Assembly: GCA_037444405.1 (NCBI GenBank)
Contig: JBBIML010000007.1
Span: 32,001-96,000 of the forward strand
Source of the DNA: Armatimonadota bacterium
Lineage (GTDB): Bacteria; Armatimonadota; Fimbriimonadia; Fimbriimonadales; GBS-DC
Direction of reading: 5' to 3'
DNA length: 64,000 nucleotides
Part shown: in pieces, positions 1-64,000 of the stretch
Layout of the letters: every line of letters starts with the position of its first letter
Numbering within the stretch: position 1 is the stretch's first letter
The notes under the pieces: generated by a model
The model's input: the letters and a program-made list of their open reading frames with translations, nothing else
Database searches by the model: none
What the model was told of the DNA's origin: nothing
Position numbers and translations under genes: made by a program

Positions 1-743
<743 letters not shown>

Positions 744-767
744 CTACAGAGGCATCCTGCCCAGTCG

Positions 768-795
768 ATTGTACCCGCTCGATGCGGGGTACAAT
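768..795. promoter_or_regulatory. Back-to-back divergent -10 boxes (GGTACAAT on each strand) for pyrG and yjbQ
   Basis: attgtacc at 768-775 (minus) and ggtacaat at 788-795 (plus) form an inverted repeat. Confidence 0.6.
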
Positions 796-819
796 ATCTT
801 TACAGGGGGCGGTTTGGCG

Positions 820-1236
820 ATGGTCTATTCGGCGAGGTTCTCGGTGCAGACGCAGGGCAACGACGACATGCTCGACATCACGGGTCAGGTCGAGCAGGCG
901 CTTTTGCAGAGCGGGCTGCTGAACGGCATCGCGACGGTGTTCGTGGTCGGCTCCACCGTAGCCGTCACCACCATCGAGTACGAGCCAGGCTTGCAGCAGG
1001 ATATGGCGCGGGTGATGGAACGGATTGCGCCGCGCGACGAGTTCTATGCGCACGAAGCCCGCTGGAGAGATGATAACGGGCACTCGCATATCCGCGCCTC
1101 GATCCTGGGTCCCTCGCTCACGGTGCCCTTTGTGAACGGGCAGCTGGTGATTGGCACCTGGCAGCAGATTGTGCTGGTCGATTTCGACACGCGCCCGCGC
1201 ACCCGCACGGTGCATGTGCAGATTATCGGGGAGTGA
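820..1236 (+). CDS. yjbQ: YjbQ/UPF0047 family protein
   Basis: Motifs GSTxAxTTIEYEPGL, DDNGHSHIRASILGPS, GTWQQIVLVDFD. Confidence 0.9.
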   Translation: MVYSARFSVQTQGNDDMLDITGQVEQALLQSGLLNGIATVFVVGSTVAVTTIEYEPGLQQDMARVMERIAPRDEFYAHEARWRDDNGHSHIRASILGPSLTVPFVNGQLVIGTWQQIVLVDFDTRPRTRTVHVQIIGE

Positions 1237-1238
1237 GC

Positions 1239-1739
1239 ATGGAACGCGCCATTCAGGTCATCCATCAGTTATGTGAGGAAGGGCTGATTCGGCAGTACGC
1301 GCTGGGTGGCGCCGCTGCGCTCATGTTCTATACCGAGCCCGCCCTCACCTACGATGTGGATGTGTTCATTCTTATCGATGCGGGTGAAGCGCACCTTGTT
1401 TCGCTGACACCTCTCTATGAGTATCTGACGGCGCGAGGCTACGCGCCGCAGGGTGAGCAGGTGATAATCGAAGGCGTGCCCGTGCAGTTTATCGTCGCCT
1501 ACAATCCGCTGGTTATCGAAGCGGTGGAGCAGGCGCAATCGCATCGGCTGGGTCAAACTCATGTGCGCGTGATGACGCCAGAGCATCTGATCGCGATTGC
1601 GCTGCAAACAGGTCGCGCTAAGGATCGGGAGCGGGTGCGGTTGCTGATGGAGGGCGCTTCCATCGATGAAGCGCGCCTGCAGGATATTCTTCAGCGATAT
1701 AATCTTCGGGAACGCTGGCGATTTTTTCGTGGTGGATGA
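1239..1739 (+). CDS. Nucleotidyltransferase-like protein (possible TA component)
   Basis: YALGGAAAL...TYDVDVFI (GG/DxD motif); C-terminal TGRAKDRER. Confidence 0.7.
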   Translation: MERAIQVIHQLCEEGLIRQYALGGAAALMFYTEPALTYDVDVFILIDAGEAHLVSLTPLYEYLTARGYAPQGEQVIIEGVPVQFIVAYNPLVIEAVEQAQSHRLGQTHVRVMTPEHLIAIALQTGRAKDRERVRLLMEGASIDEARLQDILQRYNLRERWRFFRGG

Positions 1740-1968
1740 GGTGAGCCAGTCGCCTGTCCTGCCTGGGCGGGACGCCCAGGCTACTTGCGATACTCTGCCG
1801 CCGCAGCTGCAACACGCTATCGAGAGCGACCGCCGCTGGCGTGAGCATCTGCGCGCGTTGCCCGTCGAAGCGAAGATTCAGATTATCATTGAGATGCAGC
1901 GCTGGGCGCAGGCGATTCGGTCGGCGGCAGGAAAACCGTCCAGACCTGTGTGGGAGGAGCGAAAATGA
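1732..1968 (+). CDS. Small hypothetical protein coupled to the nucleotidyltransferase
   Basis: GTG overlaps the upstream stop region; own stop overlaps pdxH ATG; helical LPVEAKIQIIIEMQ segment. Confidence 0.55.
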   Translation: MDEVSQSPVLPGRDAQATCDTLPPQLQHAIESDRRWREHLRALPVEAKIQIIIEMQRWAQAIRSAAGKPSRPVWEERK

Positions 1969-2600
1969 ACCTGTTCTCACGCGTGGAGTATAATCGCGAG
2001 CCGCTGCTGGAGACGGAAGTGGACCCTGACCCGATTCGCCAGCTGGAGCGCTGGCTGAAAGAGGCGATGGAGGCGCAGGTGGTCGAGCCGAACGCGATAT
2101 GTGTGGCGACGGTGGACGAATCGGGGTATCCCGACGCGCGGTTTGTGCTGTTGCGCGGGCTGGACGAGCGCGGGCTGGTGTTCTACACGCACGCCCATAG
2201 CGCCAAAGGGCGCCAGCTGAGCCACAACCCGCGCGCATGCGCCGTATTCTGGTGGGGCGCGCTGCAGCGGCAGGTGCGCGTTCAGGGCACAGTCGAGCCA
2301 GTAAGCGACGCGGAAGCCGACGACTATTTCGCCTCGCGCCCGCGCGGGCATCAGCTGGCGGCGTGGGTCTCGCCCCAGAGCCAGCCGATTCCCAATCGGC
2401 AGGTGCTGGAGGAGCGCATGGCGCAGATGGAGCGCCGGTATGAGGGTCAGCCTGTGCCGCGCCCGCCGTACTGGGTGGGCTATCGCATCGTGCCGCAGCG
2501 CATCGAGTTCTGGCAGGGTCGCCCCAACCGTCTGCATGACCGCCTGCTTTACACGCGCCAGCCCGACGGCATATGGCGCATCGAACGCCTCGCCCCTTAG
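1965..2600 (+). CDS. pdxH: Pyridoxamine 5'-phosphate oxidase
   Basis: EPNA, RQVRVQG, EFWQGRPNRLHDR, RLAP C-terminus. Confidence 0.96.
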   Translation: MNLFSRVEYNREPLLETEVDPDPIRQLERWLKEAMEAQVVEPNAICVATVDESGYPDARFVLLRGLDERGLVFYTHAHSAKGRQLSHNPRACAVFWWGALQRQVRVQGTVEPVSDAEADDYFASRPRGHQLAAWVSPQSQPIPNRQVLEERMAQMERRYEGQPVPRPPYWVGYRIVPQRIEFWQGRPNRLHDRLLYTRQPDGIWRIERLAP

Positions 2601-2616
2601 GTATAATCTCTTCAGC

Positions 2617-3690
2617 ATGGCAACGATAACGCGCGAGCAGGTACTGGACACGCTCCGAACTATTGTTGACCCCGACCTCCATCGCGACATCGTTTCGCTG
2701 GGGTTCGTGAAGGATGTGGTCATTTGCGACGGCGCGGTCAAAGTGGTGATCGAGCTGACCACGCCCGCGTGCCCCGTGCGCGACCAGATGAAGGCGCAGG
2801 CGGAAACGCTATTGCGTGCCCTGCCCGGTGTCACCGCTGTGAATGTGGAGATGACCGCGCAGGTGCGCCAGCGCATGATGACGCCCGAAGATATCCTGCC
2901 GAATGTCAAGCACATCGTGGCGATTGCCAGCGGCAAGGGTGGTGTGGGCAAATCGACGGTGGCGGTCAATCTGGCGGTCGCGCTGGCGCAAACGGGCGCC
3001 AGGGTGGGGCTGCTGGACGCCGATGTGTACGGTCCCAGCATCCCCAAGATGCTCGGCTGCCAGCACGAGAAGCCGCTGGTCGAATCGCAGCAGATTATCC
3101 CGATTCGGCGGTACGGGCTATCGGTGATGTCGCTGGGCTTCCTGCTGGAGGAGGATCAGGCGGCGATGTGGCGCGGTCCGATTGTGGCGGGCACGGTGCG
3201 CCAGCTGTTTGTGGATGTGCGCTGGGGCGAGCTGGACTACCTGATTGTTGACCTGCCACCGGGCACGGGCGACGCGCCGATGACCACCGCGCAGCTGGTG
3301 CCGCTCACGGGCGTGGTGATTGTGATGACCCCGCAGGAGGTGGCAGCCAGCATCGCGGGCAAGTCGGTCGCCCTGTTCCGCCGGCTGAACGCGCCGATTT
3401 TGGGCGTGATCGAGAACATGGGCGAGTTCGTCTGCCCGCACTGTGGCGAGCGCACGCTCATCTTTCCCGGTCCGGGCGCACGACGGTTCGCCGAACGGCT
3501 CGGTGTACCATTTCTGGGCACCGTTCCGCTCGATCCTGTGGTGAGCCTCTCCAGCGATGCCGGTCAGCCCGCAATCTTAGCTGCGCCCGACTCGGCACAG
3601 GCGCAGGCGTTCCGCGAAATCGCAGGCAAGCTCGCCGCCGAAATCAGTATCACCAGCTTCGGCAGTGGGGATTCAGCTGCGGAGGCATAG
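2617..3690 (+). CDS. mrp: Mrp/ApbC/NBP35 Fe-S carrier ATPase with N-terminal DUF59-like domain
   Basis: SGKGGVGKST, DADVYGPS, DLPPGTGD, CPHC; N-terminal DPDLHRDIVSLG and TTPACP. Confidence 0.93.
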   Translation: MATITREQVLDTLRTIVDPDLHRDIVSLGFVKDVVICDGAVKVVIELTTPACPVRDQMKAQAETLLRALPGVTAVNVEMTAQVRQRMMTPEDILPNVKHIVAIASGKGGVGKSTVAVNLAVALAQTGARVGLLDADVYGPSIPKMLGCQHEKPLVESQQIIPIRRYGLSVMSLGFLLEEDQAAMWRGPIVAGTVRQLFVDVRWGELDYLIVDLPPGTGDAPMTTAQLVPLTGVVIVMTPQEVAASIAGKSVALFRRLNAPILGVIENMGEFVCPHCGERTLIFPGPGARRFAERLGVPFLGTVPLDPVVSLSSDAGQPAILAAPDSAQAQAFREIAGKLAAEISITSFGSGDSAAEA

Positions 3691-3698
3691 TGGAGCCT

Positions 3699-3730
3699 GT
3701 GCAGGGGTGTTCTTCGGAACACCCCTGCAC
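3699..3730. terminator. Perfect 14-bp hairpin with UUCG loop between convergent genes
   Basis: gtgcaggggtgttc-ttcg-gaacacccctgcac. Confidence 0.65.
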
Positions 3731-3736
3731 CTCGAT

Positions 3737-6274
3737 TTACGGGCACGCGATGCGTCGGATCACGATGTGATCCACACCCGCCTCGCAAATGGAGTCGTTC
3801 GGGTTGTCGCTGGTGCCGAAGCGGATGCGCACCTGTGCGCTGGGCGTTACATAATCGCCGATACGGAAGCTGCGCCGAATCCACTGGTTCTCACTGCCTG
3901 TGAAGCTCACGGTCTCCACGCGCACCCATGAGGCGCCGTTGTTGTTGGACACCTCCACGAAGAAGGTGTCGTTGATGACCGTTCCGTTGTAGAACCAGCG
4001 GTAGTACTCCACGATGGCGTCGCTGCCCTGCAGGTTGATGATAGGCGAGATGAGGTAGGTGGGTCCACCGTCCACATCGGCTTCACCTACCGAGCCGCCG
4101 ACGCTACCCTGCCCCGTGAAGAAGCAGCGCGAACCCGTATCAGGCGAATCGGCGCCAGGGTTGGCAGGCAGACCGTTCTGGGTTGTGCCACGCGGGATGT
4201 CGCGCACCCACGCGCCAGTTGTCAGGTTCTGATTCTGCACTGTCCAGCCCAGGTCGGTCTCGGCAGTGTCTTCGAGGATGGTTACCAGCCCTGACGCGAC
4301 CAGCACCGACAGCGCGTCGTTCTGACCGCCACGCGGGTAGTAGGTGACGCGCCCCTGTGTGTCGTAGGCTTCGATGTAGTACCGCACCGTGCTGCCGCAG
4401 GCGGGCACGGGGATCGCCGCGATGTAGCGGTCGCCTGCCATCCAGCGCATTGCCACCTGCTGATAGGCGCCTCGATTGATCGAGTAGCGCAGGAAGACCC
4501 GATTGCGGTCGGGCTGACCGCTCAGCGGGCTGACGCGCACCACGAAGCGCATCAGCGGCAGCCAGCTGCCCTGCGCGGGTGCAACCACCGAATCGGGCAA
4601 CTGCAGCGGGTCGATGCGCACCCAGTCGATCTGCGGCGCGGGCAGATTGTGGCGCGAGAAGCCCTCGTTAATCTGGAAGTAGTGCGGCGTGCCGTTGTAG
4701 ATGTTGTTATCGTCGTCGTCCAGCGTCAGCACATCGATGGTGATCTGGGGTGAAATGCCGCTCGGACGCAGCAAGATGCTGTTGAGGTACCACTCGCGCA
4801 CCTTCTGCAGCGCAAAGCTCGGATTGTTGCTGTAGCGCTGGCGCATCGACAGATAGGTCTGCCAGAACGCCCCGCTGATCACCTGCCCGCAGTAATGCAC
4901 CTCGCCCGAGCAGGGATAGCGCACATCGTTGACCGAGTTGCGCAGACAGCCAGTGCCGATGCCGCGAAACTCGATGGCTAAACAGGGGTCATCCGCCAGA
5001 AGGGCTGCCGTCACATCCGCCATGCCCTCATGGTAGTCGCCGGTAGCGTTCGGATGACCCATCTCGATGATGAAGTGCCCGTATTCGTGATAAATCACGG
5101 TGGAATACGCCGTGTTCACACAGCCGCCGCCAGAGCGATAGAAGTTAATCGTGCGGCTCGAGTAGTAGGCGTTGCAGGTGCTGTTGATGTTCACATTGCA
5201 GGGGATTTGATAGTCTATTCCGGGATAAGCGGGGTTGATGGCGTCGGCGAAGTTGTGGACAATCTGCGTTTGCAGGAAGCCGTTCACCTGCGCCGTGTTG
5301 AGTTCCACCCGCTCGGTGTTGAAGATGAAGTCGGCGGGTCCCGGTGGAGTCACGGTCTGTTGCAGGGAGAGCGTCGTGCCTGCCTGGTTCACCACGCGCA
5401 CCCAGGGACCGATCAGGTCTGCTCGCACGGTTACGCTGCCTGTGCCGTCGAACGGCAGAGTGAAGAAACCGTTCGCGTCCGTGTAGGTGCTGGAGCCGCC
5501 CACGATGGACACACGCAGTTGCGGCATCGGCATCAGCACGGGCGGGTTCTGGCTGTGGTCGGGGCGCAAACCGGGCGTCGCATAGCCCTGCACGCTACCC
5601 GTGATGTCCACGAAATAGACCTCCGAGCGCCACTCCAGAATCGCGCCGCTGTGTGCATCGATGAACGCGCGATAGCGTTCCGGCTGCTCCAGCCGATGCG
5701 AATCGACGGTCAGCACCCATGCCAGGTGGGTGCGTTCCTCTCCGGGATAGATAATCAGCTCGGGTTGGGTCTCCTGATGGAGATCGGGGCGAAGCTTGCG
5801 AATCAGTTCGCTGGCTTCGTCCGCAGTGAGGCTCGGCTTGAGCGAAACGGGTTCCACGAAGCGCACCGCATTGCTTGCCAACACCAGTGGGTGGTCAGGC
5901 GTGTTGCGCACCAGCAGGGTCAGCTCGCCCCGATCGACGGGGATGCCCTGCACCTGCTGCTGGAAATAGACCGCCGTGAAGCGAGGCGGCATCACCGGTT
6001 GCGTGCCCGTCAGCACCAGCTCGCTGGCGCCCGGTGTGAACAGCCCGCTATAGCGCGCCACGAACGCCAGCGCCGCCTCCTCGGGCGAGGAGCCATAGCC
6101 GAACGGCACGCCCCAGATGCGCCGCAGTGCCGTGCCCTCTTCATAAAGCAACACGCCCGGCGCTTCTTTCTGCAACTGCTCCGCGAGTTGTCGGCGCACC
6201 TGCAGCGATTCAGGCGTTTGCGCCCATGCGCCGACCAGTAAGCCGATTAGCGCGATAGACAGCCATCGTCTCAT
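3737..6274 (-). CDS. Secreted thermolysin/fungalysin-like (M4/M36) zinc metallopeptidase with propeptide and C-terminal beta domains
   Basis: Signal peptide, FTP/PepSY-like propeptide, CNAYY, HEYGH...HEGMAD zinc motifs. Confidence 0.75.
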   Translation of the reverse strand: MRRWLSIALIGLLVGAWAQTPESLQVRRQLAEQLQKEAPGVLLYEEGTALRRIWGVPFGYGSSPEEAALAFVARYSGLFTPGASELVLTGTQPVMPPRFTAVYFQQQVQGIPVDRGELTLLVRNTPDHPLVLASNAVRFVEPVSLKPSLTADEASELIRKLRPDLHQETQPELIIYPGEERTHLAWVLTVDSHRLEQPERYRAFIDAHSGAILEWRSEVYFVDITGSVQGYATPGLRPDHSQNPPVLMPMPQLRVSIVGGSSTYTDANGFFTLPFDGTGSVTVRADLIGPWVRVVNQAGTTLSLQQTVTPPGPADFIFNTERVELNTAQVNGFLQTQIVHNFADAINPAYPGIDYQIPCNVNINSTCNAYYSSRTINFYRSGGGCVNTAYSTVIYHEYGHFIIEMGHPNATGDYHEGMADVTAALLADDPCLAIEFRGIGTGCLRNSVNDVRYPCSGEVHYCGQVISGAFWQTYLSMRQRYSNNPSFALQKVREWYLNSILLRPSGISPQITIDVLTLDDDDNNIYNGTPHYFQINEGFSRHNLPAPQIDWVRIDPLQLPDSVVAPAQGSWLPLMRFVVRVSPLSGQPDRNRVFLRYSINRGAYQQVAMRWMAGDRYIAAIPVPACGSTVRYYIEAYDTQGRVTYYPRGGQNDALSVLVASGLVTILEDTAETDLGWTVQNQNLTTGAWVRDIPRGTTQNGLPANPGADSPDTGSRCFFTGQGSVGGSVGEADVDGGPTYLISPIINLQGSDAIVEYYRWFYNGTVINDTFFVEVSNNNGASWVRVETVSFTGSENQWIRRSFRIGDYVTPSAQVRIRFGTSDNPNDSICEAGVDHIVIRRIACP

Positions 6275-6338
6275 ATTAATGCCCTCCATAATGGGGATTA
6301 TACATCACTTTGATGATGGACGGCTGAAAACCTCTCGC

Positions 6339-6782
6339 TTAAGGGCGTGCCAGCAGTGTTGCAATGCTGCCCAGCGCGAGCCACGCCAGCGAGATGTATA
6401 AGCAGGAGAAGAAAATCGCACCGATTTTGAGGGCGAGGATCAGATAGCCGACCCGGATGCCCTGCGCTGGTCGCCGCCCATCGGCGATCTCCTGCGCCAT
6501 CAGCACCGCATCGACAATCCCGTACACCCACGGTATCACCAGCCAGCCTGTAAGAAAGATAATGATTGCCTTGATGTAATCGCCGTTGTACAGTTGTCCC
6601 AGCCCGGGCACCAGCAACGCAAAGATGAAGGCGGTGAGCGTGCTGTGCTGTTCGTGGTTGGCAGCGCACGCTTCGCAGTAGGGGCGCGTGTTCACACGCA
6701 CCGTGCAGACCTCACAGAGGGGCTGATGGCAGTCGGTGCATTCGGCGATGGCGGGCGTGTGCGGGTGCAGGAAGCAGTTCAT
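6339..6782 (-). CDS. B-box-like zinc finger plus TM2-like membrane protein
   Basis: CxxH..CxxC..LCxxC..YCxxC; PGLGQLYNG followed by hydrophobic helices. Confidence 0.7.
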   Translation of the reverse strand: MNCFLHPHTPAIAECTDCHQPLCEVCTVRVNTRPYCEACAANHEQHSTLTAFIFALLVPGLGQLYNGDYIKAIIIFLTGWLVIPWVYGIVDAVLMAQEIADGRRPAQGIRVGYLILALKIGAIFFSCLYISLAWLALGSIATLLARP

Positions 6783-7519
6783 CGCTGTCCTCGCCTTGCA
6801 CGGTCGGTGAGCGGCTTAACCCATGCGCCACACAGGGGGCAATATTTCCAGTCGGGCTGCAGCGCGTAGTGGCACCTGGGGCACTGCAGCGGCTGGTCAG
6901 GCGGCACGGTGCGGTTGGGCGTGGTGCGTGGCTGCGCCCGCGAACCGCGAATCGAGCCGCGAATCGAGCCGCCGGGCGAAGGAATCGGCACAGTGCCCGC
7001 CTTCAGGCGCGGTGGCTCGGCAGGCATAATCCGATAGCCACGCTCCGTGCGCTCCCAGCGCAGACCTGTATTCCTGCACAGCGCGTCCAGCACCTGCTCC
7101 AGCGGCATCGTGGGCAGGTTCAGGTTATAACGCAACTCTGGCGTGCCGGGCGCGATTTCTATCCTGATTCCTGTCCCCGCTTCGAGGGCGCGCGCCACAT
7201 CCGTCAGCTTCATCCCCGTGCCAGAAAGCTTAATGCTGGGGCTGGTGTGAACCGCCTTCGGTCGCTGCTGGGGCTGGCGCGGCAGGATCAGGTAGACCCC
7301 ATCGCGCACGCTGAAGCGCGTATCGGTCGCCTCGCACAGCAGCTGCAACGCCTTCAGGAAGGGCACTTCACGCAGGGTGAGGTAGAGAGGGCGCTCCAGC
7401 GCGACATGCAGCACGAAGGGCGTGCCCGCCTGACGGAACAGCTCAACGAACACCTCGCGTGCATCAGTGCCCTTTGCCTCCAGTGTGATGCGCGGTTCAG
7501 ATGGTGTTGTCTGTCTCAT
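6779..7519 (-). CDS. Protein with two secretin/STN-like N-domains and a C-terminal zinc ribbon
   Basis: Two repeats of LxLxxVPxxxALxxLC; CPRC...WKYCPLCG. Confidence 0.6.
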   Translation of the reverse strand: MRQTTPSEPRITLEAKGTDAREVFVELFRQAGTPFVLHVALERPLYLTLREVPFLKALQLLCEATDTRFSVRDGVYLILPRQPQQRPKAVHTSPSIKLSGTGMKLTDVARALEAGTGIRIEIAPGTPELRYNLNLPTMPLEQVLDALCRNTGLRWERTERGYRIMPAEPPRLKAGTVPIPSPGGSIRGSIRGSRAQPRTTPNRTVPPDQPLQCPRCHYALQPDWKYCPLCGAWVKPLTDRARRGQR

Positions 7520-8091
7520 CGCGTCCCCCGCACATGGTCGCGTCGGATCAGTTGACCCGATTCGTCATAGACTTCAACGGTTCCTTCTGGCGGCGTAGCG
7601 GGTTTGGTCGCGTTCTGGATGGTTCGCTTCTTGCGTGCAGCGGGTTTTGTGGTTGTGCGTTTGACCCCCTTACCCGTACCCTCTCCCCCGCTGGGGAAGA
7701 GGGTTTTAGAAAGCTGGGGAGAGAGTCGCGGTGAGGCATCAGCTCCCCTCTCCTGCAGCGTCGGGAGAGGGGCAGGGGGTGAGGGTCTAACGGAATCTGA
7801 CGCCACGCGAGCCAGCCACAGCCCGCTGCCAAGCCCCAGCACTGTTAGCGTTAACAGCAGGGCAACCTGCCAGCGGCGCGGGCGAGCGGGCAGCATATCT
7901 GGCTCCAGTGGCAACCCTTTTTGGAGCGATTCGAGGGCGCAGGCGGCTCTGGCGTACTCGGCGCGACAGCCGATGCATCGCGTTAGATGCGCCTCTATCG
8001 ACGCCCGCCGACGGTCGGATAGCGTGCCGTCCAGATATTGCCAGCGATGCCGGCGCACCCGCCTGCAGTCCAGCCGTGCCAGCCAGCCCAT
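7516..8091 (-). CDS. zf-HC2 anti-sigma-like membrane protein
   Basis: C...YLDG...HLTRCIGC (HxxxCxxC) then one TM helix; ATG 8091 downstream of GGTACACT. Confidence 0.7.
   Translation of the reverse strand: MGWLARLDCRRVRRHRWQYLDGTLSDRRRASIEAHLTRCIGCRAEYARAACALESLQKGLPLEPDMLPARPRRWQVALLLTLTVLGLGSGLWLARVASDSVRPSPPAPLPTLQERGADASPRLSPQLSKTLFPSGGEGTGKGVKRTTTKPAARKKRTIQNATKPATPPEGTVEVYDESGQLIRRDHVRGTR
7664..7787. repeat. Inverted doublet of CCCTCACCCC..CCCTCTCCC..GGGAGAGGG REP-like palindrome, inside the anti-sigma CDS
   Basis: Same architecture as intergenic copies at 11444-11484 and 59713-59804. Confidence 0.75.
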
Positions 8092-8134
8092 AATGCACCC
8101 CTTAGTGTACCCGTCGGGTATTCTATACCCCACT

Positions 8135-9568
8135 ATGGGCGTTCCGCAGATCAAGTTCGGCACGGAAGGCTGGCGCGGCGTGATTGCCGACGATTTCACG
8201 GTGGCGAATGTGCGCCTGGTGGTGCATGCGATTGCCCGCCACCTGCAGGAGGCGAAGCCACCGGGCGAGGGCGTGCTGGTCGCCTACGACTGTCGGGCGC
8301 AGTCGGAGGTGTTCGCGCAGGCAGCGGCAGCGGTGCTGAGTTCGTACGGCTTCCCCGTGTGGCTGACGCCCCGCCCCGTATCGTCGCCCGCTGCCGCCTA
8401 TGCGGTCATCAGTAATCAGCTGCAAGGAGCTGTCATCTTCACCGCCAGCCATAACCCGCCCATCTTTCACGGCATCAAGTTCAAGCCCCACTACGGCGGC
8501 GCCGCGCTGACCGACATCACCGATAGCATCGAGCGCCAGCTCCAGGCGCTGCTGCCCGATTATGAGCGCTACACCGAGCCTGTGGAACCTAGCGACTCCA
8601 TTCGCACGCTGGACCCCGTGCCCGACTATCTGGAAGCCCTCCACCAGTTCATTCAGCTGGATGAGCTGTACGAATCAGGCTATCGCGTGGTGACGGACGC
8701 GATGCACGGCTCCGGCGCAGGCTACCTGAAGGCGGTGCTGACCCGACTGGGGCTGGAGGTTCATGCCCTGCGCGAGGAACGCAACCCCTGGTTCGGCGGC
8801 GTCAATCCCGAACCGATCGCCGAGAATCTGCAGCCGCTTATTCACGCCGTGCGCCACACTAAAGCCGATATCGGCATCGCCATCGATGGCGACGGCGACC
8901 GCATCGGCGCGGTGGACGAACACGGCAACTTCGTGGACAGCCACCGCATCTTTGCCATCACGCTGCGCCATCTGGTGGAGAAGCGTGGCTGGCGCGGCGA
9001 GGTGGTCAAAACCTTCTCCGTGAGCCAGATTATCGACCACCTCTGTGCGCATTATAACCTGCCGCTGACCGTTGTGCCCATCGGCTTCAAGCACATCTGC
9101 GAGCGGATGCTCAACGGCGATGTGCTGATGGGCGGCGAGGAGAGCGGCGGCATCGGCATCACCCGCTATATGCTGGAGCGCGACGGCGTGATGATAGGAC
9201 TGATGCTGCTGGAGGCGATGGCAAGCAGTGGACGCACGCTCTCCCAGCTGGTGGACGATGTGTTCAGCATCACGGGCGCGTTCTACTACCACCGCATCGA
9301 TGCCCATTTTGAGCGGGAGCAGATGCCCGACCTGCGCCAGCAGCTCAAACGGCTTTCGCTCCAGCAGGCGCTGGATGTGCCTGTTATCCAGCGCGACGAT
9401 ATGGATGGGGTCAAGCACATCCTGGAGGACGGCTCGTGGCTGCTGTTGCGGGCGTCGGGCACGGAGCCTGTGGTGCGCATCTACGCGGAGGCGCAGACGC
9501 CCGAACGCGCCCGCCACCTCGCCGAAGAGGGACACCACATCCTCAAGCGGCTGGTCGGCATCGCCTGA
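8135..9568 (+). CDS. Phosphoglucomutase/phosphomannomutase
   Basis: FGTEGWRG, TASHNP, DGDGDR, GEESG, RASGTEP. Confidence 0.95.
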   Translation: MGVPQIKFGTEGWRGVIADDFTVANVRLVVHAIARHLQEAKPPGEGVLVAYDCRAQSEVFAQAAAAVLSSYGFPVWLTPRPVSSPAAAYAVISNQLQGAVIFTASHNPPIFHGIKFKPHYGGAALTDITDSIERQLQALLPDYERYTEPVEPSDSIRTLDPVPDYLEALHQFIQLDELYESGYRVVTDAMHGSGAGYLKAVLTRLGLEVHALREERNPWFGGVNPEPIAENLQPLIHAVRHTKADIGIAIDGDGDRIGAVDEHGNFVDSHRIFAITLRHLVEKRGWRGEVVKTFSVSQIIDHLCAHYNLPLTVVPIGFKHICERMLNGDVLMGGEESGGIGITRYMLERDGVMIGLMLLEAMASSGRTLSQLVDDVFSITGAFYYHRIDAHFEREQMPDLRQQLKRLSLQQALDVPVIQRDDMDGVKHILEDGSWLLLRASGTEPVVRIYAEAQTPERARHLAEEGHHILKRLVGIA

Positions 9569-9638
9569 GGCGCCCTCACCTTTACAAAAAAATGGTGGTC
9601 GTAAGTAGCGCGGGGTACAATATCATTCTATCAACAGG

Positions 9639-9654
9639 CGACTGACCAGTCGGT
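9639..9654. promoter_or_regulatory. Putative TetR-type operator upstream of acyl-CoA ligase
   Basis: cgactg-ac-cagtcg perfect inverted repeat between -10 (TACAAT 9616-9621) and RBS AAGGAG. Confidence 0.45.
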
Positions 9655-9671
9655 AAGGAGTGTGAGCGATT

Positions 9672-11420
9672 ATGGCGGCGAACTATCTCAGGGGCGAGCC
9701 GATCCAGCTGCGCTGGCGCAGCGCATGGTGCGAGCATGAGGCACGAACCGTCCCCGCCCTGTTTGTGAGTCAGGCGGACACGCTGGGCGATTACCCGCTC
9801 TACTGGGTCAAACGCGAGGGCGCCTATCGCCCCATCCGCTGGCGCGAGGTGCGCGAGCAGGTGGAGGCGTTAGCCGCGGGGCTGATCGCGCGCGGCGTCC
9901 AGCCGGGCGACCGCGTGGCGATTCTGTCCGAGAACCGCTACGAATGGGTGCTTTCAGATCTGGCGATCCTGGCATGCGGCGCCATCTCCGTCACGCTGCA
10001 TGCGCCGCTGACGCCCGCGCAGGTGCTGGAGCAGTTGCGCGATTCGGAAGCCTGTGCGCTGTTTGTCAGCACGCCCGAGCAGGCGCAGAAGGTGAACCCG
10101 CACCGCGCCCAGCTGCCCCACCTGAAACGGTTCATTGCCTATACGCCCATCAGCGGCTGGACGCACCTGAACGCGCTGATGGACGAAGGGCGCGCTCTGC
10201 TTCGGGATAAGCCCCGCGTGGTGGACGACTATCGCGACACGCTGAACTGGGACAGCCTCGCCACCCTCATCTACACCTCGGGCACCACCGGCGAAAGCAA
10301 GGGCGTGATGCTCTCGCACGGCAATCTGCTTTCGAATATGTATGCCGCGATGCAGGTGTTCACGCCGCCCGAGCGCGACTACCTGATGCTGAACTTCCTG
10401 CCGTTGAGCCACATCTACGCGCGTCTGAGCGATTACCTGACCACGCTGGGGCTGGGCACAATGCTGGCGTTCGCCGAAAGCTATGACACCATCCGCCAGA
10501 ACCTGAGCGAGGTGCGCCCGCACGCGATTAACGGCGTACCGCGCTTCTACGAGAAAGTGCGCGAGCGACTGCTGGAGGTGTTCGAGAGCAAGCCGCTGCT
10601 GCGCATGCTGGGCAAGTGGGGGCGACGCAAGGCGCTGCAGAAGGTGTTCGGCGGGCGAATCGTCTGGATGACCAGCGGCGGCGCCGCGCTCGACCCGCAG
10701 GTCGCCGAGTTCTACTGGGAACACGGCTTCCAGCTCTATCAGGGCTATGGACTGACCGAAGCCTCGCCCGTCATCGCCTGTAATCGCCCGAACAATAACC
10801 GAATCGGCACCGTCGGCGTGCCTTTTCCGGGTGTGGAGGTGCGAATCGCAGACGACGGCGAGCTGCTGGCACGCGGTCCGAATATTATGAAAGGCTACTG
10901 GCGCCAGCCCGACGCGACCGCCGAAGCCATCGACGCCGACGGCTGGCTGCACACGGGCGACTGCGCCGAAATCGTGGAAGACCGATACATCCGGATCACC
11001 GACCGCAAAAAGGACATCTTTGTGCTGGCGGGCGGCAAGAACATCGCGCCCGTCGCGCTGGAGACCGCCCTCGTGCGCAACCCCTACATTGAGCAGGCGA
11101 TGGTGTACGGCGATAAGAAGAAGTTCGTCTCCGCGCTGATTGTGCCCGACTTCCCGCGTCTGGAGCAGTGGGCGCGCGAGCAGCGGCTCCCGTTCCAGAG
11201 CCGTGAGGACCTGGTCAGCCGTCGCGAGGTGTATCGGTGGATGGAGCTGCAGGTGGCAGACGCCCTGCGCGACTTCGCGCCCTACGAGCAGGTGAAGCGG
11301 TTCGTGCTGCTCACGGAGCCGTTCACCTTTGAGGCGGGCGATTTGACCATCACGCTCAAGATGCGTCGGGCGCGGATTATTGAGCGCTACCGCGAACAGC
11401 TGGACGCGCTGTATGAGTGA
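9672..11420 (+). CDS. Long-chain fatty acid-CoA ligase (AMP-binding)
   Basis: YTSGTTGESKG, QGYGLTE, GWLHTGD, DRKKD. Confidence 0.92.
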   Translation: MAANYLRGEPIQLRWRSAWCEHEARTVPALFVSQADTLGDYPLYWVKREGAYRPIRWREVREQVEALAAGLIARGVQPGDRVAILSENRYEWVLSDLAILACGAISVTLHAPLTPAQVLEQLRDSEACALFVSTPEQAQKVNPHRAQLPHLKRFIAYTPISGWTHLNALMDEGRALLRDKPRVVDDYRDTLNWDSLATLIYTSGTTGESKGVMLSHGNLLSNMYAAMQVFTPPERDYLMLNFLPLSHIYARLSDYLTTLGLGTMLAFAESYDTIRQNLSEVRPHAINGVPRFYEKVRERLLEVFESKPLLRMLGKWGRRKALQKVFGGRIVWMTSGGAALDPQVAEFYWEHGFQLYQGYGLTEASPVIACNRPNNNRIGTVGVPFPGVEVRIADDGELLARGPNIMKGYWRQPDATAEAIDADGWLHTGDCAEIVEDRYIRITDRKKDIFVLAGGKNIAPVALETALVRNPYIEQAMVYGDKKKFVSALIVPDFPRLEQWAREQRLPFQSREDLVSRREVYRWMELQVADALRDFAPYEQVKRFVLLTEPFTFEAGDLTITLKMRRARIIERYREQLDALYE

Positions 11421-11443
11421 CTCCTGCAGCGACGCATTTAGAA

Positions 11444-11484
11444 ACCCCTCACCCCCACCCTCTCCCCAGAGGGGTGAGGGGGCT
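11444..11484. repeat. REP-like palindrome between convergent genes
   Basis: acccctcacccccaccctctccccagaggggtgagggggct. Confidence 0.7.
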
Positions 11485-11504
11485 TGTTCCCTTCCGCTCA
11501 ACGC

Positions 11505-13441
<1,937 letters not shown>

Positions 13442-13445
<4 letters not shown>

Positions 13446-14583
13446 TTCTCCAGCCACAGGGTAATGGTCATCGTCTGGTTGTGCAGCTCGCAGCGGGCGG
13501 TGGGGTTGAAGGGGCTGATTTCGCCGTTGGAGTAGAAGCCCATCAGTTGAGTTGAATCGTCCAGTTGACGGCGCACGGCTTCGACCTCCTCGGCGATGAA
13601 GTCGCCCATCAGGAAGTAGCGCCCGATACAGCTGATGAGCAGGGCAACGGGTGGCTGCTGTTCGTGGAGCCTCTGAAGGGCGTACTGTGCCGATTGCTCT
13701 GCGCCGTCCACCAGCTCATCGAATCGGGCGTGCATCAGGCGCACCCAACCGCCTTCCGGCACATCGCCCGCGAAGATGAGCGCGCCCCGCTCCCTGTCGA
13801 TACCCAGCAGGGTGCGGATCAGACCCACAGACTGCTGTTGATGGTCATAGAGCGCTATCGGGAACAGCAGTCCAGTGGCGGGCAGCCCCTCCGCGTCCTT
13901 GCCCAGATACCGCTCATAGAGCGCCAGCGCGGGCTGACCGTCGAACTCATACACGATATTGCTTTTCGTGCGCGTGGCGCACATGAGGGGTCCAAATGGT
14001 TTCCAGCCGCCGATGGCGGCGTGCCCCACACGGAACCGCCTGCCGTAGAAGCCGACCGCAACAGCCGCCTTCGGCAGAACCTGCTCGCCCGCTACAATCA
14101 GCGTCTGCTGGAAGCGATTGCCGTCGTTTGCCAGCCCGCCCGTGATGGGCACATGGGCGCCAACCGCTTCCTGCACACCGCGTGCGAGCGCGGAGCCATT
14201 CACCCCGATGCCGTCCGCAAGCAGCAGCACATAAGCCAGCTCCGAATCCGCCAGCGCGCGTCCCAGCTGCTGACCGACGGCATATGAATCGGTGGTTTCT
14301 GGCACAGGCGCCGAAGCAAGCCGCAGGCGCGTCTGCTCGAACCGCAGGAGCGTGAACACGGGATAGGTATCGATGCCCTGATTCGTGATAGTCACATCGC
14401 TGCTGGCGCCCGTCACGATTGTGCCACCTGCGACCATGCCTTCAACGCCTGCTGAACGGCAGGCTCGCTCATTTGCTGCGCGCTGCCAAACATTAGCAGC
14501 AGGAGACCCGCACATTCGTCTCCTGCGCTGCCGTCCACAGGGGGCAGTGATTCTATGCCACGAAACTGCCGAACCGTTATCAT
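13442..14583 (-). pseudogene. FIST N/C domain protein, frameshifted
   Basis: ITGGLANDG, GGWKPFG, SCIGR, GFYSNGEISP, LHNQTMTIT. N-terminus (ATG 14583 with GGAGGG RBS) is in a different frame and stops at 14413; shift ~14415-14440. Confidence 0.8.
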
Positions 14584-14714
14584 CTGTGTATTCCCTCCAG
14601 ATGGGTTTTTTTCCACAGGGGTGCGCCTTTTTTACAATCCTCTGGGATCCCACAGTACCCCTGCAGGACACCCATTTCGCGCCTGCGACGGGTATACTTC
14701 GGCAGGAGAGCGTG

Positions 14715-15857
14715 ATGGCGCCCTTTTTCTACGCCAGCCAGCTGGAGCAGTATCAGTTTTCGGAGTCGCACCCGTTGAAGCCGATGCGCCTGCGCCTGAT
14801 GATGGAGCTGATGACGGCGTACGGCATGTTCGAGCAGCTGCGCCTGCTGGAGCCGCCCCTTTCCGACGACGATGCGACGGCGGAGATATTGCGCGTGCAT
14901 ACCGAGCCGTATGTGCAGGTGGTGCAGGCGATCAGCGCGGGCGAGCCAGTGATGGCGATGCACACCTGGGGCTTCTCGCCGTTTGGGGATAACCCGCCCT
15001 TTATGGGCATGTGGGAGGCGTCGCTGGCGTATGTGAAGACAACGATTGCCGCCGCGCGTGCCGTGCGCGACGGCGAGCCGCTGGCGTTCAGCATGGGCGG
15101 GGGACTGCACCACGCGCTGCCTGACCGCGCCAGCGGATTCTGCGTCTTCAACGACCCCGCCATCGCCATCGCCATCCTGCGCGAGCGATTCCAGCGGGTC
15201 GCCTATCTCGATATCGATCTCCATCATGGCGACGGCGTGCAGTGGATTTTCTATCGCGACCCGACGGTGCTGACCGTCTCGATTCACGAAAGCGGGCAGT
15301 GGCTCTTTCCAGGCACGGGCTTCGCGAACGAGCTGGGCGAGGGCGAGGCGTGGGGCACTTCGATCAACATCCCGCTGGCACCCGAAACGGATGACGACCT
15401 CTGGTGGTGGGCGTTCGAGCAGGTTGTGCCGCCCGTTTTTGAGCGGTTCCGACCCAACGCGCTGGTGCTGCAGATGGGCGCCGACCCGCACTATTTAGAC
15501 CCGCTGGGTCATCTGAACCTCACGGCGCAGGGCTGGCTGCGTGCAGTTCAGTGGGCGCGCACGCTGGGGCTGCCGACCGTCGCACTGGGTGGCGGCGGCT
15601 ACAATCTCACCACCGTGCCCCGCATGTGGACGCTGGCGGTCGCCACCTTAGCCGATATCGAACTGCCCGACGAAACGCCCGCTCATTTCAGCTGGCACGA
15701 CCGCATCCCCACCCTCACCGACCACGAGAAGCCGTCCATCGCGCCCGGCGACCGCGACTACGCCCGCCGCTACACCGAACAGCAGGTCGCTTTCCTGCAA
15801 AAAGCCCTCAACAGCGAGCCAATTGGCAGGAATCGGCATGCGGAGCCGCGAACTTAA
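14715..15857 (+). CDS. acuC: AcuC-like histone deacetylase family protein
   Basis: HPLKPMR, GGGLHHA, SGFCVFND, DIDLHHGDG, GGGGY. Confidence 0.85.
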   Translation: MAPFFYASQLEQYQFSESHPLKPMRLRLMMELMTAYGMFEQLRLLEPPLSDDDATAEILRVHTEPYVQVVQAISAGEPVMAMHTWGFSPFGDNPPFMGMWEASLAYVKTTIAAARAVRDGEPLAFSMGGGLHHALPDRASGFCVFNDPAIAIAILRERFQRVAYLDIDLHHGDGVQWIFYRDPTVLTVSIHESGQWLFPGTGFANELGEGEAWGTSINIPLAPETDDDLWWWAFEQVVPPVFERFRPNALVLQMGADPHYLDPLGHLNLTAQGWLRAVQWARTLGLPTVALGGGGYNLTTVPRMWTLAVATLADIELPDETPAHFSWHDRIPTLTDHEKPSIAPGDRDYARRYTEQQVAFLQKALNSEPIGRNRHAEPRT

Positions 15858-15876
15858 ACCGAACGGAGGGATAGAA

Positions 15877-16116
15877 ATGGCACGCGTAACTTTGCTGATT
15901 GGGCTATCGAACGGGCTGGAAGTGGACTGCCCGATTAATTCGCGCGAGGAAGCCGAGCAGGTGCTGAACCAGCTGCGCAACTCCAATGAGCTGGTTCGGC
16001 TGCCCGGTGTGTGCTATGTGCGCCACTCAGGCTCCACCGAGCTGGGCGCACGCGGAATCGTCGATGTGCATCCAGAGCATGTAACCTACACCCAAATACT
16101 GGGGGTGGAAGATTAG
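15877..16116 (+). CDS. Small hypothetical protein
   Basis: GGAGGG RBS; fills the gap between acuC and acyl-CoA dehydrogenase. Confidence 0.6.
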
Positions 16117-16120
16117 AACG

Positions 16121-17329
16121 ATGGACTTCACACTGAGCGAAGAGCATCTGATGGTGCGCGACACCGTGCGCCGCTTCGTGGAAAACGAGGTCAAGCCCTT
16201 CATTCGCGAGTGGGATCGGCACGGTGCCGACCCCAAAGTGTATGCGCGAATGGCGGAGCTGGGGCTGCTGGGAATCTGCATCCCGCGTCGATGGGGCGGC
16301 GCCGGGCTGGACTATATCAGTCTCGGCATCGCCTGCGAGGAGCTGGAGTATGGCGATACCTTCCTGCGCGTGATTATGTCGGTGCATGTGGGGCTGACCG
16401 CGCTCACGATCCTCTCGTGGGGCACCGAGGAGCAGAAGGAGCGGTTCCTGCGCCCGCAGGCGACGGGGCAGCGGCTGGGCGCCTTCTGCCTCACCGAGCC
16501 GAACGCGGGCAGCGATGTCGCCGGCATGCAATCCATCGCCCGACGCGAGGGCGATCACTACATTCTCAACGGCGAGAAAATCTGGATTTCGCTGGCGGAG
16601 GTCGCCGACCAGTACCTGGTGGTCGCCTGGACCGATCTGGAGAAGAAGGCGCGGCGGGATCATTCGGGCATGAGCGCGTTCATCGTAGAGCGCGAGCGCG
16701 ATGGCGTGAAGCCCTACACCCTGCACGGCAAGCTGGGCGTGCGCGCGGGCAACACGGGCGGCGTCGTGTTCGAAAATGTCGCCGTGCCCGTCGAGAACCG
16801 CCTCGGCGAGGAGGGCGAGGGCTTCAAAATCGCCATGTTCGCGCTCGATCAGGGGCGCTACACCGTCGCGGCAGGCTCCGCCGGGCTGATCCGCGCCTGC
16901 CTCGACGAATCGGTGCGCTACGCCCGCGAGCGCAAAACCTTCGGCAAGCCCCTCGCCGAGCATCAGCTCATCAAACAGAAAATCGCGCAGATGGCTGCCG
17001 ACTACGAGATCAGCGTGCTGCTGTATCAGAAGGTCGGCTGGATGAAAAATCGGGGTCTGCGCAACACGCGGGAGACCTCGCTGGCGAAATGGTACGCGAC
17101 GGAGGCGGCGCAGCGGGCGGCGAACGCCGCCGTGCAGATTTTCGGTTCCTACGGCTTCTCCGACGAGTACCCGGTGGAGCGCTTCTACCGCAACAGCAAG
17201 GGTGCCACCATCTACGAGGGCACCTCCGAGATTCATACCCTGCTCCAGGCAGACTACGCGCTGGGCTACCGCGTCGATAAGCCGTTGCGGGTCAATCTCC
17301 CGCCCTATCCGTTTGCTGAGGATCAGTGA
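16121..17329 (+). CDS. Acyl-CoA dehydrogenase
   Basis: [33 protein letters not shown]. Confidence 0.95.
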
Positions 17330-17342
17330 AAGCGTGCACGCG

Positions 17343-17423
17343 CCGAAAAATAAGAAACCGCCCTGAAGGGTGAGCCTTCAGGGCGGTTGGGTTATCATTC
17401 GGGCACCGACCTATCTTCCCGCT
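17343..17423. repeat. 81-bp direct repeat copy (5S rRNA 3' fragment plus terminator), att-like
   Basis: Identical to 25084-25164. Confidence 0.95.
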
Positions 17424-17671
17424 TTATGGGAGTGTCGAGGCGTCGTGGGAGGCAGTGATTACAGGTTCGAAGCAGCTGGGAGGCAAGGAGTTGAAAATCT
17501 AATGCAAAGACACTTAGCGCGACGAACCAGTTTGCGGAAATTGGGGCGCCTTTGTGGAGACTCCGATTCTGGAAAGGCGGCTATGCTGGAAAGCTGAGTT
17601 AAGTGCCTCTATGACCGAGCAAGTCGAGGTATAATTGTGTCAACAAGCCCAATTCTGGTGGGGATGCACCA

Positions 17672-18712
17672 ATGATTTGTAAGTGGTGTGGACTGGAGAC
17701 AACAAACTCGCAGGTCTGCGATTGGTGTAAGCGGCATCCGCTGGGTGAGAACCCTGCACTTACTCTGCAGCGTGAAGCCGCTCTCGCACGCAGGCAGCGC
17801 GAAGCACTTGTCCAAGAATTGCTCCCCAGAATTGAGCAACTGCTCGACGCTTATGCTTCCGATGGCTTGCTTACTTTTGAGGAGGAAGATCAGATTATAG
17901 CGATTGTTCAACAGTACAACCTGACTGCCCAAGAGCTTAGCCCGATTCTCCCTAAATGGAACAAACTGCGGTTGCTTCGAAGCATCTTCTTTGGCAACTT
18001 GCCGCAGCAAACCGAAAATGTACCTGTTTTCCTCAAAACTGGAGAGATATGCCACTGGATTACCCCCACGACGCTCTATGAAGAGCGTACACGGCGTGCC
18101 TACTATGGCGGTGGACCCGGCATAAGTATCCGGTTGGGTAAGGGGGTAAGGTTATGCCTTAGCGGGGGCTACCGCACTTCCATCCCGATCTATGAGGTGG
18201 CTGAGCTTGATAGCGGAACATTGGTAATCACCTCTGAGCGACTGGCTTTTCTGGGTTCGCGGCGTACTTTGGAGAAGCCGTTGAAAAAGATTGTTTCTGT
18301 ACTGCCCTACTCGGACGGGGTTCAGGTTCATTTCTCGAACCGCCAGAAGGCAGCATGTTTCAAGGTGGACGATGCTGACTTAGTGGCAGCAATCCTCTAT
18401 CAAGCCTGCCAGTTCCTTGATATGCCGCGCGCGTTCAGGCTCACTGTGCTCTTTACAGGCGGCATGTCTCAGGATGTTGTCGTGCCCAGCCAAGGACTCA
18501 CTATTGGGAGAGAGCGTGAAAATGACCTTGTGATTAACGAACCCGCTGTCAGTAGACACCATGCTCGGATTGCAATAGAGAAAAATCAACTGGTGTTATA
18601 CGACCTCAACAGCACTAACGGCTCGTTTGTAAACGGCAAGCGTATAACGAAAGCGGTGTTGCAACCTGGTGATGTGGTGCAGATAGGGAGCGCGCTCATC
18701 AAAGTGAAGTAG
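17672..18712 (+). CDS. Zinc-ribbon / PH-like / FHA domain protein
   Basis: CKWC..CDWC; GTLVITSERLAF; C-terminal FHA motifs IGR, VSRHHA, DLNSTNGSFVNG. Confidence 0.8.
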   Translation: MICKWCGLETTNSQVCDWCKRHPLGENPALTLQREAALARRQREALVQELLPRIEQLLDAYASDGLLTFEEEDQIIAIVQQYNLTAQELSPILPKWNKLRLLRSIFFGNLPQQTENVPVFLKTGEICHWITPTTLYEERTRRAYYGGGPGISIRLGKGVRLCLSGGYRTSIPIYEVAELDSGTLVITSERLAFLGSRRTLEKPLKKIVSVLPYSDGVQVHFSNRQKAACFKVDDADLVAAILYQACQFLDMPRAFRLTVLFTGGMSQDVVVPSQGLTIGRERENDLVINEPAVSRHHARIAIEKNQLVLYDLNSTNGSFVNGKRITKAVLQPGDVVQIGSALIKVK

Positions 18713-18759
18713 CCTCTGATGCCATAGCGGTTGAGTGCAACCAGCGCCCACCAGATTTA

Positions 18760-21700
18760 CTATTTTATCGCACTTAGCTTATCCAGCAACTTCTGGATGT
18801 AGTCCGCTTTCTCCATGAAGAGGATATGGTGTGCTTCAAACTCCTCTTTGGAATGCTTCCCTGTGCCAAAAGTGCGCTGAATCTCCTTGAAGGGGCTGGT
18901 GGAGAGGATGAACGAGGTCAGGAATACACGCTTGCCATCCGTTGGGGGCAGATTCGTGCCCATCCCCTCCAGCTCCTGATGGAGGCGAATCTTGGGGTCG
19001 TTGAAGCCGCCCCGCGCCATGCGCAACCCATGGGGGTCGATGAAGGCAATCCGTTGAGAGCGGTCGTCAACAACCCACAGGATGAAGTCGGGATAGAACG
19101 CTTCGCCGTGTCGCGAGTCGAAAAAGCCGATGCCCTTGCCTCGCGTCAGATTCCGCAACAGAAAAATTTGTTTTCCGTTGAAGCAGCGCGCGTTTTTCTG
19201 CAGATAGTCGCGCAGGTCGCGCACAAACTGCGCCTCGTTTGCGTCCAGTCCTGGGGGCGTCATGGAGTCGATTCGCTCGTCTGCCAGCAAGAGTGGGAGA
19301 TAGAGATGCCTGTCAAAGTGGATATGCGGAAAGTCCTGCGCCTCTTGCTGGTAGAGCCGATCCGCCTGATTCAGAAGCTCCTGAATGCGCTCCAGAAACT
19401 CCTGACGGGTTTTCGCAATCCTGAGCGTATATTGCGGTGGGGCGCTCCAGCAAAGGTTGGGGTCGTCATCAGTAAGCGGGGCGAGCTCCAGGTTCTGGCG
19501 CTCCCACTCGCGGCGTTTGCGGTCGTAAAAAGCGGCGAGATACTTTTTCAGCACGCTGAGAGCGATTTCCTCCACACGGCGCAGGTCGGCGAACTGTTTC
19601 GGATTCAGCATCCCCCCAGGGCAGAGAAGCGTATAGTTGCCCGTTTCCAGAATCTCACACAGGGTCGCCTGAGTGAAACTGAGATTGGGCATGCCTTTCA
19701 GCCGACGGAATTCTAACATTTCCAGATAGATGCGCTCCCAATTGAGCAGGGGCGCCAGTTTTTTGAGCGTGTCCGCCTGATTCGCGCCGCCCGCGCGTTC
19801 TATGCGCTCGCTCTCCTGCCCCGACTGCAGGCTCTCGATGCGCGGGCGCAGGTCAAGGCTCACCGTGAGGGATTCGTCGCACGCCAGCACCACGATGCAA
19901 TCGTCCTCGAAGCGTTTTCCCCTGGGCAGGCGCGGCGCATGGAGATTGTGTTTGAGAAAGTCGGTCTGTACCTGAACGGGAATGCGAACCTCCTCAAAAT
20001 CGGTTTCAATCCCCTCCTGTTTGAGGTATTCACGGAACTGCGCCATATAGTTGGCGCGGACGCCGAACACATTCAGCGTCTCCAGCAGGTGAATGTTGCG
20101 CGGGGCGTCGGCGGCGTTCAGCGCCTGACTGCGTTTGAGCGAGCGGTCTTTGCCCCACAGGCGAACCCCGCGCCCAAAGAGCTGGATAATCTGCGAACCC
20201 TCGCCCTTGCCGATGTTCATCAGCCCCATGCTGGACACACGAAAGCTATCCCATCCCTCCATGAACTTGCGCGAGCCAATCAGAATGTTCACAGGCGAAT
20301 CGGGGTCGTTGATGCGTTCGAACAACGAGCGAGCGATGTTCTCTTCTGTGCAGGCAATCCCCTGAGCAGCGATTCGCTTCTTTAGCCCCGCCACATCGCC
20401 GATGTTAATCACGCCGAAGTAGATCTCTCCTGCCCGCAAGCCAATCTCGCCGGGGGCGTTTTTCAGCTCCACCGCTTGCAGGGCGTTGCCCGCCTGGGCA
20501 TGGAACACGCTCTGCAGGATGGCGTCGTAAATCGCATGTCCGTCGGCGCGATACTTCCTGCGCAGGGCGGGAAACCGATTTTGGAACAGGTCGTTGCCGC
20601 TGTTGTCTTTGAGTCCCGACTGCCCGCTGAGGAGATGCACGATTTTCTGGCTCCACTTCTCCCTGTCGCTCAAGAAACGGTGCAAGAATCCCACTATCTC
20701 CTGCACATCGGTCAGGCTCTGTTTATCGTCGCCTGTGTTGCCCCCGTAACGCTGTGCCCGACAAACACCCACAGGGGCTTCTCCACATTAGACGGTCGCA
20801 ACGCCTCGTGGTTCTCGCTGTAGACCATCAACTGCTCGTAAAACGAAAGTAGGTTGCCCAACAGCATCCAATCGTTGAAGGCGTTGTCGGTCGTGCTGGA
20901 CAGGTTGAGAATATAGTAATCTTTGCCATAGCCGTCGTGGTAGAAGTGGGGGTACGAGTAGTCGAACAGGACGGCTTTCGCGTATTCGTTGAGCAGGTCG
21001 CGGCGTTTATTCGGAGCGGCGCCGTTGACAATCTGTCCGAAGGTGGCGCTGTATTCGAAGGTGAAGCCGTTTCGGGCGAGCTTCTCGCGCAGGGAGCGCC
21101 ACACCTCGCCGCTGGCGCCCCGATGCCCCTCGTCCACCAGCAGGAGGTTGTTCGAGCCGAACGATTCCACTGCCACGCTCAGCCCGCCGCCGCGCTTGCT
21201 CTCGGTTAGCTTGGTAATCTCTATCACCCGCACGATGGGCGCGTCGTTTGAGACTCCGAAAAGCCCGCCCTCGGACTCGCTATGATGGCGCGCCGCAATC
21301 CCGCTCTTGCGAAACTCCTCCAGATGCTGGCGCGAAAGCCCCTCGTTCGGCGTAATCAACAGGATGTTATCGTGCGCGACTCTGCCCGCGCTGTAGTGCA
21401 GGTACTGCCACAGGTTGAGATGCATCACCAGCGTCTTACCGCTGCCCGTCGCCATCCAGAAGGCGAGCTTGGTGAGGTCGTTTTCGATGAAGGGGTCTAT
21501 CTCGCGCCAGCCGTTTTCATCCAGAAACCTGTTCAGTGCGTCGAGCAGGGCGTCCCGCTCGTTGAAAAACCTGTCCAGATAGATTTCGGTGAACAGCGCG
21601 GCGAGGTACTGGAAATATTTGAGTTGCACAGGGGGCGTGCGCGTGCGGTTCATTCGCTCCAGGTGCGCTTTGATGTTCAGGTCGTACTGCGCCAGTTTGT

Positions 21701-21929
21701 CTTCGGGGATTGGGGCGTCCTGAATGCCGCGCAGGGCGTAAAAGAAGTGGCTGTGCCCCTCTTCGGTCCAGCCTTCCTGCAGGTCGTGCAATTTCTCGCG
21801 CAGGGTTTTGAAGTCGTCAGCCCCCAGCAGGCGACACAGATAGCGGTTCAGAGCCAGCCTGTGCTGGAGCAGAGGCGTGGAACCTGACTGCCCCACTTTG
21901 CGAGATACCTGCGTCGTCCGCCCAGCCAT
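18760..21929 (-). pseudogene. res: Type III restriction enzyme Res subunit, split by a frameshift
   Basis: MATGSGKT, VDEGH, YSATF in 21929-20712; EGWD, QLFGRGVRL and PDF..IDPHG nuclease in 20772-18760; one extra G in the G5 run (20741-20745) rejoins the frames. Confidence 0.88.
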
Positions 21930-21981
21930 CGCGCTCGTGGTCTGATTATACCTGTCGGGGCGCGGAAAAACGCTCCCGCGC

Positions 21982-24900
21982 TTATTGCGCAGTGCCCCCA
22001 AACATCAACCGTTTGAACTCTGGCTCTATCGGCTGGGCGGTCTCTACGGCGCAGACGCCGTTCACATAGAGCTGGTCGGGGCGCACGCCCTCGCCCAGAA
22101 GCGCGGGCAGGATGGTTTTCTCAATATAGTCTTTATCCGCCTTCAGAGCGGCTTCGTTCTCCCTCAGTTCCTTCAGCGGGCGCCACACGACCACAATCCG
22201 CCTGCCCCCCTTCTCGCCCAGCACGGCGCGATAGGGACGACCGCCGTTTTCAAACGCCCGCATGCGCCTGACCTCCAGCCCCAGCAGGTAGTTGAAGGTC
22301 TCCACCAGGTCCACGGGGTGTTCCACCAGCGCGTCGCCCTGATAAACTTTCAGTTTGTATTCAAACGGCTCCTCGAACTGCTCTATATCGAGCAGGCTGG
22401 GGCTGCCCTGCGTTTCGAACTCCAGCATATAGCGCAGGAGATACTCATCGCCGAAGGTTTCGAAGGCTTGCTGTCCCTCCTGCTGACGGCGCAGCTCGAG
22501 GTTGTTGAGCGCGTCTTCGTAGGATTCGAGGCGCAGGACTTTGAGGATTCGGGGCGTGCGCTCGATTTCTTCCTGCGTAGGCAGGCGTTTGGGCTTGCCG
22601 TCTTTCCATTCGGGCGCAAACACCACCTTTTTGAGGCGGGCAACCAGCACCGAATCGAAGTAGTCGCCCATCTCCACCAGAATGAACTTGCGCCGCCCGC
22701 CGTCCGCGCGATTGAGATTAATCACCGCGTGCCCCGTCGTGCCAGAGCCTGCGAAGAAGTCGAGGACTGTGGAAAGTGGAGTATTCCATGTTATCAACTC
22801 AACGAGGTGCGAGATAAGTTCAACGGGTTTTGGCGTTCCATAGCTCTTCTCTCCGAACAGCGCCTTGAATGCTTTTGTGCCATCTGCAGAAGTACCCACA
22901 TCACTGAGTAAATTGCCAGGTATCGAGGTCAGTCTCTGCCCCATGCGTATTTTTCGATATACAGTGATTTCACCAGTTTCAGGATCACGAACAAAGTCAA
23001 GATCGCCTTCTTCAAGCATCTTTTTGACCTCTTCTCGCCCGTACCGCCACCTGCCTTCGGAGCCGTCAGGGAGCTTTGGATAAGCATCTCCAAAGGGTGT
23101 CGGAATAGGAAAGTATAAGCTAGGGCGATCTTCGCGGCGTGCCCCTTGTTCTCCCCACTGTCGCAATAACTCTCGCCTGTAAGGGCCTTTCTCATCTTGA
23201 TACGGGCAATTTTCTACGATGCGCTCGGTAGGTTTCAAACCCAGCAAGCTCTCATTTTTGGCTACAAGTTCCACATGCTCGTGGCTAACCTGTATCTTGG
23301 TTCCTGTGCCCCCCTTGCCAGCCCGACTTATCCATACCATCGGTGCAACATAGTTTTGTGCGCCGAAAACATATTCGAGCAGCAGGCGGAGCCGTGGTTG
23401 TTCATTCTCATCTATGTTGATAAAGATTGATCCATCTTCTTCCAAACATTCTCGCGCCAGCGCCAGCCTGTCTGCCATCATGCTGAGCCAGCTGGAGTGC
23501 TGGTAGGCGTCTTTGTATATGAAGTCGTCGCTCCCCGTGTTGTACGGCGGGTCTATATAGATGCACTTGATGCGCTCGCGGTACTTTTCCAGCAGCAGGT
23601 TCAGCGCCTGAAAGTTTTCGCTGTGAATCAGCACGCCGTCAATCGCGTCATCCAGGTCGTCAAACGCTTCCAGCAAGCGCCATTTGAAGTCTTCCGAGAA
23701 GTGGCGGGTGTCCACCACGAGCGTCGGGTGCTGGCGGAGGAAGTCGTGGCTGATTCCCCCGTTGAAGGGGCCCTCATTGCGCAGGAGGTCGTCCAGCGCG
23801 TACAGCTCGCGCCACTCGTTGATTTGCGCCTCGTTTTGCAGAATCTCATCCCAGAAGCATCCAGGAATCTGCCCAATCGTGATGCAGTAGTCTGTGCGCA
23901 GGATGAATTTCTTCTTCTCGAACAGCTTTTTCTGAAACTCTTCAATCTGGGCGAGGAAGTCGATGATATGGTTGCCGATTTCTCGCATCACGCGCCCGCG
24001 CTGGAGGTGTTGCTGGGCGAGCTGGGCGTCGGGGGCGTTCAGCAGTTCGTCTAACCGCAGGCACTCGCTTTTGATGTAGAACTCCAGCTCACGCTGGAGG
24101 AAGCCGCGCAGGTCTTTGTGAATGAAAAAGTCGCTGGTGTTGCGTCGGGTGAAGCGGGTGAGGTGTTTGAGCAATCGTGCTGGTTCGCCGTCGCGTTCCG
24201 CCTGTTGCAGGAGCGCGCGTAGCGTTGGGTCGGGAACCTGCTCTATAATCGTGCGCGCTATCTCCTCGTTGAGTTTCTCCTGCGGCTTTTGTTGTTCGGT
24301 GCTGCCATAGATTTTTTGCTCGTCTTCCGTGAGCGGGCGGTACTCGAAAAAGCAGGTGAGGGTGTTGGTACTGGCATTCCAGACGACGGGCTGTTTGCTT
24401 GCAAGGATGAAGTAGCGTTTCTCGCCGCGGTTGTTGTTCTGCTCGGTGGAGGCGTTGCGCAGTTCGAAGGCAACCGAGTAGCCGTTGCAGAGGAAGCGGT
24501 AGTTTTTGAGGCGTTCGCCCGTTTTGATGTAATACTGGTCTTTCGTTGCCCAGTGGAGCATCACCTCTTCGCCGTTGTAGGGGACGGCGTAGGTTTCGTG
24601 GCGTCCGTAGCGGCGTTTGGAAATAAAGTCGCCGTCTTCGTAGTAGCGTGCGAAGAAGTTGTAGAGGTCGTTGTAGACGCGGATTTTGAGGTCTTCGCTG
24701 ACCTGGTACTGGGCGCGTTGTTCCAGCAGGAGTGTGTATTGCTGACCCAGTTTCGTATTGTGGTAGTTGCGCAGGTTGCCCTGCTCGTCGAGGGCGTGTT
24801 CGCCGAAAACCTTGCGGATTTCCTCTCTGGCGTTCTGGAGTTCCTGTTCCAGTCTATTGCGTTCTGTTTCGGCGTAGGAGGCGAACGCCTCGTCGACAAT

Positions 24901-25044
24901 CTGGGGCAGGCGCTGGGTGATGAACTGTTCGATCTGCTCGCGTTTGTAGTTGAGGATGCGGTAGATGCCGAAGTCCAGCTCGGCGCCATCGAACTGGAAC
25001 AGTCGGCGCAGCAGTTCCTGAAATCTGCTCAGGGCGTTTTCCAT
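21982..25044 (-). CDS. mod: Type III R-M DNA methyltransferase Mod (beta-class motif order)
   Basis: LDFGIYRI N-terminus, YIDPPYNTG, TPKP, DFFAGSGTT; ATG 25044 with GAGGAGG RBS. Confidence 0.92.
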   Translation of the reverse strand: MENALSRFQELLRRLFQFDGAELDFGIYRILNYKREQIEQFITQRLPQIVDEAFASYAETERNRLEQELQNAREEIRKVFGEHALDEQGNLRNYHNTKLGQQYTLLLEQRAQYQVSEDLKIRVYNDLYNFFARYYEDGDFISKRRYGRHETYAVPYNGEEVMLHWATKDQYYIKTGERLKNYRFLCNGYSVAFELRNASTEQNNNRGEKRYFILASKQPVVWNASTNTLTCFFEYRPLTEDEQKIYGSTEQQKPQEKLNEEIARTIIEQVPDPTLRALLQQAERDGEPARLLKHLTRFTRRNTSDFFIHKDLRGFLQRELEFYIKSECLRLDELLNAPDAQLAQQHLQRGRVMREIGNHIIDFLAQIEEFQKKLFEKKKFILRTDYCITIGQIPGCFWDEILQNEAQINEWRELYALDDLLRNEGPFNGGISHDFLRQHPTLVVDTRHFSEDFKWRLLEAFDDLDDAIDGVLIHSENFQALNLLLEKYRERIKCIYIDPPYNTGSDDFIYKDAYQHSSWLSMMADRLALARECLEEDGSIFINIDENEQPRLRLLLEYVFGAQNYVAPMVWISRAGKGGTGTKIQVSHEHVELVAKNESLLGLKPTERIVENCPYQDEKGPYRRELLRQWGEQGARREDRPSLYFPIPTPFGDAYPKLPDGSEGRWRYGREEVKKMLEEGDLDFVRDPETGEITVYRKIRMGQRLTSIPGNLLSDVGTSADGTKAFKALFGEKSYGTPKPVELISHLVELITWNTPLSTVLDFFAGSGTTGHAVINLNRADGGRRKFILVEMGDYFDSVLVARLKKVVFAPEWKDGKPKRLPTQEEIERTPRILKVLRLESYEDALNNLELRRQQEGQQAFETFGDEYLLRYMLEFETQGSPSLLDIEQFEEPFEYKLKVYQGDALVEHPVDLVETFNYLLGLEVRRMRAFENGGRPYRAVLGEKGGRRIVVVWRPLKELRENEAALKADKDYIEKTILPALLGEGVRPDQLYVNGVCAVETAQPIEPEFKRLMFGGTAQ

Positions 25045-25083
25045 CGTTGCCTCCTCTCTTTTGATTTTACCTGCGGCGTGCCA

Positions 25084-25164
25084 CCGAAAAATAAGAAACC
25101 GCCCTGAAGGGTGAGCCTTCAGGGCGGTTGGGTTATCATTCGGGCACCGACCTATCTTCCCGCT
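25084..25164. repeat. 81-bp direct repeat copy (native 5S 3' end plus rrn terminator)
   Basis: Identical to 17343-17423. Confidence 0.95.
25087..25129 (-). terminator. rRNA operon intrinsic terminator
   Basis: 14-bp stem aaccgccctgaagg/ccttcagggcggtt followed by TCTTATTTTT on the minus strand. Confidence 0.85.
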
Positions 25165-25256
25165 CCGTTGCCAGAGCAGTATTTTCGGCGCTGGAGGGCT
25201 TAACGGCCGTGTTCGGGATGGGAACGGGTGTTGCCCCTCCGCTATGGGCACCCGAA
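25139..25256 (-). rRNA. rrf: 5S rRNA
   Basis: CACCCGTTCCCATCCCGAACACGG..GTTAAG; paired termini. Ends approximate. Confidence 0.96.
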
Positions 25257-25440
25257 TGAAAGCGTCGGTGGACAATCGGGCGTTGTGTTCGTCGAGAAGT
25301 GCGTCCAGTGGGCAAGCCCTCGGCCGGTTAGTACGGCTCGGCTCAACGCATTGCTGCGCTTACACGTGCCGCCTATCGACCCGGTCATCTACCGGGGGCC
25401 TTACTCCGTTGACCGGATGGGAGACCTTATCTTGGGGTGG

Positions 25441-25471
<31 letters not shown>

Positions 25472-25604
25472 CCGTCCCGACATGGCTACCCAGCGACTGC
25501 CCCTGGCGGGACAACTGGTACACCAGAGGTCGGTCCAGCCCGGTCCTCTCGTACTAGGGCCAGCTCCCCTCAAGTCTCCTCCGCCTGCGGTGGATAGGGA
25601 CCGA

Positions 25605-26355
25605 CAATCTGTTACTTTCAGCGTCTTTTGGACGCCTACTGACCTTGCCTCTGGCAAGGCGGGTAAGCCTTTCGGCTTACCTCTGCATGTCGCCATGCAG
25701 TTCGGACTGTCTCTTCACCCTGTGGGCTTCAGGGTGTCCGGCGTACAGTCTCTGAGGGTTCCAGATGAGAGTAGATGGTTTTGATATCGATCTTCCGATA
25801 AGCTCCGTTGTCGTTCATGCTCACAGCGATCTGCAGGATTGCTTTGAAGCCTGCAGGCGTGAGATGCTCTCTGTTATGGAGCTTTCGGACAATCGTGGCG
25901 AACTTCTCAAAATCGTGGCGTTTGGTGGTGCGGAGCGGATAGCGCTCAAAGAAGGGGATGACCTTCTCCAAGAGGTCTTTGCGTGATCGCACCACAAACA
26001 CCCAGGTTTTGTCGTTCGGTTTGCGACGGTCGTTCGGCTTCAGGTAGCCGCAACCCAGCGTGTCTCGGATGAGTTCCAGCACGCTCTTGTTTCGTTCGTG
26101 CTGGGAGACATGGAGTTCTGGAATGACCTGCCAGCCCAGTTTCGTACTGGGATTACGCTGGATGGCTACATGAAAGCTGCCTTCGCCGTCCACAAACCCA
26201 GCGATATAGTAGCCCAGACTCTCATCTGGCCTTCCCTGCTGATTGCCTGCACCTGACGCATTGTTACTCATGTGCTGAAGTATAGCACATGAGTAGCGCA
26301 GGATACTAACCAGGCTTCCCAGCATATAGCCGGATTTATAGACAGCACGGTGAGT
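25605..26355 (-). mobile_element. Group I intron at ~L2604 (751 nt)
   Basis: Exons GAGACAGT^TCGGTCCC; IGS GCTGTCT gives U.G at the 5' splice site; P/Q/R/S elements TGCTGGGAA, AATCAGCAGG, TCAGAGACTG, GAGACAGTCC; terminal G. Confidence 0.93.
25729..26271 (-). CDS. Single-motif LAGLIDADG homing endonuclease (L2604 intron)
   Basis: [28 protein letters not shown]. Start uncertain. Confidence 0.9.
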
Positions 26356-26402
<47 letters not shown>

Positions 26403-26412
26403 TGAACCCCCC

Positions 26413-26471
<59 letters not shown>

Positions 26472-26685
26472 CCGCCGTCGCTGTGGACGCTCGGGCAGGA
26501 TCAGCCTGTTATCCCTAGGGTAGCTTTTATCCGATGAACCCTGGCGTGCCCACGCACTGCCAGAGGGTCACTAGGCCCGGCTTTCGCCTCTGCTCGACCC
26601 GTAGGTCTCACAGTCAAGCCCGCTTATGCCCTTGCACTCGACGCGCGATTTCCGACCGCGCTGAGCGGACCTTTGGACACCTCCG

Positions 26686-27321
26686 TTACCGTTTAGGCAA
26701 TTGCGTTCGTGCAGTCGCTGGCAATTTGTAACGCATTTCGGGTATCAGGTACGGTTCAACCAGTTCCAGGAACCCTGGGAGGTTCCGTCCTGGAATGACA
26801 ATCTGATACCCTTCGGCTTGCCGTCGCAGGTACGCTTCCAGTCCAAACCGTTCGGAAAGCAGCTGTGCCAGTCGCTCGACCTCCTCGCGCTGGAACCCCT
26901 GGGTGTTGAACAGCACGGCTTTCGCTTTGGGGTCTTTGAGGGAGCCGTCGTCCATGAACCAGTATGCCAGGCTACGGGGTTTCAGCCAGCGATGAAGCAG
27001 AGGTGGCACGCGCTTGCGCCCCTCGCGATAGAACTGGTGGGCGTAGAATCGGAAGGCGCCGTGGCTGACGGTCTGGAACCACCAGTTGCCGTTCGATTTC
27101 TGCTGGGGTGGTGTGAGAACCCATTCCTGGAAGAGCTGATAGAGGTGCTGCACATAGGCAGCGTGCGTGGCGCCCTGTTCGATTTTGAGGCGATAGGTGC
27201 GTCCGCGATTGTGCGTTTCCAGGTGGGCATCGCCCAGCAGGATTCCCACCAGCACCTCACGCTGGATGGGCGTGAGCTTGAGTTGCTGTTTATCGGTTTC
27301 GATGGCGCGTGTGTGTGCCAT
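26686..27321 (-). CDS. Double-motif LAGLIDADG (I-SceI-like, LAGLIDADG_2) homing endonuclease (L2262 intron)
   Basis: LVGILLGDAHL and LAYWFMDDGS; AAGGAGG RBS; stop codon lies in the 3' exon. Confidence 0.9.
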   Translation of the reverse strand: MAHTRAIETDKQQLKLTPIQREVLVGILLGDAHLETHNRGRTYRLKIEQGATHAAYVQHLYQLFQEWVLTPPQQKSNGNWWFQTVSHGAFRFYAHQFYREGRKRVPPLLHRWLKPRSLAYWFMDDGSLKDPKAKAVLFNTQGFQREEVERLAQLLSERFGLEAYLRRQAEGYQIVIPGRNLPGFLELVEPYLIPEMRYKLPATARTQLPKR

Positions 27322-27625
27322 AGCGACCTCCTTCGTCTGCGACGGACTGCACGCCTCCTGTGGGGAGGCTTCCGGTCGCCCGGAAGTTCAGACTGTCTCA
27401 CCATCCACGCAAGGTGGATGCTCGGCGTACAGTCGTTGAGGGGTCACGAGGACTTCCCTGCTGATTGTCCGCACCAGTCGCATTTTCAGTGGCGCAGGCG
27501 CCACTAGCGCTGGATGCTGCACCCCTTCCTCAAAGCACGGAGGTGCGGCTTTGAGTGAGGGGACGGACTTCCCAGCATATAGCCGAGTTTGCCTCCGATG
27601 TTGCCATCGGAGCGCCCCACTGTTG
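26698..27625 (-). mobile_element. Group I intron at ~L2262 (928 nt)
   Basis: Exons GGGGCGGTCGCCT^CCTAAACGGTAACGG; TGCTGGGAA, AATCAGCAGG, TCAACGACTG, GAGACAGTCT; terminal G. Confidence 0.93.
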
Positions 27626-27928
27626 AGGCGACCGCCCCAGTCAAACTACCCACCTAAGACTGTCTCCGAACCGGCTCACGGTTCGGGTTAGCACTTCAGC
27701 AGACCAAGGGTGGTGTTCCATTGACGCCGAAGCTCCCACCTACGCTCTACATGATCTGCCAAAATGCAATCTCAGGCTGTAGTAAAGCTCCATAGGGTCT
27801 TTCCGTCCCACCGCAGGTAACCCGCATCTTCACGGGTAGTACAGTTTCACCGAGAGTCCCGCTGAGACAGTGGCCCAGTCGTTACGCTTTTCGTGCGGGT
27901 CGGAATTTACCCGACAAGGAATTTCGCT

Positions 27929-28685
27929 TATCGCCTTACTCGAGTTTACTCGAGCGAGCCATTACCCCCCTTGTCACAGGGAACGGCTCCTGCATGTCGC
28001 CATGCAGATGGGACCATATCATCACCTCGTCATTGAGGTGTCCGGCGTATGGTCTCTGAGGATTCTAATCACTGCGGAGCGGTCTTTGCGCCGATTCATG
28101 GAAGCGGCTATCTGGGCTATTGTTTCGAGACCTTCTGGTGTCAGATGGTCTCCGCGTGCGACATGCTCCAGACAGCGCGCGAACTTCTCAAAGTCGTCTC
28201 GTTTTGCGGTTTGGAGGGGGTATGTTTGGAAGAACGGGACGATGACTTCGAGAAGGTCCTTGCGACGGCGCACCACATAGCGATACAGGTGTTCCTTGTG
28301 GTTGTCATGGCGTCGGTTTCGGATAATATTTCCGACGCCAAAGAAGTGGCGTAGGCGCTCCAAGGCGTGCAGGCTACGCTCGCCTTGGGTGACAGAGAAC
28401 TCATGAAACACCTGTATGCCGACTTTGTAGCCTTTGCGGAGTCCTCTATGCGGCTGCTGAATGAAGCCGATAGAGAAACAACCTTCGCCGTCTACAAAGC
28501 CGACGACCCATCCGACAGTGATTAGTCTTTCCTGCTGGTTGTCCGCACCAGACGGATTGTTACTCATAGGAAACGGTTTCGTTGAAGACAGGGAGTTTCC
28601 TACGAGTACCGCTGGATACCCCGGAGTTTCCAGCATATAGCCGGATGCGCACCACATGGTTACCCATGTGGGGGGCAGCGAAGCT
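27929..28685 (-). mobile_element. Group I intron at ~L1931 (757 nt), apparently ending in A
   Basis: Exons GGTCCTATGGT^AGCGAAATTCC; P1 GGUAGC-UUC-GCUGCC; TGCTGGAAA, AACCAGCAGG, TCAGAGACCA, GATATGGTCC. Confidence 0.92.
28022..28567 (-). CDS. Single-motif LAGLIDADG homing endonuclease (L1931 intron)
   Basis: WVVGFVDGEGCFS; IVPFFQTYPL..AKRDDF. Start uncertain. Confidence 0.9.
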   Translation of the reverse strand: MSNNPSGADNQQERLITVGWVVGFVDGEGCFSIGFIQQPHRGLRKGYKVGIQVFHEFSVTQGERSLHALERLRHFFGVGNIIRNRRHDNHKEHLYRYVVRRRKDLLEVIVPFFQTYPLQTAKRDDFEKFARCLEHVARGDHLTPEGLETIAQIAASMNRRKDRSAVIRILRDHTPDTSMTR

Positions 28686-29510
28686 ACCATAGGACCGTTA
28701 GAGTTACGGCCGGCATTCACCCGGGCTTCAGTTTGGGGCTTTGCCTTGCGGCTGACCCCTCCCCTTAACCTACGGGCATTGGCCAAGCGTCGCCCCCTAT
28801 ACATCGGGTTTTCCCCTTAGCAGAGAGCTGTGTTTTTGGTAAACAGTCGCCAGGCCCTCTTTGCTGCGACCTCCCTCCGCTTGGGCGTTGCAGCCTACAC
28901 GGTGGGAGGCACCCCTTCTCCCGAGGTTACGGGGTCAATTTGCCGAGTTCCTTAGCGGGACTTCTCTCGCGCGCCTGAGGCTCCTCGCCTCGCCTACCTG
29001 TGTCGGTTTGCGGTACGGTCAGGTGGGTTCATCGCGGAACGGCTTTTCTCGGCTGCAGTCGGGGTCGCTTCGGTTGCCCGAGGGCTTCCTTCGTCGCCGG
29101 TGCGTTGCCTCACCGGCGAGCGCGGCCTTCCAGCTCCGCGCCCGACCCGTTCTACAGCGTCCCCGTTCGCGCTCCGCCACCTGGGGTGGGAATGTTGACC
29201 CACTGCCCTTCACCTACGGCGTTTCGCCCTCGGCTTAGGACCGCCTAACCTTCAGCGGACGAACCTGCCTGAAGAACCCTTAGGCTTTCGGCGGACGGGA
29301 TTCTCACCCGTCTTCTCGCTACTCGTGCCGGCATTCTCACTTCTGCACGCTCCAGTGGTGCTTCCGCTCCACCTTCACGGCGTGCAGAACGCTCCCCTAC
29401 CGCTCACCAGCGCAGGGCTGGTGAACCCGCCGCTTCGGCGACCAGCTTAAGCCCCCTTACATTGTCGGCGCAGGGTCACATTCGGCCAGTCAGCTGTTAC
29501 GCACTGTTTA

Positions 29511-29547
<37 letters not shown>

Positions 29548-30475
29548 ACGCGACCCTACATCCTTTCACACTGAGCTGGTGCTTAGGGGCCTTAGCGGGC
29601 GGTCTGGGCTGTTTCCCTTTTGACAACGGCGCTCATCCGTCGCTGTCTCACTCCCACGCTTCCTGCTATGCCATTCGGAGTTTGGTTGGGTTCGGTAACC
29701 TGGTAGGGCCCCTAGCCCATCCAGTGGCTCTACCTGCATAGCATAGCGCGTGGGGCTGCACCTCAATGCATTTCGGGGAGAACCAGCTATCTCCGCGCTC
29801 GATTGGCATTTCACCACACTACCCCCAGTTCCTCCGAGCCCTTTTCAACGGACACCGGTTCGGCCCTCCACCGTGTGTTACCACGGCTTCAGCCTGACCA
29901 GGGGTAGATCGCGCGGTTTCGGGTCTACGCCTTGTGACTGAGTCGCCCTGTGAGGACTCGCTTTCGCTACGGCTCCGTGCCGGAGGCACTTAACCTTGCC
30001 GCTGAGCGTAACTCGCCGGCTCATTCTGCAAAAGGCACGCCGTCAGGCTGTTCCCCTTGCGGGGCATAGCCCTCCGACTGCTTGTAGGCGCACGGTTTCA
30101 GGTTCTCTTTCACTCCCCTCGCCGGGGTGCTTTTCACCTTTCCCTCACGGTACTGGTTGCGCTATCGGTGGCAAGGAGTATTTAGCCTTACCCGGTGGTC
30201 CGGGCCGATTCGCGCAGGGTTCCTCGTGTCCCGCGCTACTCGGGAGCCTGACGGGAGACGATTCCTTTTCGCATACGGGGCTCTCACCCTCTATGGCGTG
30301 CCGTTCCAGGCAGCTTCTGCTAAGGAACCGTTTTGTCACTCCCTGAGCGGTCTGCCGCCCGCTCGGTCAGGTCCCACGACCCTGGCATCGCAACGCCGGC
30401 AGGCTTGGCACGATGCCAGTTTAGGCTGTTCCCCGTTCGCTCGCCACTACTGAGGGAATCCCATTCGGTTTCTTT

Positions 30476-30510
<35 letters not shown>

Positions 30511-30798
30511 ACCCTCCGCACCGCCTATGGGTTCAGCGGAGGGTGACCACCCTTGCGGTGGCCGGGTTTCCCCATTCGGGCATCCACGGATCAACGCCTG
30601 TTTGCGGCTCCCCGTGGCTTATCGCAGCTGACCACGCCCTTCATCGGCTCCTTGCCCCGAGGCATCCACCGTGCGCCCTTAGTAGCTTGCCCACTCAGAC
30701 GCACTTCTCGGTGAACACTTCGCCCGATTGTCAAGGTGCACATTTGGTTGAGAGGGGTCCGTTGCCCCTGGGTAAACCCTCGCAGGTAGGCTACAGGT

Positions 30799-30873
30799 TG
30801 GTGGAGGCGACCGGATTTGAACCGGTGACCCCCTGCGTGCAAAGCAGGTGCTCTCCCGCTGAGCTACGCCCCC
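30799..30873 (-). tRNA. tRNA-Ala(TGC)
   Basis: GGGGGCGTAGCTCAG...TTTGCAC...GGTTCAAATCC...CCACCA. Confidence 0.97.
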
Positions 30874-30877
30874 ACGC

Positions 30878-30954
<77 letters not shown>

Positions 30955-31020
30955 TGCTTTGCTGATTCACCCTCAAAGCCGGGCAGGCTTGCGCTCTGGA
31001 GCCGCCGAGTTGGCTCCGTT

Positions 31021-32552
<1,532 letters not shown>

Positions 32553-32667
32553 GAAAACGGTCGCGTTTTCTGATCCTGGACGGCTCGCAAAGCGCCTTAC
32601 CTGCCCGGTTTTCAAGGTGCACATCCACAACTGCCGACCCTCTCCGCTGGAGCAATCGGCAGGGGAC

Positions 32668-32815
32668 ATTATACCATGCCCCGAACGCTTTTGTCAAGGG
32701 GTTCGGGGCTTTTTACGCCCGTTTGCCCCATCTTTCGACGGGATTCCCGCCCGCTGGATTGTCCCTTCCCAGCAGGCGGGCTTTAATATACCATGCAACC
32801 TCCCCCCTTTGTCAA
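32668..32815 (-). promoter_or_regulatory. Tandem rRNA promoters P1 and P2
   Basis: TTGACA-18-TATAAT (32697-32668) and a TTGACA/TATATT pair (32815-32785); both CCCCTTGACAAA...GCATGGTATA. Confidence 0.9.
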
Positions 32816-32829
32816 GGGGTCAGGGGGGA

Positions 32830-33633
32830 TTATGAGCCATTTGCGCGTCGGACCGCCTGCTCAATCAACGGCTTGACGGTGGCGGCGGGCAGAACGAAGA
32901 GCGTGGTGCCGCCCTGACCGCCGAAGCTCATGGAGAAGCCGAAATCGCTCTCGTCGTCCTGTTTCAAGCCATGCCCCATCAGCACGGCAACACCCACCGC
33001 CTCGCCCGTAAGCGTGTAGACAGGCAGACCCACCTCGCTGATGTTGCCCTCCATCAGGAACGCCTTGCGCGGCTTGCTCACCTCACCAATCACGCGCCCG
33101 CTGGAAAAGTAGGGCGCGTAGTCAAAACCCTTCGGCAGGCGCGACACGGTGAACAGCTCCTGCCCGATTGTCGGTGGCGTGTCGCGAAACTGCACCGGCG
33201 TCAGCGTGCGACCCTCCAGGTCCTTGATTTTCAAAAATGCCAACCCCAGCTGCGAATCGGTCGCCACCAGCGTCGCCTCGTACTCCCTGCTCTCCTGACC
33301 GAAGATAACCTTGAAGCTCTGGGGCGTCAGTTTGAAGTCGAAGCGCTCCTCCTGATCCGATTCGTCGACGCCCATCATCTGTTTGAGACTCTCGGCAGAC
33401 AGCGGCATCGCAGAGAGCAGGATCAAGCCGTCAGGCGAAACGACCGCGCCCTGCATGCTGAACTTCTGCTCGGTCGACTGGCTCTCTTCACCCGACTTGA
33501 ACTCGTACTTCATCACCACGCGCACGGTGACGATGCTCGGCGCGATTTTATCGAGCAGCTGTTTCGGGCTGCTGGACGGCTCCTGCGCGAACAGCACGCT
33601 CAAACTCATAAGCCAGAGTGCAATCGGTCTCAT
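32830..33633 (-). CDS. Exported trypsin-like domain protein, catalytic residues degenerate
   Basis: APSIVTV, GAVVSPDGLIL, GLAFLKI, GLPVYTLTGEAVG; no His or GNSGG. Confidence 0.7.
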   Translation of the reverse strand: MRPIALWLMSLSVLFAQEPSSSPKQLLDKIAPSIVTVRVVMKYEFKSGEESQSTEQKFSMQGAVVSPDGLILLSAMPLSAESLKQMMGVDESDQEERFDFKLTPQSFKVIFGQESREYEATLVATDSQLGLAFLKIKDLEGRTLTPVQFRDTPPTIGQELFTVSRLPKGFDYAPYFSSGRVIGEVSKPRKAFLMEGNISEVGLPVYTLTGEAVGVAVLMGHGLKQDDESDFGFSMSFGGQGGTTLFVLPAATVKPLIEQAVRRANGS

Positions 33634-33646
33634 CTGTGTTTTCCTC

Positions 33647-35716
33647 CTATGGGTTCAGTTGTTTCCAGTCCGGTTCAAGGAAAACGAAGTGGGTGTCGTT
33701 ATCCCGCCGGACAAAGAGGATCAGAACGGGCGGGCGCCGTTTGAGAATCTGCTCCATCACCTGCTGGAACGCTTTCGTGTCGTGGATGGGCTGTTCGTTG
33801 ATGGCGAGGATGAGGTCGTTCAGGCGCAACCCGCCCAGCTGCGCCCAGCCGCCGTTGGACACCTCCGTCACGATGACGCCCGTCTGATCCGGGCGCCAGC
33901 GGTTGCGCATCCGATCCATCGGCGTCACATCGCGCACGGCGAACTCCAGCTCCTTCTGGCGCACGATTCGGCTGGTCTGGGCGGAGTCGGGCGTCGGCTC
34001 CAGTTTGACCGCGATTTCGAGCGTCTGCTCACCACGCAGGATGGTCAGCATCGCCGTCTCGCCAATCGTGAGCTGCTCGATGCGCCGCTCCAGATCGCGG
34101 GCGTCCTGCACGCGCGATGCCTGCAGCGGCTCGCCGTTGAGCGCGAGAATAATGTCGCCCACGCGCAATCCCGCCTTGCTCGCCTCCGACCAGGGCAGCA
34201 CTTCGGTGATCCGGAAGCCCTTGAGGTCAGGCTTGCCCAGCGATTCGGCGACCTGCCGGGTGATGACCTGCGTGCGGATTCCCATCCACGGTTTGGGCAG
34301 CTCAGTGCTGGGGCTGGGCTCGCTCGGCGGCTTGTTGCGCACCGCGCTGACGATGATTTCCTCTTTGCGCTGGAAGGTGATGGGGATCAGCTCTTTGCCT
34401 TTGAAGGCGGCGAGCGCGGCTTGCAGGTCGTTCAGGGTGCGGATGGGTCGGTCGCCCACCTGCAGAATGACATCGCCCACGCTGAAGCTCGGCTCCGCGT
34501 TGTCCAGCGGGTAGCCCGGTCGGATGCCGGTGATATACGCGCCCTGTTTGGGCAGCTTGCGCGCGTAGGCGAAGGGGCGGGTAATCTCCCGCGCGGTGAA
34601 GCCCAGCTCGCGGAACTCGCGCTCCTGACCGTAGTACGGCTCCATCGGGGCGACAGTGAGCGTCAGGCGCAGGTGCTTGCCTTTGCGCTCCAGCTCGGCG
34701 ACCACCTGCTTGCCCACAGGCAAATCGGCTATCTGCTGATAGACCAGCGGCACCTCTTCCAGGAAGCGCACGCGCACCGGCTTGCCATCCAGCTTCAGCA
34801 GGATATCGCCCGGCTGGAGACCGGCGCGCTCCGCGGGCGATTCGGGTGTGACGGAGGCAATCAGCGCACCCGTCTGACGCCGCAGTTTCTCCACTGGCAG
34901 CACTGAGATGCCCAGCCAGCCGCGCCGAATCGTGCCCGTTTGCAGAACCTGTCGCAGCACCTTGCGAGCAATATTGGACGGGATGGCGAAGCCAACGCCC
35001 CTGCTACCCAGCTGATTGATGCCGATAACCTCCCCACGAAGGTTCACCAGCGGTCCGCCAGAGTTGCCCGGCAGGATCAGCGCGTCGTGTTGAATCCAGC
35101 GGGTGAGCATGCCGGAGCGGTCACCCCGCTCAAACTCGGCTGCCTCGATCTGGGAGCCGACCACATCGGTGAACACGCGGCGCGGGTTGGAGACAATCCC
35201 CAGCGTCACCGACGAAGAGAGCAGCAGCGGATTACCCATCGCCAGCACATAGTCGCCTGTCTGCACCTTATCGGAGTCGCCCAGCGGCGCAAAGGGCAGA
35301 ATTCGTTTTGCCCGCCTGCCGCCCGCATCCTCTTCCGGGAACTGAATCTGCAGGATGCTGAGGTCGGTGAGAGGATCATGCACCACCACGCGCGCTTCGA
35401 ACCGCTCGCCCGTGCTGAGGGTGCAGAAGATTCGCATGGCATCTTCCGCCACATGGTAGTTGGTCAGCACGACGCCGCCAGGCGTTACAATCACGCCACT
35501 GCCGCCACTCAGTCCGTACTGGGCGCGCCCGCCCTCGTAATAGCGCGTGACGGTTAAAATATTGACCAGTGCGGGGAACACACGGTCACGTGCCCGCTCC
35601 AGATCGCGGCGGAGCGTATCGCTGATGGGGCGTCGGCTCTGAATCGGCTGCGCCATCGTCAGCCCCAGCACCGTTAGCAGCAAGCCTCCTATCAGGGCAG
35701 CTCTCATCGGCTTCAT
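33647..35716 (-). CDS. HtrA/DegP-like serine protease with multiple PDZ domains
   Basis: TNYHV, DLSIL, PGNSGGPL triad; four GLxxGD-type PDZ repeats; signal peptide. Confidence 0.9.
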   Translation of the reverse strand: MKPMRAALIGGLLLTVLGLTMAQPIQSRRPISDTLRRDLERARDRVFPALVNILTVTRYYEGGRAQYGLSGGSGVIVTPGGVVLTNYHVAEDAMRIFCTLSTGERFEARVVVHDPLTDLSILQIQFPEEDAGGRRAKRILPFAPLGDSDKVQTGDYVLAMGNPLLLSSSVTLGIVSNPRRVFTDVVGSQIEAAEFERGDRSGMLTRWIQHDALILPGNSGGPLVNLRGEVIGINQLGSRGVGFAIPSNIARKVLRQVLQTGTIRRGWLGISVLPVEKLRRQTGALIASVTPESPAERAGLQPGDILLKLDGKPVRVRFLEEVPLVYQQIADLPVGKQVVAELERKGKHLRLTLTVAPMEPYYGQEREFRELGFTAREITRPFAYARKLPKQGAYITGIRPGYPLDNAEPSFSVGDVILQVGDRPIRTLNDLQAALAAFKGKELIPITFQRKEEIIVSAVRNKPPSEPSPSTELPKPWMGIRTQVITRQVAESLGKPDLKGFRITEVLPWSEASKAGLRVGDIILALNGEPLQASRVQDARDLERRIEQLTIGETAMLTILRGEQTLEIAVKLEPTPDSAQTSRIVRQKELEFAVRDVTPMDRMRNRWRPDQTGVIVTEVSNGGWAQLGGLRLNDLILAINEQPIHDTKAFQQVMEQILKRRPPVLILFVRRDNDTHFVFLEPDWKQLNP

Positions 35717-35766
35717 CCAGTTATAAAGTTTACCCGATGGCGCGGGTGAAGGGTACACTTTTCTGG

Positions 35767-36411
35767 ATGGGAGCGGGCGATTGGAAGCGTGAGCGTTTGC
35801 GTGGCGTGTATGTGATCACCGACCCGCAGTTAGGTGGGGGGCACCTCGCTGGGGCGCGGGCGGCGCTGCAGGGTGGCGCACGCATCATTCAGCTGCGTGA
35901 TAAGCACGCCACCACGCGCCAGCTCATAGAGTACGCTCTGGCACTGCGCACGCTCACCCGCGACTATGACGCCCTGCTGATTATCAACGACCGCCTCGAT
36001 GTGGCGTTAGCGGTGGAAGCCGACGGCGTGCATCTGGGTCAGGACGATATGCCCGTTGCGCTGGCGCGGCGGCTGACAGGCGAAGGGCTGATTATCGGCG
36101 TGTCGGCGGAAACCGTCGAGGAGGCGGTGCGTGCCGAAGCGGACGGCGCCGACTATTTAGGGGTCGGACCGATGTTCACCACCGCCACCAAGCCCGACGC
36201 CGGCACGCCCGTCGGACCTGAACGCCTGCGAGCAATCAAGCAGCGCGTGCGCATTCCTGTGTTCGGCATCGGCGGTATCACGCTGGCGAACGCCCCGCAA
36301 GTGCTGCAGGCGGGCGCGGACGGCATCTGTGTGATTTCAGCCGTTTTAACGGCACCCGATCCTGCCGAAGCCACACGCCAGTTAGTGGCTCTCTTCGAGT
36401 CGCGCCGTTAG
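35767..36411 (+). CDS. thiE: Thiamine-phosphate synthase
   Basis: IQLRDK, IINDR.D, GVHLGQDD, TATK, IGGI; probably leaderless (TACACT 7 nt upstream). Confidence 0.95.
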   Translation: MGAGDWKRERLRGVYVITDPQLGGGHLAGARAALQGGARIIQLRDKHATTRQLIEYALALRTLTRDYDALLIINDRLDVALAVEADGVHLGQDDMPVALARRLTGEGLIIGVSAETVEEAVRAEADGADYLGVGPMFTTATKPDAGTPVGPERLRAIKQRVRIPVFGIGGITLANAPQVLQAGADGICVISAVLTAPDPAEATRQLVALFESRR

Positions 36412-38900
36412 CGGCTCTCCACGCGGTGAACCGTCGCCCACACATGGCGATAAGCGTCCAGATTGCGCGGCTGCTTGCGTGCCTGCACGATGTCCAGATA
36501 GAGCGTGGCAATCTCGTAGGGGCGCATCTTCAGTTCCAGCTGGCTGCAGGGGCGAATATCCCCCGTCGGGGGCGATTCGGACACCGTGAGCGACTCGATG
36601 GGTTCACCTAACAGGTTGGTGCGGATGGCGCGGGCAACCTCGCCAGCCACGCGCAGGCGCACGCGCGTCGCCTCGCCACTGAACTCCACCAGCCGCAGCA
36701 CGATGGGAAACTCCATCCCGCGCCCGGCGTAATCGCTCAGGTTCATCCCTGCAAACCGCTCCGATTCGCGATAGAGCGCCGTCAGCAGCACATTGGGCGC
36801 GTCGCACCAGACGCAGCCGAAGGATGGTGGCAAATCGCCCGATGGCGTCTCGCTTCGCGCTACCAGCACGGGGCGATTGAATTCCTGCGCCAGCCGCCAC
36901 CGCTCAGCATGGGTCAGCGCGCGATGGGGCAATAGACGCACGCGAACCTCCAGCGTGTCCACGAAGTAATCTTCATCCCAGGGGTCATACAGGGTCAGGA
37001 TGTGGCGCACGCGCTCGTCATCACGCAGGAACGCCTGGCTCCCGTCGTGCAGGTAGAGCAGTCCACGCTCGCCCGCGTCGAAATCGAGCAGTTGCAGCGC
37101 GGTGAAGGGGTTGCGCACCTCTTCAAACACCTGCGGGGAGGTCATCCAGTCGCCTGTGGGATACTTGCGCAGGTAGGTTCCTTCCGCCCGAATCGGGCTG
37201 ACGCCGTAGGGATGGTCATGAATGAGTCGGTATTCGGGCAGATTGGGCGCGAGCGTGGTCATCAGCGCGTTCCTGATACCGCCGTCGGGGCGCGGCAGGT
37301 GTTGCGCCCGATAGCATAAATCGAGCGCGTCGCATTCGGGTGCGAGGCTCACCTCCATCTGGATGCGGGCGCCTGCCCTGCCGTTGCGCTCGATGAGAAC
37401 CGTTTCGCCCTGCACGCGCACGGACGCTTCCTCAAAGCGCTCCATCTCGCCCTGGCGTATCATCTGCAGCGTGCCGAGCGGTTCATCGGGGCGCAGGATG
37501 CCTTCGGGGAACTCCGCGCTGAATAGCTGGGTGATGACGCCGCGAGCACGGTCGATGACCACCTGCAACGCGCCGCGCTGTAAGCGCACGGTAGTGCCCT
37601 CGGTTTCTATCTGCACGGGGCGGGGCGATTCAAAATCATCAGAGGGTTGCACCACACAATAGCCGAAGGGTGGCAGGGAGTGCAGCAGCCGGCGTTGCCC
37701 GGTAGCGGGATCGGTGATGCAGGCGTCGCGTTGCCAGCCGAGCGGGTTGTAGACCACGAGTCGCCCCACTTCGCCCGTTGCTCGTGTTGCAAGCAGGCGC
37801 ATCGTGCGCTCAAGCACATGTCCGCTCAGCGCGAGGCTGCGCTCGTAGGAGCGTCGCCCGATGTGCCCGCACAGCCCTTCGCACTCATCGTTATCGTGGT
37901 GCTGGGCGGCAAGCAGTTCCCGCCACGCCTCCTCCAGTTCCCACACGGGATAGACATCCCAGTGCGCGTAGGGTCGCCCGAAAAGCCCCATCATTGCGCA
38001 CAGTGTTTCGGCAGCGAGCAGCGACTGCTCCGCGCGACGGCTCAACCGCCGAAACAGGTCGCCGTTCTTGCCCAGGCTCAGTCCGTGAAACACATCATCC
38101 AGCGTGTAGCGGCGTGGCTGTGCCAGCTCGCGAGCCTGCTCCAGATATTCGGAGAGCGTCACGAAGCGCAGCTCAAACTCGGGTCGGCTCATCAGCGCGC
38201 GCAGGGGCGGTAGCATCAGCTCTGCGCGGCACATCCAGTCAGGCGAGGGCATCAGCTCCAGCCATTGCACGATGCACGGCATCGGCATCTGATGCAGCTC
38301 GGGGCTATCTAACAGCGCGGCGAAATCCTCGGGCCACTGGTGCAGATTGAGCTTATGGCGCGGCGCGGTCAGCAGGCGCGAGCCGTCCTGACCCTCCCAG
38401 TAGATGGCGGGCACCTTCTCGACGGGCAGCGCGGGCGTGTGCCATGTCCACTGGAAGAAGAGGCAGGCATACTCGTAGCCCACACCCCGCAGAATCTGGG
38501 GCAGCTGCGGAAAGAAGTCGAACTCCTCTTCCCAGAAGGTGCGCGGGCGGATGCCGAGCAAGCGCATCACCGTCCGCACGCCGTACACACGCTGGCGAAT
38601 GTTCGACTCGCCCCCGTGAAACAGCCCATAGGGTTGACCGTATGATGCGCCCACCACCTCAATCTGCCCACGCTGAATGGCATCGCGCAGCTCGGCGAGC
38701 GCGTTGGGCGCCTCCGCTGCCATCCGCTCGTAGCCGACCGCATCGAAGTTGATGTTGCCCTTCGCGCCCGTTTCCGCGCAAAAACGCAACATATCGCGTA
38801 CCGAGTCGGGCAGCACACCATAGCCCCACAGCCACTCCATATCGACCCAGTGCATATGGTTGCCGAAAGTGTAGAAGAGGGTCGTGCGGGTGTTAGCCAT
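36408..38900 (-). CDS. Glycoside hydrolase family 38-like (alpha-mannosidase-like) protein
   Basis: HxxWVDxxW, GESNIRQ, QLPQIL, WEGQDGS, QHHD, PYEIATL. Confidence 0.7.
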   Translation of the reverse strand: MANTRTTLFYTFGNHMHWVDMEWLWGYGVLPDSVRDMLRFCAETGAKGNINFDAVGYERMAAEAPNALAELRDAIQRGQIEVVGASYGQPYGLFHGGESNIRQRVYGVRTVMRLLGIRPRTFWEEEFDFFPQLPQILRGVGYEYACLFFQWTWHTPALPVEKVPAIYWEGQDGSRLLTAPRHKLNLHQWPEDFAALLDSPELHQMPMPCIVQWLELMPSPDWMCRAELMLPPLRALMSRPEFELRFVTLSEYLEQARELAQPRRYTLDDVFHGLSLGKNGDLFRRLSRRAEQSLLAAETLCAMMGLFGRPYAHWDVYPVWELEEAWRELLAAQHHDNDECEGLCGHIGRRSYERSLALSGHVLERTMRLLATRATGEVGRLVVYNPLGWQRDACITDPATGQRRLLHSLPPFGYCVVQPSDDFESPRPVQIETEGTTVRLQRGALQVVIDRARGVITQLFSAEFPEGILRPDEPLGTLQMIRQGEMERFEEASVRVQGETVLIERNGRAGARIQMEVSLAPECDALDLCYRAQHLPRPDGGIRNALMTTLAPNLPEYRLIHDHPYGVSPIRAEGTYLRKYPTGDWMTSPQVFEEVRNPFTALQLLDFDAGERGLLYLHDGSQAFLRDDERVRHILTLYDPWDEDYFVDTLEVRVRLLPHRALTHAERWRLAQEFNRPVLVARSETPSGDLPPSFGCVWCDAPNVLLTALYRESERFAGMNLSDYAGRGMEFPIVLRLVEFSGEATRVRLRVAGEVARAIRTNLLGEPIESLTVSESPPTGDIRPCSQLELKMRPYEIATLYLDIVQARKQPRNLDAYRHVWATVHRVESR

Positions 38901-40395
38901 TGTTGTTCCCCCGTCCGTTCTCGGCAGTGGTCGGCTCTTCGGGCGGCAGCGGGATCGCCTGCACCAGTCGGATGCGGTGCCCTTCCACCGCATGCACGCG
39001 CAGTTGCCAGCCGTTGGCAATCACCACATCGCCCTCGCTTGGCTGATGCCCCAGCATGCCGAACACGAAGCCGCCGAGGGTGTCGAACTCTTCTGACTCC
39101 AGGCGCGTATTGAGCAGTTCGCTGGCGTCGTCGAGGTGCATGCGGGCATCGATGAGCAGCGAGCCGTCGGGCAGTGTTTGCACGGGTTCCTCTGGCTCCA
39201 CATCGTACTCGTCCTGAATCTCGCCGACAATCTCCTCCACGAGGTCTTCAAGCGTTACCAGCCCTGCGGTGCCGCCGTACTCGTCCTGCACGATTGCCAT
39301 ATGGACGCGCTGGCGGCGCAGCTCCTGCAACAGCTCCACCACACGCTTGCTTTCGGGCACGAAGTAGGGCGGGCGCATGATTTCGCGGATGGAGAACTTC
39401 GGCGGTGCGCCCTCGCACAGGCGCAGCAGGTCCTTCGCGTGCAGGATGCCCAGAATGTTGTCCACACTGCCCTCATACACGGGGATGCGCGAGTGCCCTG
39501 TCTTGCGAATGAGCGCAATCGCCTCCTGCGGGGTGGCGTCGGCAGGGATGCACTTCATATCGACGCGCGGGGTCATCACCTCGCGGGCGATCGTGTCGGT
39601 GAACTCGAAGATGGACTGGATCATCTCCTTCTCCTGCTCCTCGATCACGCCCTGCTCCTCGCCCGCTTCGACCAGCACGCGCAACTCTTCCTCGCTCACG
39701 ACGGGCGCCAATCGCTGCGGCTGGATGCCGAACGGTCGCAAAATAAGGCGCGTGAGTGTGTTCACCAGCCACACAGGCGGCGCCAGCACCCGATCAATGA
39801 ACACCATCGGCGCCGCGATGGCGAGGGCGACCCGCTCCGGATAGGTCACCGCGATGCTTTTGGGCACAATCTCGCCCAGAATGATGTTCGCGAAGCCGGT
39901 GAGCAGTGTGACGATGATCACGCTCAATCCGTAGAGCAGGCGCGACTCGATGGAGGCTTCTAACGGTTTAAGTGCGTGATAGAGCGGCTCGGCGAGATTG
40001 GTCGCCGCCACGGCGGACGCCAGGAAGCCCAGCAGCGTCATCCCCACCTGCACGGTGGAGAGGAAGCGCGTTGGCTCGCTCTTGAGCGCGTTCAGATGCG
40101 CCGCCATGCGATGCTTCTGCTCCATCAGCAGGCGCACATAGCTGTGGCGAATGGAGATGAGCGCGGTCTCCGCCAGCGCAAAGAAGGCGTTGCCCAGCAG
40201 CAGCACCAGAATCAGCAGCAGGCTGGTGGTCGGGGTCAGCCCGCCCGCCGGAGGGGTTGCCCCACTCTCAACGGGCGATTGCCCATAAAAGAGCCAGATG
40301 AGCAGTCCTGCAAGCAGCGCGGTCAGCAGAAGGCGTTTCTGCCCCCTTCCCCGTGGGGAAGGTTCACGAACGGTTCGGACAGAACTGTCTTCCAT
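38893..40395 (-). CDS. Hemolysin/CNNM family protein (DUF21-CBS-CorC)
   Basis: GEIVPKS, REVMTPR, HSRIPV, DEYGGTAGLVTLEDLVEEIVGEIQDEYD. Confidence 0.92.
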   Translation of the reverse strand: MEDSSVRTVREPSPRGRGQKRLLLTALLAGLLIWLFYGQSPVESGATPPAGGLTPTTSLLLILVLLLGNAFFALAETALISIRHSYVRLLMEQKHRMAAHLNALKSEPTRFLSTVQVGMTLLGFLASAVAATNLAEPLYHALKPLEASIESRLLYGLSVIIVTLLTGFANIILGEIVPKSIAVTYPERVALAIAAPMVFIDRVLAPPVWLVNTLTRLILRPFGIQPQRLAPVVSEEELRVLVEAGEEQGVIEEQEKEMIQSIFEFTDTIAREVMTPRVDMKCIPADATPQEAIALIRKTGHSRIPVYEGSVDNILGILHAKDLLRLCEGAPPKFSIREIMRPPYFVPESKRVVELLQELRRQRVHMAIVQDEYGGTAGLVTLEDLVEEIVGEIQDEYDVEPEEPVQTLPDGSLLIDARMHLDDASELLNTRLESEEFDTLGGFVFGMLGHQPSEGDVVIANGWQLRVHAVEGHRIRLVQAIPLPPEEPTTAENGRGNNNG

Positions 40396-40412
40396 AGAGC
40401 GTCTCAACCTCC

Positions 40413-41228
40413 TCAGCGAGGCACGAGCCAGTAGATGAGGGCAGCCAGCCCGATGCCCAGCAGGCTGCCCATGACGACTTCCCGCAGGGTATGCACCTTC
40501 GCCTCCACACGGCTCTGGGCGACCAGCGTCGCCAGCAAGAGCGCCAGGATCGACGCCAGCAGGTTGCCCGACACGATAATAATTGCAATGGCGAAGAAGA
40601 AGCCGAGCGCGCTGTGCCCGCTCAGCACTCCGCCGTGAAACAGGCGCACCCGCCCCTGCGTGGATAGCACCTTCGCCAGCGACACAATCACAAAGATGAG
40701 GATTGTGCCGATGGTGACGGCGACGGTCATCGTCGGCTCTGCCCGCTCCATGCGCAGCCGGATCTGCTCCAGGCGCAGGTCGCCCATAAACAGCACCCAT
40801 GCGACCACAATCGCGTTCAGCGTGGCGACCAGCACCGCGCCCGCCGCGATGTCTTTGGCGAACTTCGCGCGCGGGTCATACTCCTGCGTTGCCAGATCAA
40901 CGGTGGCTTCAATCGCGGAGTTGAACATCTCGGCAATCAGCACGATGGAGATGGTGAACAGCAGCACGAGCATCTCGCGCTTATCGAGGCGGAACAGGAA
41001 GCCCATCAGCAGCACCAGCACCACGCTGAAGAAGTGGAACCGCATATGGCGCTGGGTGCGCACGACGGCGATGATGCCCTCCAGCGCGTAGCGGAAGCTA
41101 TCCAGCGCATTCCGCCGCCACGGATGCTCGGTGGGAGCCGAATCGCTCAACTCTGAGCCGTCACTCGATGGCTCCGTCAGGTCGGATGGTTCCGGGCGTT
41201 CCACCGTTTCGCGTGGGTCATCTCTCAT
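40413..41228 (-). CDS. dgkA: Diacylglycerol/undecaprenol kinase fused to a PAP2-like domain
   Basis: EMFNSAIEATVD, AKDIAAGAV; SGHSA, SRVEAKVH. Confidence 0.88.
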   Translation of the reverse strand: MRDDPRETVERPEPSDLTEPSSDGSELSDSAPTEHPWRRNALDSFRYALEGIIAVVRTQRHMRFHFFSVVLVLLMGFLFRLDKREMLVLLFTISIVLIAEMFNSAIEATVDLATQEYDPRAKFAKDIAAGAVLVATLNAIVVAWVLFMGDLRLEQIRLRMERAEPTMTVAVTIGTILIFVIVSLAKVLSTQGRVRLFHGGVLSGHSALGFFFAIAIIIVSGNLLASILALLLATLVAQSRVEAKVHTLREVVMGSLLGIGLAALIYWLVPR

Positions 41229-41808
41229 AATGGCGTGAGTACCACTCCTCCCTTGCTGCGTAGCCCAGCTCGCGCAGGGTCTCGACGGCGAGGCAGTTCA
41301 TTTGCGCACGCTGGGCGTCGGTCTCATCCTCATAGCCGAGCAGGTGAAGGGTTCCGTGCAGGCACAGCACCAGGATCTCGGTGATGAGGTCGTGCCCGTT
41401 CGGTTCCGCCTGTTGCGCCGCCTGCTGGATGGAAACCACCACCTCGCCCAGCAGAGGCGTTTCGGCGAACGGGTCCAGCAGAATGGGGTCGCCGTCCGTT
41501 ATTAGCGGAAAGCTCAGCACATCGGTCGGCTGGGGCACGCCCCGATAGCGGGCGTTCAGCGCGGCAATCTGCTCGCTGGTGGTGAGCCAGACGCTGATCC
41601 CCCAGCGCGAGGGAGCGGGGCTGGCGGTAAGGGGTGGCAAACCTGTACGCGCCACCAGACGCTGAACCGCCTGCGGGATCGCCGCCGTCAGCAGGTGCTG
41701 AATCAGCGACTCTCGCTCGGCAGGCGATGGGAGCAGCTGGGCGAGATAACGGTCGGCATCCGGGTCGAGCCCCGCCGACACGCTTACCTCAGGGCAGATG
41801 GGCAACAT
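41218..41808 (-). CDS. ybeY: rRNA maturation RNase YbeY
   Basis: LNARYRG..PTDVLSFP, LGEVVVS, HGTLHLLGYED. Confidence 0.9.
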   Translation of the reverse strand: MLPICPEVSVSAGLDPDADRYLAQLLPSPAERESLIQHLLTAAIPQAVQRLVARTGLPPLTASPAPSRWGISVWLTTSEQIAALNARYRGVPQPTDVLSFPLITDGDPILLDPFAETPLLGEVVVSIQQAAQQAEPNGHDLITEILVLCLHGTLHLLGYEDETDAQRAQMNCLAVETLRELGYAAREEWYSRHYER

Positions 41809-43309
41809 AGACAGGTTCACTCTCCGATCGAACGCCAGGATACTCCACGCGCCGATGGCGCAGGGCGACCAGCACGCGCACGAACGCCTCTTCAATCTGT
41901 TTTAGGTCGCGAAAAGTGAGCGTGCTTTCGTCCAGCTGCCCATCCTGGCGACGCATCTCGATGAGTTCATGCACATAGTTGGCGAGGCGGGCAGGGGTTG
42001 GGTTTTCCAGGCAGCGGGTGGCGGCTTCCACTGTGTCCGCCAGCATCACCAGCGCGGCTTCGCGCGTCTGCGGCTTGGGTCCGTCATACCGAAAATGTTG
42101 TTCCAGCACAGGGTCATGCCCTTCGCCGACCGCCTGGTGATAGAAATAGGTGATGAGTGAGGTGCCGTGATGCTGAGCGATAATGTCGCACACAGCGGTG
42201 GGCAGCCGATGCTGGCGTGCCAGCTCCAGCCCATCGCGCACATGGGAGGCGATGATGCGCGCCGAAAGCGCGGGGTTGATGCGCTCGTGCGTGTTGGGTC
42301 CCGTCTGGTTCTCGATATAGAAGTCGGGTCGGGTGAGCTTGCCGATGTCGTGATAGTAGCCGCCGACCCGCGCCAGCATTGGATCGGCGCCGATGGCTAT
42401 CGCGGCTTCTTCCGCCAGCTGCCCCACATACTGGCTGTGGAAATAGGTGCCGGGCGCCTTATCGCGCAGCTCGCGCAGCAGCGGATGCTCCAGCGAGGCG
42501 AGTTCCATCAGTGCCATCGGGGTCGCCAGTCGGAACGGTCGCTCCAGCAGGGTCAGCCCCAGCCAGAAGAGCGCCATCGTGCCCGTGCCGCTCACAACGC
42601 CCCAGAACCCGCCGGCGCACGCCCGCAGCCACTCGCCATGCGCATGGAGTTGTGCCGCGAACGCGCCCGCCATCAGCAACGCGCTCAACAGCGTGCCGGT
42701 CAGCAGGAGGTCGGTGCGCCGTCGCAGCGAGGCAATCGCGAACATCACTGTCCAGCCAATCAGCCCCACGACGCCCACCGTCAGCACGGGCAGATTCAGC
42801 GCGACGGCAACCCCGCCCAGCAGCACCGCAAAGACCAGCACCGCCAGCAGGGGATGAATCAGCACGCTGAGCATCATGCCGCCCGCAATCAGCGGCGCGA
42901 ACGCCACAAAGCCGCGCTCACTGCCCAGCCCCGGCGCGTTGCTTAACGCCGCCAGCACCCGCACACCCAGCAGGCTCAAAAAGCCGGTCAGCACCAGCAG
43001 GATCAGCCCCACTTCCCGCGCACTGGGCGCAATCGGCGAGCGCAGCGCCAGCCCCGAGGGCGCCATCAACCCCAGCTGACGAATCAGCATCATCAGCAGT
43101 GCCACCTGCGCCGCAGCAATCGCCACACGCTGGAGCCACTGCTGCAGCAGCGCGGTGATCTCACCGTTCAGCACGGTCAGGGCGAGCAGGCTGAGGATGC
43201 CCATCAACAACGGCTCCCAGCGCAGCGCGGGCAGCCACCGCTTGCGGGGCACGGTTCGAACATCGCCGCGCCTGCGACCCTGCCTCAGAGCCGCCCAACC
43301 GATACGCAT
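41789..43309 (-). CDS. 7TM-HD phosphohydrolase (PgpH-like)
   Basis: Multiple TM helices; APGTYFHS, YHDIGK, HHGT, MLAD. Confidence 0.88.
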   Translation of the reverse strand: MRIGWAALRQGRRRGDVRTVPRKRWLPALRWEPLLMGILSLLALTVLNGEITALLQQWLQRVAIAAAQVALLMMLIRQLGLMAPSGLALRSPIAPSAREVGLILLVLTGFLSLLGVRVLAALSNAPGLGSERGFVAFAPLIAGGMMLSVLIHPLLAVLVFAVLLGGVAVALNLPVLTVGVVGLIGWTVMFAIASLRRRTDLLLTGTLLSALLMAGAFAAQLHAHGEWLRACAGGFWGVVSGTGTMALFWLGLTLLERPFRLATPMALMELASLEHPLLRELRDKAPGTYFHSQYVGQLAEEAAIAIGADPMLARVGGYYHDIGKLTRPDFYIENQTGPNTHERINPALSARIIASHVRDGLELARQHRLPTAVCDIIAQHHGTSLITYFYHQAVGEGHDPVLEQHFRYDGPKPQTREAALVMLADTVEAATRCLENPTPARLANYVHELIEMRRQDGQLDESTLTFRDLKQIEEAFVRVLVALRHRRVEYPGVRSESEPVYVAHLP

Positions 43310-43325
43310 AACTCTCCCAAACGCC

Positions 43326-43493
43326 TCACTTCTTCCGACGGCGCTGCTTCTGACGCCGCCGACGCTCGCTCGGCTTCTCGTAGTGGGCATGCCGCTTGTA
43401 CTCCTGCAAAATCCCACTCTGCTCCAGCAACTTCTTAAAGCGCTTTAGCGCGCTGTCCAGCGACTCATTCGGACGAACCTGTATCTGTGCCAA
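43326..43493 (-). CDS. rpsU: 30S ribosomal protein bS21
   Basis: Manual translation MAQIQVRPNESLDSALKRFKK...HYEKPSERRRR; TTG start with GGAGG RBS. Below the ORF-track cutoff. Confidence 0.95.
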   Translation of the reverse strand: MAQIQVRPNESLDSALKRFKKLLEQSGILQEYKRHAHYEKPSERRRRQKQRRRKK

Positions 43494-43660
43494 TGCTATC
43501 GTGCCTCCTTCCTCGTTATCAGGATTATACCCTTCGATTCTCGATGAATCGCCTCCCTCCTGCCAATCGCCCCAGATTATATCGGTTTCCCGCGCGAAAA
43601 ATCAAGTGGGTGGTTCGCCTGCAAGGAACCGCGCCCTTTGTGCCGAAAATACATATCACG

Positions 43661-44326
43661 ATGAACCTCGTGACTCTGGAGCAGGTGCGCAACGACCCGA
43701 CCGTCCGCGCCTATATCCGGGCAGCCAATCAGGCGCTGTACGCGATGGGCTACACGGAACACGGCTTGCGCCACGCGGGTATCGTCGCCAACAACGCGCG
43801 ACGCCTCTGCCTCAAGCTGGGCTACACCGAGCGCCAGGCGGAGCTGGCGGCGATCGCGGGCTTCCTGCACGATGTGGGCAATGTGATTGCCCGCGACAAC
43901 CATGCGCAAATCGGTGGCGTGATCGCCTTCCATATCCTCACCCAGATGGGCATGCCCGCCGAAGAAATCGCCATCATCATCAGCGCGATTGGCAATCACG
44001 AGGAGACATCCGGCTACCCCGTCAACTACGCCGCCGCCACCGTGATCTTAGCCGATAAGTCCGATGTCCACTTCTCGCGTGTGCAGAACCCGCACCGCGA
44101 GCAGTTCGACATCCACGATCGGGTCAACTTCGCCACCCAGCGCTCCCGCCTGCGCGTGCTACCCAAAGAGCGCATCATCGAACTCAATCTGGAGATCGAC
44201 ACGACGGTCGCCAGCCTGATGGAATATTTCGAGATATTTCTGGAGCGAATGGTGATGTGCCGCCGCGCCGCCGAAGCCATCGATTGCCGATTCCATCTAA
44301 CTGTTAACGGCTCCCCAATCGGTTAA
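43661..44326 (+). CDS. HD-domain phosphohydrolase
   Basis: GYTEHG, LHDVGN, GNHEE, LADKSDV, DIHDRVN. Confidence 0.85.
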   Translation: MNLVTLEQVRNDPTVRAYIRAANQALYAMGYTEHGLRHAGIVANNARRLCLKLGYTERQAELAAIAGFLHDVGNVIARDNHAQIGGVIAFHILTQMGMPAEEIAIIISAIGNHEETSGYPVNYAAATVILADKSDVHFSRVQNPHREQFDIHDRVNFATQRSRLRVLPKERIIELNLEIDTTVASLMEYFEIFLERMVMCRRAAEAIDCRFHLTVNGSPIG

Positions 44327-44421
44327 ACACCGAACAATCGGCGCCTTGTAGCGTCTACAGGCTACGGCAGGGACATCCTGTGCGGTTTGCAGGTGTTCCT
44401 GACTATCGGAAGGAGGGATGT

Positions 44422-44934
44422 ATGATGCGCAAACTCTGGTGGATAGCTGTACTGACGCTGACAGGCGCTGCGGCACTGGCGCAGAACTGCACGGTTGAAG
44501 GCGCCTTCGGCGCTGGGGCAGCCAGGTCGGAGCATTCCGATCGCCCGAACGCCCGTTTCGGGCTGAATGTGATCCATGCAACCTGTGGGGATCGGGAGTT
44601 CCGCGCGGGTGCATTCTGCTTCGAAGCGCGGCTTGAGAACCGCCTGGTGGAGATCCGGATGGTTCGTCTGACCCAGCTGGCGGTTGATGCCGAGCATCGG
44701 GTGGCGGAGTTCGCCGGGCATGCGGTGATGACGGTTCGCACGCGCGAAGGCGTGCGCCATGTGCGCGGGCTGGTGCGCGTGCGGGTGCAGGACAACCGCC
44801 CGCGCGATAGCGATGAGGGCGACCCCGATACCATCGCGGTGGCGTTCTTTGTGCCCGATCGCAACGAACCGGTGTTCGCCTATCGGGGCGCACTGGTGCG
44901 TGGCGACATCCTCGTGTTCCACCGCGAACGCTAA
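44422..44934 (+). CDS. Secreted hypothetical beta-rich protein
   Basis: AGGAGGG RBS; signal peptide ending AALA. Confidence 0.65.
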   Translation: MMRKLWWIAVLTLTGAAALAQNCTVEGAFGAGAARSEHSDRPNARFGLNVIHATCGDREFRAGAFCFEARLENRLVEIRMVRLTQLAVDAEHRVAEFAGHAVMTVRTREGVRHVRGLVRVRVQDNRPRDSDEGDPDTIAVAFFVPDRNEPVFAYRGALVRGDILVFHRER

Positions 44935-44992
44935 TCCCGATCCCCCTCAAATCGCCCCTTCCTGTATGCAGGAGGGGGCGATTAATTCTTTC

Positions 44993-45083
44993 TGGCGGAG
45001 GGGGAGGGATTCGAACCCCCGTCCCACACGAGGTGGGATGCGGTTTTCAAGACCGCCGCCTTCAACCACTCGGCCACCCCTCC
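44993..45083 (-). tRNA. tRNA-Ser(TGA)
   Basis: GGAGGGGTGGCCGAGTGG...CTTGAAA, long variable arm, GGTTCGAATCC, GCCA end. Confidence 0.96.
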
Positions 45084-45103
45084 GCGCCTTTAATAATACC
45101 CGT

Positions 45104-45880
45104 TCAGGGCTTCGCCTCGGCGGTCAGGCTCTGTAAGTATTGTGCCACCACCGTTTCCGAATCGCCGTCGGCGCGCAGAATCCCTTTGTCCAGCCAGAGG
45201 GCGCGGGGCGCAATTTGGCGCACCGCCGCCATATCGTGCGACACGAACAGAATCGTGCGCCCCTGCTGCTGAAACTCGCGGATTTTGCGGTAGCATTTTT
45301 GCTGGAAGTGGGCGTCGCCCACCGCCAGCACCTCGTCCACCAGCAGGATGTCGGCGTCCACATGCGCTGCGACGGCGAAGCCCAGTCGCATCAGCATCCC
45401 CGACGAGTAGGTGCGCACCGGCGCGTCGATATACTCTTCCAGCTCGGCGAACTGGATAATCGCGTCGAGCCGCTCGCTAATCTGCCTGCGGCTCAGCCCC
45501 AGAATGACGCCGTTGAAGTAGATGTTCTCCAGCCCGGTGAGGTCGGGATGGAAGCCCGCGCCCAGCTCCAGCAGGGGCGCCACGCGCCCGTTCACCTCCA
45601 GCGTGCCGCTGGTCGGGCGGTACACGCGCGCAATCAGTCCCAGTAGGGTGCTTTTGCCCGATCCGTTCTGCCCGATAACCGCGACGGTCTCGCCGCGATA
45701 AACCGTGAAGCAGATGGCGTTCAGCGCGACGATATGCTCCACCCGCCGGGGCAGGAACGAGAGCAGCAGCCCCTTGAGCGACGAGTAGGGCTGATGGGTC
45801 AGGCGGAACTCTTTGGTGAGCTGCTCGGCGCGGATGGCAACGGTCGCCATCGCAGGTGGTTCATTGACCGCCGCCGCCAT
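45104..45880 (-). CDS. Wzt/TagH-like polysaccharide ABC transporter ATPase
   Basis: GQNGSGKST, YSSGM, DEVLAVGD, VSH. Confidence 0.9.
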   Translation of the reverse strand: MAAAVNEPPAMATVAIRAEQLTKEFRLTHQPYSSLKGLLLSFLPRRVEHIVALNAICFTVYRGETVAVIGQNGSGKSTLLGLIARVYRPTSGTLEVNGRVAPLLELGAGFHPDLTGLENIYFNGVILGLSRRQISERLDAIIQFAELEEYIDAPVRTYSSGMLMRLGFAVAAHVDADILLVDEVLAVGDAHFQQKCYRKIREFQQQGRTILFVSHDMAAVRQIAPRALWLDKGILRADGDSETVVAQYLQSLTAEAKP

Positions 45881-47390
45881 AGCCTCCGCGTCCGCCACCG
45901 TAGCCGCCTCGCCCGCCGCCCGATGGCGGCTGCTGCTGACCCGCCGGGCGCGGCACGCTCTTGCTCAAACTGTTATCCACATAGATGCCCCAGTTGAAGC
46001 GCAGGCTGTTGCCTGCCCAGTCGCTGGCAATAATAGTGAGCGTGTGGCGTCCGTCGGGCAGAGGCTTCGCCGTGCTGCCGCCACCCGCCTTCAGCTCCGC
46101 CGTCAGCTCCCCTGTGGATGGCTCATACACGAACGCGAGCGGCTCGTCGTTCAGCAGCAATTTGAGCGAGTCGGGATTGATGCCGCTCTGGTCATCGCGC
46201 AGGCGTGCACCGAAGGTCAGCGGCAGCTGACCCGACATCATCTCGCCAATCGCCGGCGTCGTGCGCAGCACCATCGGCGGGATTCGATCGAGCCAGTCGT
46301 AGGCGAAGGCGGTCAGACTGCCATCATCGCTGGCAATCAGCAGCCCCTCCTCCATGAAGACGGGATTGCGGTTAATCGGCAAATAGTAAAGGGGGCGGTT
46401 GTTCGCGTCGCGCGTACCTTCGGGCGGGCGCAGTGTGTAGAGCCAGCGTATCTGCAGATCGGGCAGGGTGTAGACCACTACCGTGCCCCGCACCGTGCTG
46501 ACCCACAGGTCGCCCCTGTGGATAACAGGCGCGACCAGGGGTGGATAGCGCGCCTCAATAGGGGTCTGGTCACCTGCCACGATTCGCCCGTTGTGGTCAA
46601 ACACATAGATGCGGTTCTCGCGCGTGATGACGACCACATAGTTTTCGTCGGCGGCGGGCGCCAGGCGCAGCTCGGTGGTGAATCGGCGTGTCCAGCGTGG
46701 CGAGCCGCTGTTCGGGTTCAGGGCAATCAGCTGGTCATTCGCCGTCACATAGAGGCTGTTACTGGCATAGACGGGCTGAGCGTCATACACAGGGCTGGGC
46801 AGATTGAGCGCCCAGCGGCGGCGACCGCCGCTCGCGGTGATGGCGTGCAGGCTGCCACCGTTCGTGCCGAAGACGATCAGATCGCCCGCCTTGACCAGCC
46901 GCCCTGTGATGTAATCGCCCGCGCGATAGGGTTCCTTCCAGAGCGGCTCCCCACTGCGGGCGTTGATCGCGTACACCTCCCCGCGCCCCGTGCCGATATA
47001 GAGCGTGCCTTCCTCCAGCACGGGGATAGCTGTAGGCGCGCTGTCGGCAGTGAAAATCCAGCGCAGCTTGCCCGTCTCGATATCCAGCGCGTACACATTC
47101 CCGTTGCTGGCGCCGATGTAGACCAGCCCCTCACCCTCCACCGGTTGCCCCTGAAAGGTGGCGTTCAGGGGCGCATCGGCAGGATACTGCCAGCGCAGGG
47201 TGCCATCCGCCCGATTAACGGCATAGAGACGATTGAGGCACGGATAGTAGATGGTGCGACTGCCCACGCCCGGCACCGCAGGGTTATTGCGGGCAGGATT
47301 GCCGAAAAACTGCCAGGTCACCGTGGGCACCTGTGCCGCCGCCATCAGCCAGAGCCATCCGCCCAGTAAGCATAGCGTCCATCGGTTCAT
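45861..47390 (-). CDS. PQQ-like beta-propeller (BamB-like) exported protein
   Basis: Repeated YAxxxxxGxxxW blades; signal peptide; Gly-rich tail. Confidence 0.8.
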   Translation of the reverse strand: MNRWTLCLLGGWLWLMAAAQVPTVTWQFFGNPARNNPAVPGVGSRTIYYPCLNRLYAVNRADGTLRWQYPADAPLNATFQGQPVEGEGLVYIGASNGNVYALDIETGKLRWIFTADSAPTAIPVLEEGTLYIGTGRGEVYAINARSGEPLWKEPYRAGDYITGRLVKAGDLIVFGTNGGSLHAITASGGRRRWALNLPSPVYDAQPVYASNSLYVTANDQLIALNPNSGSPRWTRRFTTELRLAPAADENYVVVITRENRIYVFDHNGRIVAGDQTPIEARYPPLVAPVIHRGDLWVSTVRGTVVVYTLPDLQIRWLYTLRPPEGTRDANNRPLYYLPINRNPVFMEEGLLIASDDGSLTAFAYDWLDRIPPMVLRTTPAIGEMMSGQLPLTFGARLRDDQSGINPDSLKLLLNDEPLAFVYEPSTGELTAELKAGGGSTAKPLPDGRHTLTIIASDWAGNSLRFNWGIYVDNSLSKSVPRPAGQQQPPSGGGRGGYGGGRGGYGGGGQ

Positions 47391-47437
47391 GCTTGCCTCC
47401 AAACACCTCTGTTTAGACGCCGGATGCGCATCTCCTG

Positions 47438-47779
47438 CTACAGGCTGAACGAAGTGCCGCATCCGCACTGCCGCTTCGCGTTCGGGTTATTGAATCGGAA
47501 CCCGCTACCGATGAGCTCACCCGTGTAGTCGATGGTGGTTCCCTGCAGGATGCGCGCGCTCCGGGGGTCGATCAGGATGCGCAGACCGTCTATTTCGAAC
47601 TGCAGGTCGTTCGGGCGCGGCGCATCTTCAGGCTGCATCACATACTCCAGCCCGGAGCAGCCGCCCGCGCGCACGCCAATACGCAGGTAGGCATCAGGCT
47701 TGCCCCGCCGTGCCAGCAGCTGCTTGATCCGTGCCACCGCCCGCGCCGTGATCTCCACCGGCATCGCTGTCTGTTGCAT
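47438..47779 (-). CDS. iscA: HesB/IscA Fe-S assembly protein
   Basis: GGCSG, NPNA..CGCGTSF; leaderless-type TATAAT 7 nt upstream. Confidence 0.92.
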   Translation of the reverse strand: MQQTAMPVEITARAVARIKQLLARRGKPDAYLRIGVRAGGCSGLEYVMQPEDAPRPNDLQFEIDGLRILIDPRSARILQGTTIDYTGELIGSGFRFNNPNAKRQCGCGTSFSL

Positions 47780-47932
47780 CGTTAAGATTATACCTGACTG
47801 GCTCCTTGCCGATTCTGGGAGCGAGTGCGGTCCTGTCCAGATTCCTCACCCAGAACATCAAGCCAGTCCCTCACCCATAAATCGGCAGGTTCATCGATGG
47901 GGGCGCGGTCACGCCTGCACAGGGCAGAAAAC

Positions 47933-48002
47933 AAAAAAAAGCGGGACAGGCAGGTGATGAGGCTGCCTGTCCCCGGATAAATGGAGGTCTTGATGCGAAA
48001 CA
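47933..48002 (-). ncRNA. Candidate small RNA with CCUCC motif and intrinsic terminator
   Basis: GGTATAAT at 48015-48008; 11-bp stem 47943-47973; T8 tail. Confidence 0.5.
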
Positions 48003-48050
48003 TGATTATTATACCCCGTCTTCGGGGCGATTCCTGCTTCTTGCGGAGAT

Positions 48051-49295
48051 TCAGCGGCGCGATTCGCGGCTGACATGCGGACGCGAGCGCAGAACCACCA
48101 GGCTGATGAGGGCGCCGAGCGTGAGCATGAGGGCGCAACCGATGAAGGGCACGCGCCGCGAGGGGATCACCATCTCGCCCAGTCGCAGGTCCAGGTGTTC
48201 ATACAGGACGCCGCCGAGCAGGGCGCCCAGAATGCTGCCGATGCCCTGCGCGGTGCCCGCCGCACCCAGAATCACACCCCGCCGTTCGGGATAGACCTCG
48301 CTCAGCTCCGCCATCCATGCTGCCAGCGCCAGCACGAAGCTGAGCGCGCCCGCGCCCGCCGCCAGCAACACCAGCAGCAGGTTCGGTTGTGCAGGCAACA
48401 CCACCAGCCACATCACCAGCGCGCCGCCTGCCAGACCCAGCTGCACCGAACGCCCATGCCCAATCCGATCCGACCAGCGCCCAATCGGCACACTCAGCGC
48501 CCCAATCAGCAGCGCGGGGAACACCAGCCCCAGCCCGAATACCGTTTCGCTGACACGGAACTCCTCCATCGCGTAGAGCTTGACCAGCAGCATAATCAGC
48601 CCGATGCCGAAGAAGACCACGAACGCCAGCAGGAGATGCCCAGGCACCAGACGCACCGCGCTCAGGAACGCCCGCAGCGACACCTCGCTTCGATGCGCTT
48701 CATCGGGATGGTGGCTGCCGCGCCCGTCGCAGGGATAGAACCGCCAGAGAATGAACGCGGCGACCGCAAACAGCGCCGCGACCAAATAGAACGAGGCGGT
48801 TTTACTGCCCGTGAGGTCGTTTGCCAGCCCGCCCGCCAGCGGACCGAGCGCGACGCCCGACATGTAGGTCATATTCAAAAAGCTCATCGCCCACGAGCGG
48901 CGCTCCGGGGGCACAGTGTCGCCAATCGCGGCGTAGGCAGCGGGCCAGAGCATCGCCGCGCCCAGCCCGTCCAGCCCGCGCAACATCAGAAACCACACGG
49001 GATGCTTCACCCACACCGTGCAGAGCGCGGTGCAGGTCGTGATCAGCGGTCCGACAAGCATCAGGCGGCGGCGCCCGAACCGATCGCTGAGCATGCCCAT
49101 CGGCGCCCGAAAGAGCGCCTCCGTCAATAAAAAGATCGAGCCGACCGCCGTCACGGTCGACTCGCCCAGCCCGATGGTGTAGCGCAGGTAGACGGGCATC
49201 GCCGAGATGTTGAGCGTGACATAGCCCAGCTCGGCGCAGCCCGCCATCAGCACCAGCGCCCAGAACGCCCGCATCCGCCGCGCGTCGTCACTCAC
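48051..49295 (-). CDS. MFS transporter
   Basis: GMLSDRFGRRR motif A; about 12 TM helices. Confidence 0.9.
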   Translation of the reverse strand: MSDDARRMRAFWALVLMAGCAELGYVTLNISAMPVYLRYTIGLGESTVTAVGSIFLLTEALFRAPMGMLSDRFGRRRLMLVGPLITTCTALCTVWVKHPVWFLMLRGLDGLGAAMLWPAAYAAIGDTVPPERRSWAMSFLNMTYMSGVALGPLAGGLANDLTGSKTASFYLVAALFAVAAFILWRFYPCDGRGSHHPDEAHRSEVSLRAFLSAVRLVPGHLLLAFVVFFGIGLIMLLVKLYAMEEFRVSETVFGLGLVFPALLIGALSVPIGRWSDRIGHGRSVQLGLAGGALVMWLVVLPAQPNLLLVLLAAGAGALSFVLALAAWMAELSEVYPERRGVILGAAGTAQGIGSILGALLGGVLYEHLDLRLGEMVIPSRRVPFIGCALMLTLGALISLVVLRSRPHVSRESRR

Positions 49296-50374
49296 CCATC
49301 GTCCCTCAGGTCCGTATCGATGGCGACCTCGTGCCCCGTCTCCGACGATTGATAGATGGCGTCCAGTATCGCGTTCAGAATGAACCCGTGTTCGCCCGGC
49401 ACAGGCGACGGCTTGCCATGCTCAACGGCATCGATGAACGCCTCAATCTCGGCGTGATACGAGTTGATGCTCGGCAGGTGCGCAGGCTCGATATTGTAGA
49501 GCGTGCGGTTATGTTCGGTGAAGATTTTCACCGGCGGCTGACCAATCGGATTGGCGAACACGCCGCCCCGATCGCCCAGGATCAGCGTGTTGAACTCGTC
49601 GCCCTCAATATTGGCGCAGAAGCTCGATTCGAGGGTGAGCGTCGCGCCGTTTTCGAAGCGGATAAGCCCAACCGCGAAATCTTCGACGGTGAACTTTTTC
49701 GGGTCCCACTGCCCCATCAGCCCCATCACATCGTCGCGATGACCGAACTTGGTGTAGGTCGCGCCGAACGCCGACACGGGGCGCGGGTAGCCCATCAGCC
49801 ACAGCGTCGCATCCAGAATATGCACGCCGATATCGATCAGCGGACCACCGCCCTGCTTCTCTTTATCGATGAACACGCCCCAGCCGGGAATGCCGCGCCG
49901 ACGCAGGGCGTGCGCCCGCGCATAGTAAATCTCGCCCAGATGGCCCTCCTGCTGAATGTATTTGTACAGGAACTGCGCGACGCCCGTGAAGCGCCACTGG
50001 AGCGCGACCTGCAGGATTTTGCCCGTGCGCCGCGCCGTTAGCACCATTTCGCGCGCCTCGTGCGCGTTGCGGGCTAACGGCTTCTCGCACAGCACATGCT
50101 TGCCCGCCTCCAGCGCGGCAATCGTCACCTCCTTATGCAAATAGTTGGGCGTGCAGACGCTGACCGCCTGAATATCGTCGCGCTGAAGCAGCTCGCGATA
50201 GTCGGTGTACACATAGGGCACGTTGAACTTGGCAGCGGCAGCCTGCGCGTTCTGCTCGTTAATGTCCGCCACCGCGACAATCTGGACTCGATCGCCCAAT
50301 CGCGCATAGCCCGGCATATGCTGGGACTGCGCAATACCACCGGAACCGATAATGCCCACGCCTATCTTGCCCAA
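49292..50374 (-). CDS. Gfo/Idh/MocA oxidoreductase
   Basis: GIIGSGGIA, HVLCEKP, GGGPLIDIGVH; TTG start with AGGAGG. Confidence 0.92.
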   Translation of the reverse strand: MGKIGVGIIGSGGIAQSQHMPGYARLGDRVQIVAVADINEQNAQAAAAKFNVPYVYTDYRELLQRDDIQAVSVCTPNYLHKEVTIAALEAGKHVLCEKPLARNAHEAREMVLTARRTGKILQVALQWRFTGVAQFLYKYIQQEGHLGEIYYARAHALRRRGIPGWGVFIDKEKQGGGPLIDIGVHILDATLWLMGYPRPVSAFGATYTKFGHRDDVMGLMGQWDPKKFTVEDFAVGLIRFENGATLTLESSFCANIEGDEFNTLILGDRGGVFANPIGQPPVKIFTEHNRTLYNIEPAHLPSINSYHAEIEAFIDAVEHGKPSPVPGEHGFILNAILDAIYQSSETGHEVAIDTDLRDDG

Positions 50375-50430
50375 TTTATCTCCTCCTTGACCTGAATAGC
50401 GTTGCCAATGCAGTATACCCGCTCTCCTGC

Positions 50431-52848
50431 TCACAAAGCGCGCTCCTTGAGTGATGCCACCAGATCAATGCGCGCGAGGATTCGGAGCGCGGGCAACTGC
50501 GCCAGCAGACCGATCAGCCAGCCGCCCAGCCCCGCCATCAGGTAGGTATGCGGATAGATATGGGCGCGAAACGCAATCAGCTCCATCTGTTCGGGCGAGG
50601 CGACAATCGCGATAAAGAGCGCGACCATCCCCCGCCCAAAGAGCAGTCCAAGAAGCGTGCCAAGCGTCAGGAACAAGATATTTTCCGCCATGATCAGACC
50701 GTGCGCCTGCTGACGGCTAAAACCGATGGTTAACAGAGTTGCCACCTCGTTCCGTCGCTCCAGCACGCTGACCGTCACAATGCTCACAATCACGCTGAAC
50801 GCCAGCACCAGCCCAAACGCCATCATAAACGCGAGGAACCGACGGGCGATGGCATTCAACGCCTCCATGCGGGCGACCAGATCGTCGCGCACCGCCACCG
50901 CGCCCACCTCAGGCAGTCGCTCCAGCCGCTGAATCACCTCCTGCCGATATTCTGGCGCAACCCAGACGCGCAGGCTGTTGATAGCGTCGGGCGGTAGCAG
51001 GAGTTCACGGCGGAACAGCTGGCGCACGCGCGAGCGCGGCATGTAGACCATCGTGCCGATGGTCTCCCAGACCAGCCCTGTGACGCGCACCGGATGCTCG
51101 CGCGTGTCTTCATCGCTGAACTCGGCGGGCAGACTCAGCGCCACGCTATCGCCCACCTCAAGCCCGAGTTTTTGTTGAACGACCTGCCCGCAGAGGAAGC
51201 CGTTCGCAGTCAGCGCCACAGGCTCGCCCTGCTCGTTATGGAGTTGCAGATTGGGACTGTCTGGCTCCACGCCTTTCAGCAGGGCATCATATTCCTGCGT
51301 GCCGCGCCGTAAGCGAACGGGCAACTCCAGTGTGCCTTCCACCCTCAGCACGCCCCGCCAGTTTCGCACCTGTTCCACAACGCCCGAATCCTGAAAATGG
51401 GTGAAGCCCACCCGCAAATCCTCGCTCAGCGCCTGGTTCAGGTACTGCGCAATCACCGTTTCGCGCGAATCGATAATTCCGCGCGCCAGCATCGCCAGCA
51501 TGACACCGATGGCAGTGCCGAAGATACCCACCACGGTTCGTCGCGGGGCGCGGGTCAGATTGCGCACGGGCAATCGGTAGAGCAGGCGGGCGCGGTGCAG
51601 GAAGGGTATCCAGCGATCAAGCATCAGCGTGCGTCCCATCAGCGGCGCGGGTGGACGCAGCGCCTGCGCGGGCGGAATGCACGACGCCTGCCATGCCGGC
51701 AGAATGCCCCCTGCAAAGGTCGCGCCCAGCGCCAGCAACAAACCCACAATCGCTGGTGTAATCGGTGGCTCCACGCGCTCCACAGGCAACGCCAGAAAGC
51801 CCATATAGCCGCGTGAGAGCCAGCCCGAAAGCCCGACGCCCGCGCCGACGCCCATCAGCCCGCCCATTAACCCCGGCACCAGCGCCATGCTCAGATAGTG
51901 CCACAGCACCTGCAGTCGTGTATAGCCGAGCGCGTGCAGTAAGCCAATAATCTGCCGCTGCTGGAGCACCATCCGCATCTGCAGAGTGTAGAGCGTCAGA
52001 ATGCTCACACTCAAAAAGAGCATCGGGAACAGCACCGAGTAGGTACGCAGGATTCGGGTGGCGCTTTCCAGCAGGTAGTAGCTGGGCTGGTCTTCGCGCA
52101 TCACGGGCTTCTCCGCGCCATAGGCACGCAGCAGATGCTCCACCGCGCGGGCAACCAGCTCCCGATTGAAACCGGGCTGCACTGCCACCCGCACCTCGTT
52201 AATCTGCTCGCTCTGACCCGTGATTTCGCCCACCACCTCCAGCGGGGCGAACATCACGCCGAACACATCTTCGGAGGGGAGAACCTGCTGCTTGCTCTGG
52301 ACCACATAGATATATTCGGGACTTCGCACCAGCCCGGCAATCGTGAAGCGCACGCGCTCCCCACGCCACAGCACCGTGAGGGTGTCGTGCGGGCGCAGGC
52401 GATGATAGCTGGCGAACTTGCTCTCCAGTAGGATGGCACGGTCGCGTCCGCCGCGCAGGAACCGCCCCTCCATTAGGCGCAGCTGGTTCACCTGCAGCGG
52501 GTGGCGCGTCTCGATGCCGATCAGTCGCCCCATTAAGCGGTGCGGATTTCGGGAGCCGACCTCTATTGCGACGGTCTCCACCAGCCGCCCCTCCACGCCC
52601 GCCACGCCCGGCAGCTGCCGAATGCGAGCCACCACCGTGCGCGGCGCGGAACGAACCTGTATCCCGAAATCCTCCAGACGGTAGCGTGCGTAAGATGCCG
52701 TGTAGGAAAGATACATATCCCGATAGAGACTGCTGGCTACCGCAAACAGCATCACGCCCAGCATGACCATCGTGGCAATCGCGCCGTAGAGCCAGCGCAT
52801 CTGCCACATCTCACGCCGAATCTTGCGCCAGAGAACGCCCCCTACCAT
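50431..52848 (-). CDS. ABC permease, FtsX/MacB family (two repeats)
   Basis: VRSPEYIY, QRQIIGLLHALGY, ERRNEVATL. Confidence 0.88.
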   Translation of the reverse strand: MVGGVLWRKIRREMWQMRWLYGAIATMVMLGVMLFAVASSLYRDMYLSYTASYARYRLEDFGIQVRSAPRTVVARIRQLPGVAGVEGRLVETVAIEVGSRNPHRLMGRLIGIETRHPLQVNQLRLMEGRFLRGGRDRAILLESKFASYHRLRPHDTLTVLWRGERVRFTIAGLVRSPEYIYVVQSKQQVLPSEDVFGVMFAPLEVVGEITGQSEQINEVRVAVQPGFNRELVARAVEHLLRAYGAEKPVMREDQPSYYLLESATRILRTYSVLFPMLFLSVSILTLYTLQMRMVLQQRQIIGLLHALGYTRLQVLWHYLSMALVPGLMGGLMGVGAGVGLSGWLSRGYMGFLALPVERVEPPITPAIVGLLLALGATFAGGILPAWQASCIPPAQALRPPAPLMGRTLMLDRWIPFLHRARLLYRLPVRNLTRAPRRTVVGIFGTAIGVMLAMLARGIIDSRETVIAQYLNQALSEDLRVGFTHFQDSGVVEQVRNWRGVLRVEGTLELPVRLRRGTQEYDALLKGVEPDSPNLQLHNEQGEPVALTANGFLCGQVVQQKLGLEVGDSVALSLPAEFSDEDTREHPVRVTGLVWETIGTMVYMPRSRVRQLFRRELLLPPDAINSLRVWVAPEYRQEVIQRLERLPEVGAVAVRDDLVARMEALNAIARRFLAFMMAFGLVLAFSVIVSIVTVSVLERRNEVATLLTIGFSRQQAHGLIMAENILFLTLGTLLGLLFGRGMVALFIAIVASPEQMELIAFRAHIYPHTYLMAGLGGWLIGLLAQLPALRILARIDLVASLKERAL

Positions 52849-53552
52849 TCCAGACTCTCTACCTCCGCGGGCTGTGGCGGGTAGACCTCGCTCTCTACTT
52901 GCCCATCACGCAGTCGGATCACATGGTCGGCAATCTCCGCAATCGCCGAGTTGTGGGTTACCAGCACGATGGTCTGCCCCTCATGGCGATTGAGGGTGCG
53001 CAACAGCGTCAGGATTCGCTTACCCGTTGCGGAGTCCAGCTCGCCCGTCGGCTCGTCGCACAGCAGGATGGGCGGTCGCGTCACGAGCGCGCGGGCAATC
53101 GCGACGCGCTGCTGTTCACCGCCGCTCAGCTCGCCCGGAAAGTGATTGACGCGCTCATAAAGCCCGACGGCGTGCAGCAGCTCGTCCACAGGGCGAGGAT
53201 TGGCGACCAGCTCCGCTGCCAGCTCGATATTCTCCCGTGCGGTAAGCGTCGGCACCAGATTGAAAAACTGGAACACGAAGCCGATTTTATGGCGGCGGTA
53301 GGCGCTCAACTGCGCCTCGTTGTAGCGGCTGATGTCTTCGCCGTCCACAATTACGCTCCCAGCCGTTGGAGTATCCAGCCCTCCGATCAGGTTCAGCAGG
53401 GTGCTTTTGCCGCATCCGCTGGGTCCCAGCACCACCGCGAACTCGCCCCGCGCAATCTGCAGGTTGACCCGATTCAGGGCACGCACTTCGAATCGGTCGC
53501 GCCGATAAATCTTGCTGACTTCCCGCAGCTCAATCAGTGGTTTCTGGCTCAT
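52842..53552 (-). CDS. ABC ATP-binding protein (LolD/MacB-like)
   Basis: GPSGCGKS, LSGGEQQRV, DEPTG, VTH. Confidence 0.95.
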   Translation of the reverse strand: MSQKPLIELREVSKIYRRDRFEVRALNRVNLQIARGEFAVVLGPSGCGKSTLLNLIGGLDTPTAGSVIVDGEDISRYNEAQLSAYRRHKIGFVFQFFNLVPTLTARENIELAAELVANPRPVDELLHAVGLYERVNHFPGELSGGEQQRVAIARALVTRPPILLCDEPTGELDSATGKRILTLLRTLNRHEGQTIVLVTHNSAIAEIADHVIRLRDGQVESEVYPPQPAEVESLEW

Positions 53553-54973
53553 CGTTGGCGGATTCGCACGCGCTCCCCTTCGGCGAGACCCTCTTTGTGA
53601 GCCACCACGACCAGCTCGCCTTCGCGCAGTCCCTCCGTGATTTCAGTGTATTTATAGGTGAAGTAGCCCGTGCGCACCGTGCGTTTCCGAACGATACCAT
53701 TCTGCACGACCCACACCCAGCTGTGGTCTGGCTCCTCGTGAACGGCGTCGCTGGGCACCAGCAGGGTTGTGCTGCCCAGTTGCCCCTCGCCTTCAACGGT
53801 GATCTCCATATCGGGGCGCAGCTCCGCGGGAGGGTTCACCATCTCGACGCGGAGGCGCAGGATGCGCACGCGCAGGGCGGAGTCGGGCTTGCGTTCGAAA
53901 GCGGGCATAATCTGGGTGATGCGTCCCTGCCAGTGGCGTCCGGGCAGGGCGGGCGCGCTGACCTGCACGGGATCGCCCACGCGCACTTTGCCCGCGTCTT
54001 CCTGCGCCACTTCCGCTTCGCCCCACAGAGCGCGACGATCCACCAGCACCATCACGGGCATGCCGGGCGCGACGCTTTCGCCCGGTTCCACCTCACATCG
54101 GTTGACCCATGCGGAGCGGGGCGCTACGAGTGTGCGCAGTTTGCGCTGACTGCGCGCCTGTTGAAGCATGGCGTGCGCCTCGCGCACGGCGGCGCGTGCG
54201 CTCTGCAGGCGCGCCTGCAACACTTTCAGGTTGCCCTGCTGGCTCCGCGCCAGTTCCAGCGCGGCCTGTGCTGATTCCAGCCGTGCCTGCGCCGCGGCGC
54301 GCTCTTCGGGGCGGGCGCCGTGCTGAACCTGCTGGAGAGTTGCCTGTGCCTCGCGCAGTTGGGCTGCTGCCACTTCATATTCCTGAAGGGCGCGTTCGTA
54401 CTCCAGTCGTGCGATGGCTCCCTGCTCATAGAGGGCACGGGCGCGTTGCCAGTTACGTTCTGCCAGTTCATAGCGTGCCTCCGCCGCGCGCACCGCCTGC
54501 CTGGCACGCTCGATCTCTTCGGGGCGGGCGCCACGCTCAATCAGCTGAAGGTTCGCCTTTGCCTCCTGCAACACGGCTTCCGCCTGACGAATGCGGGCGC
54601 GGGTTTCCTGCTGCGCCTGCTCGTAAGCGCGCTCTGCTTCCTCCAGCGCGGCGCGTGCGGCGGCATAACGTGCCGATGCCGCCTGCACCGCGTCCGCTAT
54701 ATCTTGCTCCCAGAATCGCACCAGCGGCTGACCCGCCTGCACCCGCTCACCCTCCCGCACCAGCACCGCCACGACCTGCGCTGTGAAGGGCACCGAGAGA
54801 GTCACCTGCCAGCCTCGCACGATGCCCTCGGCACTGTAGGGCACACGCAGCTCACCGCGTGTCGCCGCCGCGACCACCACCTCGGTCGGCGCACGCCCCC
54901 CGCGAAGCCAGAAGGTCAGCAGCAGCCCCATCACACCCGCAGCGAGAATCAGACCCAACCATCGCCGCCCCAT
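53549..54973 (-). CDS. HlyD/MacA-family periplasmic adaptor
   Basis: Lipoyl half-motifs, long coiled coil, GLREGELVV. Confidence 0.9.
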   Translation of the reverse strand: MGRRWLGLILAAGVMGLLLTFWLRGGRAPTEVVVAAATRGELRVPYSAEGIVRGWQVTLSVPFTAQVVAVLVREGERVQAGQPLVRFWEQDIADAVQAASARYAAARAALEEAERAYEQAQQETRARIRQAEAVLQEAKANLQLIERGARPEEIERARQAVRAAEARYELAERNWQRARALYEQGAIARLEYERALQEYEVAAAQLREAQATLQQVQHGARPEERAAAQARLESAQAALELARSQQGNLKVLQARLQSARAAVREAHAMLQQARSQRKLRTLVAPRSAWVNRCEVEPGESVAPGMPVMVLVDRRALWGEAEVAQEDAGKVRVGDPVQVSAPALPGRHWQGRITQIMPAFERKPDSALRVRILRLRVEMVNPPAELRPDMEITVEGEGQLGSTTLLVPSDAVHEEPDHSWVWVVQNGIVRKRTVRTGYFTYKYTEITEGLREGELVVVAHKEGLAEGERVRIRQR

Positions 54974-55047
54974 CGCTCACCATCCGTTAGGATACCTGCC
55001 AGTTCCCAATCCCCCTTTCCCCATCGGGCAGGGTGCAGGAGAGTGCC

Positions 55048-55770
55048 TCACAGAATCCCCTCTGGCGGAAGAATGACAATCTCGTCGATGCTGGCGTCGG
55101 GTGGCGTGGCGAGAATCTCCACCACAATCCGGGCGACGGTCTCAGGGCGAATCATGCGCTCGCGCTCGGGCGCGGTCGGGAACGCATCCCACAGCACGGT
55201 GTCCACTGCGCCCGGCAACACCGCCGTGACCCGAATGCCACGCTTGCGCACCTCTTTGGCGAGAATGCGCGTGAACATCAGCCCAGCGGCTTTGGCGCAG
55301 CTGTACGCGCTCAAGCCTGTGAAGGCGCGACTGGCAGCAATCGTGAGCATGTTCACAATCTGTCCATGACCCTGCTCCAGCATAATCGGCAGCGTGAAGC
55401 GCGTGGTCAGGTACAGCCCCTTCAGGTTGCTCTCCACCACCTGCCACCACTCGGCAGGATCGCTCTGCTCGATGAGTCCTGCCCGCGCCGAGCCAGCGTT
55501 ATTGATCAGGATATCGATGCGCCCGCTGAGCTGGCGCGTGCGCTCAATCGCCGCGCGAATGGCTGGCTCGTCGGCGACATCGGCAACGCAGTAAAACGCC
55601 CTGCCGCCCTCCGCCTCAATCTGACCCGCAACCTGCTGAAGCTGGCTCTCGGTGCGGGCGACGAGCATCACCTGAGCGCCCTGTCGCGTTAGCAGGCGGG
55701 CAATGCATGCGCCAATACCCCGCCCGCCGCCTGTGATCAGCGCGACCTGACCCGCAAACCTCTGTTCCAT
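55048..55770 (-). CDS. Short-chain dehydrogenase/reductase
   Basis: TGGGRGIG, NNAG, YSCAK, PGAVDT. Confidence 0.92.
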   Translation of the reverse strand: MEQRFAGQVALITGGGRGIGACIARLLTRQGAQVMLVARTESQLQQVAGQIEAEGGRAFYCVADVADEPAIRAAIERTRQLSGRIDILINNAGSARAGLIEQSDPAEWWQVVESNLKGLYLTTRFTLPIMLEQGHGQIVNMLTIAASRAFTGLSAYSCAKAAGLMFTRILAKEVRKRGIRVTAVLPGAVDTVLWDAFPTAPERERMIRPETVARIVVEILATPPDASIDEIVILPPEGIL

Positions 55771-55851
55771 CGGCACATCCCTCCGGGGCGGGTAGTTCAC
55801 CGCCAGTGCGCCCCTTCCTGTCAGCAGGCAGGTACAATTCTCGACGGCACG

Positions 55852-57087
55852 ATGGACGCACTACGCGATACGCTCAGAGAGTTGACCGACAGCCTGCGAG
55901 AGAAGATATTGACAGACGGCTCGCCCGCCTGGCTGGAACTTGCCCGCTGGCTGCAGGCGGTGAACACGGGGCTGGACGCGCTGGATGAATCGCTACGGGG
56001 GAGCCTGTTAGACGCCTTTCAAACGGCGCGACCACTGAACCATGCGACTCTGCCCATTCTGCTGGAGCAGTTCGAAGCGCACGGCAGAGCGATTCGGCGC
56101 GCGGCGGTTCAGCGCGACCGCTGGCGCTATCCCACCACGAGCGACCTCCAGCTGATCAACGAGCGCGTCTGCCTGGCGCCGCCCGAGTGCGACGCCGACC
56201 GCCTGAATCGTGCGCGCCTGCTGGCGATGCTGACCCCGCCCGATGCGGACGCGCTTCAGCGAGCCACTACGCTCTTTGAGGCGCTCAACACCCTGCAGCC
56301 GTTTCGCGAATACAACGCCAGCACCGCATCGATTGCAGCGCTGGCGTTTCTGGGCGCGAACGGCTTCCGCGCCACGCTCTCACCTGATGAGGCAGCCGAA
56401 CGGTTGCTATCGGGTGAATGGGCATCGTTGTCCCTTCAGCCCGACGAGAGCGCGACTCGCTTCACCTATGCCGACCTGATTGAGCAGATGATTGCCGATT
56501 ACCGCGATTCGCTGGTGCGGGCGGAGCGAGTGATTCAGGAGAGGCAGCAGCTGGCACAGCGCGACGCCCTGCCCACTACGATGCCCGTCAGCCCGCAGCC
56601 CGTGCCTGGTCCCGCCTCGCGCTGGCGATACCTCACCGTGCAGGACCTCATCTGGATTAACACCGAAATCACGGGCGCGCCCCAGCGGTACAACTACGAC
56701 CGCCTGGAGGAGGCGACCTACTATCAATACAGCTATCGCCAGAGCATGGATGTGCCGTTGCAGGCGGCGCGGTTCCTGTGGGGCTATCTGACCTATTATC
56801 CCTTCGCACGCGGCAATCTGGGCACCGCGCTGATTGGCGTGCTGACCTTCCTGCAGATCAACGGCTACGACACGCACCTGCCGCCCGACCAGGCATGCGA
56901 CTGGTTGCTATCGGTTGCCAGGCGTCGTAAACACCCGCTGGATGCCATCCGCCAGATTATCGCCTCCAGCGCCGCAGGCGCGAACCCCCAGCCCGTGCGC
57001 GAAGTCGCCCACTACCTGATAGAACAGTACGAGTCGGCTTTGCATCAGTTAGAGGAGGTGAATCCTCGTGAAACGCAATACCGTTGA
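55852..57087 (+). CDS. Tandem Fic/Doc-like domain protein with degenerate motifs
   Basis: QPFREYNASTA..FLGANG and YPFARGNLGTA..FLQING; repeated RWRY.T..DL..IN. Confidence 0.7.
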   Translation: MDALRDTLRELTDSLREKILTDGSPAWLELARWLQAVNTGLDALDESLRGSLLDAFQTARPLNHATLPILLEQFEAHGRAIRRAAVQRDRWRYPTTSDLQLINERVCLAPPECDADRLNRARLLAMLTPPDADALQRATTLFEALNTLQPFREYNASTASIAALAFLGANGFRATLSPDEAAERLLSGEWASLSLQPDESATRFTYADLIEQMIADYRDSLVRAERVIQERQQLAQRDALPTTMPVSPQPVPGPASRWRYLTVQDLIWINTEITGAPQRYNYDRLEEATYYQYSYRQSMDVPLQAARFLWGYLTYYPFARGNLGTALIGVLTFLQINGYDTHLPPDQACDWLLSVARRRKHPLDAIRQIIASSAAGANPQPVREVAHYLIEQYESALHQLEEVNPRETQYR

Positions 57088-57094
57088 AACCACT

Positions 57095-58285
57095 CTATTT
57101 GGCATGCGCCTTCTGATTCAGTGTTTCCAGGTCTGGTAGAAAACCTTCCCATGGGTATTCGACCACTATTCCATTTCCTTTGTGCCAGAGGCTGCTACCG
57201 CTTAATCTCCAATCACGCACGAAGGTACCCTGAGGCAGCATGAAACGAATGGTGCTCGCTGGCTCGGCACTAACCAACATATAGCGACGCCTACTCATAG
57301 AGGGTCTGCTGCAACGATGCAAGGGTAGAGAAACGATCACCTGCTCTCTTCCATTATCATCTTTCACGATATAGTTTTCTAAAATCTTCTCAATATCCTC
57401 ACGAGTTGCAGGGGTCATTAAGTCATAATATTCGTAGGTCATTTCTATTTCTGATGGAAACCACTGTCCATCAATTTGAGTGAATTGCAGCACATTCCAA
57501 TAGAACTGGGCACTAGTACGACGCATCAGAAGGCTCTTTGGGGCTCCTTTGTGGATTCGACTTACATGAAGTTCTAACTCCCAATTATCAGGGGTTTTGC
57601 GCTCATAAACCCATTCATCCGGAGTCGTGGCGACTAACTGCCAGTCTTTCTCGCTGCCGGCAAACATACAGAGAGGAGGAACACCTGCCAGAAAAACTAA
57701 AAATGCCGGTCCTATAAAGGTTTCAAAAGGATCACCCATGCTGACAGTACCTGCAGGATGGAGCGCTATATCCGCGACTACCGAACCCTGATTACGCAAA
57801 TGAATAACGAGCTCGTTTTGAAAGTAAACTTCGAAGGTCTCCGCAATTTTGTCAGTAGCCTCATAAGAAGCTAGTCTTTCCCTATATGCAGCAATGTGAA
57901 CGATGTGCGGACTATTGGTAATAATATAGTTTTCCGATATCCCAGAAACAAATAAATCCATTTGCGGTGGATTAATCATTGAAAGATTATATTTCCCCCA
58001 ATTAACTTGTTCAGAAGCTGATGAAATTTTTGTTCTAATATTTTTTTGAGCAATTAGTAAAGCACTTATCATATTCCCCCAAACAGCCTCCTTAGGAATA
58101 TGCAGCATACCCGTCACATTCCAGATAAAAGTGTGACTACGAGCAACTTGTTCACGCTTTGCGCTCCAATCAGCCAGTTCGCTCTTAGAAGTCTCACTAC
58201 AAGTAGCAATCGAGAACCGTATTGTAAGCCCCGCCAGTGTGAACATGGAAACAAGTGTCCACCAAGCATGCCATCTTCGAATCAT
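57095..58285 (-). CDS. Hypothetical exported protein (low GC)
   Basis: AAAGGAGGT RBS; N-terminal hydrophobic segment; AT-rich codons. Confidence 0.75.
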   Translation of the reverse strand: MIRRWHAWWTLVSMFTLAGLTIRFSIATCSETSKSELADWSAKREQVARSHTFIWNVTGMLHIPKEAVWGNMISALLIAQKNIRTKISSASEQVNWGKYNLSMINPPQMDLFVSGISENYIITNSPHIVHIAAYRERLASYEATDKIAETFEVYFQNELVIHLRNQGSVVADIALHPAGTVSMGDPFETFIGPAFLVFLAGVPPLCMFAGSEKDWQLVATTPDEWVYERKTPDNWELELHVSRIHKGAPKSLLMRRTSAQFYWNVLQFTQIDGQWFPSEIEMTYEYYDLMTPATREDIEKILENYIVKDDNGREQVIVSLPLHRCSRPSMSRRRYMLVSAEPASTIRFMLPQGTFVRDWRLSGSSLWHKGNGIVVEYPWEGFLPDLETLNQKAHAK

Positions 58286-58317
58286 TAATAATCACCTCCT
58301 TTAGTGCCAAAGTGTTT

Positions 58318-58794
58318 CTATTGCGGTGGTGCTGAACAATCGGGATAAAAAACAATTCGGTTTGGTGTGGATGGATCTACAGGTCTCCAATCAATGCAAT
58401 CGCATCCCGAACCAGCTGGTTCACAATCGGCAATTTCTGTTACTCTGATCTCAACGACCCCCATCTGACGTATAAGGCAGCTCGTACCACGATTAAATTC
58501 ACATATATAAATGTCTTGAACTGTTTTACCTCTGAGGCATCCACCAGAGCAACCAAACAAGGTATATGCTTTCATAGGAGTTGGGTTAGGTTCAATCGAT
58601 TGCAAGCAACTGGTCTGCCGCAACAAGTAACCTGCCCGGCGAAGTACGCACTTGTGATCCGGAAGCTCCCTTAGCTCTTCCTGCTGACCGGGGGCATGAA
58701 AATATAACATCAGCAACACCAGTATCCCCACCAACCGTACCGCGTTGCGCTGGTTCGCAACACTGTTCCTCATCAAAAGATCCTTTGTTTTCAT
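58318..58794 (-). CDS. Cys-rich (10 Cys) secreted hypothetical protein (low GC)
   Basis: GGAGGG RBS before ATG 58794; signal-peptide-like segment. Confidence 0.7.
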   Translation of the reverse strand: MKTKDLLMRNSVANQRNAVRLVGILVLLMLYFHAPGQQEELRELPDHKCVLRRAGYLLRQTSCLQSIEPNPTPMKAYTLFGCSGGCLRGKTVQDIYICEFNRGTSCLIRQMGVVEIRVTEIADCEPAGSGCDCIDWRPVDPSTPNRIVFYPDCSAPPQ

Positions 58795-58847
58795 TCTCGC
58801 CCCTCCATTAAATGGAGTTGCCCTGCGGTTGCCCTTTGTCAACACCT

Positions 58848-59481
58848 CTATCCCGCTTTTTGACCCCGATTCTCCACCAGTGCCCGCAGCTCCGCCTGCA
58901 ACCGTTTCCATCGCCGATGCACCACCTCGTGCGAGACTCCTAACTGCTTTCCGATCCACCGATACGAACGCTTCTCTGCCACCCACACCCATAACTGGTA
59001 TTCCCTCTCCTCCAGCTGACTCTGCAACCACTCCACTAATATCCGAGCCTCTAACTGTTCATAAGCTTCCATACTCCGCTCATCTACAGGCTCCCACTCT
59101 TCGCCTGTTTCTTCATCTTCTGCAAATGCGACTACCGTCTTCTGATAACCCCACTCGCGGTTGGTGAAAGTCTTCAGGTGAGCGCAGATGCGATCATAGG
59201 CGAACTTTTCCAAGCACAAACCCAGTGCAGGCTCAAACTCCTGTTCGGCTTGCAAGGCACATAGAACGGCTTCGTGCTGAAGTTCGTTCTGCCATTCGGA
59301 CTGACTCCAGTTCGGTGGTGGGCATGTGGGTCGGAAGCGCTGAACAGCGCGGCGAATGGCTTTGCGCAGAGCGGGATTGAGTTCAGCCAACTCAGCTCCA
59401 CCCCCCCCCGCGAAGTTGCGATGGCAGTTGAGATTTTGCTGGATGCACCGCTTGCTTCTTCGTTCGCTTCTTTGCGGGCAT
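58848..59481 (-). CDS. Sigma-70/ECF-like sigma factor, out of frame at a G9 tract (candidate phase-variable)
   Basis: Region 2-like ELQHEA..FEP..FAYDRI; region 4 HTH SYRWIGKQLGVSHEVVHRRW; ATG 59481 with AGAGG RBS joins the sigma frame only with G8 or G11. Confidence 0.7.
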
Positions 59482-59505
59482 CGCTGACCTCTGCTGGATA
59501 AAAGC

Positions 59506-59535
59506 AGGATACCCTGTTCAAGACAGGAATGTCAA
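59506..59535 (-). promoter_or_regulatory. Consensus sigma70 promoter for the sigma gene
   Basis: TTGACA(59535-59530)-18-TATCCT(59511-59506), same CCCCTTGACA context as the rrn promoters. Confidence 0.7.
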
Positions 59536-59543
59536 GGGGAAAC

Positions 59544-59692
59544 GAGGGTGTTCGAAAAATCATCTCTTGCGAGCCGCTTGAGCAGGGCGCGGGTACGGGC
59601 GCGGCGACCGCGCCCCTACTTGACACGGGTACGGGCGCGGTTCCCGCACCCTGTTTTCGAACACCCTCAGGGGGAACGAGGGTGTTCGAAAA
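59544..59692. mobile_element. MITE-like element with 15-bp terminal inverted repeats plus a third TIR copy
   Basis: GAGGGTGTTCGAAAA at 59544-59558, reverse complement at 59654-59668, again at 59678-59692; flanks aggggaaac/agggggaac. Confidence 0.6.
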
Positions 59693-59712
59693 ATCCATCC
59701 AGAGGCGAGAAT

Positions 59713-59804
59713 ACCCCTCACCCCTACCCTCTCCCTTCGGGGGAGAGGGAGTTTATCAGCCCCTCTCTCCCGCGTGCGGGGGAGAGGGGTCGGGTGAGGG
59801 GGTC
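59713..59804. repeat. Inverted doublet of the REP-like palindrome
   Basis: cccctcacccctaccctctccc..gggagaggg / ccctctctccc..gggagaggggtcgggtgagggg. Confidence 0.75.
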
Positions 59805-59905
59805 ATACTTTCCTCTTGGGGGAATCCCGCTCTCAGACCAGCAGGAAGGCGGCTCCCAGAGGTGCAGCAGGTAAAATCTCTTTTACCGATGGAGAGGTTG
59901 AGCCG

Positions 59906-61369
59906 ATGGTAAGGGTACGATACGCACCAAGCCCGACAGGAGCGCCCCATGTGGGCAACATTCGCACCGCGCTCTTCAACTGGCTGTTCGCCCGTCATCA
60001 CGGCGGCAAGTTCATCGTGCGCATCGAGGACACCGACCGCAGCCGCTATGTGCCTGAATCGGAGCGCGAAATCTTAGAATCGCTGCGCTGGCTGGGGCTG
60101 GACTGGGACGAGGGACCCGAAGTGGGTGGTCCGCACGCACCCTATCACCAGTCGCAACGGCTGGAGACTTATCGGCAGATTGCGCACCAGCTGGTGGAGG
60201 CGGGCAAGGCGTACAAATGCTTCTGCACGCCCGAAGAGCTGGAGCAGATGCGGGCACAGCAGCGGGCGCAGGGCGCATCCGTCACGATGTACGACCGCCG
60301 TTGCCGACGCCTCACGCCCGCCGAAGTGCGCGCCCGCGAGGCGGACGGACTGCCCTATGTGATCCGGTTTGCCATGCCGCTGGAAGGCACGGTGGAGTAC
60401 GACGACCTGATTCACGGGCGCACCACCTTCCGCAACGCGCTCACCGACGATTTTGTGATGCTCAAATCGGACGGCTACCCGACCTACCATCTCGCCAATG
60501 TGGTGGATGACCACCTGATGGAAATCACCCATGTGATTCGAGGCGACGAGTGGATTTCGAGCATGCCGCGCCATCTCAATCTCTATAGGGCGCTGGGCTG
60601 GGAGCCGCCCCAGTTCGCGCATCTGCCCCTGCTGCTTGGCGTCGACCGCCAGAAGCTCTCCAAGCGGCACGGCGCCGTGCAGTTCACCGAGTTCATTCGC
60701 GACGGCTACCTGCCCGAAGCCATGTTCAACTTTCTCGCGCTCTGCGGCTGGAACCCCGGCGACAACCGCGAGATTCTCAGCCGCGAGGAGATTATTCAGC
60801 TGTTCAGTCTGGAGCGCGTCTCGGATAACCCCTTCATCTTTGATCATAACAAACTGCTCTGGATGAACGGCTATTACATTCGCCAGCTCAGCCCGCAGGA
60901 ACTGGTGGAGCGCTGCCTGCCCTTCCTGCAGGAGGCAGGGCTTCTGCCGCCCGCGCTGGATGACGAGACCCGCGCTTACGCTGAACGGGTCATCCCGCTG
61001 GAGCAGGAGAAGATGAAAACCCTCAAAGATGTGGTGACGCTGACCGACTTCTTCTTCAAAGAGGAGTTCCCGATAGACCAGAGCGCGGTCAAGAAGTGGT
61101 ATGGTCTGCCGCACATCCCGCAGATGCTGGAGGAGCTGATCCGGCGGTATGAGGCGCTGGAGCCGTTTGTGGCGCCCGAGATTGAGCGCGTGACACGCGA
61201 AGTGATTGCCTGGCTGGGTGTGTCGGGCGGGTCTGTGATCCATCCTGTGCGCGTGGCGGTCAGCGGGCGCACGACGGGACCGAGCCTTTTTGAGATGCTG
61301 GAAGTGCTGGGCAAGCCGCGCGTGCTGCGCCGACTCCGCCAGGCGCAACAGTGGGTGTACATAGCATGA
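59906..61369 (+). CDS. gltX: Glutamate-tRNA ligase
   Basis: RYAPSPTG, HVGN, RIEDTD, KLSKR. Confidence 0.97.
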   Translation: MVRVRYAPSPTGAPHVGNIRTALFNWLFARHHGGKFIVRIEDTDRSRYVPESEREILESLRWLGLDWDEGPEVGGPHAPYHQSQRLETYRQIAHQLVEAGKAYKCFCTPEELEQMRAQQRAQGASVTMYDRRCRRLTPAEVRAREADGLPYVIRFAMPLEGTVEYDDLIHGRTTFRNALTDDFVMLKSDGYPTYHLANVVDDHLMEITHVIRGDEWISSMPRHLNLYRALGWEPPQFAHLPLLLGVDRQKLSKRHGAVQFTEFIRDGYLPEAMFNFLALCGWNPGDNREILSREEIIQLFSLERVSDNPFIFDHNKLLWMNGYYIRQLSPQELVERCLPFLQEAGLLPPALDDETRAYAERVIPLEQEKMKTLKDVVTLTDFFFKEEFPIDQSAVKKWYGLPHIPQMLEELIRRYEALEPFVAPEIERVTREVIAWLGVSGGSVIHPVRVAVSGRTTGPSLFEMLEVLGKPRVLRRLRQAQQWVYIA

Positions 61370-62328
61370 GAGACTGGCAGGAGCGATGGAAACAGGCAAA
61401 TCCGCCTTCACACCTCCTCTCGATCAGCGATCTTAATCGGGAGGCGGCGGAGGTGGTGCTGGCGCTGGCGCATGCGATGAAACGCGCCACCCGCGCGGGC
61501 GCCGAGCTGTTCCGATTCGAGAAGCCGACCGCCGTCGCGCTCATCTTCGAGAAGCCCTCCCTGCGCACGCGCGTCACCTTAGAAGTCGGGCTGTATCAGA
61601 TGGGCGCGCACGGCGTCTACCTCACTCAGTCGGACATCCAGATGGGCAAACGCGAGGCGGTGATGGACATCGCTCGCAATCTGGGACGCTGGGTGCAGGG
61701 CATCATCGCGCGCGTCTACCACCATTCAGTGCTGGGCGAGCTGGCGCAGTTTGCGGGCGTGCCCGTCATCAACGCGCTCAGCGACCGCGAACATCCCTGC
61801 CAGGCATTAGCCGACCTGATGACCATTCAGGAGCGCAAAGGCGATCGACCGCTCACGCTGGTGTGGGTGGGCGACGGCAACAATGTGTGCCACAGCTTCA
61901 TCCTGCTTGGCACCCTGCTGGGGCATACGGTGCGCGTGGCGACGCCCGAAGGCTATGAACCCGACGAGCAAATTCTTGCGCAGGCACAGCACAACGCTAC
62001 GCAATCGGGCGGGCAACTCCTGCTCACACACAACCCGCGTGATGCGGTCGCCGACGCCGATGTCGTCTACACCGATGTGTGGGTCTCGATGGGCTACGAG
62101 ACCGAGCGCGAAATCCGCCTGCGCCATTTCCAGCCATTTCAGGTGAACCGCGACCTGATTCGGCATGCCAGACCCGACGCGATTGTGCTGCACTGCCTGC
62201 CCGCCCGTCGCGGTGAGGAGATTACCGACGAGGTGCTGGACGGCGAGCAGTCCGCCGCGTGGGATCAGGCAGAGAACCGCCTCCACACGCAAAAAGCGCT
62301 GATTGCCCTCATGCTCGGCACGGTATAA
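61366..62328 (+). CDS. argF: Ornithine carbamoyltransferase
   Basis: SLRTR, HPCQ, GDGNNV, DVWVSMG, HCLP. Confidence 0.92.
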   Translation: MRDWQERWKQANPPSHLLSISDLNREAAEVVLALAHAMKRATRAGAELFRFEKPTAVALIFEKPSLRTRVTLEVGLYQMGAHGVYLTQSDIQMGKREAVMDIARNLGRWVQGIIARVYHHSVLGELAQFAGVPVINALSDREHPCQALADLMTIQERKGDRPLTLVWVGDGNNVCHSFILLGTLLGHTVRVATPEGYEPDEQILAQAQHNATQSGGQLLLTHNPRDAVADADVVYTDVWVSMGYETEREIRLRHFQPFQVNRDLIRHARPDAIVLHCLPARRGEEITDEVLDGEQSAAWDQAENRLHTQKALIALMLGTV

Positions 62329-62338
62329 TCGGGTCGCC

Positions 62339-63073
62339 ATGCGCACGGACTACTTTCAGCAGGTGCTGACCCGCCTGCAGGCGGTGATGGCGAGCCAGCA
62401 GGCGGCGATGGAGCAGGCGGCGCAGTGGATTGCCGACGCGCTCGCCGACGACCACCTGATCTGGGTGTTCGGCGCGTCGCATGCGGGCATCCTGAGCGAG
62501 GAGCTGGTCTATCGCGCGGGCGGGCTGGCGCCCATCAGCCCCATCTTCATTCCGGGCTTGACCTGCGATGTGCGCCCCATCACGCTCACCTCGTGGCTGG
62601 AGCGGCTCGACGGCTACGCCGCGACAGCAGTGCGCGAGGTGCCCATTCAGGTGGGCGATGTGCTGATTGTGCATTCGGTGTCGGGTCGCAACGCCGCGCC
62701 TGTCGAGGTCGCGCTTTGCGGCAGGGAGCGCGGCGCGAAGGTGATTGCGCTCACCTCGCTCGACTACTCGCAAGCGGTCAGCCCGCGCTCACAAACGGGC
62801 AAGCGGCTGTTTGAGGTTGCCGATCTGGTGATTGACAACGGTGCGCCGCGCGGCGATGCAGTGGTGCAGCTGCCCGATTTTCCCCAGCTGGTGTCGCCTG
62901 TGTCCACCGTGCTGGGCGCGGCGATTCTGAACGCGATTGTAGCGGAGGCATGCGCCATCCTGCTGGAGCGTGGCATCCAGCCGCCTGTGTTCATGTCGGC
63001 GAATCTGGAGGGCGGCGACGCGCATAACGCCCGCTTGATGAACCGCTACCGCGGGCGCGTGCTGTACCTGTAA
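62339..63073 (+). CDS. SIS-domain (sugar isomerase) protein
   Basis: FGASHA, YRAGGL, SVSGRN, PPVFMSAN. Confidence 0.85.
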   Translation: MRTDYFQQVLTRLQAVMASQQAAMEQAAQWIADALADDHLIWVFGASHAGILSEELVYRAGGLAPISPIFIPGLTCDVRPITLTSWLERLDGYAATAVREVPIQVGDVLIVHSVSGRNAAPVEVALCGRERGAKVIALTSLDYSQAVSPRSQTGKRLFEVADLVIDNGAPRGDAVVQLPDFPQLVSPVSTVLGAAILNAIVAEACAILLERGIQPPVFMSANLEGGDAHNARLMNRYRGRVLYL

Positions 63074-63269
63074 GAGGCGATCTCGGCGTAAATCCAGACG
63101 GGTGAACCCGCTCCTATAAAACAAAGCCAGCCTGCGCTGGCTCCCTGTCGCCTGGGCAGCCTGCTCAAACTACTTCAGCCAATTTTTCTCGCCTCCGTTC
63201 AGATTGGACCATGCCACAGCCGCGCGACCTCTGAAAGGAGAGGGGCTTCTATCCGACAATCAGAGGGTG

Positions 63270-63533
63270 ATGAGTCAGGCAGAAGTGATCGAGCTGGGTC
63301 GGCAGGCGATGCTGGTGGGACTGCAGGTTGCCCTGCCCGTGCTGCTAACAGGGCTGATTGTGGGGCTGCTGGTCAGCATTTTTCAGGCGGTGACGCAGAT
63401 TCAGGAGATGACGCTGCAGTTTGTGCCCAAGATGCTGGCGGTCGGGCTGGTGTTTCTGTTCGCGGGCGGCTGGATGCTGATGCAGCTGGTGGACTTCACC
63501 GTGCGTGTGCTGTCGAACCTGCCGCCGCGATAG
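63270..63533 (+). CDS. fliQ: Flagellar export protein FliQ
   Basis: GLLVSIFQAVTQIQEMTLQFVPK. Confidence 0.95.
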   Translation: MSQAEVIELGRQAMLVGLQVALPVLLTGLIVGLLVSIFQAVTQIQEMTLQFVPKMLAVGLVFLFAGGWMLMQLVDFTVRVLSNLPPR

Positions 63534-63573
63534 TCTGCGCGGAAGCTTCGCTTCCGCAGTCCATGCTGAGGCG

Positions 63574-64000
63574 ATGGCGTTAGATACGCAGTGGCTGTGG
63601 GCGTTTCTGGTGGCATTTGTGCGGGCGTCGGCGTTGAGCCTGCAGGCGCCCGTGTTCGGCAGTCGGCTCGTGCCTGTGCCGGTGCGCATCGGGCTATCAG
63701 CGGTGCTGGCGCTGGGGCTGGCGCCGATGCTGCGCACCACCGTCGGCGCACCACCCACCGACTGGATACCCCTGCTGACGCGCCTCGTGTCGGAAGCCTT
63801 AATCGGGCTGGTGATGGGCTACGGGGTGAGCCTGATTATCGGCGCGGCGGCGATGGCGGGCGAGCTGCTCGATATGAAGATGGGCTTCGGGCTGATGCAA
63901 CTGCTGAACCCCGTCAGCAGTTTCCCGGCCTCGCTGCTGGCGCAGTTCCACTATCTGCTGGCGATGGTGCTGTTCGCGCTGGTGGATGGACATCACCTGC
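63574..64000 (+). CDS. fliR: Flagellar export protein FliR (partial)
   Basis: Manual translation FVRAS..APVFGSRLVP..EALIGLVMG..AGELLDMKMGF..NP..DGHHL. Confidence 0.92.
   Translation, partial: MALDTQWLWAFLVAFVRASALSLQAPVFGSRLVPVPVRIGLSAVLALGLAPMLRTTVGAPPTDWIPLLTRLVSEALIGLVMGYGVSLIIGAAAMAGELLDMKMGFGLMQLLNPVSSFPASLLAQFHYLLAMVLFALVDGHHL

Follow-up and report, generated by a model that had tools for sequence, protein, structure and literature searches.

Directly behind the terminator of the rrn operon, the window (the whole stretch of 64,000 nucleotides that was analysed) carries a block of 7,660 bp with the genes mod and res of a type III restriction-modification system and a gene for a protein with an FHA domain. 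The block is enclosed by two copies of a direct repeat and lies between the operon and a gene for an acyl-CoA dehydrogenase (acdh), as listed in Table 1.

Table 1. Position and properties of the features at the end of the rrn operon.
Feature	Position	Strand	Properties
Acyl-CoA dehydrogenase (acdh) gene	16121..17329	+	Convergent with rrn; stop codon 13 nt from repeat copy L
Repeat copy L	17343..17423	.	rrn terminator (17343-17397) and 5S nt 92-117 (17398-17423); adjoins acdh
IS630-like (Pfam DDE_3) truncated 3′ end	17424..17517	+	Last ~23 codons, stop codon and terminal bases
FHA gene	17672..18712	+	346 aa; N-terminal Cys-rich motif, C-terminal FHA domain; GC about 0.52
res, C-terminal ORF	18760..20772	-	Profile positions 455-1123 of 1154; PADLOC REase_III PDLC03654
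res, N-terminal ORF	20712..22001	-	ResIII helicase part; REase_III match
Type III mod gene	21982..25044	-	1020 aa; N6_N4_Mtase domain; PADLOC MTase_III, E 3e-184
mod leader with ribosome-binding site	25045..25083	-	Part of the cargo
Repeat copy R	25084..25164	.	Working terminator and 3′ end of the intact 5S gene
Intact 5S rRNA gene	25139..25255	-	Rfam, 93.9 bits, full model 1-120; sole 5S in the assembly

The first-pass annotation had described an exact 81-bp repeat made of about 25 nt of the 5S end plus the rrn terminator, which encloses some 7.7 kb and leaves an intact 5S gene at one end and a displaced 3′ fragment with terminator at the other, and our data bear out this geometry. In the repeat search, the two copies were 100% identical at a start-to-start spacing of 7741, and an exact match of 81 nt cannot be chance. 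According to the Rfam placement, the repeat consists of 26 nt of 5S (nt 92-117) and the 55 nt downstream of it, and in both copies these 55 nt contain a hairpin of 14 pairs that is followed, on the rrn strand, by a T-rich tail. Since it is a duplication of the rrn end that brackets the block, the 5S gene and its terminator both stay intact. In the entire assembly (2.68 Mb in 40 contigs) the repeat occurs at these two places only, and the 5S, 16S and 23S rRNA genes are each present once, all within one contig of 245 kb. Because the genome has a single rrn operon, a collapse of rrn copies during assembly, which had been named as a possible artefact behind the repeat, is not its cause.

The inner edge of the block next to repeat copy L is a stump of an insertion sequence that was missed in the first reading. 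Hence, the earlier statement that neither an integrase nor a transposase lies inside holds for intact genes, but not for the truncated IS630-like end at 17424-17517. The 94 nt of the stump are 88% identical to two IS copies at contig ends in the relative G009, and the end of the ORF of a G009 copy matches Pfam DDE_3 with 34.1 bits (cut-off 28.6). Its family name rests on this match and on the equivalence of DDE_3 with the IS630 family; a member of that family would have an intact DDE_3 transposase and both terminal repeats, whereas here only the last ~94 nt are left. The stump is joined directly to 5S nt 92, with ~1 nt of microhomology, and because it is fused straight to the 5S fragment, this junction (J2) is illegitimate. 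A similarity of the 5S and IS sequences near J2 is out of register and was set aside as possibly chance.

The cargo had been given as type III mod and res plus an FHA gene; all three genes were recovered, but a −1 frameshift divides res into two ORFs, which overlap at 20712-20772. The two halves match PADLOC REase_III with E values of 1e-77 and 6e-87, the latter for the C-terminal ORF. Relatives have one more nucleotide at the frameshift site: in the cassette copy L052, which belongs to another genus, res is intact (1088 aa), and the variants found in the sister metagenome runs X2-X4 are free of the frameshift as well. Gene order (mod, then res) and protein families are those of a type III system, but the two genes are not both intact, as res is frameshifted. 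Probably, res has since decayed in this genome and mod is left as a predicted orphan methyltransferase. Segment 22768-23538 of mod is unrelated to its counterpart in the 94%-identical L052 copy; we take it to be, probably, the target-recognition region. The mod leader has to be counted as cargo since it is homologous to the region upstream of mod in a further copy, L054, to within ~3 nt of the repeat. The motif GCGTGC is common to the acdh spacer and the mod leader, out of register, and was set aside as possibly chance. A close orthologue of the FHA protein was absent from 60 relatives, among which only generic FHA-domain matches and, in G023 and G025, N-terminal matches of 42% were seen, and a search for related loci with this protein returned no relatives in genome contigs or metagenome contigs.

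Base composition and the distribution among relatives argue that the block is horizontally acquired DNA, placed directly behind the terminator of the only rrn operon. GC is 0.51 to 0.61 across 17.4-25.1 kb, compared to 0.61 to 0.65 for all contigs. The block is carried by none of five close relatives (G001, G002, G003, G006 and G011), of which only G001 and G006 have short mod/res matches of 65 to 81%. From the mod ATG to the res stop, mod-res is 94.0% (over 1506 nt) and 94.5% (over 3996 nt) identical to L052, and the genes flanking L052 are 70 to 76% identical to their counterparts in the source genome (G000). The genome of L052, from another genus, and the genus-g5 genome G011 have the sequence downstream of 5S in common. 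L052, L053 and L054 hold the cassette at three different sites, none of them at a 5S gene. ComEC and DprA homologues are present in the source genome; both are widespread in control genomes and therefore support DNA uptake only weakly.

Contrary to the prediction of the first-pass annotation, an empty site was not found: none of 21 relatives has the terminator or 5S next to acdh. The genes that follow 5S differ in all three same-family relatives (G001, G003 and G006), and the closest relative, G002 (~95% identical), has no assembled 5S; for these reasons, an ancestral 5S-terminator-acdh junction is hypothetical. Nor is the present arrangement a fixed one that relatives have in common. Duplicated 5S 3′ fragments, which had been proposed as a sign to look for in related genomes, were seen downstream of 5S in none of seven relatives' loci. 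The 26-nt pattern of the 5S end (up to 3 mismatches) matched in 4 of 151 genomes of the order and is uninformative for the other 147. When the repeat or the 5S|IS junction was searched for as an exact pattern, public genome contigs and metagenome contigs gave 0 matches, but the metagenome scan and one of the genome-contig scans were blind to the variant of X2-X4, because their patterns included position 17389, which differs there.

In an independent assembly (k=31) of metagenome run X1, the probable source run, acdh|repeat, mod-leader|repeat and repeat|cargo junctions with 0 differences from those of the window are found on contigs that break at the repeat and thus do not phase across the 81 bp. 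Contigs from X2-X4 have the order res (~95% identical), FHA, IS stump, 5S fragment and terminator to exactly 17343, with 5 differences in 1402 nt in FHA compared to the window. Past 17343 they continue for 843 nt that are unlike the acdh flank. There is only one matching loose end, located before 25059, and it is the reverse complement of an L052-type res tail; at about 22.8-23.5 kb, X2-X4 have no contig cover. The sequence would then run from the terminator through 25 nt of mod leader into the res tail, within the mod-res locus of the other genus. This permuted junction is read from k=31 contigs, a 30-nt consensus of the loose ends and matching lengths of 5416 nt, and De Bruijn contigs may mis-thread an 81-bp repeat. 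The FHA variant T315S (18614 A>T) is found on three Logan contigs and the L052-type small-ORF variant on two; the longest contig has 5416 nt in both cases, which is the length of record 16 of X3. Only in a circular or tandem unit do IS stump, 5S fragment, terminator and mod leader follow one another in this way, and the occurrence of this order suggests that such a form once existed.

An intact recombinase or mobility gene was not found in the block (Pfam, PADLOC, NCBIfam), a recombinase was not found anywhere on the 245-kb contig, and the whole genome has 0 matches to Resolvase, the serine recombinases. The genome has four matches to Phage_integrase (tyrosine recombinases), all of them on other contigs (C4, C37, C26 and C6); among these is a 377-aa tyrosine recombinase on two short contigs, C4 and C37. 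The suggestion to look for a recombinase beside the 5S fragment thus led to none, neither in the block nor on its contig.

Taken together, our data lead us to hold, with moderate confidence, that the locus is a new example of a known phenomenon, the insertion with long target duplication of restriction-modification units, which was reportedly described by Nobusato et al. in 2000 (Gene 259:99). The data show how the locus is built, that J2 is illegitimate, that the block came by horizontal transfer and that no recombinase accompanies it; the sequence of events, an intermediate in circular or tandem form and the path by which the DNA was transferred are inferred. In our model, the setting of the first step would be a genome in which the cassette already lay downstream of 5S and its terminator. 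There, a single illegitimate recombination would have fused the interior of the IS630-like element to 5S nt 92 (J2) and given rise to a unit of 7,741 bp, circular or in tandem, with one copy of the 81-bp rrn end. In the second step, RecA-type homologous recombination between the 81 bp of the unit, perhaps together with further rrn sequence, and the rrn end already in place would have put the unit between the 5S-terminator and acdh, either by Campbell-like integration or by a double crossover from the tandem form. In a third step, the flanking repeats could regenerate a circular or tandem form. The second of two options considered in the first-pass annotation, a cassette moved by homologous recombination with the rrn end as landing pad, fits the evidence well. 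A broader reading, which we regard as doubtful, sees the 81-bp repeat of the rrn end as a recombinase-free attachment homology, through which the unit cycles from the integrated to a tandem or circular state and back and jumps between genera, with highly transcribed and conserved rrn ends as preferred landing pads. If true, the permuted junction in the other genus would attest, in a natural setting, to the steps of release and re-infection in the "virus-like life cycle" that has been put forward for restriction-modification units.

Among the alternatives, an origin in situ without any insertion at the 5S survives best, and we consider it unlikely. Here, the 5S fragment and terminator next to acdh would be what remains of a former second rrn copy or of a tandem duplication at this place, and a deletion would have reached from the IS interior to 5S nt 92. 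The 5S|IS junction is indeed a deletion-type illegitimate join, and the identity of the repeat copies at 81 of 81 positions also fits a very recent duplication in situ. The proposal needs a second operon with an identical 55-nt terminator, whereas only a single rrn operon is present in the assembly and a single 5S in G012, a relative with a complete genome. In its favour, the surroundings of rrn have undergone heavy rearrangement among relatives: the side of the operon on which acdh lies is not the same in G003, G011 and G000, and G000 and G002 have neither rrn flank in common. In addition, 5S remnants downstream of the normal 5S are described for rrn ends of other bacteria in the part of PMC7812874 available to us. 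However, on its own it leaves the permuted terminator-leader junction in the other genus unexplained, and with a tandem duplication added it merges with our preferred explanation.

A mis-phased assembly is less probable still. The chromosome would then read acdh-terminator-5S, and the 7.7-kb unit would be a separate circle or tandem array, or belong to a co-occurring organism, and would have been threaded into the contig via the 81 bp. The genome is metagenome-assembled and the k=31 contigs break at the repeat, but 81 bp is shorter than usual read lengths and should therefore normally be phased by assemblers. Depth in X1 is 16-20 for the cargo and 25 for the acdh flank, a difference that could reflect a mixed population or a mis-join, and in sister samples the cargo is at ~15-24x compared to 0.4-2x for acdh. 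On the other hand, the cargo in X1 and the window agree with 0 differences, also at the G000-specific frameshift and in the middle segment of mod, and cargo and chromosome have depths of similar order. Moreover, the unit is without a replication gene, and the 5S and terminator sequences at both cargo ends are this species' own and different in relatives of the same genus.

The first-pass annotation had also considered a satellite or decayed element mobilised by a 5S-targeting recombinase; a site-specific island of this kind, integrated by a recombinase in trans with the 5S 3′ end and terminator as attB, the 81 bp of the element as attP and the 5S restored upon integration, is very improbable, because one of its "ends" is a truncated IS fused by accident to 5S nt 92, the nearest cassette copies lie at non-5S sites in 3 of 3 cases, the piece in the other genus sits inside res with an illegitimate joint and no 5S gene, the serine recombinases are missing and the tyrosine recombinases off-contig, and the 81 bp occur only twice in the genome, with no second 5S fragment at the seven relatives' loci. 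In favour of such an island are the resemblance to tRNA-type islands (intact RNA gene, displaced 3′ fragment, exact repeat), the apparent existence of a permuted, attP-like junction and the chance that the 377-aa tyrosine recombinase on C4 and C37 acts in trans. Overall, we do not regard the locus as a site-specific integrative element or a 5S-specific mobile island, and our data lend no support to an integrase that targets 5S.

In our preferred reading, the locus is distinct from the islands and prophages that tyrosine integrases place in tRNA and tmRNA genes. With these it has in common the intact RNA gene, the displaced 3′ fragment, the long exact repeat and a foreign, low-GC defence cargo. 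Repeats of the 3′ end of an RNA gene are present at both ends, but there is no integrase within or next to the block, there are no defined termini, and the pairing of element and target does not recur at L052, L053 and L054 or at the seven 5S-downstream loci; the cassette relatives lie at other sites. In a limited literature search, we met no case of 5S rRNA as the target of an island. Island finders that equate a repeated RNA gene fragment with integrase-mediated integration would misclassify the locus, which calls for caution in annotation.

In the classic cases of DNA integration with a homologous anchor and an illegitimate joint, recipient DNA is mostly deleted and not duplicated. In the type described by de Vries and Wackernagel 2002 and by Meier and Wackernagel 2003 (via PMC6382021, as far as the available part goes), the anchor is on one side and an illegitimate joint with short microhomology on the other, and the secondary insertion in the other genus, with a probable crossover in res and a putative leader|res-tail joint, would fit this type. 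Another comparison is offered by the 5S remnants at distal rrn ends, which Stepanov and Fox 2021 (PMC7812874) discuss as substrates of homologous recombination and of horizontal transfer. In both cases, a partial 5S lies downstream of the working 5S together with a copy of the terminator. In the available part of that paper, however, the remnants are described as long 5S-like cores that carry insertions, lie near the operon and enclose no cargo, whereas here the duplication comprises only 26 nt and the terminator, with 7.7 kb of foreign genes separating its two copies.

The closest match is with the insertions compiled by Furuta, Abe and Kobayashi 2010 (PMC2853133), of which the following is taken from the part of the paper available to us. 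Restriction-modification systems of types I to IV were found inserted with target duplications of >30 bp and without mobility genes; type III examples have repeats of 107 to 208 bp, and the repeats often span a gene end and keep the target intact. Like these, the present locus has R and M homologues inside an insert of <20 kb (7,660 bp), repeats of >30 bp (81 bp) that duplicate the target, signs of horizontal transfer, no intact integrase or transposase gene, and a repeat at a gene end that leaves the target intact, and type III is a known class among them. It differs in that a genome with the empty site was not found (a single-repeat site was present in none of 21 relatives, and the scans of public contigs gave 0 matches) and in that, in the absence of an intact mobility gene, one cargo end is nevertheless a truncated IS, the 94-nt IS630-like stump. 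It differs, too, in its target, the 3′ end of 5S rRNA plus the rrn terminator; the term "rRNA" has 0 occurrences in the main text of PMC2853133. Our reading would add a hot-spring or subsurface lineage, probably Armatimonadota, and an rRNA gene as target to what is known of insertion with long target duplication, and it implies that an essential single-copy rRNA operon can receive a defence cassette at its end and remain undamaged, by host recombination only and with no integrase. Finally, a circular or tandem form and onward transfer of restriction-modification units are, according to PMC2853133, not experimentally demonstrated; here, both are indirectly indicated by the permuted contigs, and the locus may thus provide a concrete natural case for the unproven steps of excision and re-entry in the mobility of these units.

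The rRNA operon (rrn) of the Armatimonadota genome G000 and its acyl-CoA dehydrogenase gene (acdh) are separated by a block of DNA that is bordered by an exact 81-nt direct repeat (17343-17423 = 25084-25164, spacing 7741), as revealed by a repeat search of the window. According to the Rfam placement of the 5S rRNA, the repeat consists of 5S nt 92-117 and 55 nt downstream; in both copies, the downstream part holds a 14-pair hairpin and then a T-rich tail on the rrn strand. The observation of the first-pass annotation, a duplicated 5S end with terminator enclosing a cargo next to an intact 5S gene, is real and sound. Collapsed rrn copies, named there as a possible artefact, are not the cause: in the assembly (2.68 Mb, 40 contigs; positions refer to C7:32001-96000), the 81-bp sequence has exactly two copies, both on a 245-kb contig that also contains the single 5S, 16S, and 23S genes, and the complete genome of a relative (G012) has one 5S.

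Features of the block and of the rrn operon (cargo listed in rrn direction)
Feature	Position	Strand or direction	Match or remark
Terminator, then 39-nt leader	rrn-proximal cargo start		leader with ribosome-binding site
mod, 1020 aa	25044-21982	rrn direction	Pfam N6_N4_Mtase; PADLOC MTase_III, E 3e-184
res, two overlapping ORFs	22001-20712 and 20772-18760	rrn direction	REase_III profile
FHA gene, 346-aa protein	17672-18712	convergent with mod-res	C-terminal FHA domain
Spacer, 154 nt	between FHA gene and IS stump
IS stump	17517-17424		last cargo piece before 5S fragment
5S rRNA	25139-25255	minus	Rfam, full model covered
Two spacer tRNAs, 23S rRNA	within rrn operon	minus	Rfam
LAGLIDADG homing-endonuclease ORF	25729-26325		LAGLIDADG_1; first 23S insertion
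LAGLIDADG homing-endonuclease ORF	26686-27321		LAGLIDADG_2; second 23S insertion
16S rRNA	31022-32553	minus	Rfam
rrn promoter-region piece	32790-32827; G002:C5 about 27620-27660; G002:C15:300-335		L149, L150

The two res ORFs match positions 18-322 and 455-1123 of a single 1154-position REase_III profile, and the split is a -1 frameshift. The res homologue at L052, one of the loci with the nearest mod-res cassettes, is one ORF of 1088 aa, and res variants in three sister metagenome runs (X2-X4) are longer by one base, at 20732 or 20737; contigs of X1, the probable source run of G000, carry the same res sequence as the window. At a further cassette locus, L054, the region upstream of mod can be aligned with the mod leader up to a point about 3 nt from the repeat and, therefore, the cargo truly begins at the repeat boundary. 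At the other end, positions 17424-17517 share 88% identity with the final ~94 nt of a repeated element lying at the ends of two contigs in the relative G009, and the ORF end of this element matches Pfam DDE_3 above the cut-off. We take DDE_3 to denote the IS630 family and assign both element and stump to it; the first-pass annotation had not recognized this IS remnant. The 5S fragment is joined directly to the interior of the truncated IS, the microhomology being about 1 nt, and this junction (J2) is an illegitimate one.

The GC content is 0.51-0.61 across 17.4-25.1 kb, compared to 0.61-0.65 for every contig of G000. With a 19-kb query, none of five close relatives (G001, G002, G003, G006, and G011) was found to carry any of the block, the only hits being short mod/res matches of 65-81% identity in G001 and G006. 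Across phyla, the distribution of the Mod family is very wide. L052 mod-res is 94.0% (1506 nt) and 94.5% (3996 nt) identical to that of G000; the match is delimited exactly by the mod start codon and the res end, minus an unrelated stretch, and for the L052 flanking genes the identity to the corresponding G000 genes is only 70-76%. The sequence downstream of 5S in the L052 genome is common to the genus-g5 genome G011, itself without the cassette. Cassettes at L053 (in G009) and L054 have identities of 83-92% and 72%, respectively. L052, L053, and L054 are three different sites, none with a 5S gene, and therefore, the mod-res pair is mobile between genera without being bound to 5S. The unrelated stretch in mid-mod (22768-23538, ~770 nt) shows no similarity at the nucleotide level to L052 mod, which is 94% identical elsewhere; it is presumably the target-recognition region and looks like a swapped one, so that the two cassettes probably methylate different sites.

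The proposal of a 5S-targeting integrative element is unsupported, given these non-5S sites and the outcome of profile searches of the block, which found neither a recombinase nor an intact transposase. The whole G000 genome has no Resolvase-family match and four Phage_integrase matches (on contigs C4, C37, C26, and C6). A 377-aa tyrosine recombinase is present in two identical-scoring copies (C4:1042-1554 and C37:4725-5237, on contigs of 1.7 and 8.1 kb), which probably represent a repeated mobile element; neither is linked to 5S-like sequence.

The alternative raised in the first-pass annotation, homologous recombination at the rrn end, is supported in outline, but the empty 5S-terminator-acdh site that it predicts was not found. 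The simplest history would be a single illegitimate event, J2, joining the IS interior to 5S nt 92 in a genome with the cassette directly behind 5S and terminator, the product being a circle or a tandem duplication. The remaining steps would be homologous recombination through the rrn end, either by Campbell-type integration of the circle via its 81 bp or by a double crossover from the tandem form into a conspecific 5S-terminator-acdh chromosome; either route would yield the 81-bp repeats as exact copies and keep both 5S and terminator intact. ComEC and DprA homologues are present in G000 and also common in control genomes, and as an indication of DNA uptake they are weak.

Downstream of acdh, no terminator or 5S piece was detected in any of 21 relatives; about six genus-g3 genomes have one acdh-downstream sequence in common, and all others differ. 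Downstream of 5S, terminator and genes are different in each of G001, G003, and G006, and a second copy of the own 5S end plus terminator, as sought in related genomes, was found at none of seven such loci (three with 11-14 kb, four with only 1.4-3 kb). In G002, the nearest relative (~95% identity), the assembly lacks a 5S, and acdh and the 16S-upstream genes are both in other contexts; acdh and rrn adjoin in G003 and G011 too, in other orientations. These varied contexts indicate that the neighbourhood is a rearrangement hot spot. Some of the searches of relatives also covered the unpublished genome G054, on which none of the conclusions depends. At L035 (G002:C7, about 9220-9800), acdh is followed by a short degenerate ORF, which we take to resemble a transposase N-terminus, and poly-T-rich hairpins, and then by genes that in G000 sit on contig C14. 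The rrn operon context differs at both ends between G000 and G002, and a ~38-nt rrn promoter-region piece is found twice in G002, at the rrn leader and beside protease genes; this is a further case of rearrangement in which a junction segment is duplicated. Compared to G001 and G006, which have neither, the single 23S gene (minus strand) has two insertions (25605-26355 and 26698-27624), both seemingly in G011; an Rfam group I intron core was detected only for the second (27369-27635).

All sequencing runs were examined as k=31 contigs. X1, as the probable source of G000, is not independent; its contigs span the whole stretch with 0 differences and end inside the repeat, 30 nt in, when entering it from the acdh or the mod side, and hence, the four flanks are real and their pairing is unphased. 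The acdh flank is covered at a depth of about 25 and the cargo at 16-20. For X2-X4, which come from the same study, the corresponding depths are 0.4-2x (acdh) and about 6-24x (cargo). One contig type of these runs (X3 record 16, 5416 nt; also X2 record 10, 2245 nt) has a ~95% identical res and only 5 differences in 1402 nt of FHA gene, IS stump, 5S fragment, and terminator; it matches the window down to exactly 17343 and then has 843 nt unlike the acdh flank. In X2-X4, the sequence ahead of mod is L052-like (loose end at 25044), and no loose end is recorded at 17343; X2 and X3 each have one long loose end before 25059, whose 30 nt correspond to the L052-type res tail in reverse complement. From this pattern, we infer that the contig continues from the terminator into 25 nt of mod leader and an L052-type res tail. 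Two sets of Logan contigs support such a permuted junction: the FHA variant T315S (18614 A>T) occurs in three, and a variant (99% identity) of the 103-aa ORF following res in L052 in two, the longest having 5416 nt in both cases, an equality that is circumstantial. De Bruijn contigs, moreover, can mis-thread repeats.

The X2-X4 organism would then possess an L052-type locus with an inserted arc of G000-type res end, FHA gene, IS stump, 5S fragment, terminator, and 25-nt leader, followed by its own res tail. The 5S fragment and terminator have one difference from the G000 rrn end and are unlike that genus's own; a G000-like genome was therefore the donor. Nowhere in the assembled chromosome do IS stump, 5S fragment, terminator, and leader follow one another in this order, which only a circle or tandem of the 7,741-bp unit (cargo plus one repeat copy) contains. 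This secondary event appears to combine a homologous crossover in res with an illegitimate joint of leader and res tail, a pattern described as homology-facilitated illegitimate recombination (PMC6382021). Around 18744-18800 and 25059, the secondary insertion has an apparent ~20-nt duplication of the res tail at its flanks; judged from the 25059 loose end and the L052 sequence, it appears to be a smaller version of the topology of insertion with target duplication.

5S remnants at rrn operon ends have been described by Stepanov and Fox (PMC7812874). From integrase islands, the block differs in having neither a recombinase nor recurrence. It matches the "insertion with long target duplication" of restriction-modification units as set out in the main text of PMC2853133: R and M genes, an insert under 20 kb, repeats over 30 bp, and no mobility genes, with examples across types I-IV (type III repeats, 107-208 bp) and repeats that often span a gene end and leave the target intact; the word "rRNA" has no occurrence in that main text. 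A cycle of insertion, repeat-mediated amplification, and release is proposed there, with the authors stating that there is no experimental evidence for release and re-infection. Of the features of this class, an empty site is the one that the block lacks; as for mobility genes, it has none that is intact, and one cargo end consists of the IS stump. In sum, we regard the G000 block as a further case of insertion with long target duplication, for which a circular or tandem intermediate and spread between genera are indirectly indicated.

Follow-up and report, generated by a model that had tools for sequence, protein, structure and literature searches.

The 64,000-nt stretch of DNA analyzed here (the window) carries one rRNA operon on its minus strand, consisting of a 16S gene, two tRNA genes, a 23S gene and a 5S gene. 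Three group I introns split the 23S gene, each with a LAGLIDADG gene, and the middle intron contains an open reading frame (ORF) that borrows its stop codon from the downstream exon. This intron (928 nt; 26698..27625, minus strand) lies after E. coli 23S U2262 (site L2262). Rfam scores were 58.3 bits for the middle intron (RF00028; gathering score: 50; matched positions: 27369-27635) and weaker for the two others (29.7 and 29.0 bits), and the Pfam E-values of the three intron ORFs were 1.4e-47 (PF03161), 1.3e-25 and 5.3e-19 (PF00961). The assembly (2.68 Mb in 40 contigs, 98.9% complete) contains the L2262-intron stretch once, so that no empty site is evident, and a tmRNA gene is found in the same assembly (RF00023; 180.5 bits; contig C13).

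The third intron (25605-26355, minus strand) occupies E. coli site 2593, with a 5′ exon end at T26356 and a terminal G at 25605, after which the exon resumes with TCGGTCCC. Its LAGLIDADG_1 ORF (25729-26325) crosses the conserved ribozyme core, where a 12-residue peptide is encoded, and stops 124 nt before the intron end. The first intron (about 27929-28700, minus strand) lies near site 1931; the 260-codon frame listed for it (28022-28804) extends without a stop from the upstream exon through the 5′ splice site. A repeated AG leaves the boundaries of this intron ambiguous, and no choice of them gives both a U in front of the 5′ splice site and a terminal G. In their cores, the L2262 and L2593 introns have a 35-nt stretch in common (86% identical; 26228-26262 and about 27450-27484), which is the ...CAATCAGCAGGGAAG... 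element.

Anatomy of the L2262 intron

Read on the minus strand, the sequence is ...GGTCGCCT / CAACAGTGGGGCG... across the 5′ splice site and ...GAACGCAATTG / CCTAAACGGTAACGGAGG... across the 3′ splice site. The 5′ exon ends at U27626, which is paired with a G of the P1 guide sequence, the last base of the intron is G26698, and the exon resumes with CCTAAACGGTAA. A BLAST alignment to E. coli rrl placed window position 26697 at C2263 (E. coli reads GGTCTCCT-CCTAAAGAGTAACGG there) and the ORF stop at U2272-A2274. The intron flanks align without a gap to E. coli U2262 and C2263, so that excision restores the host sequence. Judged by model score, the U-G pair in P1, the terminal G and the continuity of the flanks, the element is a group I intron.

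The ribozyme core (P1-P9; 27369..27635, minus strand, including 10 nt of 5′ exon in P1) lies entirely upstream of the ORF and was aligned to the covariance model over model positions 1-253 of 253. The P9 hairpin (27386-27369), taken from this alignment, is followed by a small P9.1 hairpin (27368-27354), and both are found in the minimum free energy (MFE) and centroid folds (together 27354..27386, minus strand). Next come the 5′ arm of a helix that closes off the ORF (CGTGCAGTC; 27345..27353, minus strand), a Shine-Dalgarno-like AAGGAGG (27327..27333, minus strand) placed 5 nt before the ATG, and the ORF itself (26686..27321, minus strand; 211 codons plus TAA), which encodes a LAGLIDADG homing endonuclease of the I-SceI family by PF03161 match and homology to PDB 1r7m. 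Purine-rich GGAG-like stretches upstream of the start were also seen, by eye and uncounted, in many relatives. The 3′ arm of the helix (GACTGCACG; 26708..26716, minus strand) lies within ORF codons 202-206. It is followed by the 10-nt intron 3′ tail (AACGCAATTG; 26698..26707, minus strand), which ends in the terminal G and is read as T-Q-L, and by the first 12 nt of the 3′ exon (23S C2263-A2274; 26686..26697, minus strand), which are read as P-K-R-stop according to the ORF translation and E. coli numbering. The final ten codons are thus made of the helix 3′ arm, the intron 3′ tail and the first nine exon bases, and the ORF tail reads KLPATARTQLPKR before the stop. In relatives, the consensus of the intron 3′ tail is (G/A/T)AAC-N-Y-AA-U(U)-G.

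The first-pass annotation of this DNA had described an ORF without a stop inside its intron, running through the terminal G at 26698 and stopping 12 nt into the 23S exon, and all of its coordinates hold. It had also placed the ORF in a loop of P9 closed by a perfect 9-bp helix. The two arms (27353-27345 and 26716-26708) are indeed perfectly complementary over 9 bp at exactly these positions, but the helix is of P9.2 type and follows P9 and P9.1 rather than belonging to P9. When the 703-nt 3′ segment is folded (z-score: -3.88), the helix forms after P9 and P9.1 in the MFE and centroid structures alike. If the RNA is cut after G26698, the excised linear intron has no in-frame stop before its 3′ end, and the earlier reasoning that only RNA with the 3′ exon contains a stop, leaving the linear excised intron as a non-stop message, is correct as sequence logic. 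The length predicted there for a full-length circle, 31 added codons before a TGA, is likewise exact when G26698 is read into C27625.

In the RNA run search, shares were small (at most 0.12 of sampled words). Four mixed hot-spring or mat metatranscriptomes were compared with positions 26340-28000, in which the exons were heavily covered and the intron interior (26732-27515) was without cover. A joint skipping exactly 928 nt was found in X2 (3 contigs), X3 (7 contigs) and X4 (2 contigs) and in no contig of X6; with sides of at most 36 nt in mixed communities, these joints may come from intron-less relatives. No circle back-joint was found among the metatranscriptome contigs, which gave zero cover of the intron interior.

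The endonuclease and the helix that closes its gene

Homology to I-SceI (PDB 1r7m) extends over query residues 11-206 (E-value: 3.7e-35), and the PF03161 match covers residues 21-182 (E-value: 1.4e-47). Both acidic motifs align with those of I-SceI (query LGDAH versus LGDAY; FMDDG in both), and the two proteins share the fold ending PYLIPxMxYKLP. D124 and G126 do not vary across 46 sequences, and D31 hardly does; we take the motif acids D31 and D124 to be the catalytic residues of a LAGLIDADG enzyme. An AlphaFold2 model computed with 46 sequences had a mean pLDDT of 89.2 and a pTM of 0.86, with a mean pLDDT of 54 for residues 201-210 and values <50 for residues 206-211. Over residues 1-201, dN/dS was 0.047-0.15 against the five nearest relatives of equal length, by which measure the gene is maintained under strong purifying selection in this region.

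The last codons are constrained differently. Against the same five relatives, dS was 0-0.30 in codons 202-211 versus 0.30-2.8 in the body of the gene (small numbers), and dN in codons 202-211 was 0.12-0.41 in pairs whose tails differ in protein. Because synonymous change is suppressed while the protein sequence varies to this extent, the tail appears to be held by a constraint on the RNA and not on the protein. Some natural relatives end at ...YKLP or ...ARQT. As part of the drift explanation given below, we think it rather probable that the functional protein ends at about ...YKLP (residue 201), and that the last 10 codons are set by the helix arm, the 3′ tail and the rRNA.

Pairing of the two helix arms was compared across 46 loci, which contain 31 distinct 3′ arms. 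An initial test of the longest contiguous helix against mononucleotide shuffles was noisy (mean: 8.1 versus 6.3, with many chance helices), and an anchored test with arms swapped between loci was used instead. Here the mean pairing was 7.1 of 8 positions for a locus's own arms versus 6.07 of 8 for swapped arms; the arms paired at 8 of 8 positions in 14/46 loci and at 7 or more in 37/46. By this comparison of sequences, the ORF-closing helix covaries in relatives. One locus (L084, a Caldisericales metagenome-assembled genome) has an ORF-less intron of 297 nt at L2262 that keeps both helix arms and the same 3′ tail, and apparently derives by deletion from the ORF-bearing form found in L029.

Position of the stop codon in relatives

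Relatives were collected by a scan of one genome per species, which gave 52 loci, 47 of them with the L2262 exon landmark directly downstream; the five remaining loci are at most 37% identical and located elsewhere. Because the search used peptide patterns taken from the window's own protein, these 47 loci are biased toward its relatives. A separate scan with a 5′-junction 16-mer gave at least 120 stretches, and 7 of the 80 examined (L063-L142) had the L2262 exon landmark, the others having matched elsewhere by chance or being too short to include it. Going by record titles, the 47 loci span about 15 phylum-level groups, with hosts in Armatimonadota, Chloroflexota, Planctomycetota, Bacteroidota, Ignavibacteriota, Elusimicrobiota, Omnitrophota, Bipolaricaulota, Caldisericota, WOR-3, Actinomycetota and Patescibacteria, an alphaproteobacterium, and others.

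For each locus, the frame was walked from the match start to the first stop. The first-pass annotation had proposed that L2262 homologues be checked for the same overlap, with stops within the intron counting against its reading, and the outcome was divided: 23/47 loci use the same exon UAA in the same frame, and in 18/47 an intact gene ends within the intron at a distance of 5-22 nt from the 3′ splice site, in most cases at a TAA where the window has CAA. A further four loci stop in the exon in other frames, three after reading 43 nt into the exon and one at the TAA inside CCUAAA, and two are broken by frameshifts (L046 and L051; stops 241 and 302 nt upstream). The three that read 43 nt (L024, L038 and L040, all Elusimicrobiota) have a tail that is one base shorter, which shifts the frame and adds about 14 exon-encoded residues. 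Only two loci were seen with a changed exon UAA, L011 (UAC) and L099 (CAA), and both stop inside the intron. In a large protein search, the C-terminus (L/M)PKx, which is the exon-encoded ending, was found in 96 of the best 120 protein clusters (80%). Since 23/47 loci and 96 of the best 120 clusters share the exon ending, the missing stop characterizes the family and is no peculiarity of this genome, and recurrence of the same frame with the same exon stop in 23/47 loci places the borrowed stop beyond chance.

Among kin of the host, the protein or its paralogues were found in 8 of 41 genomes searched, with the window's own counted; 4 of 40 relatives had a close L2262-type copy (≥72% identity), and none of these 4 was among the 3 same-genus genomes. 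This patchiness means "not found" rather than "absent", as rRNA operons are often missing from such assemblies. The protein tree mixes phyla and does not follow the hosts. Given the patchy occurrence among kin and this mixing, the distribution of the predicted L2262 homing endonuclease fits that of a mobile element. In some relatives, a second I-SceI-family gene (35% identical; G011:C14:115564-116157 and G009:C5:56240-56842) follows the L2262 gene at a distance of about 350-800 nt, presumably within a further 23S intron that has no counterpart in the window.

To follow the stop position through the family, we used a tree of 44 proteins, from which two partial and two frameshifted rows were left out and the tail columns were removed beforehand. 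On this tree, no fewer than 11 changes are required to account for the three stop states, and well-supported branches alone force 4 or more changes of the exon-stop state. Shuffling the labels gave a mean of 16.4 changes and reached the low observed number in 1 of 200 shuffles; the states are thus clustered beyond what shuffled labels show, and several well-supported clades are uniform in stop state. In the segment that separates the conserved YK(L/I/V) from the splice site (25 nt on average), the ORF frame contains a stop triplet in 17/46 loci, and the other two frames in 7/46 and 19/46 (related loci treated as independent); in-frame stops are thus not avoided in the tail. Mean G+C of the ORF was 0.51 in exon-stop loci (n = 24) versus 0.46 in loci with an in-intron stop (n = 18; Mann-Whitney p = 0.023, with related loci again treated as independent), which is the difference that drift between CAA and TAA would give. 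Selection on the exon stop is probably absent or weak; given its presence in 80% of the best 120 clusters, the uniform clades and the clustering relative to shuffles, some selection for it may exist.

Explanations for the borrowed stop

Judged by the distribution of stop states, the borrowed stop comes and goes in evolution and resembles a side product of tight packing more than it does a tuned switch. The coupling of endonuclease expression to splicing had been put forward in the first-pass annotation as a designed property; against this stand the in-intron stops of 18/47 loci, the 11 or more changes of state, stops that are not depleted in frame and a circle extension that ranges from 0 to 78 codons. 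We favor, with a fair degree of belief, the explanation that the coupling is real but an unselected side effect of tight packing in this lineage. The endonuclease gene lies in the loop of the last peripheral helix, packed so tight against the intron 3′ end that its frame continues through the helix 3′ arm, the 10-nt tail with its terminal G and 9 nt of exon to end at the near-invariant U2272-A2274. The side of the splice site on which the stop comes to lie, always close by, would then drift, with U or C at one tail position giving TAA or CAA.

Such packing would have consequences for expression in the present genome. The ribosome-binding site would be exposed once transcribed, with about 650 nt still to be made before the 3′ arm and the splice site are in place, and a first ribosome could read the precursor while it is being synthesized and finish at the exon UAA. 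Normally terminated enzyme would be made only from RNA with the 3′ exon, which may be nascent or unspliced pre-rRNA or the intron-3′ exon intermediate. A ribosome at the ORF end would have to melt the helix arm and cover the 3′ splice site, and with the arm unwound and the splice site covered by the terminating ribosome, termination and exon ligation would be mutually exclusive. After exon ligation, the free intron would be a non-stop message on which ribosomes stall at the 3′ end; rescue by tmRNA would clear the free intron, and the product would be tagged for degradation. In relatives with a TAA six bases upstream, such as L012 and L014, the tmRNA-rescue step would not apply.

The same facts can be read as the work of selection. 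The missing stop would then be maintained as a self-limiting switch, with productive synthesis only from unspliced transcripts and with the intron and its protein handed to tmRNA/SsrA, so that little of a nuclease that could do harm would be present in a cell with its sole target site already occupied. Agreement with this idea comes from the excised linear intron without an in-frame stop, the presence of a tmRNA gene, the strong ribosome-binding site, and the single occurrence of the stretch in a 98.9%-complete assembly with no empty site evident. The exon stop is moreover predominant in 96 of the best 120 clusters and uniform in several supported clades, and both loci with a mutated exon UAA (L011 and L099) carry in-intron stops. 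We nonetheless regard a selected switch as unlikely, as intact genes of 18/47 loci have their own in-intron stop, stop state changes at least 11 times on the tree and tracks base composition, and in-frame stops are not depleted relative to other frames. Similarly doubtful is the proposal that splicing strips the message of its stop and makes the intron an obligate tmRNA substrate, with synthesis limited to a pioneer round on nascent pre-rRNA, the abundant intron RNA cleared by non-stop decay, and the arrangement selected in exon-stop lineages. It is mainly because both forms exist among close kin that we rate the coupling as a side effect over a selected device.

Splicing state would be irrelevant if the gene, like the phage T4 intron ORFs, were expressed as a separate transcript from a promoter inside the intron, since such an RNA would be without the 5′ ribozyme half, could not splice and would always reach the exon UAA. 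This would explain why the missing stop is harmless. We hold it to be quite improbable: a scan found 0 sigma-70-like promoters in 26400-27900 on both strands (0.3 expected; only the sigma-70 consensus was scanned, and promoters of this phylum are poorly known), and the region upstream of the ORF is conserved ribozyme core. Decay offers a further way to lose a stop, and a decaying relic would agree with the frameshifted loci L046 and L051 and with a single rRNA operon that offers no empty target. Purifying selection over residues 1-201 (dN/dS: 0.047-0.15), the alignment of both catalytic motifs with I-SceI, the confidently modeled fold and the intact ribosome-binding site make a relic very unlikely here. 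Least credible of all is translation from a full-length circular intron, which would add a 31-residue C-terminal extension. The frame does continue across the would-be junction for 31 codons (QQWGAPMATSEANSAICWEVRPLTQSRTSVL, then TGA), but in a comparison of the window with 24 relatives that likewise have no stop in the intron, the length of the extension is anywhere between 0 and 78 codons. In the nearest two, whose proteins are 93% and 92% identical to that of the window, it is 78 and 1 codons, and no reading frame is conserved across the junction. That nothing conserved is encoded past the junction follows from the stretch being ribozyme P1-P5.

Several known systems resemble the L2262 arrangement in part. 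The I-SceI gene of the omega intron in yeast mitochondrial 21S rRNA likewise encodes a monomeric, double-motif LAGLIDADG enzyme in a group I intron of large-subunit rRNA; the I-SceI target site is L2449, whereas the host here is a bacterium and the site is L2262. Phage T4 introns contain ORFs such as I-TevI in td and I-TevII in sunY/nrdD, the latter placed between the core and a remote 3′ splice site, and the interplay of ORF translation and ribozyme folding has been studied in these introns. As at L2262, the T4 ORFs occupy a loop at the periphery of the intron's 3′ part, and the 3′ splice site is made after the whole ORF has been transcribed; unlike at L2262, they have their own stops and their own promoters and reside in phage protein-coding genes. 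Archaeal 23S L1927 introns (I-Vdi141I lineage) differ in being protein-spliced through a bulge-helix-bulge, in their LAGLIDADG family and in their site.

The 23S L1917/L1931/L2593 introns of Synechococcus sp. C9 provide a case of several endonuclease-bearing group I introns in one gene (Haugen et al. 2007, PMC1995217). ORF nucleotides there double as ribozyme structure, a dual constraint noted by the authors, and the ORFs stop inside the intron (in P9), whereas the L2262 ORF in the window stops in the exon. ORFs extending into ribozyme core elements are also covered in a review (Hausner et al. 2014, PMC3984707). The available portions of these two articles make no mention of site 2262, of an exon stop or of tmRNA in this sense, and those of the I-Vdi141I paper (PMC2602781) do not discuss an exon-supplied stop. 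According to a 2024 survey of rRNA insertions in the Candidate Phyla Radiation (PMC11270868), several 23S group I sites between 1952 and 2593 are new for bacteria; the string "2262" is absent from its main text, and its supplementary site tables may list the site among the unnamed new 23S sites. Our literature search found nothing on L2262 group I introns within a scope that excluded older subscription papers, so that a description from, for example, green-algal chloroplasts is possible. The same search found no exon-supplied stop for an intron endonuclease, no tmRNA acting on an excised intron among the matches listed, and no paper on a change of the I-DmoI C-terminus by circularization, which had been cited as known in the first-pass annotation. 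The L2262 intron family is large, spread over many phyla and apparently undescribed.

Expression of a homing endonuclease gene must leave intact the ribozyme that hosts it, and how this is done in bacterial rRNA, which is very abundant and not meant for translation, has been little studied. The natural one-base variants, with the stop in the intron or in the exon, are a ready pair for asking if splicing, termination and tmRNA rescue interact. Even without such an interaction, the locus would be a clean example of nucleotides that are coding sequence, ribozyme structure and rRNA at once.

Follow-up and report, generated by a model that had tools for sequence, protein, structure and literature searches.

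A group I intron with a terminal adenosine at L1931 of a bacterial 23S rRNA gene, and the recurrence of non-G terminal bases at this site

Group I introns are commonly defined, among other things, by a terminal guanosine (omega-G) that hardly ever varies, and the tools used for finding intron boundaries rely on it. An intron whose last base is an adenosine raises the question of whether that base is real, how far the same state extends among related introns, and whether such an element can still be removed from its host RNA. This question arose in the window analysed here, the whole stretch of 64,000 nucleotides from an Armatimonadota bacterium. The window carries on its minus strand an rRNA operon (16S, tRNA-Ile, tRNA-Ala, 23S and 5S) that is present as a single copy in an assembly of 40 contigs and 2.68 Mb, and three group I introns, each with a LAGLIDADG open reading frame (ORF), split its 23S rRNA gene. 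The original prediction, made from the letters alone, held that the intron at L1931 appears to end in omega-A.

The L1931 intron and its boundaries

The intron in question occupies positions 28685-27929 of the minus strand (757 nt), its boundaries being anchored on the exons. On the RNA strand the 5′ exon ends with ...CGGUCCUAUGGU, U1931 lying at 28686, and is followed by intron AGCUUCGCUGCC..., of which A28685 is the first base. At the other end the intron closes with ...GUAAGGCGAUA (...GGCGAUA; read as ...GAGUAAGGCGAUA), the omega position being A27929, and the 3′ exon resumes with AGCGAAAUU (AGCGAAAUUCC) from A1932 at 27928, which places the insertion between U1931 and A1932. Since the intron and the 3′ exon both start with AGC, the window alone lets the boundaries slide by up to 3 nt with the mature rRNA unchanged, and a slide of +2 would yield a terminal G. 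The true 5′ splice site would then follow G1933, and the intron would end ...GAUAAG with a normal omega-G; 11 of the 29 omega-A introns in the census described below likewise begin with AG. We regard such a register error as very improbable, as the cleavage site would then carry a G-C pair instead of the U.G wobble and P1 would be left with a single intron pair, and P9.0 abuts the A position in 34 of the 34 L1931 introns that end in a base other than G. Moreover, the two sister introns, L005 and L086, start with ACC and end with ...GUCAUA and ...GCGAUA, respectively, in front of exon AGCG, which precludes a +2 slide to a terminal G and resolves the register. The same holds more widely, in that the other 18 of the 29 omega-A census introns do not start with AG and hence cannot be shifted to G, nor can 41 of 70 introns recovered by a scan for omega-A junctions (among the matches listed). 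The U.G wobble of P1, P9.0 and the intact G-C pair of P7 fix the register.

A sequencing or assembly error at 27929 is more remote still. It could be entertained for an assembly of 40 contigs with one rRNA operon, and the listed read pieces of this organism do not cover the base; against it, four sequencing runs list no other letter at this position, and separate assemblies agree, the same base being found in L005 and L086 and the same kind of ending in L257 (Armatimonadota) and L249. In addition, the window intron and the omega-G relative L093 each have a tail of 6 nt after the GUAAG/GCAAG motif, and this equal length makes the A look like a substitution, not a lost base. The terminal A of the window intron is very probably genuine, and exon anchoring together with the two sisters bears out the predicted omega-A end.

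The remaining parts of the intron can be followed along the minus strand. P1 consists of exon GGU (28686..28688) and intron AGC, a UUC loop and then GCUGCC (28679-28674), in which U28686, that is U1931, stands opposite G28676 as the U.G wobble, at the place where the original prediction had put it. In the internal guide (28674..28682), GCC (28676-28674) is the partner of exon GGU; UUCGCU (28682-28677) can pair as the P10 strand with the first six bases of the 3′ exon, AGCGAA (27923..27928, A1932 onward), giving 6 bp, and its GCU is the partner of intron AGC within P1. A putative P2 hairpin, CCACAUGG-GUAA-CCAUGUGG, spans 28652..28671. The 3′ strand of P3, GCCGGA (28041..28046), pairs by eye with UCCGGC (28645-28640), and at the matching places L086 has CCCAGC and GCUGGG, also paired by eye, which appears consistent with a compensatory change. 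P7 is built from GAGACCAUA (28048..28056) and UAUGGUCC (28011..28018), the latter supported by covariation as well as sequence; G28056, the bulged A28055 and G28054-A-C-C-A-U-A face U28018-A-U-G-G-U-C28012-C28011, such that G28054 and C28012 form a canonical guanosine-binding pair beside the bulge, intact as predicted. The P8 hairpin, CACCUC-AAUGAC-GAGGUG (28023..28040), has compensatory changes at six of its six pairs among the non-G introns, and P9, CUGCAUG-GCGA-CAUGCAG (27990..28007), is likewise supported by covariation. Between P7 and P9 lie C28010 (J7/9) and the 5′ strand of P9.0, A28009 and U28008 (28008..28010 in all), whose 3′ strand, A27931 and U27930 (27930..27931), directly precedes omega. 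P9.0 had been proposed as AUC pairing with GAU; the AU/AU part stands and is kept in the closest relatives, whereas the third pair, possible in the window between C28007 and G27932, fails in L005, which has C at the place of G27932.

The homing endonuclease ORF (28022..28567) encodes 181 aa plus stop and is of the single-motif LAGLIDADG type (LAGLIDADG_1, PF00961, 70.8 bits, 2e-19). Its start (28565-28567) lies inside the 3′ strand of a 13-bp helix extending P5 (ACUCGUAGGAAAC / GUUUCCUAUGAGU) and its stop codon (28022-28024) lies inside P8, so that coding sequence and ribozyme core overlap at both ends. The window intron scores 29.0 bits (E 1.1e-4) with the Rfam model Intron_gpI (RF00028), below the gathering score of 50, which we attribute to the ORF of about 550 nt interrupting the model; its ORF-less sister L086 reaches 61.5 bits with RF00028, above the curated threshold of 50. 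The window intron is, in short, a group I intron with the P1 wobble, the P7 G-C pair beside a bulged A and a covarying P7/P8/P9 core, P3 through P6 having been read by eye, and departs from the group in its last base, A27929 in place of the terminal guanosine; in having a terminal A with an otherwise canonical G-binding site, it resembles the natural omega-A introns of the Coxiella L1917 type.

The other two introns of the gene provide in-gene omega-G comparisons. The second (27625-26698, minus strand, 928 nt) contains a LAGLIDADG_2 ORF and ends ...CAAUUG, and the third, at L2593 (26355-25605, minus strand, 751 nt), contains a LAGLIDADG_1 ORF and ends ...AGAUUG. The second is inserted after ...GGUCGCCU, roughly E. 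coli position 2260 by approximate mapping; at its site 8 distinct introns occur in other loci, all 8 with terminal G. The ORF of the L2593 intron has a layout similar to that of the L1931 intron. In the 23S rRNA gene of L005 (Bacterium HR15) only the L1931 intron is found, the gene being unbroken through the other two intron sites of the window, and intron content thus varies within the lineage. Both omega-G introns of the window have G-AA after P7, in contrast to C28010 of the L1931 intron, a difference that had been correctly noted in the original prediction. As a correlate of omega-A this C was tried and rejected: C-AU is equally found in the omega-G introns L009, L071, L073 and L093, and G occupies the place after P7 in many omega-A introns. 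On the sequences compared, C after P7 is a lineage trait.

The terminal base across L1931 introns

Relatives were collected along three routes. The endonuclease protein led to 345 relatives confirmed by tblastn, the best 80 of which were kept (78 distinct loci); a DNA similarity comparison matched 16 of 401 genomes from the same phylum; and the conserved P7 core motif occurred in at least 127 stretches. The best endonuclease relatives are located in L1931 introns. Anchoring on the conserved exons gave 90 distinct L1931 introns, one of them unreadable at the terminal base (N), and in the 89 fully read introns, all from other genomes and from samples dominated by soil metagenome-assembled genomes (MAGs) of a single survey and de-duplicated by exact identity only, the terminal base is G in 55, A in 29, C in 3 and U in 2. 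The endonuclease-protein sample is biased, having been picked by likeness to the protein of an omega-A intron; the P7-motif sample alone, which is independent of omega, gives 16 G, 10 A, 2 C and 1 U among the matches listed. Hosts include Solirubrobacterales, Acidimicrobiia, Armatimonadota, Chloroflexota, Patescibacteria, Acidobacteriota, Planctomycetota, Dormibacteraeota and Pseudomonadota, with no cultured host of an omega-A intron among the matches listed. The junction scan, which used the omega-A junction pattern, returned at least 120 stretches, at least 3 of them chance matches in coding DNA; the matches in Bacillus, Anaerolinea and Lachnospiraceae were discarded as chance hits in non-rRNA DNA, and one (L349) of the 70 distinct introns with both junctions in the locus is an artefact.

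A control was drawn from seven other 23S sites in the same loci, where 65 of 65 distinct introns have a terminal G, with U at -1. These comprise 10 introns at L1917, 1 at L1923, 19 at L1951, 8 at the second site of the window, 20 at L2593, 5 near 2582 and two singletons. Control boundaries were blast-anchored, those in L091, L092, L059 and L047, whose exons differ from those of the window, were re-registered by eye, and for 7 L1951 introns that allow two registers with U at -1 the standard one was taken.

The history of the terminal base was traced on a ribozyme tree of 80 cores from which the ORF and the last 8 nt had been removed; it omits 10 of the 90 introns, nine without one or both core-cutting motifs and one with N. 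The closest clade consists of the window intron, L086, L005 and L085. L086 is from the same family and is an ORF-less intron of 319 nt with 89% core identity to the window, L005 has an endonuclease 76% identical to that of the window, and L085, also from the same family, ends in C and has a shortened ORF. L093, from the same order, likewise has C-AU behind P7, and its last base is omega-G (...ACAAUG). The omega state changes at least 16 times on this tree, and branches supported at 95 or above require at least 7-8 changes between G and A; close A/G pairs are L047/L062, L061/L071, L089/L088 and the window intron with L093. It had been suggested that the window holds an independent omega-A ribozyme at a site other than that of the known exception in Coxiella. 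The difference in site, L1931 as opposed to L1917, holds, whereas the idea of a lone second exception gives way to a broader picture: collecting the homologous introns, as had been proposed, recovered A at omega in the sisters and recurrently elsewhere, in 29 of the 89 introns overall. As judged from these alignments and the tree, a terminal base other than G recurs among L1931 introns and is specific to this site.

Further terminal states were observed within this set. The five introns ending in C or U are L085, L177, L156, L006 and L115; shortened ORFs occur in L085 (131 aa) and L177 (108 aa), and P1 of L085 contains a U-U mismatch. These C- and U-ending introns may be decaying copies. The omega-G introns L071, L073 and L009/L010, which form a ‘C-AU’ clade in Solirubrobacterales, have an A before the final G, so that their P9.0 fails to form in the usual register, and their tails resemble omega-A tails in which a shift has restored the terminal G. 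In L067, a Solirubrobacterales MAG, an exon piece, AACGGTCCTAAGGT followed by AGCGAAATTCCTTGTCGGGTAAG, occurs with intron-like flanks in three copies about 365 nt apart (about 200-1000), upstream of the real L1931 intron, and one more copy lies on the reverse strand near 2646; these repeats may reflect a tandem duplication or an assembly artefact.

Constraint on the 3′ domain and a proposed route of splicing

The 3′ domains of all 34 non-G L1931 introns were aligned, and the cells of P7, P8 and P9 are paired in 95.4% of cases, compared with 80.0% after shuffling (0 of 500 shuffles reach 95.4%), while cells changed on both sides number 114 against 28.4 in shuffled sets, 12 of the 21 pairs being so changed. 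On either side of the bulged A, the two G-C pairs, one of them the guanosine-binding pair, are invariant in all 34. The penultimate intron base, which is part of P9.0, forms a pair with the second base past P7 in every one of the 34 introns (shuffled mean 22.2; none of 2000 shuffles reaches 34), and both P9.0 pairs form in 18 (shuffled mean 8.7; 0 of 2000), the partners covarying as AU..AU, GA..UC, GG..CC, AA..UU and UU..AA. Among the long introns, an ORF of at least 140 aa is retained in 18 of 19 with omega-A, 45 of 45 with omega-G, 1 of 3 with omega-C and 2 of 2 with omega-U, and the omega-A figure argues that these introns are not decaying relics. The other side of the family is formed by ORF-less mini-introns of 250-384 nt, which account for 10 of the 29 omega-A introns, L086 among them. 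Omega is a purine in 84 of the 89 L1931 introns, a bias that fits a bound base rather than free drift. Covariation, P9.0, ORF retention, the Rfam score of L086 and the purine bias together point to a functional 3′ splice site with omega-A, not to a dead element.

These observations bear directly on the main rival explanation, in which the intron is not fully spliced, either staying in mature 23S rRNA or undergoing the first step only, so that the terminal base drifts at a site that tolerates the insert. Several features speak for retention of this kind: the non-G state is confined to L1931 (34 of 89, against 0 of 65 at the seven other sites), C and U endings do occur (5 of 89), the state changes on the tree number at least 16, and the L1931 intron of Simkania is reported to be unspliced. 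The five C and U endings, with short ORFs in 2 of the 3 introns ending in C, look like drift and were counted against a functional reading. On the other hand, drift at an unused splice site is hard to square with core helices and a P9.0 that covary within the non-G set around an invariant guanosine-binding pair, with a purine in nearly every omega position and with ORF-less derivatives that keep the full fold; P9.0 and P10 serve the second step only, yet both are retained. We regard retention as unlikely, though it is the alternative that deserves most weight.

In model introns, exon ligation suffers strongly when omega-G is replaced by A, which counts against splicing with omega-A. Even so, a functional L1931 intron in the window is the most likely reading, and we favour the view that it is probably a mobile group I intron with a single-motif LAGLIDADG endonuclease that ends in omega-A and still splices by the normal two-step route by means of P9.0 and a long P10. 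In the first step, free guanosine would bind the G-C site of P7 and attack just past the U.G wobble in P1, which is short (GGU/GCC). In the second, the 3′ splice site would be held mainly by P9.0 (AU/AU, adjoining the terminal A) and an unusually long G+C-rich P10, and the terminal A would occupy the guanosine pocket, less well than G does.

The proposed part of P10 can be compared across introns. Contiguous pairing of the 3′ exon (AGCGA...) with the bases 5′ of the guide G reaches at least 3 pairs in 34 of 34 non-G introns, and 5 pairs in 22 of them, as against at least 3 pairs in 25 of 55 omega-G L1931 introns, the guides in both sets having been picked heuristically. In the window, P10 can extend to 6 bp (AGCGAA/UUCGCU) against only 3 bp in the exon part of P1, and the ligated junction GGU-AGCG finds its complement in the guide CGCUGCC, with five G-C pairs. 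The mean contiguous P10 is 1.1 at L1917, 1.4 at the second site of the window and 0 at L2593. At L1951, P10 is equally long (mean 4.4 bp) but A+U-rich, and all introns there are omega-G. A comparison of omega with P10 over phylogenetically independent pairs gave, of 7 pairs, 3.8 in the same direction and 0 in the opposite one (median p 0.125, underpowered). The pattern suggests that guanosine-specific docking can be dispensed with where a strong P10 acts together with P9.0; this P10 idea is weak on account of the non-significant independent-pairs test, the counter-example of L1951 and the heuristic picking of guides. We put forward only tentatively the more general scenario, in which omega-G was lost repeatedly (at least 7 changes forced by well-supported branches) at L1931 only among the rRNA sites sampled, function being kept through the continuous, G+C-rich P1-P10 guide (CGCUGCC against GGU-AGCG) and P9.0, with no need for guanosine-specific docking.

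Help from a protein, that is, splicing with a terminal A that depends on the intron's own LAGLIDADG protein as a maturase or on a host factor, would offer another way around the missing guanosine. The intact ORF of 18 of the 19 long omega-A introns would fit such a role, and LAGLIDADG maturases are an established class, also mentioned in PMC11270868. Against this, the 10 ORF-less introns among the 29 with omega-A, including L086, have no cis-encoded helper at that site. Other intron ORFs are present in the genome of L086. Overall, dependence on a protein is improbable as an explanation of the trait.

Relation to known introns, and the search for a spliced junction

The one natural exception to omega-G that we found in the literature searched is that of Coxiella burnetii, where a 23S rRNA group I intron lacking the canonical omegaG reportedly self-splices (Raghavan et al. 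2007, J Bacteriol 189:6572). We take this exception to be the L1917 intron, with a terminal A. The two cases are alike in being bacterial 23S group I introns with a non-G terminal base in a gene that holds more than one intron. They differ in that the window intron lies at L1931, has a LAGLIDADG ORF and is a member of a widespread family, and in that the L1931 trait recurs in dozens of species from several phyla, whereas Coxiella is one organism. A second precedent is the L1931 intron of Simkania negevensis, which Everett et al. reportedly found unspliced in 1999. It shares the site and a bacterial host with the window intron and sets a precedent that L1931 may tolerate an unremoved intron; by comparison, the window intron keeps every element for both splicing steps except omega-G.

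L1931 introns with LAGLIDADG ORFs have been known from Thermotoga, hot-spring Synechococcus, Simkania, plastids, archaea and CPR bacteria, according to the accessible parts of three papers (PMC1995217, PMC6125680, PMC11270868), none of which touches on the terminal base there. The introns of the 2007 study resemble that of the window, as far as its accessible text goes, in site, in ORF type, in an ORF that runs into the ribozyme core and in a hot-spring-like host setting, as well as in the presence of several introns in one 23S gene, with L1931 and L2593 occupied together in two Synechococcus strains (PMC1995217). That text does not contain the words ‘omega’, ‘terminal’ or ‘splice site’. The archaeal and CPR L1931 introns, labelled IB4, share the site, a broad environmental spread and discovery by covariance models, to judge from the parts of the two papers at hand (Nawrocki et al. 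2018, PMC6125680; J Bacteriol 2024, PMC11270868); ‘omega’ occurs 0 times in the former and ‘omegaG’ in the latter only within the title of a reference. The subgroup label of L1931 introns varies in the available portions of these sources, being IB4 in PMC6125680 and IC1-like in PMC1995217. In the accessible part of a 2025 intron database paper, the last intron position is ‘most frequently’ G (PMC11835236). Our search of the full-text literature, with subscription papers and supplements outside its reach, returned no report of a non-G terminal base at L1931, and the site-specific pattern is one for which we found no earlier report there.

Were a third of L1931 introns to function with A, and a few with C or U, then in a definable RNA context the guanosine pocket would not be needed for recognising the 3′ splice site, and if the reading of the P1-P10 guide is true, these introns would form a natural class of omega-independent or purine-tolerant exon ligation. 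The many close A/G sister pairs, dozens if this reading holds, would then be natural material for dissecting that context. Annotation pipelines that demand a terminal G would misplace the ends of non-G L1931 introns. Should these introns instead not be removed, many soil and hot-spring bacteria would run their ribosomes with an insert of 0.25-0.8 kb beside helix 69, which would be equally notable.

A base of the 5′ exon distinguishes the lineage of the window. At 28689 (minus strand), exon position 1928, the window reads CCUAUGGU, where nearly all other loci read CCUAAGGU; U1928 is common to the clade of the window (L005, L084, L085 and L086) and to L249. This U could help to recognise spliced RNA of the lineage and may also influence the target site of the endonuclease. 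An intronless junction, with either A or U at position 1928, was found in none of 5 related genomes checked. The same-genus genome G350 showed neither the L1931 intron nor the intronless junction, its rRNA probably being unassembled.

Four DNA runs, all from one study, hold more than half of the words of the stretch, and RNA runs hold 0.12-0.15 of them, about the share of the two conserved exon ends. Over 25300-30700, one DNA run (X2) and three RNA runs (X6, X19 and X20), the four in which position 27929 was inspected above, were compared, and none of them contained a joint from this organism across any of the three introns. X6 has a loose end at 27928 with a ligated-looking or intronless junction that reads CCUAAGGU, not the CCUAUGGU of the lineage; having A1928 instead of U1928, it comes from another organism. 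X20 contributed one contig (depth 3.7) on 27948-28099, with 4 differences, from a relative. In X2, a contig (depth 21.9) follows the 3′ exon as far as 27928 and agrees with the window again from 28038 (P8), about 109 nt in between being replaced, and a second, related L1931 intron with another 3′ tail seems to be present in the same community.
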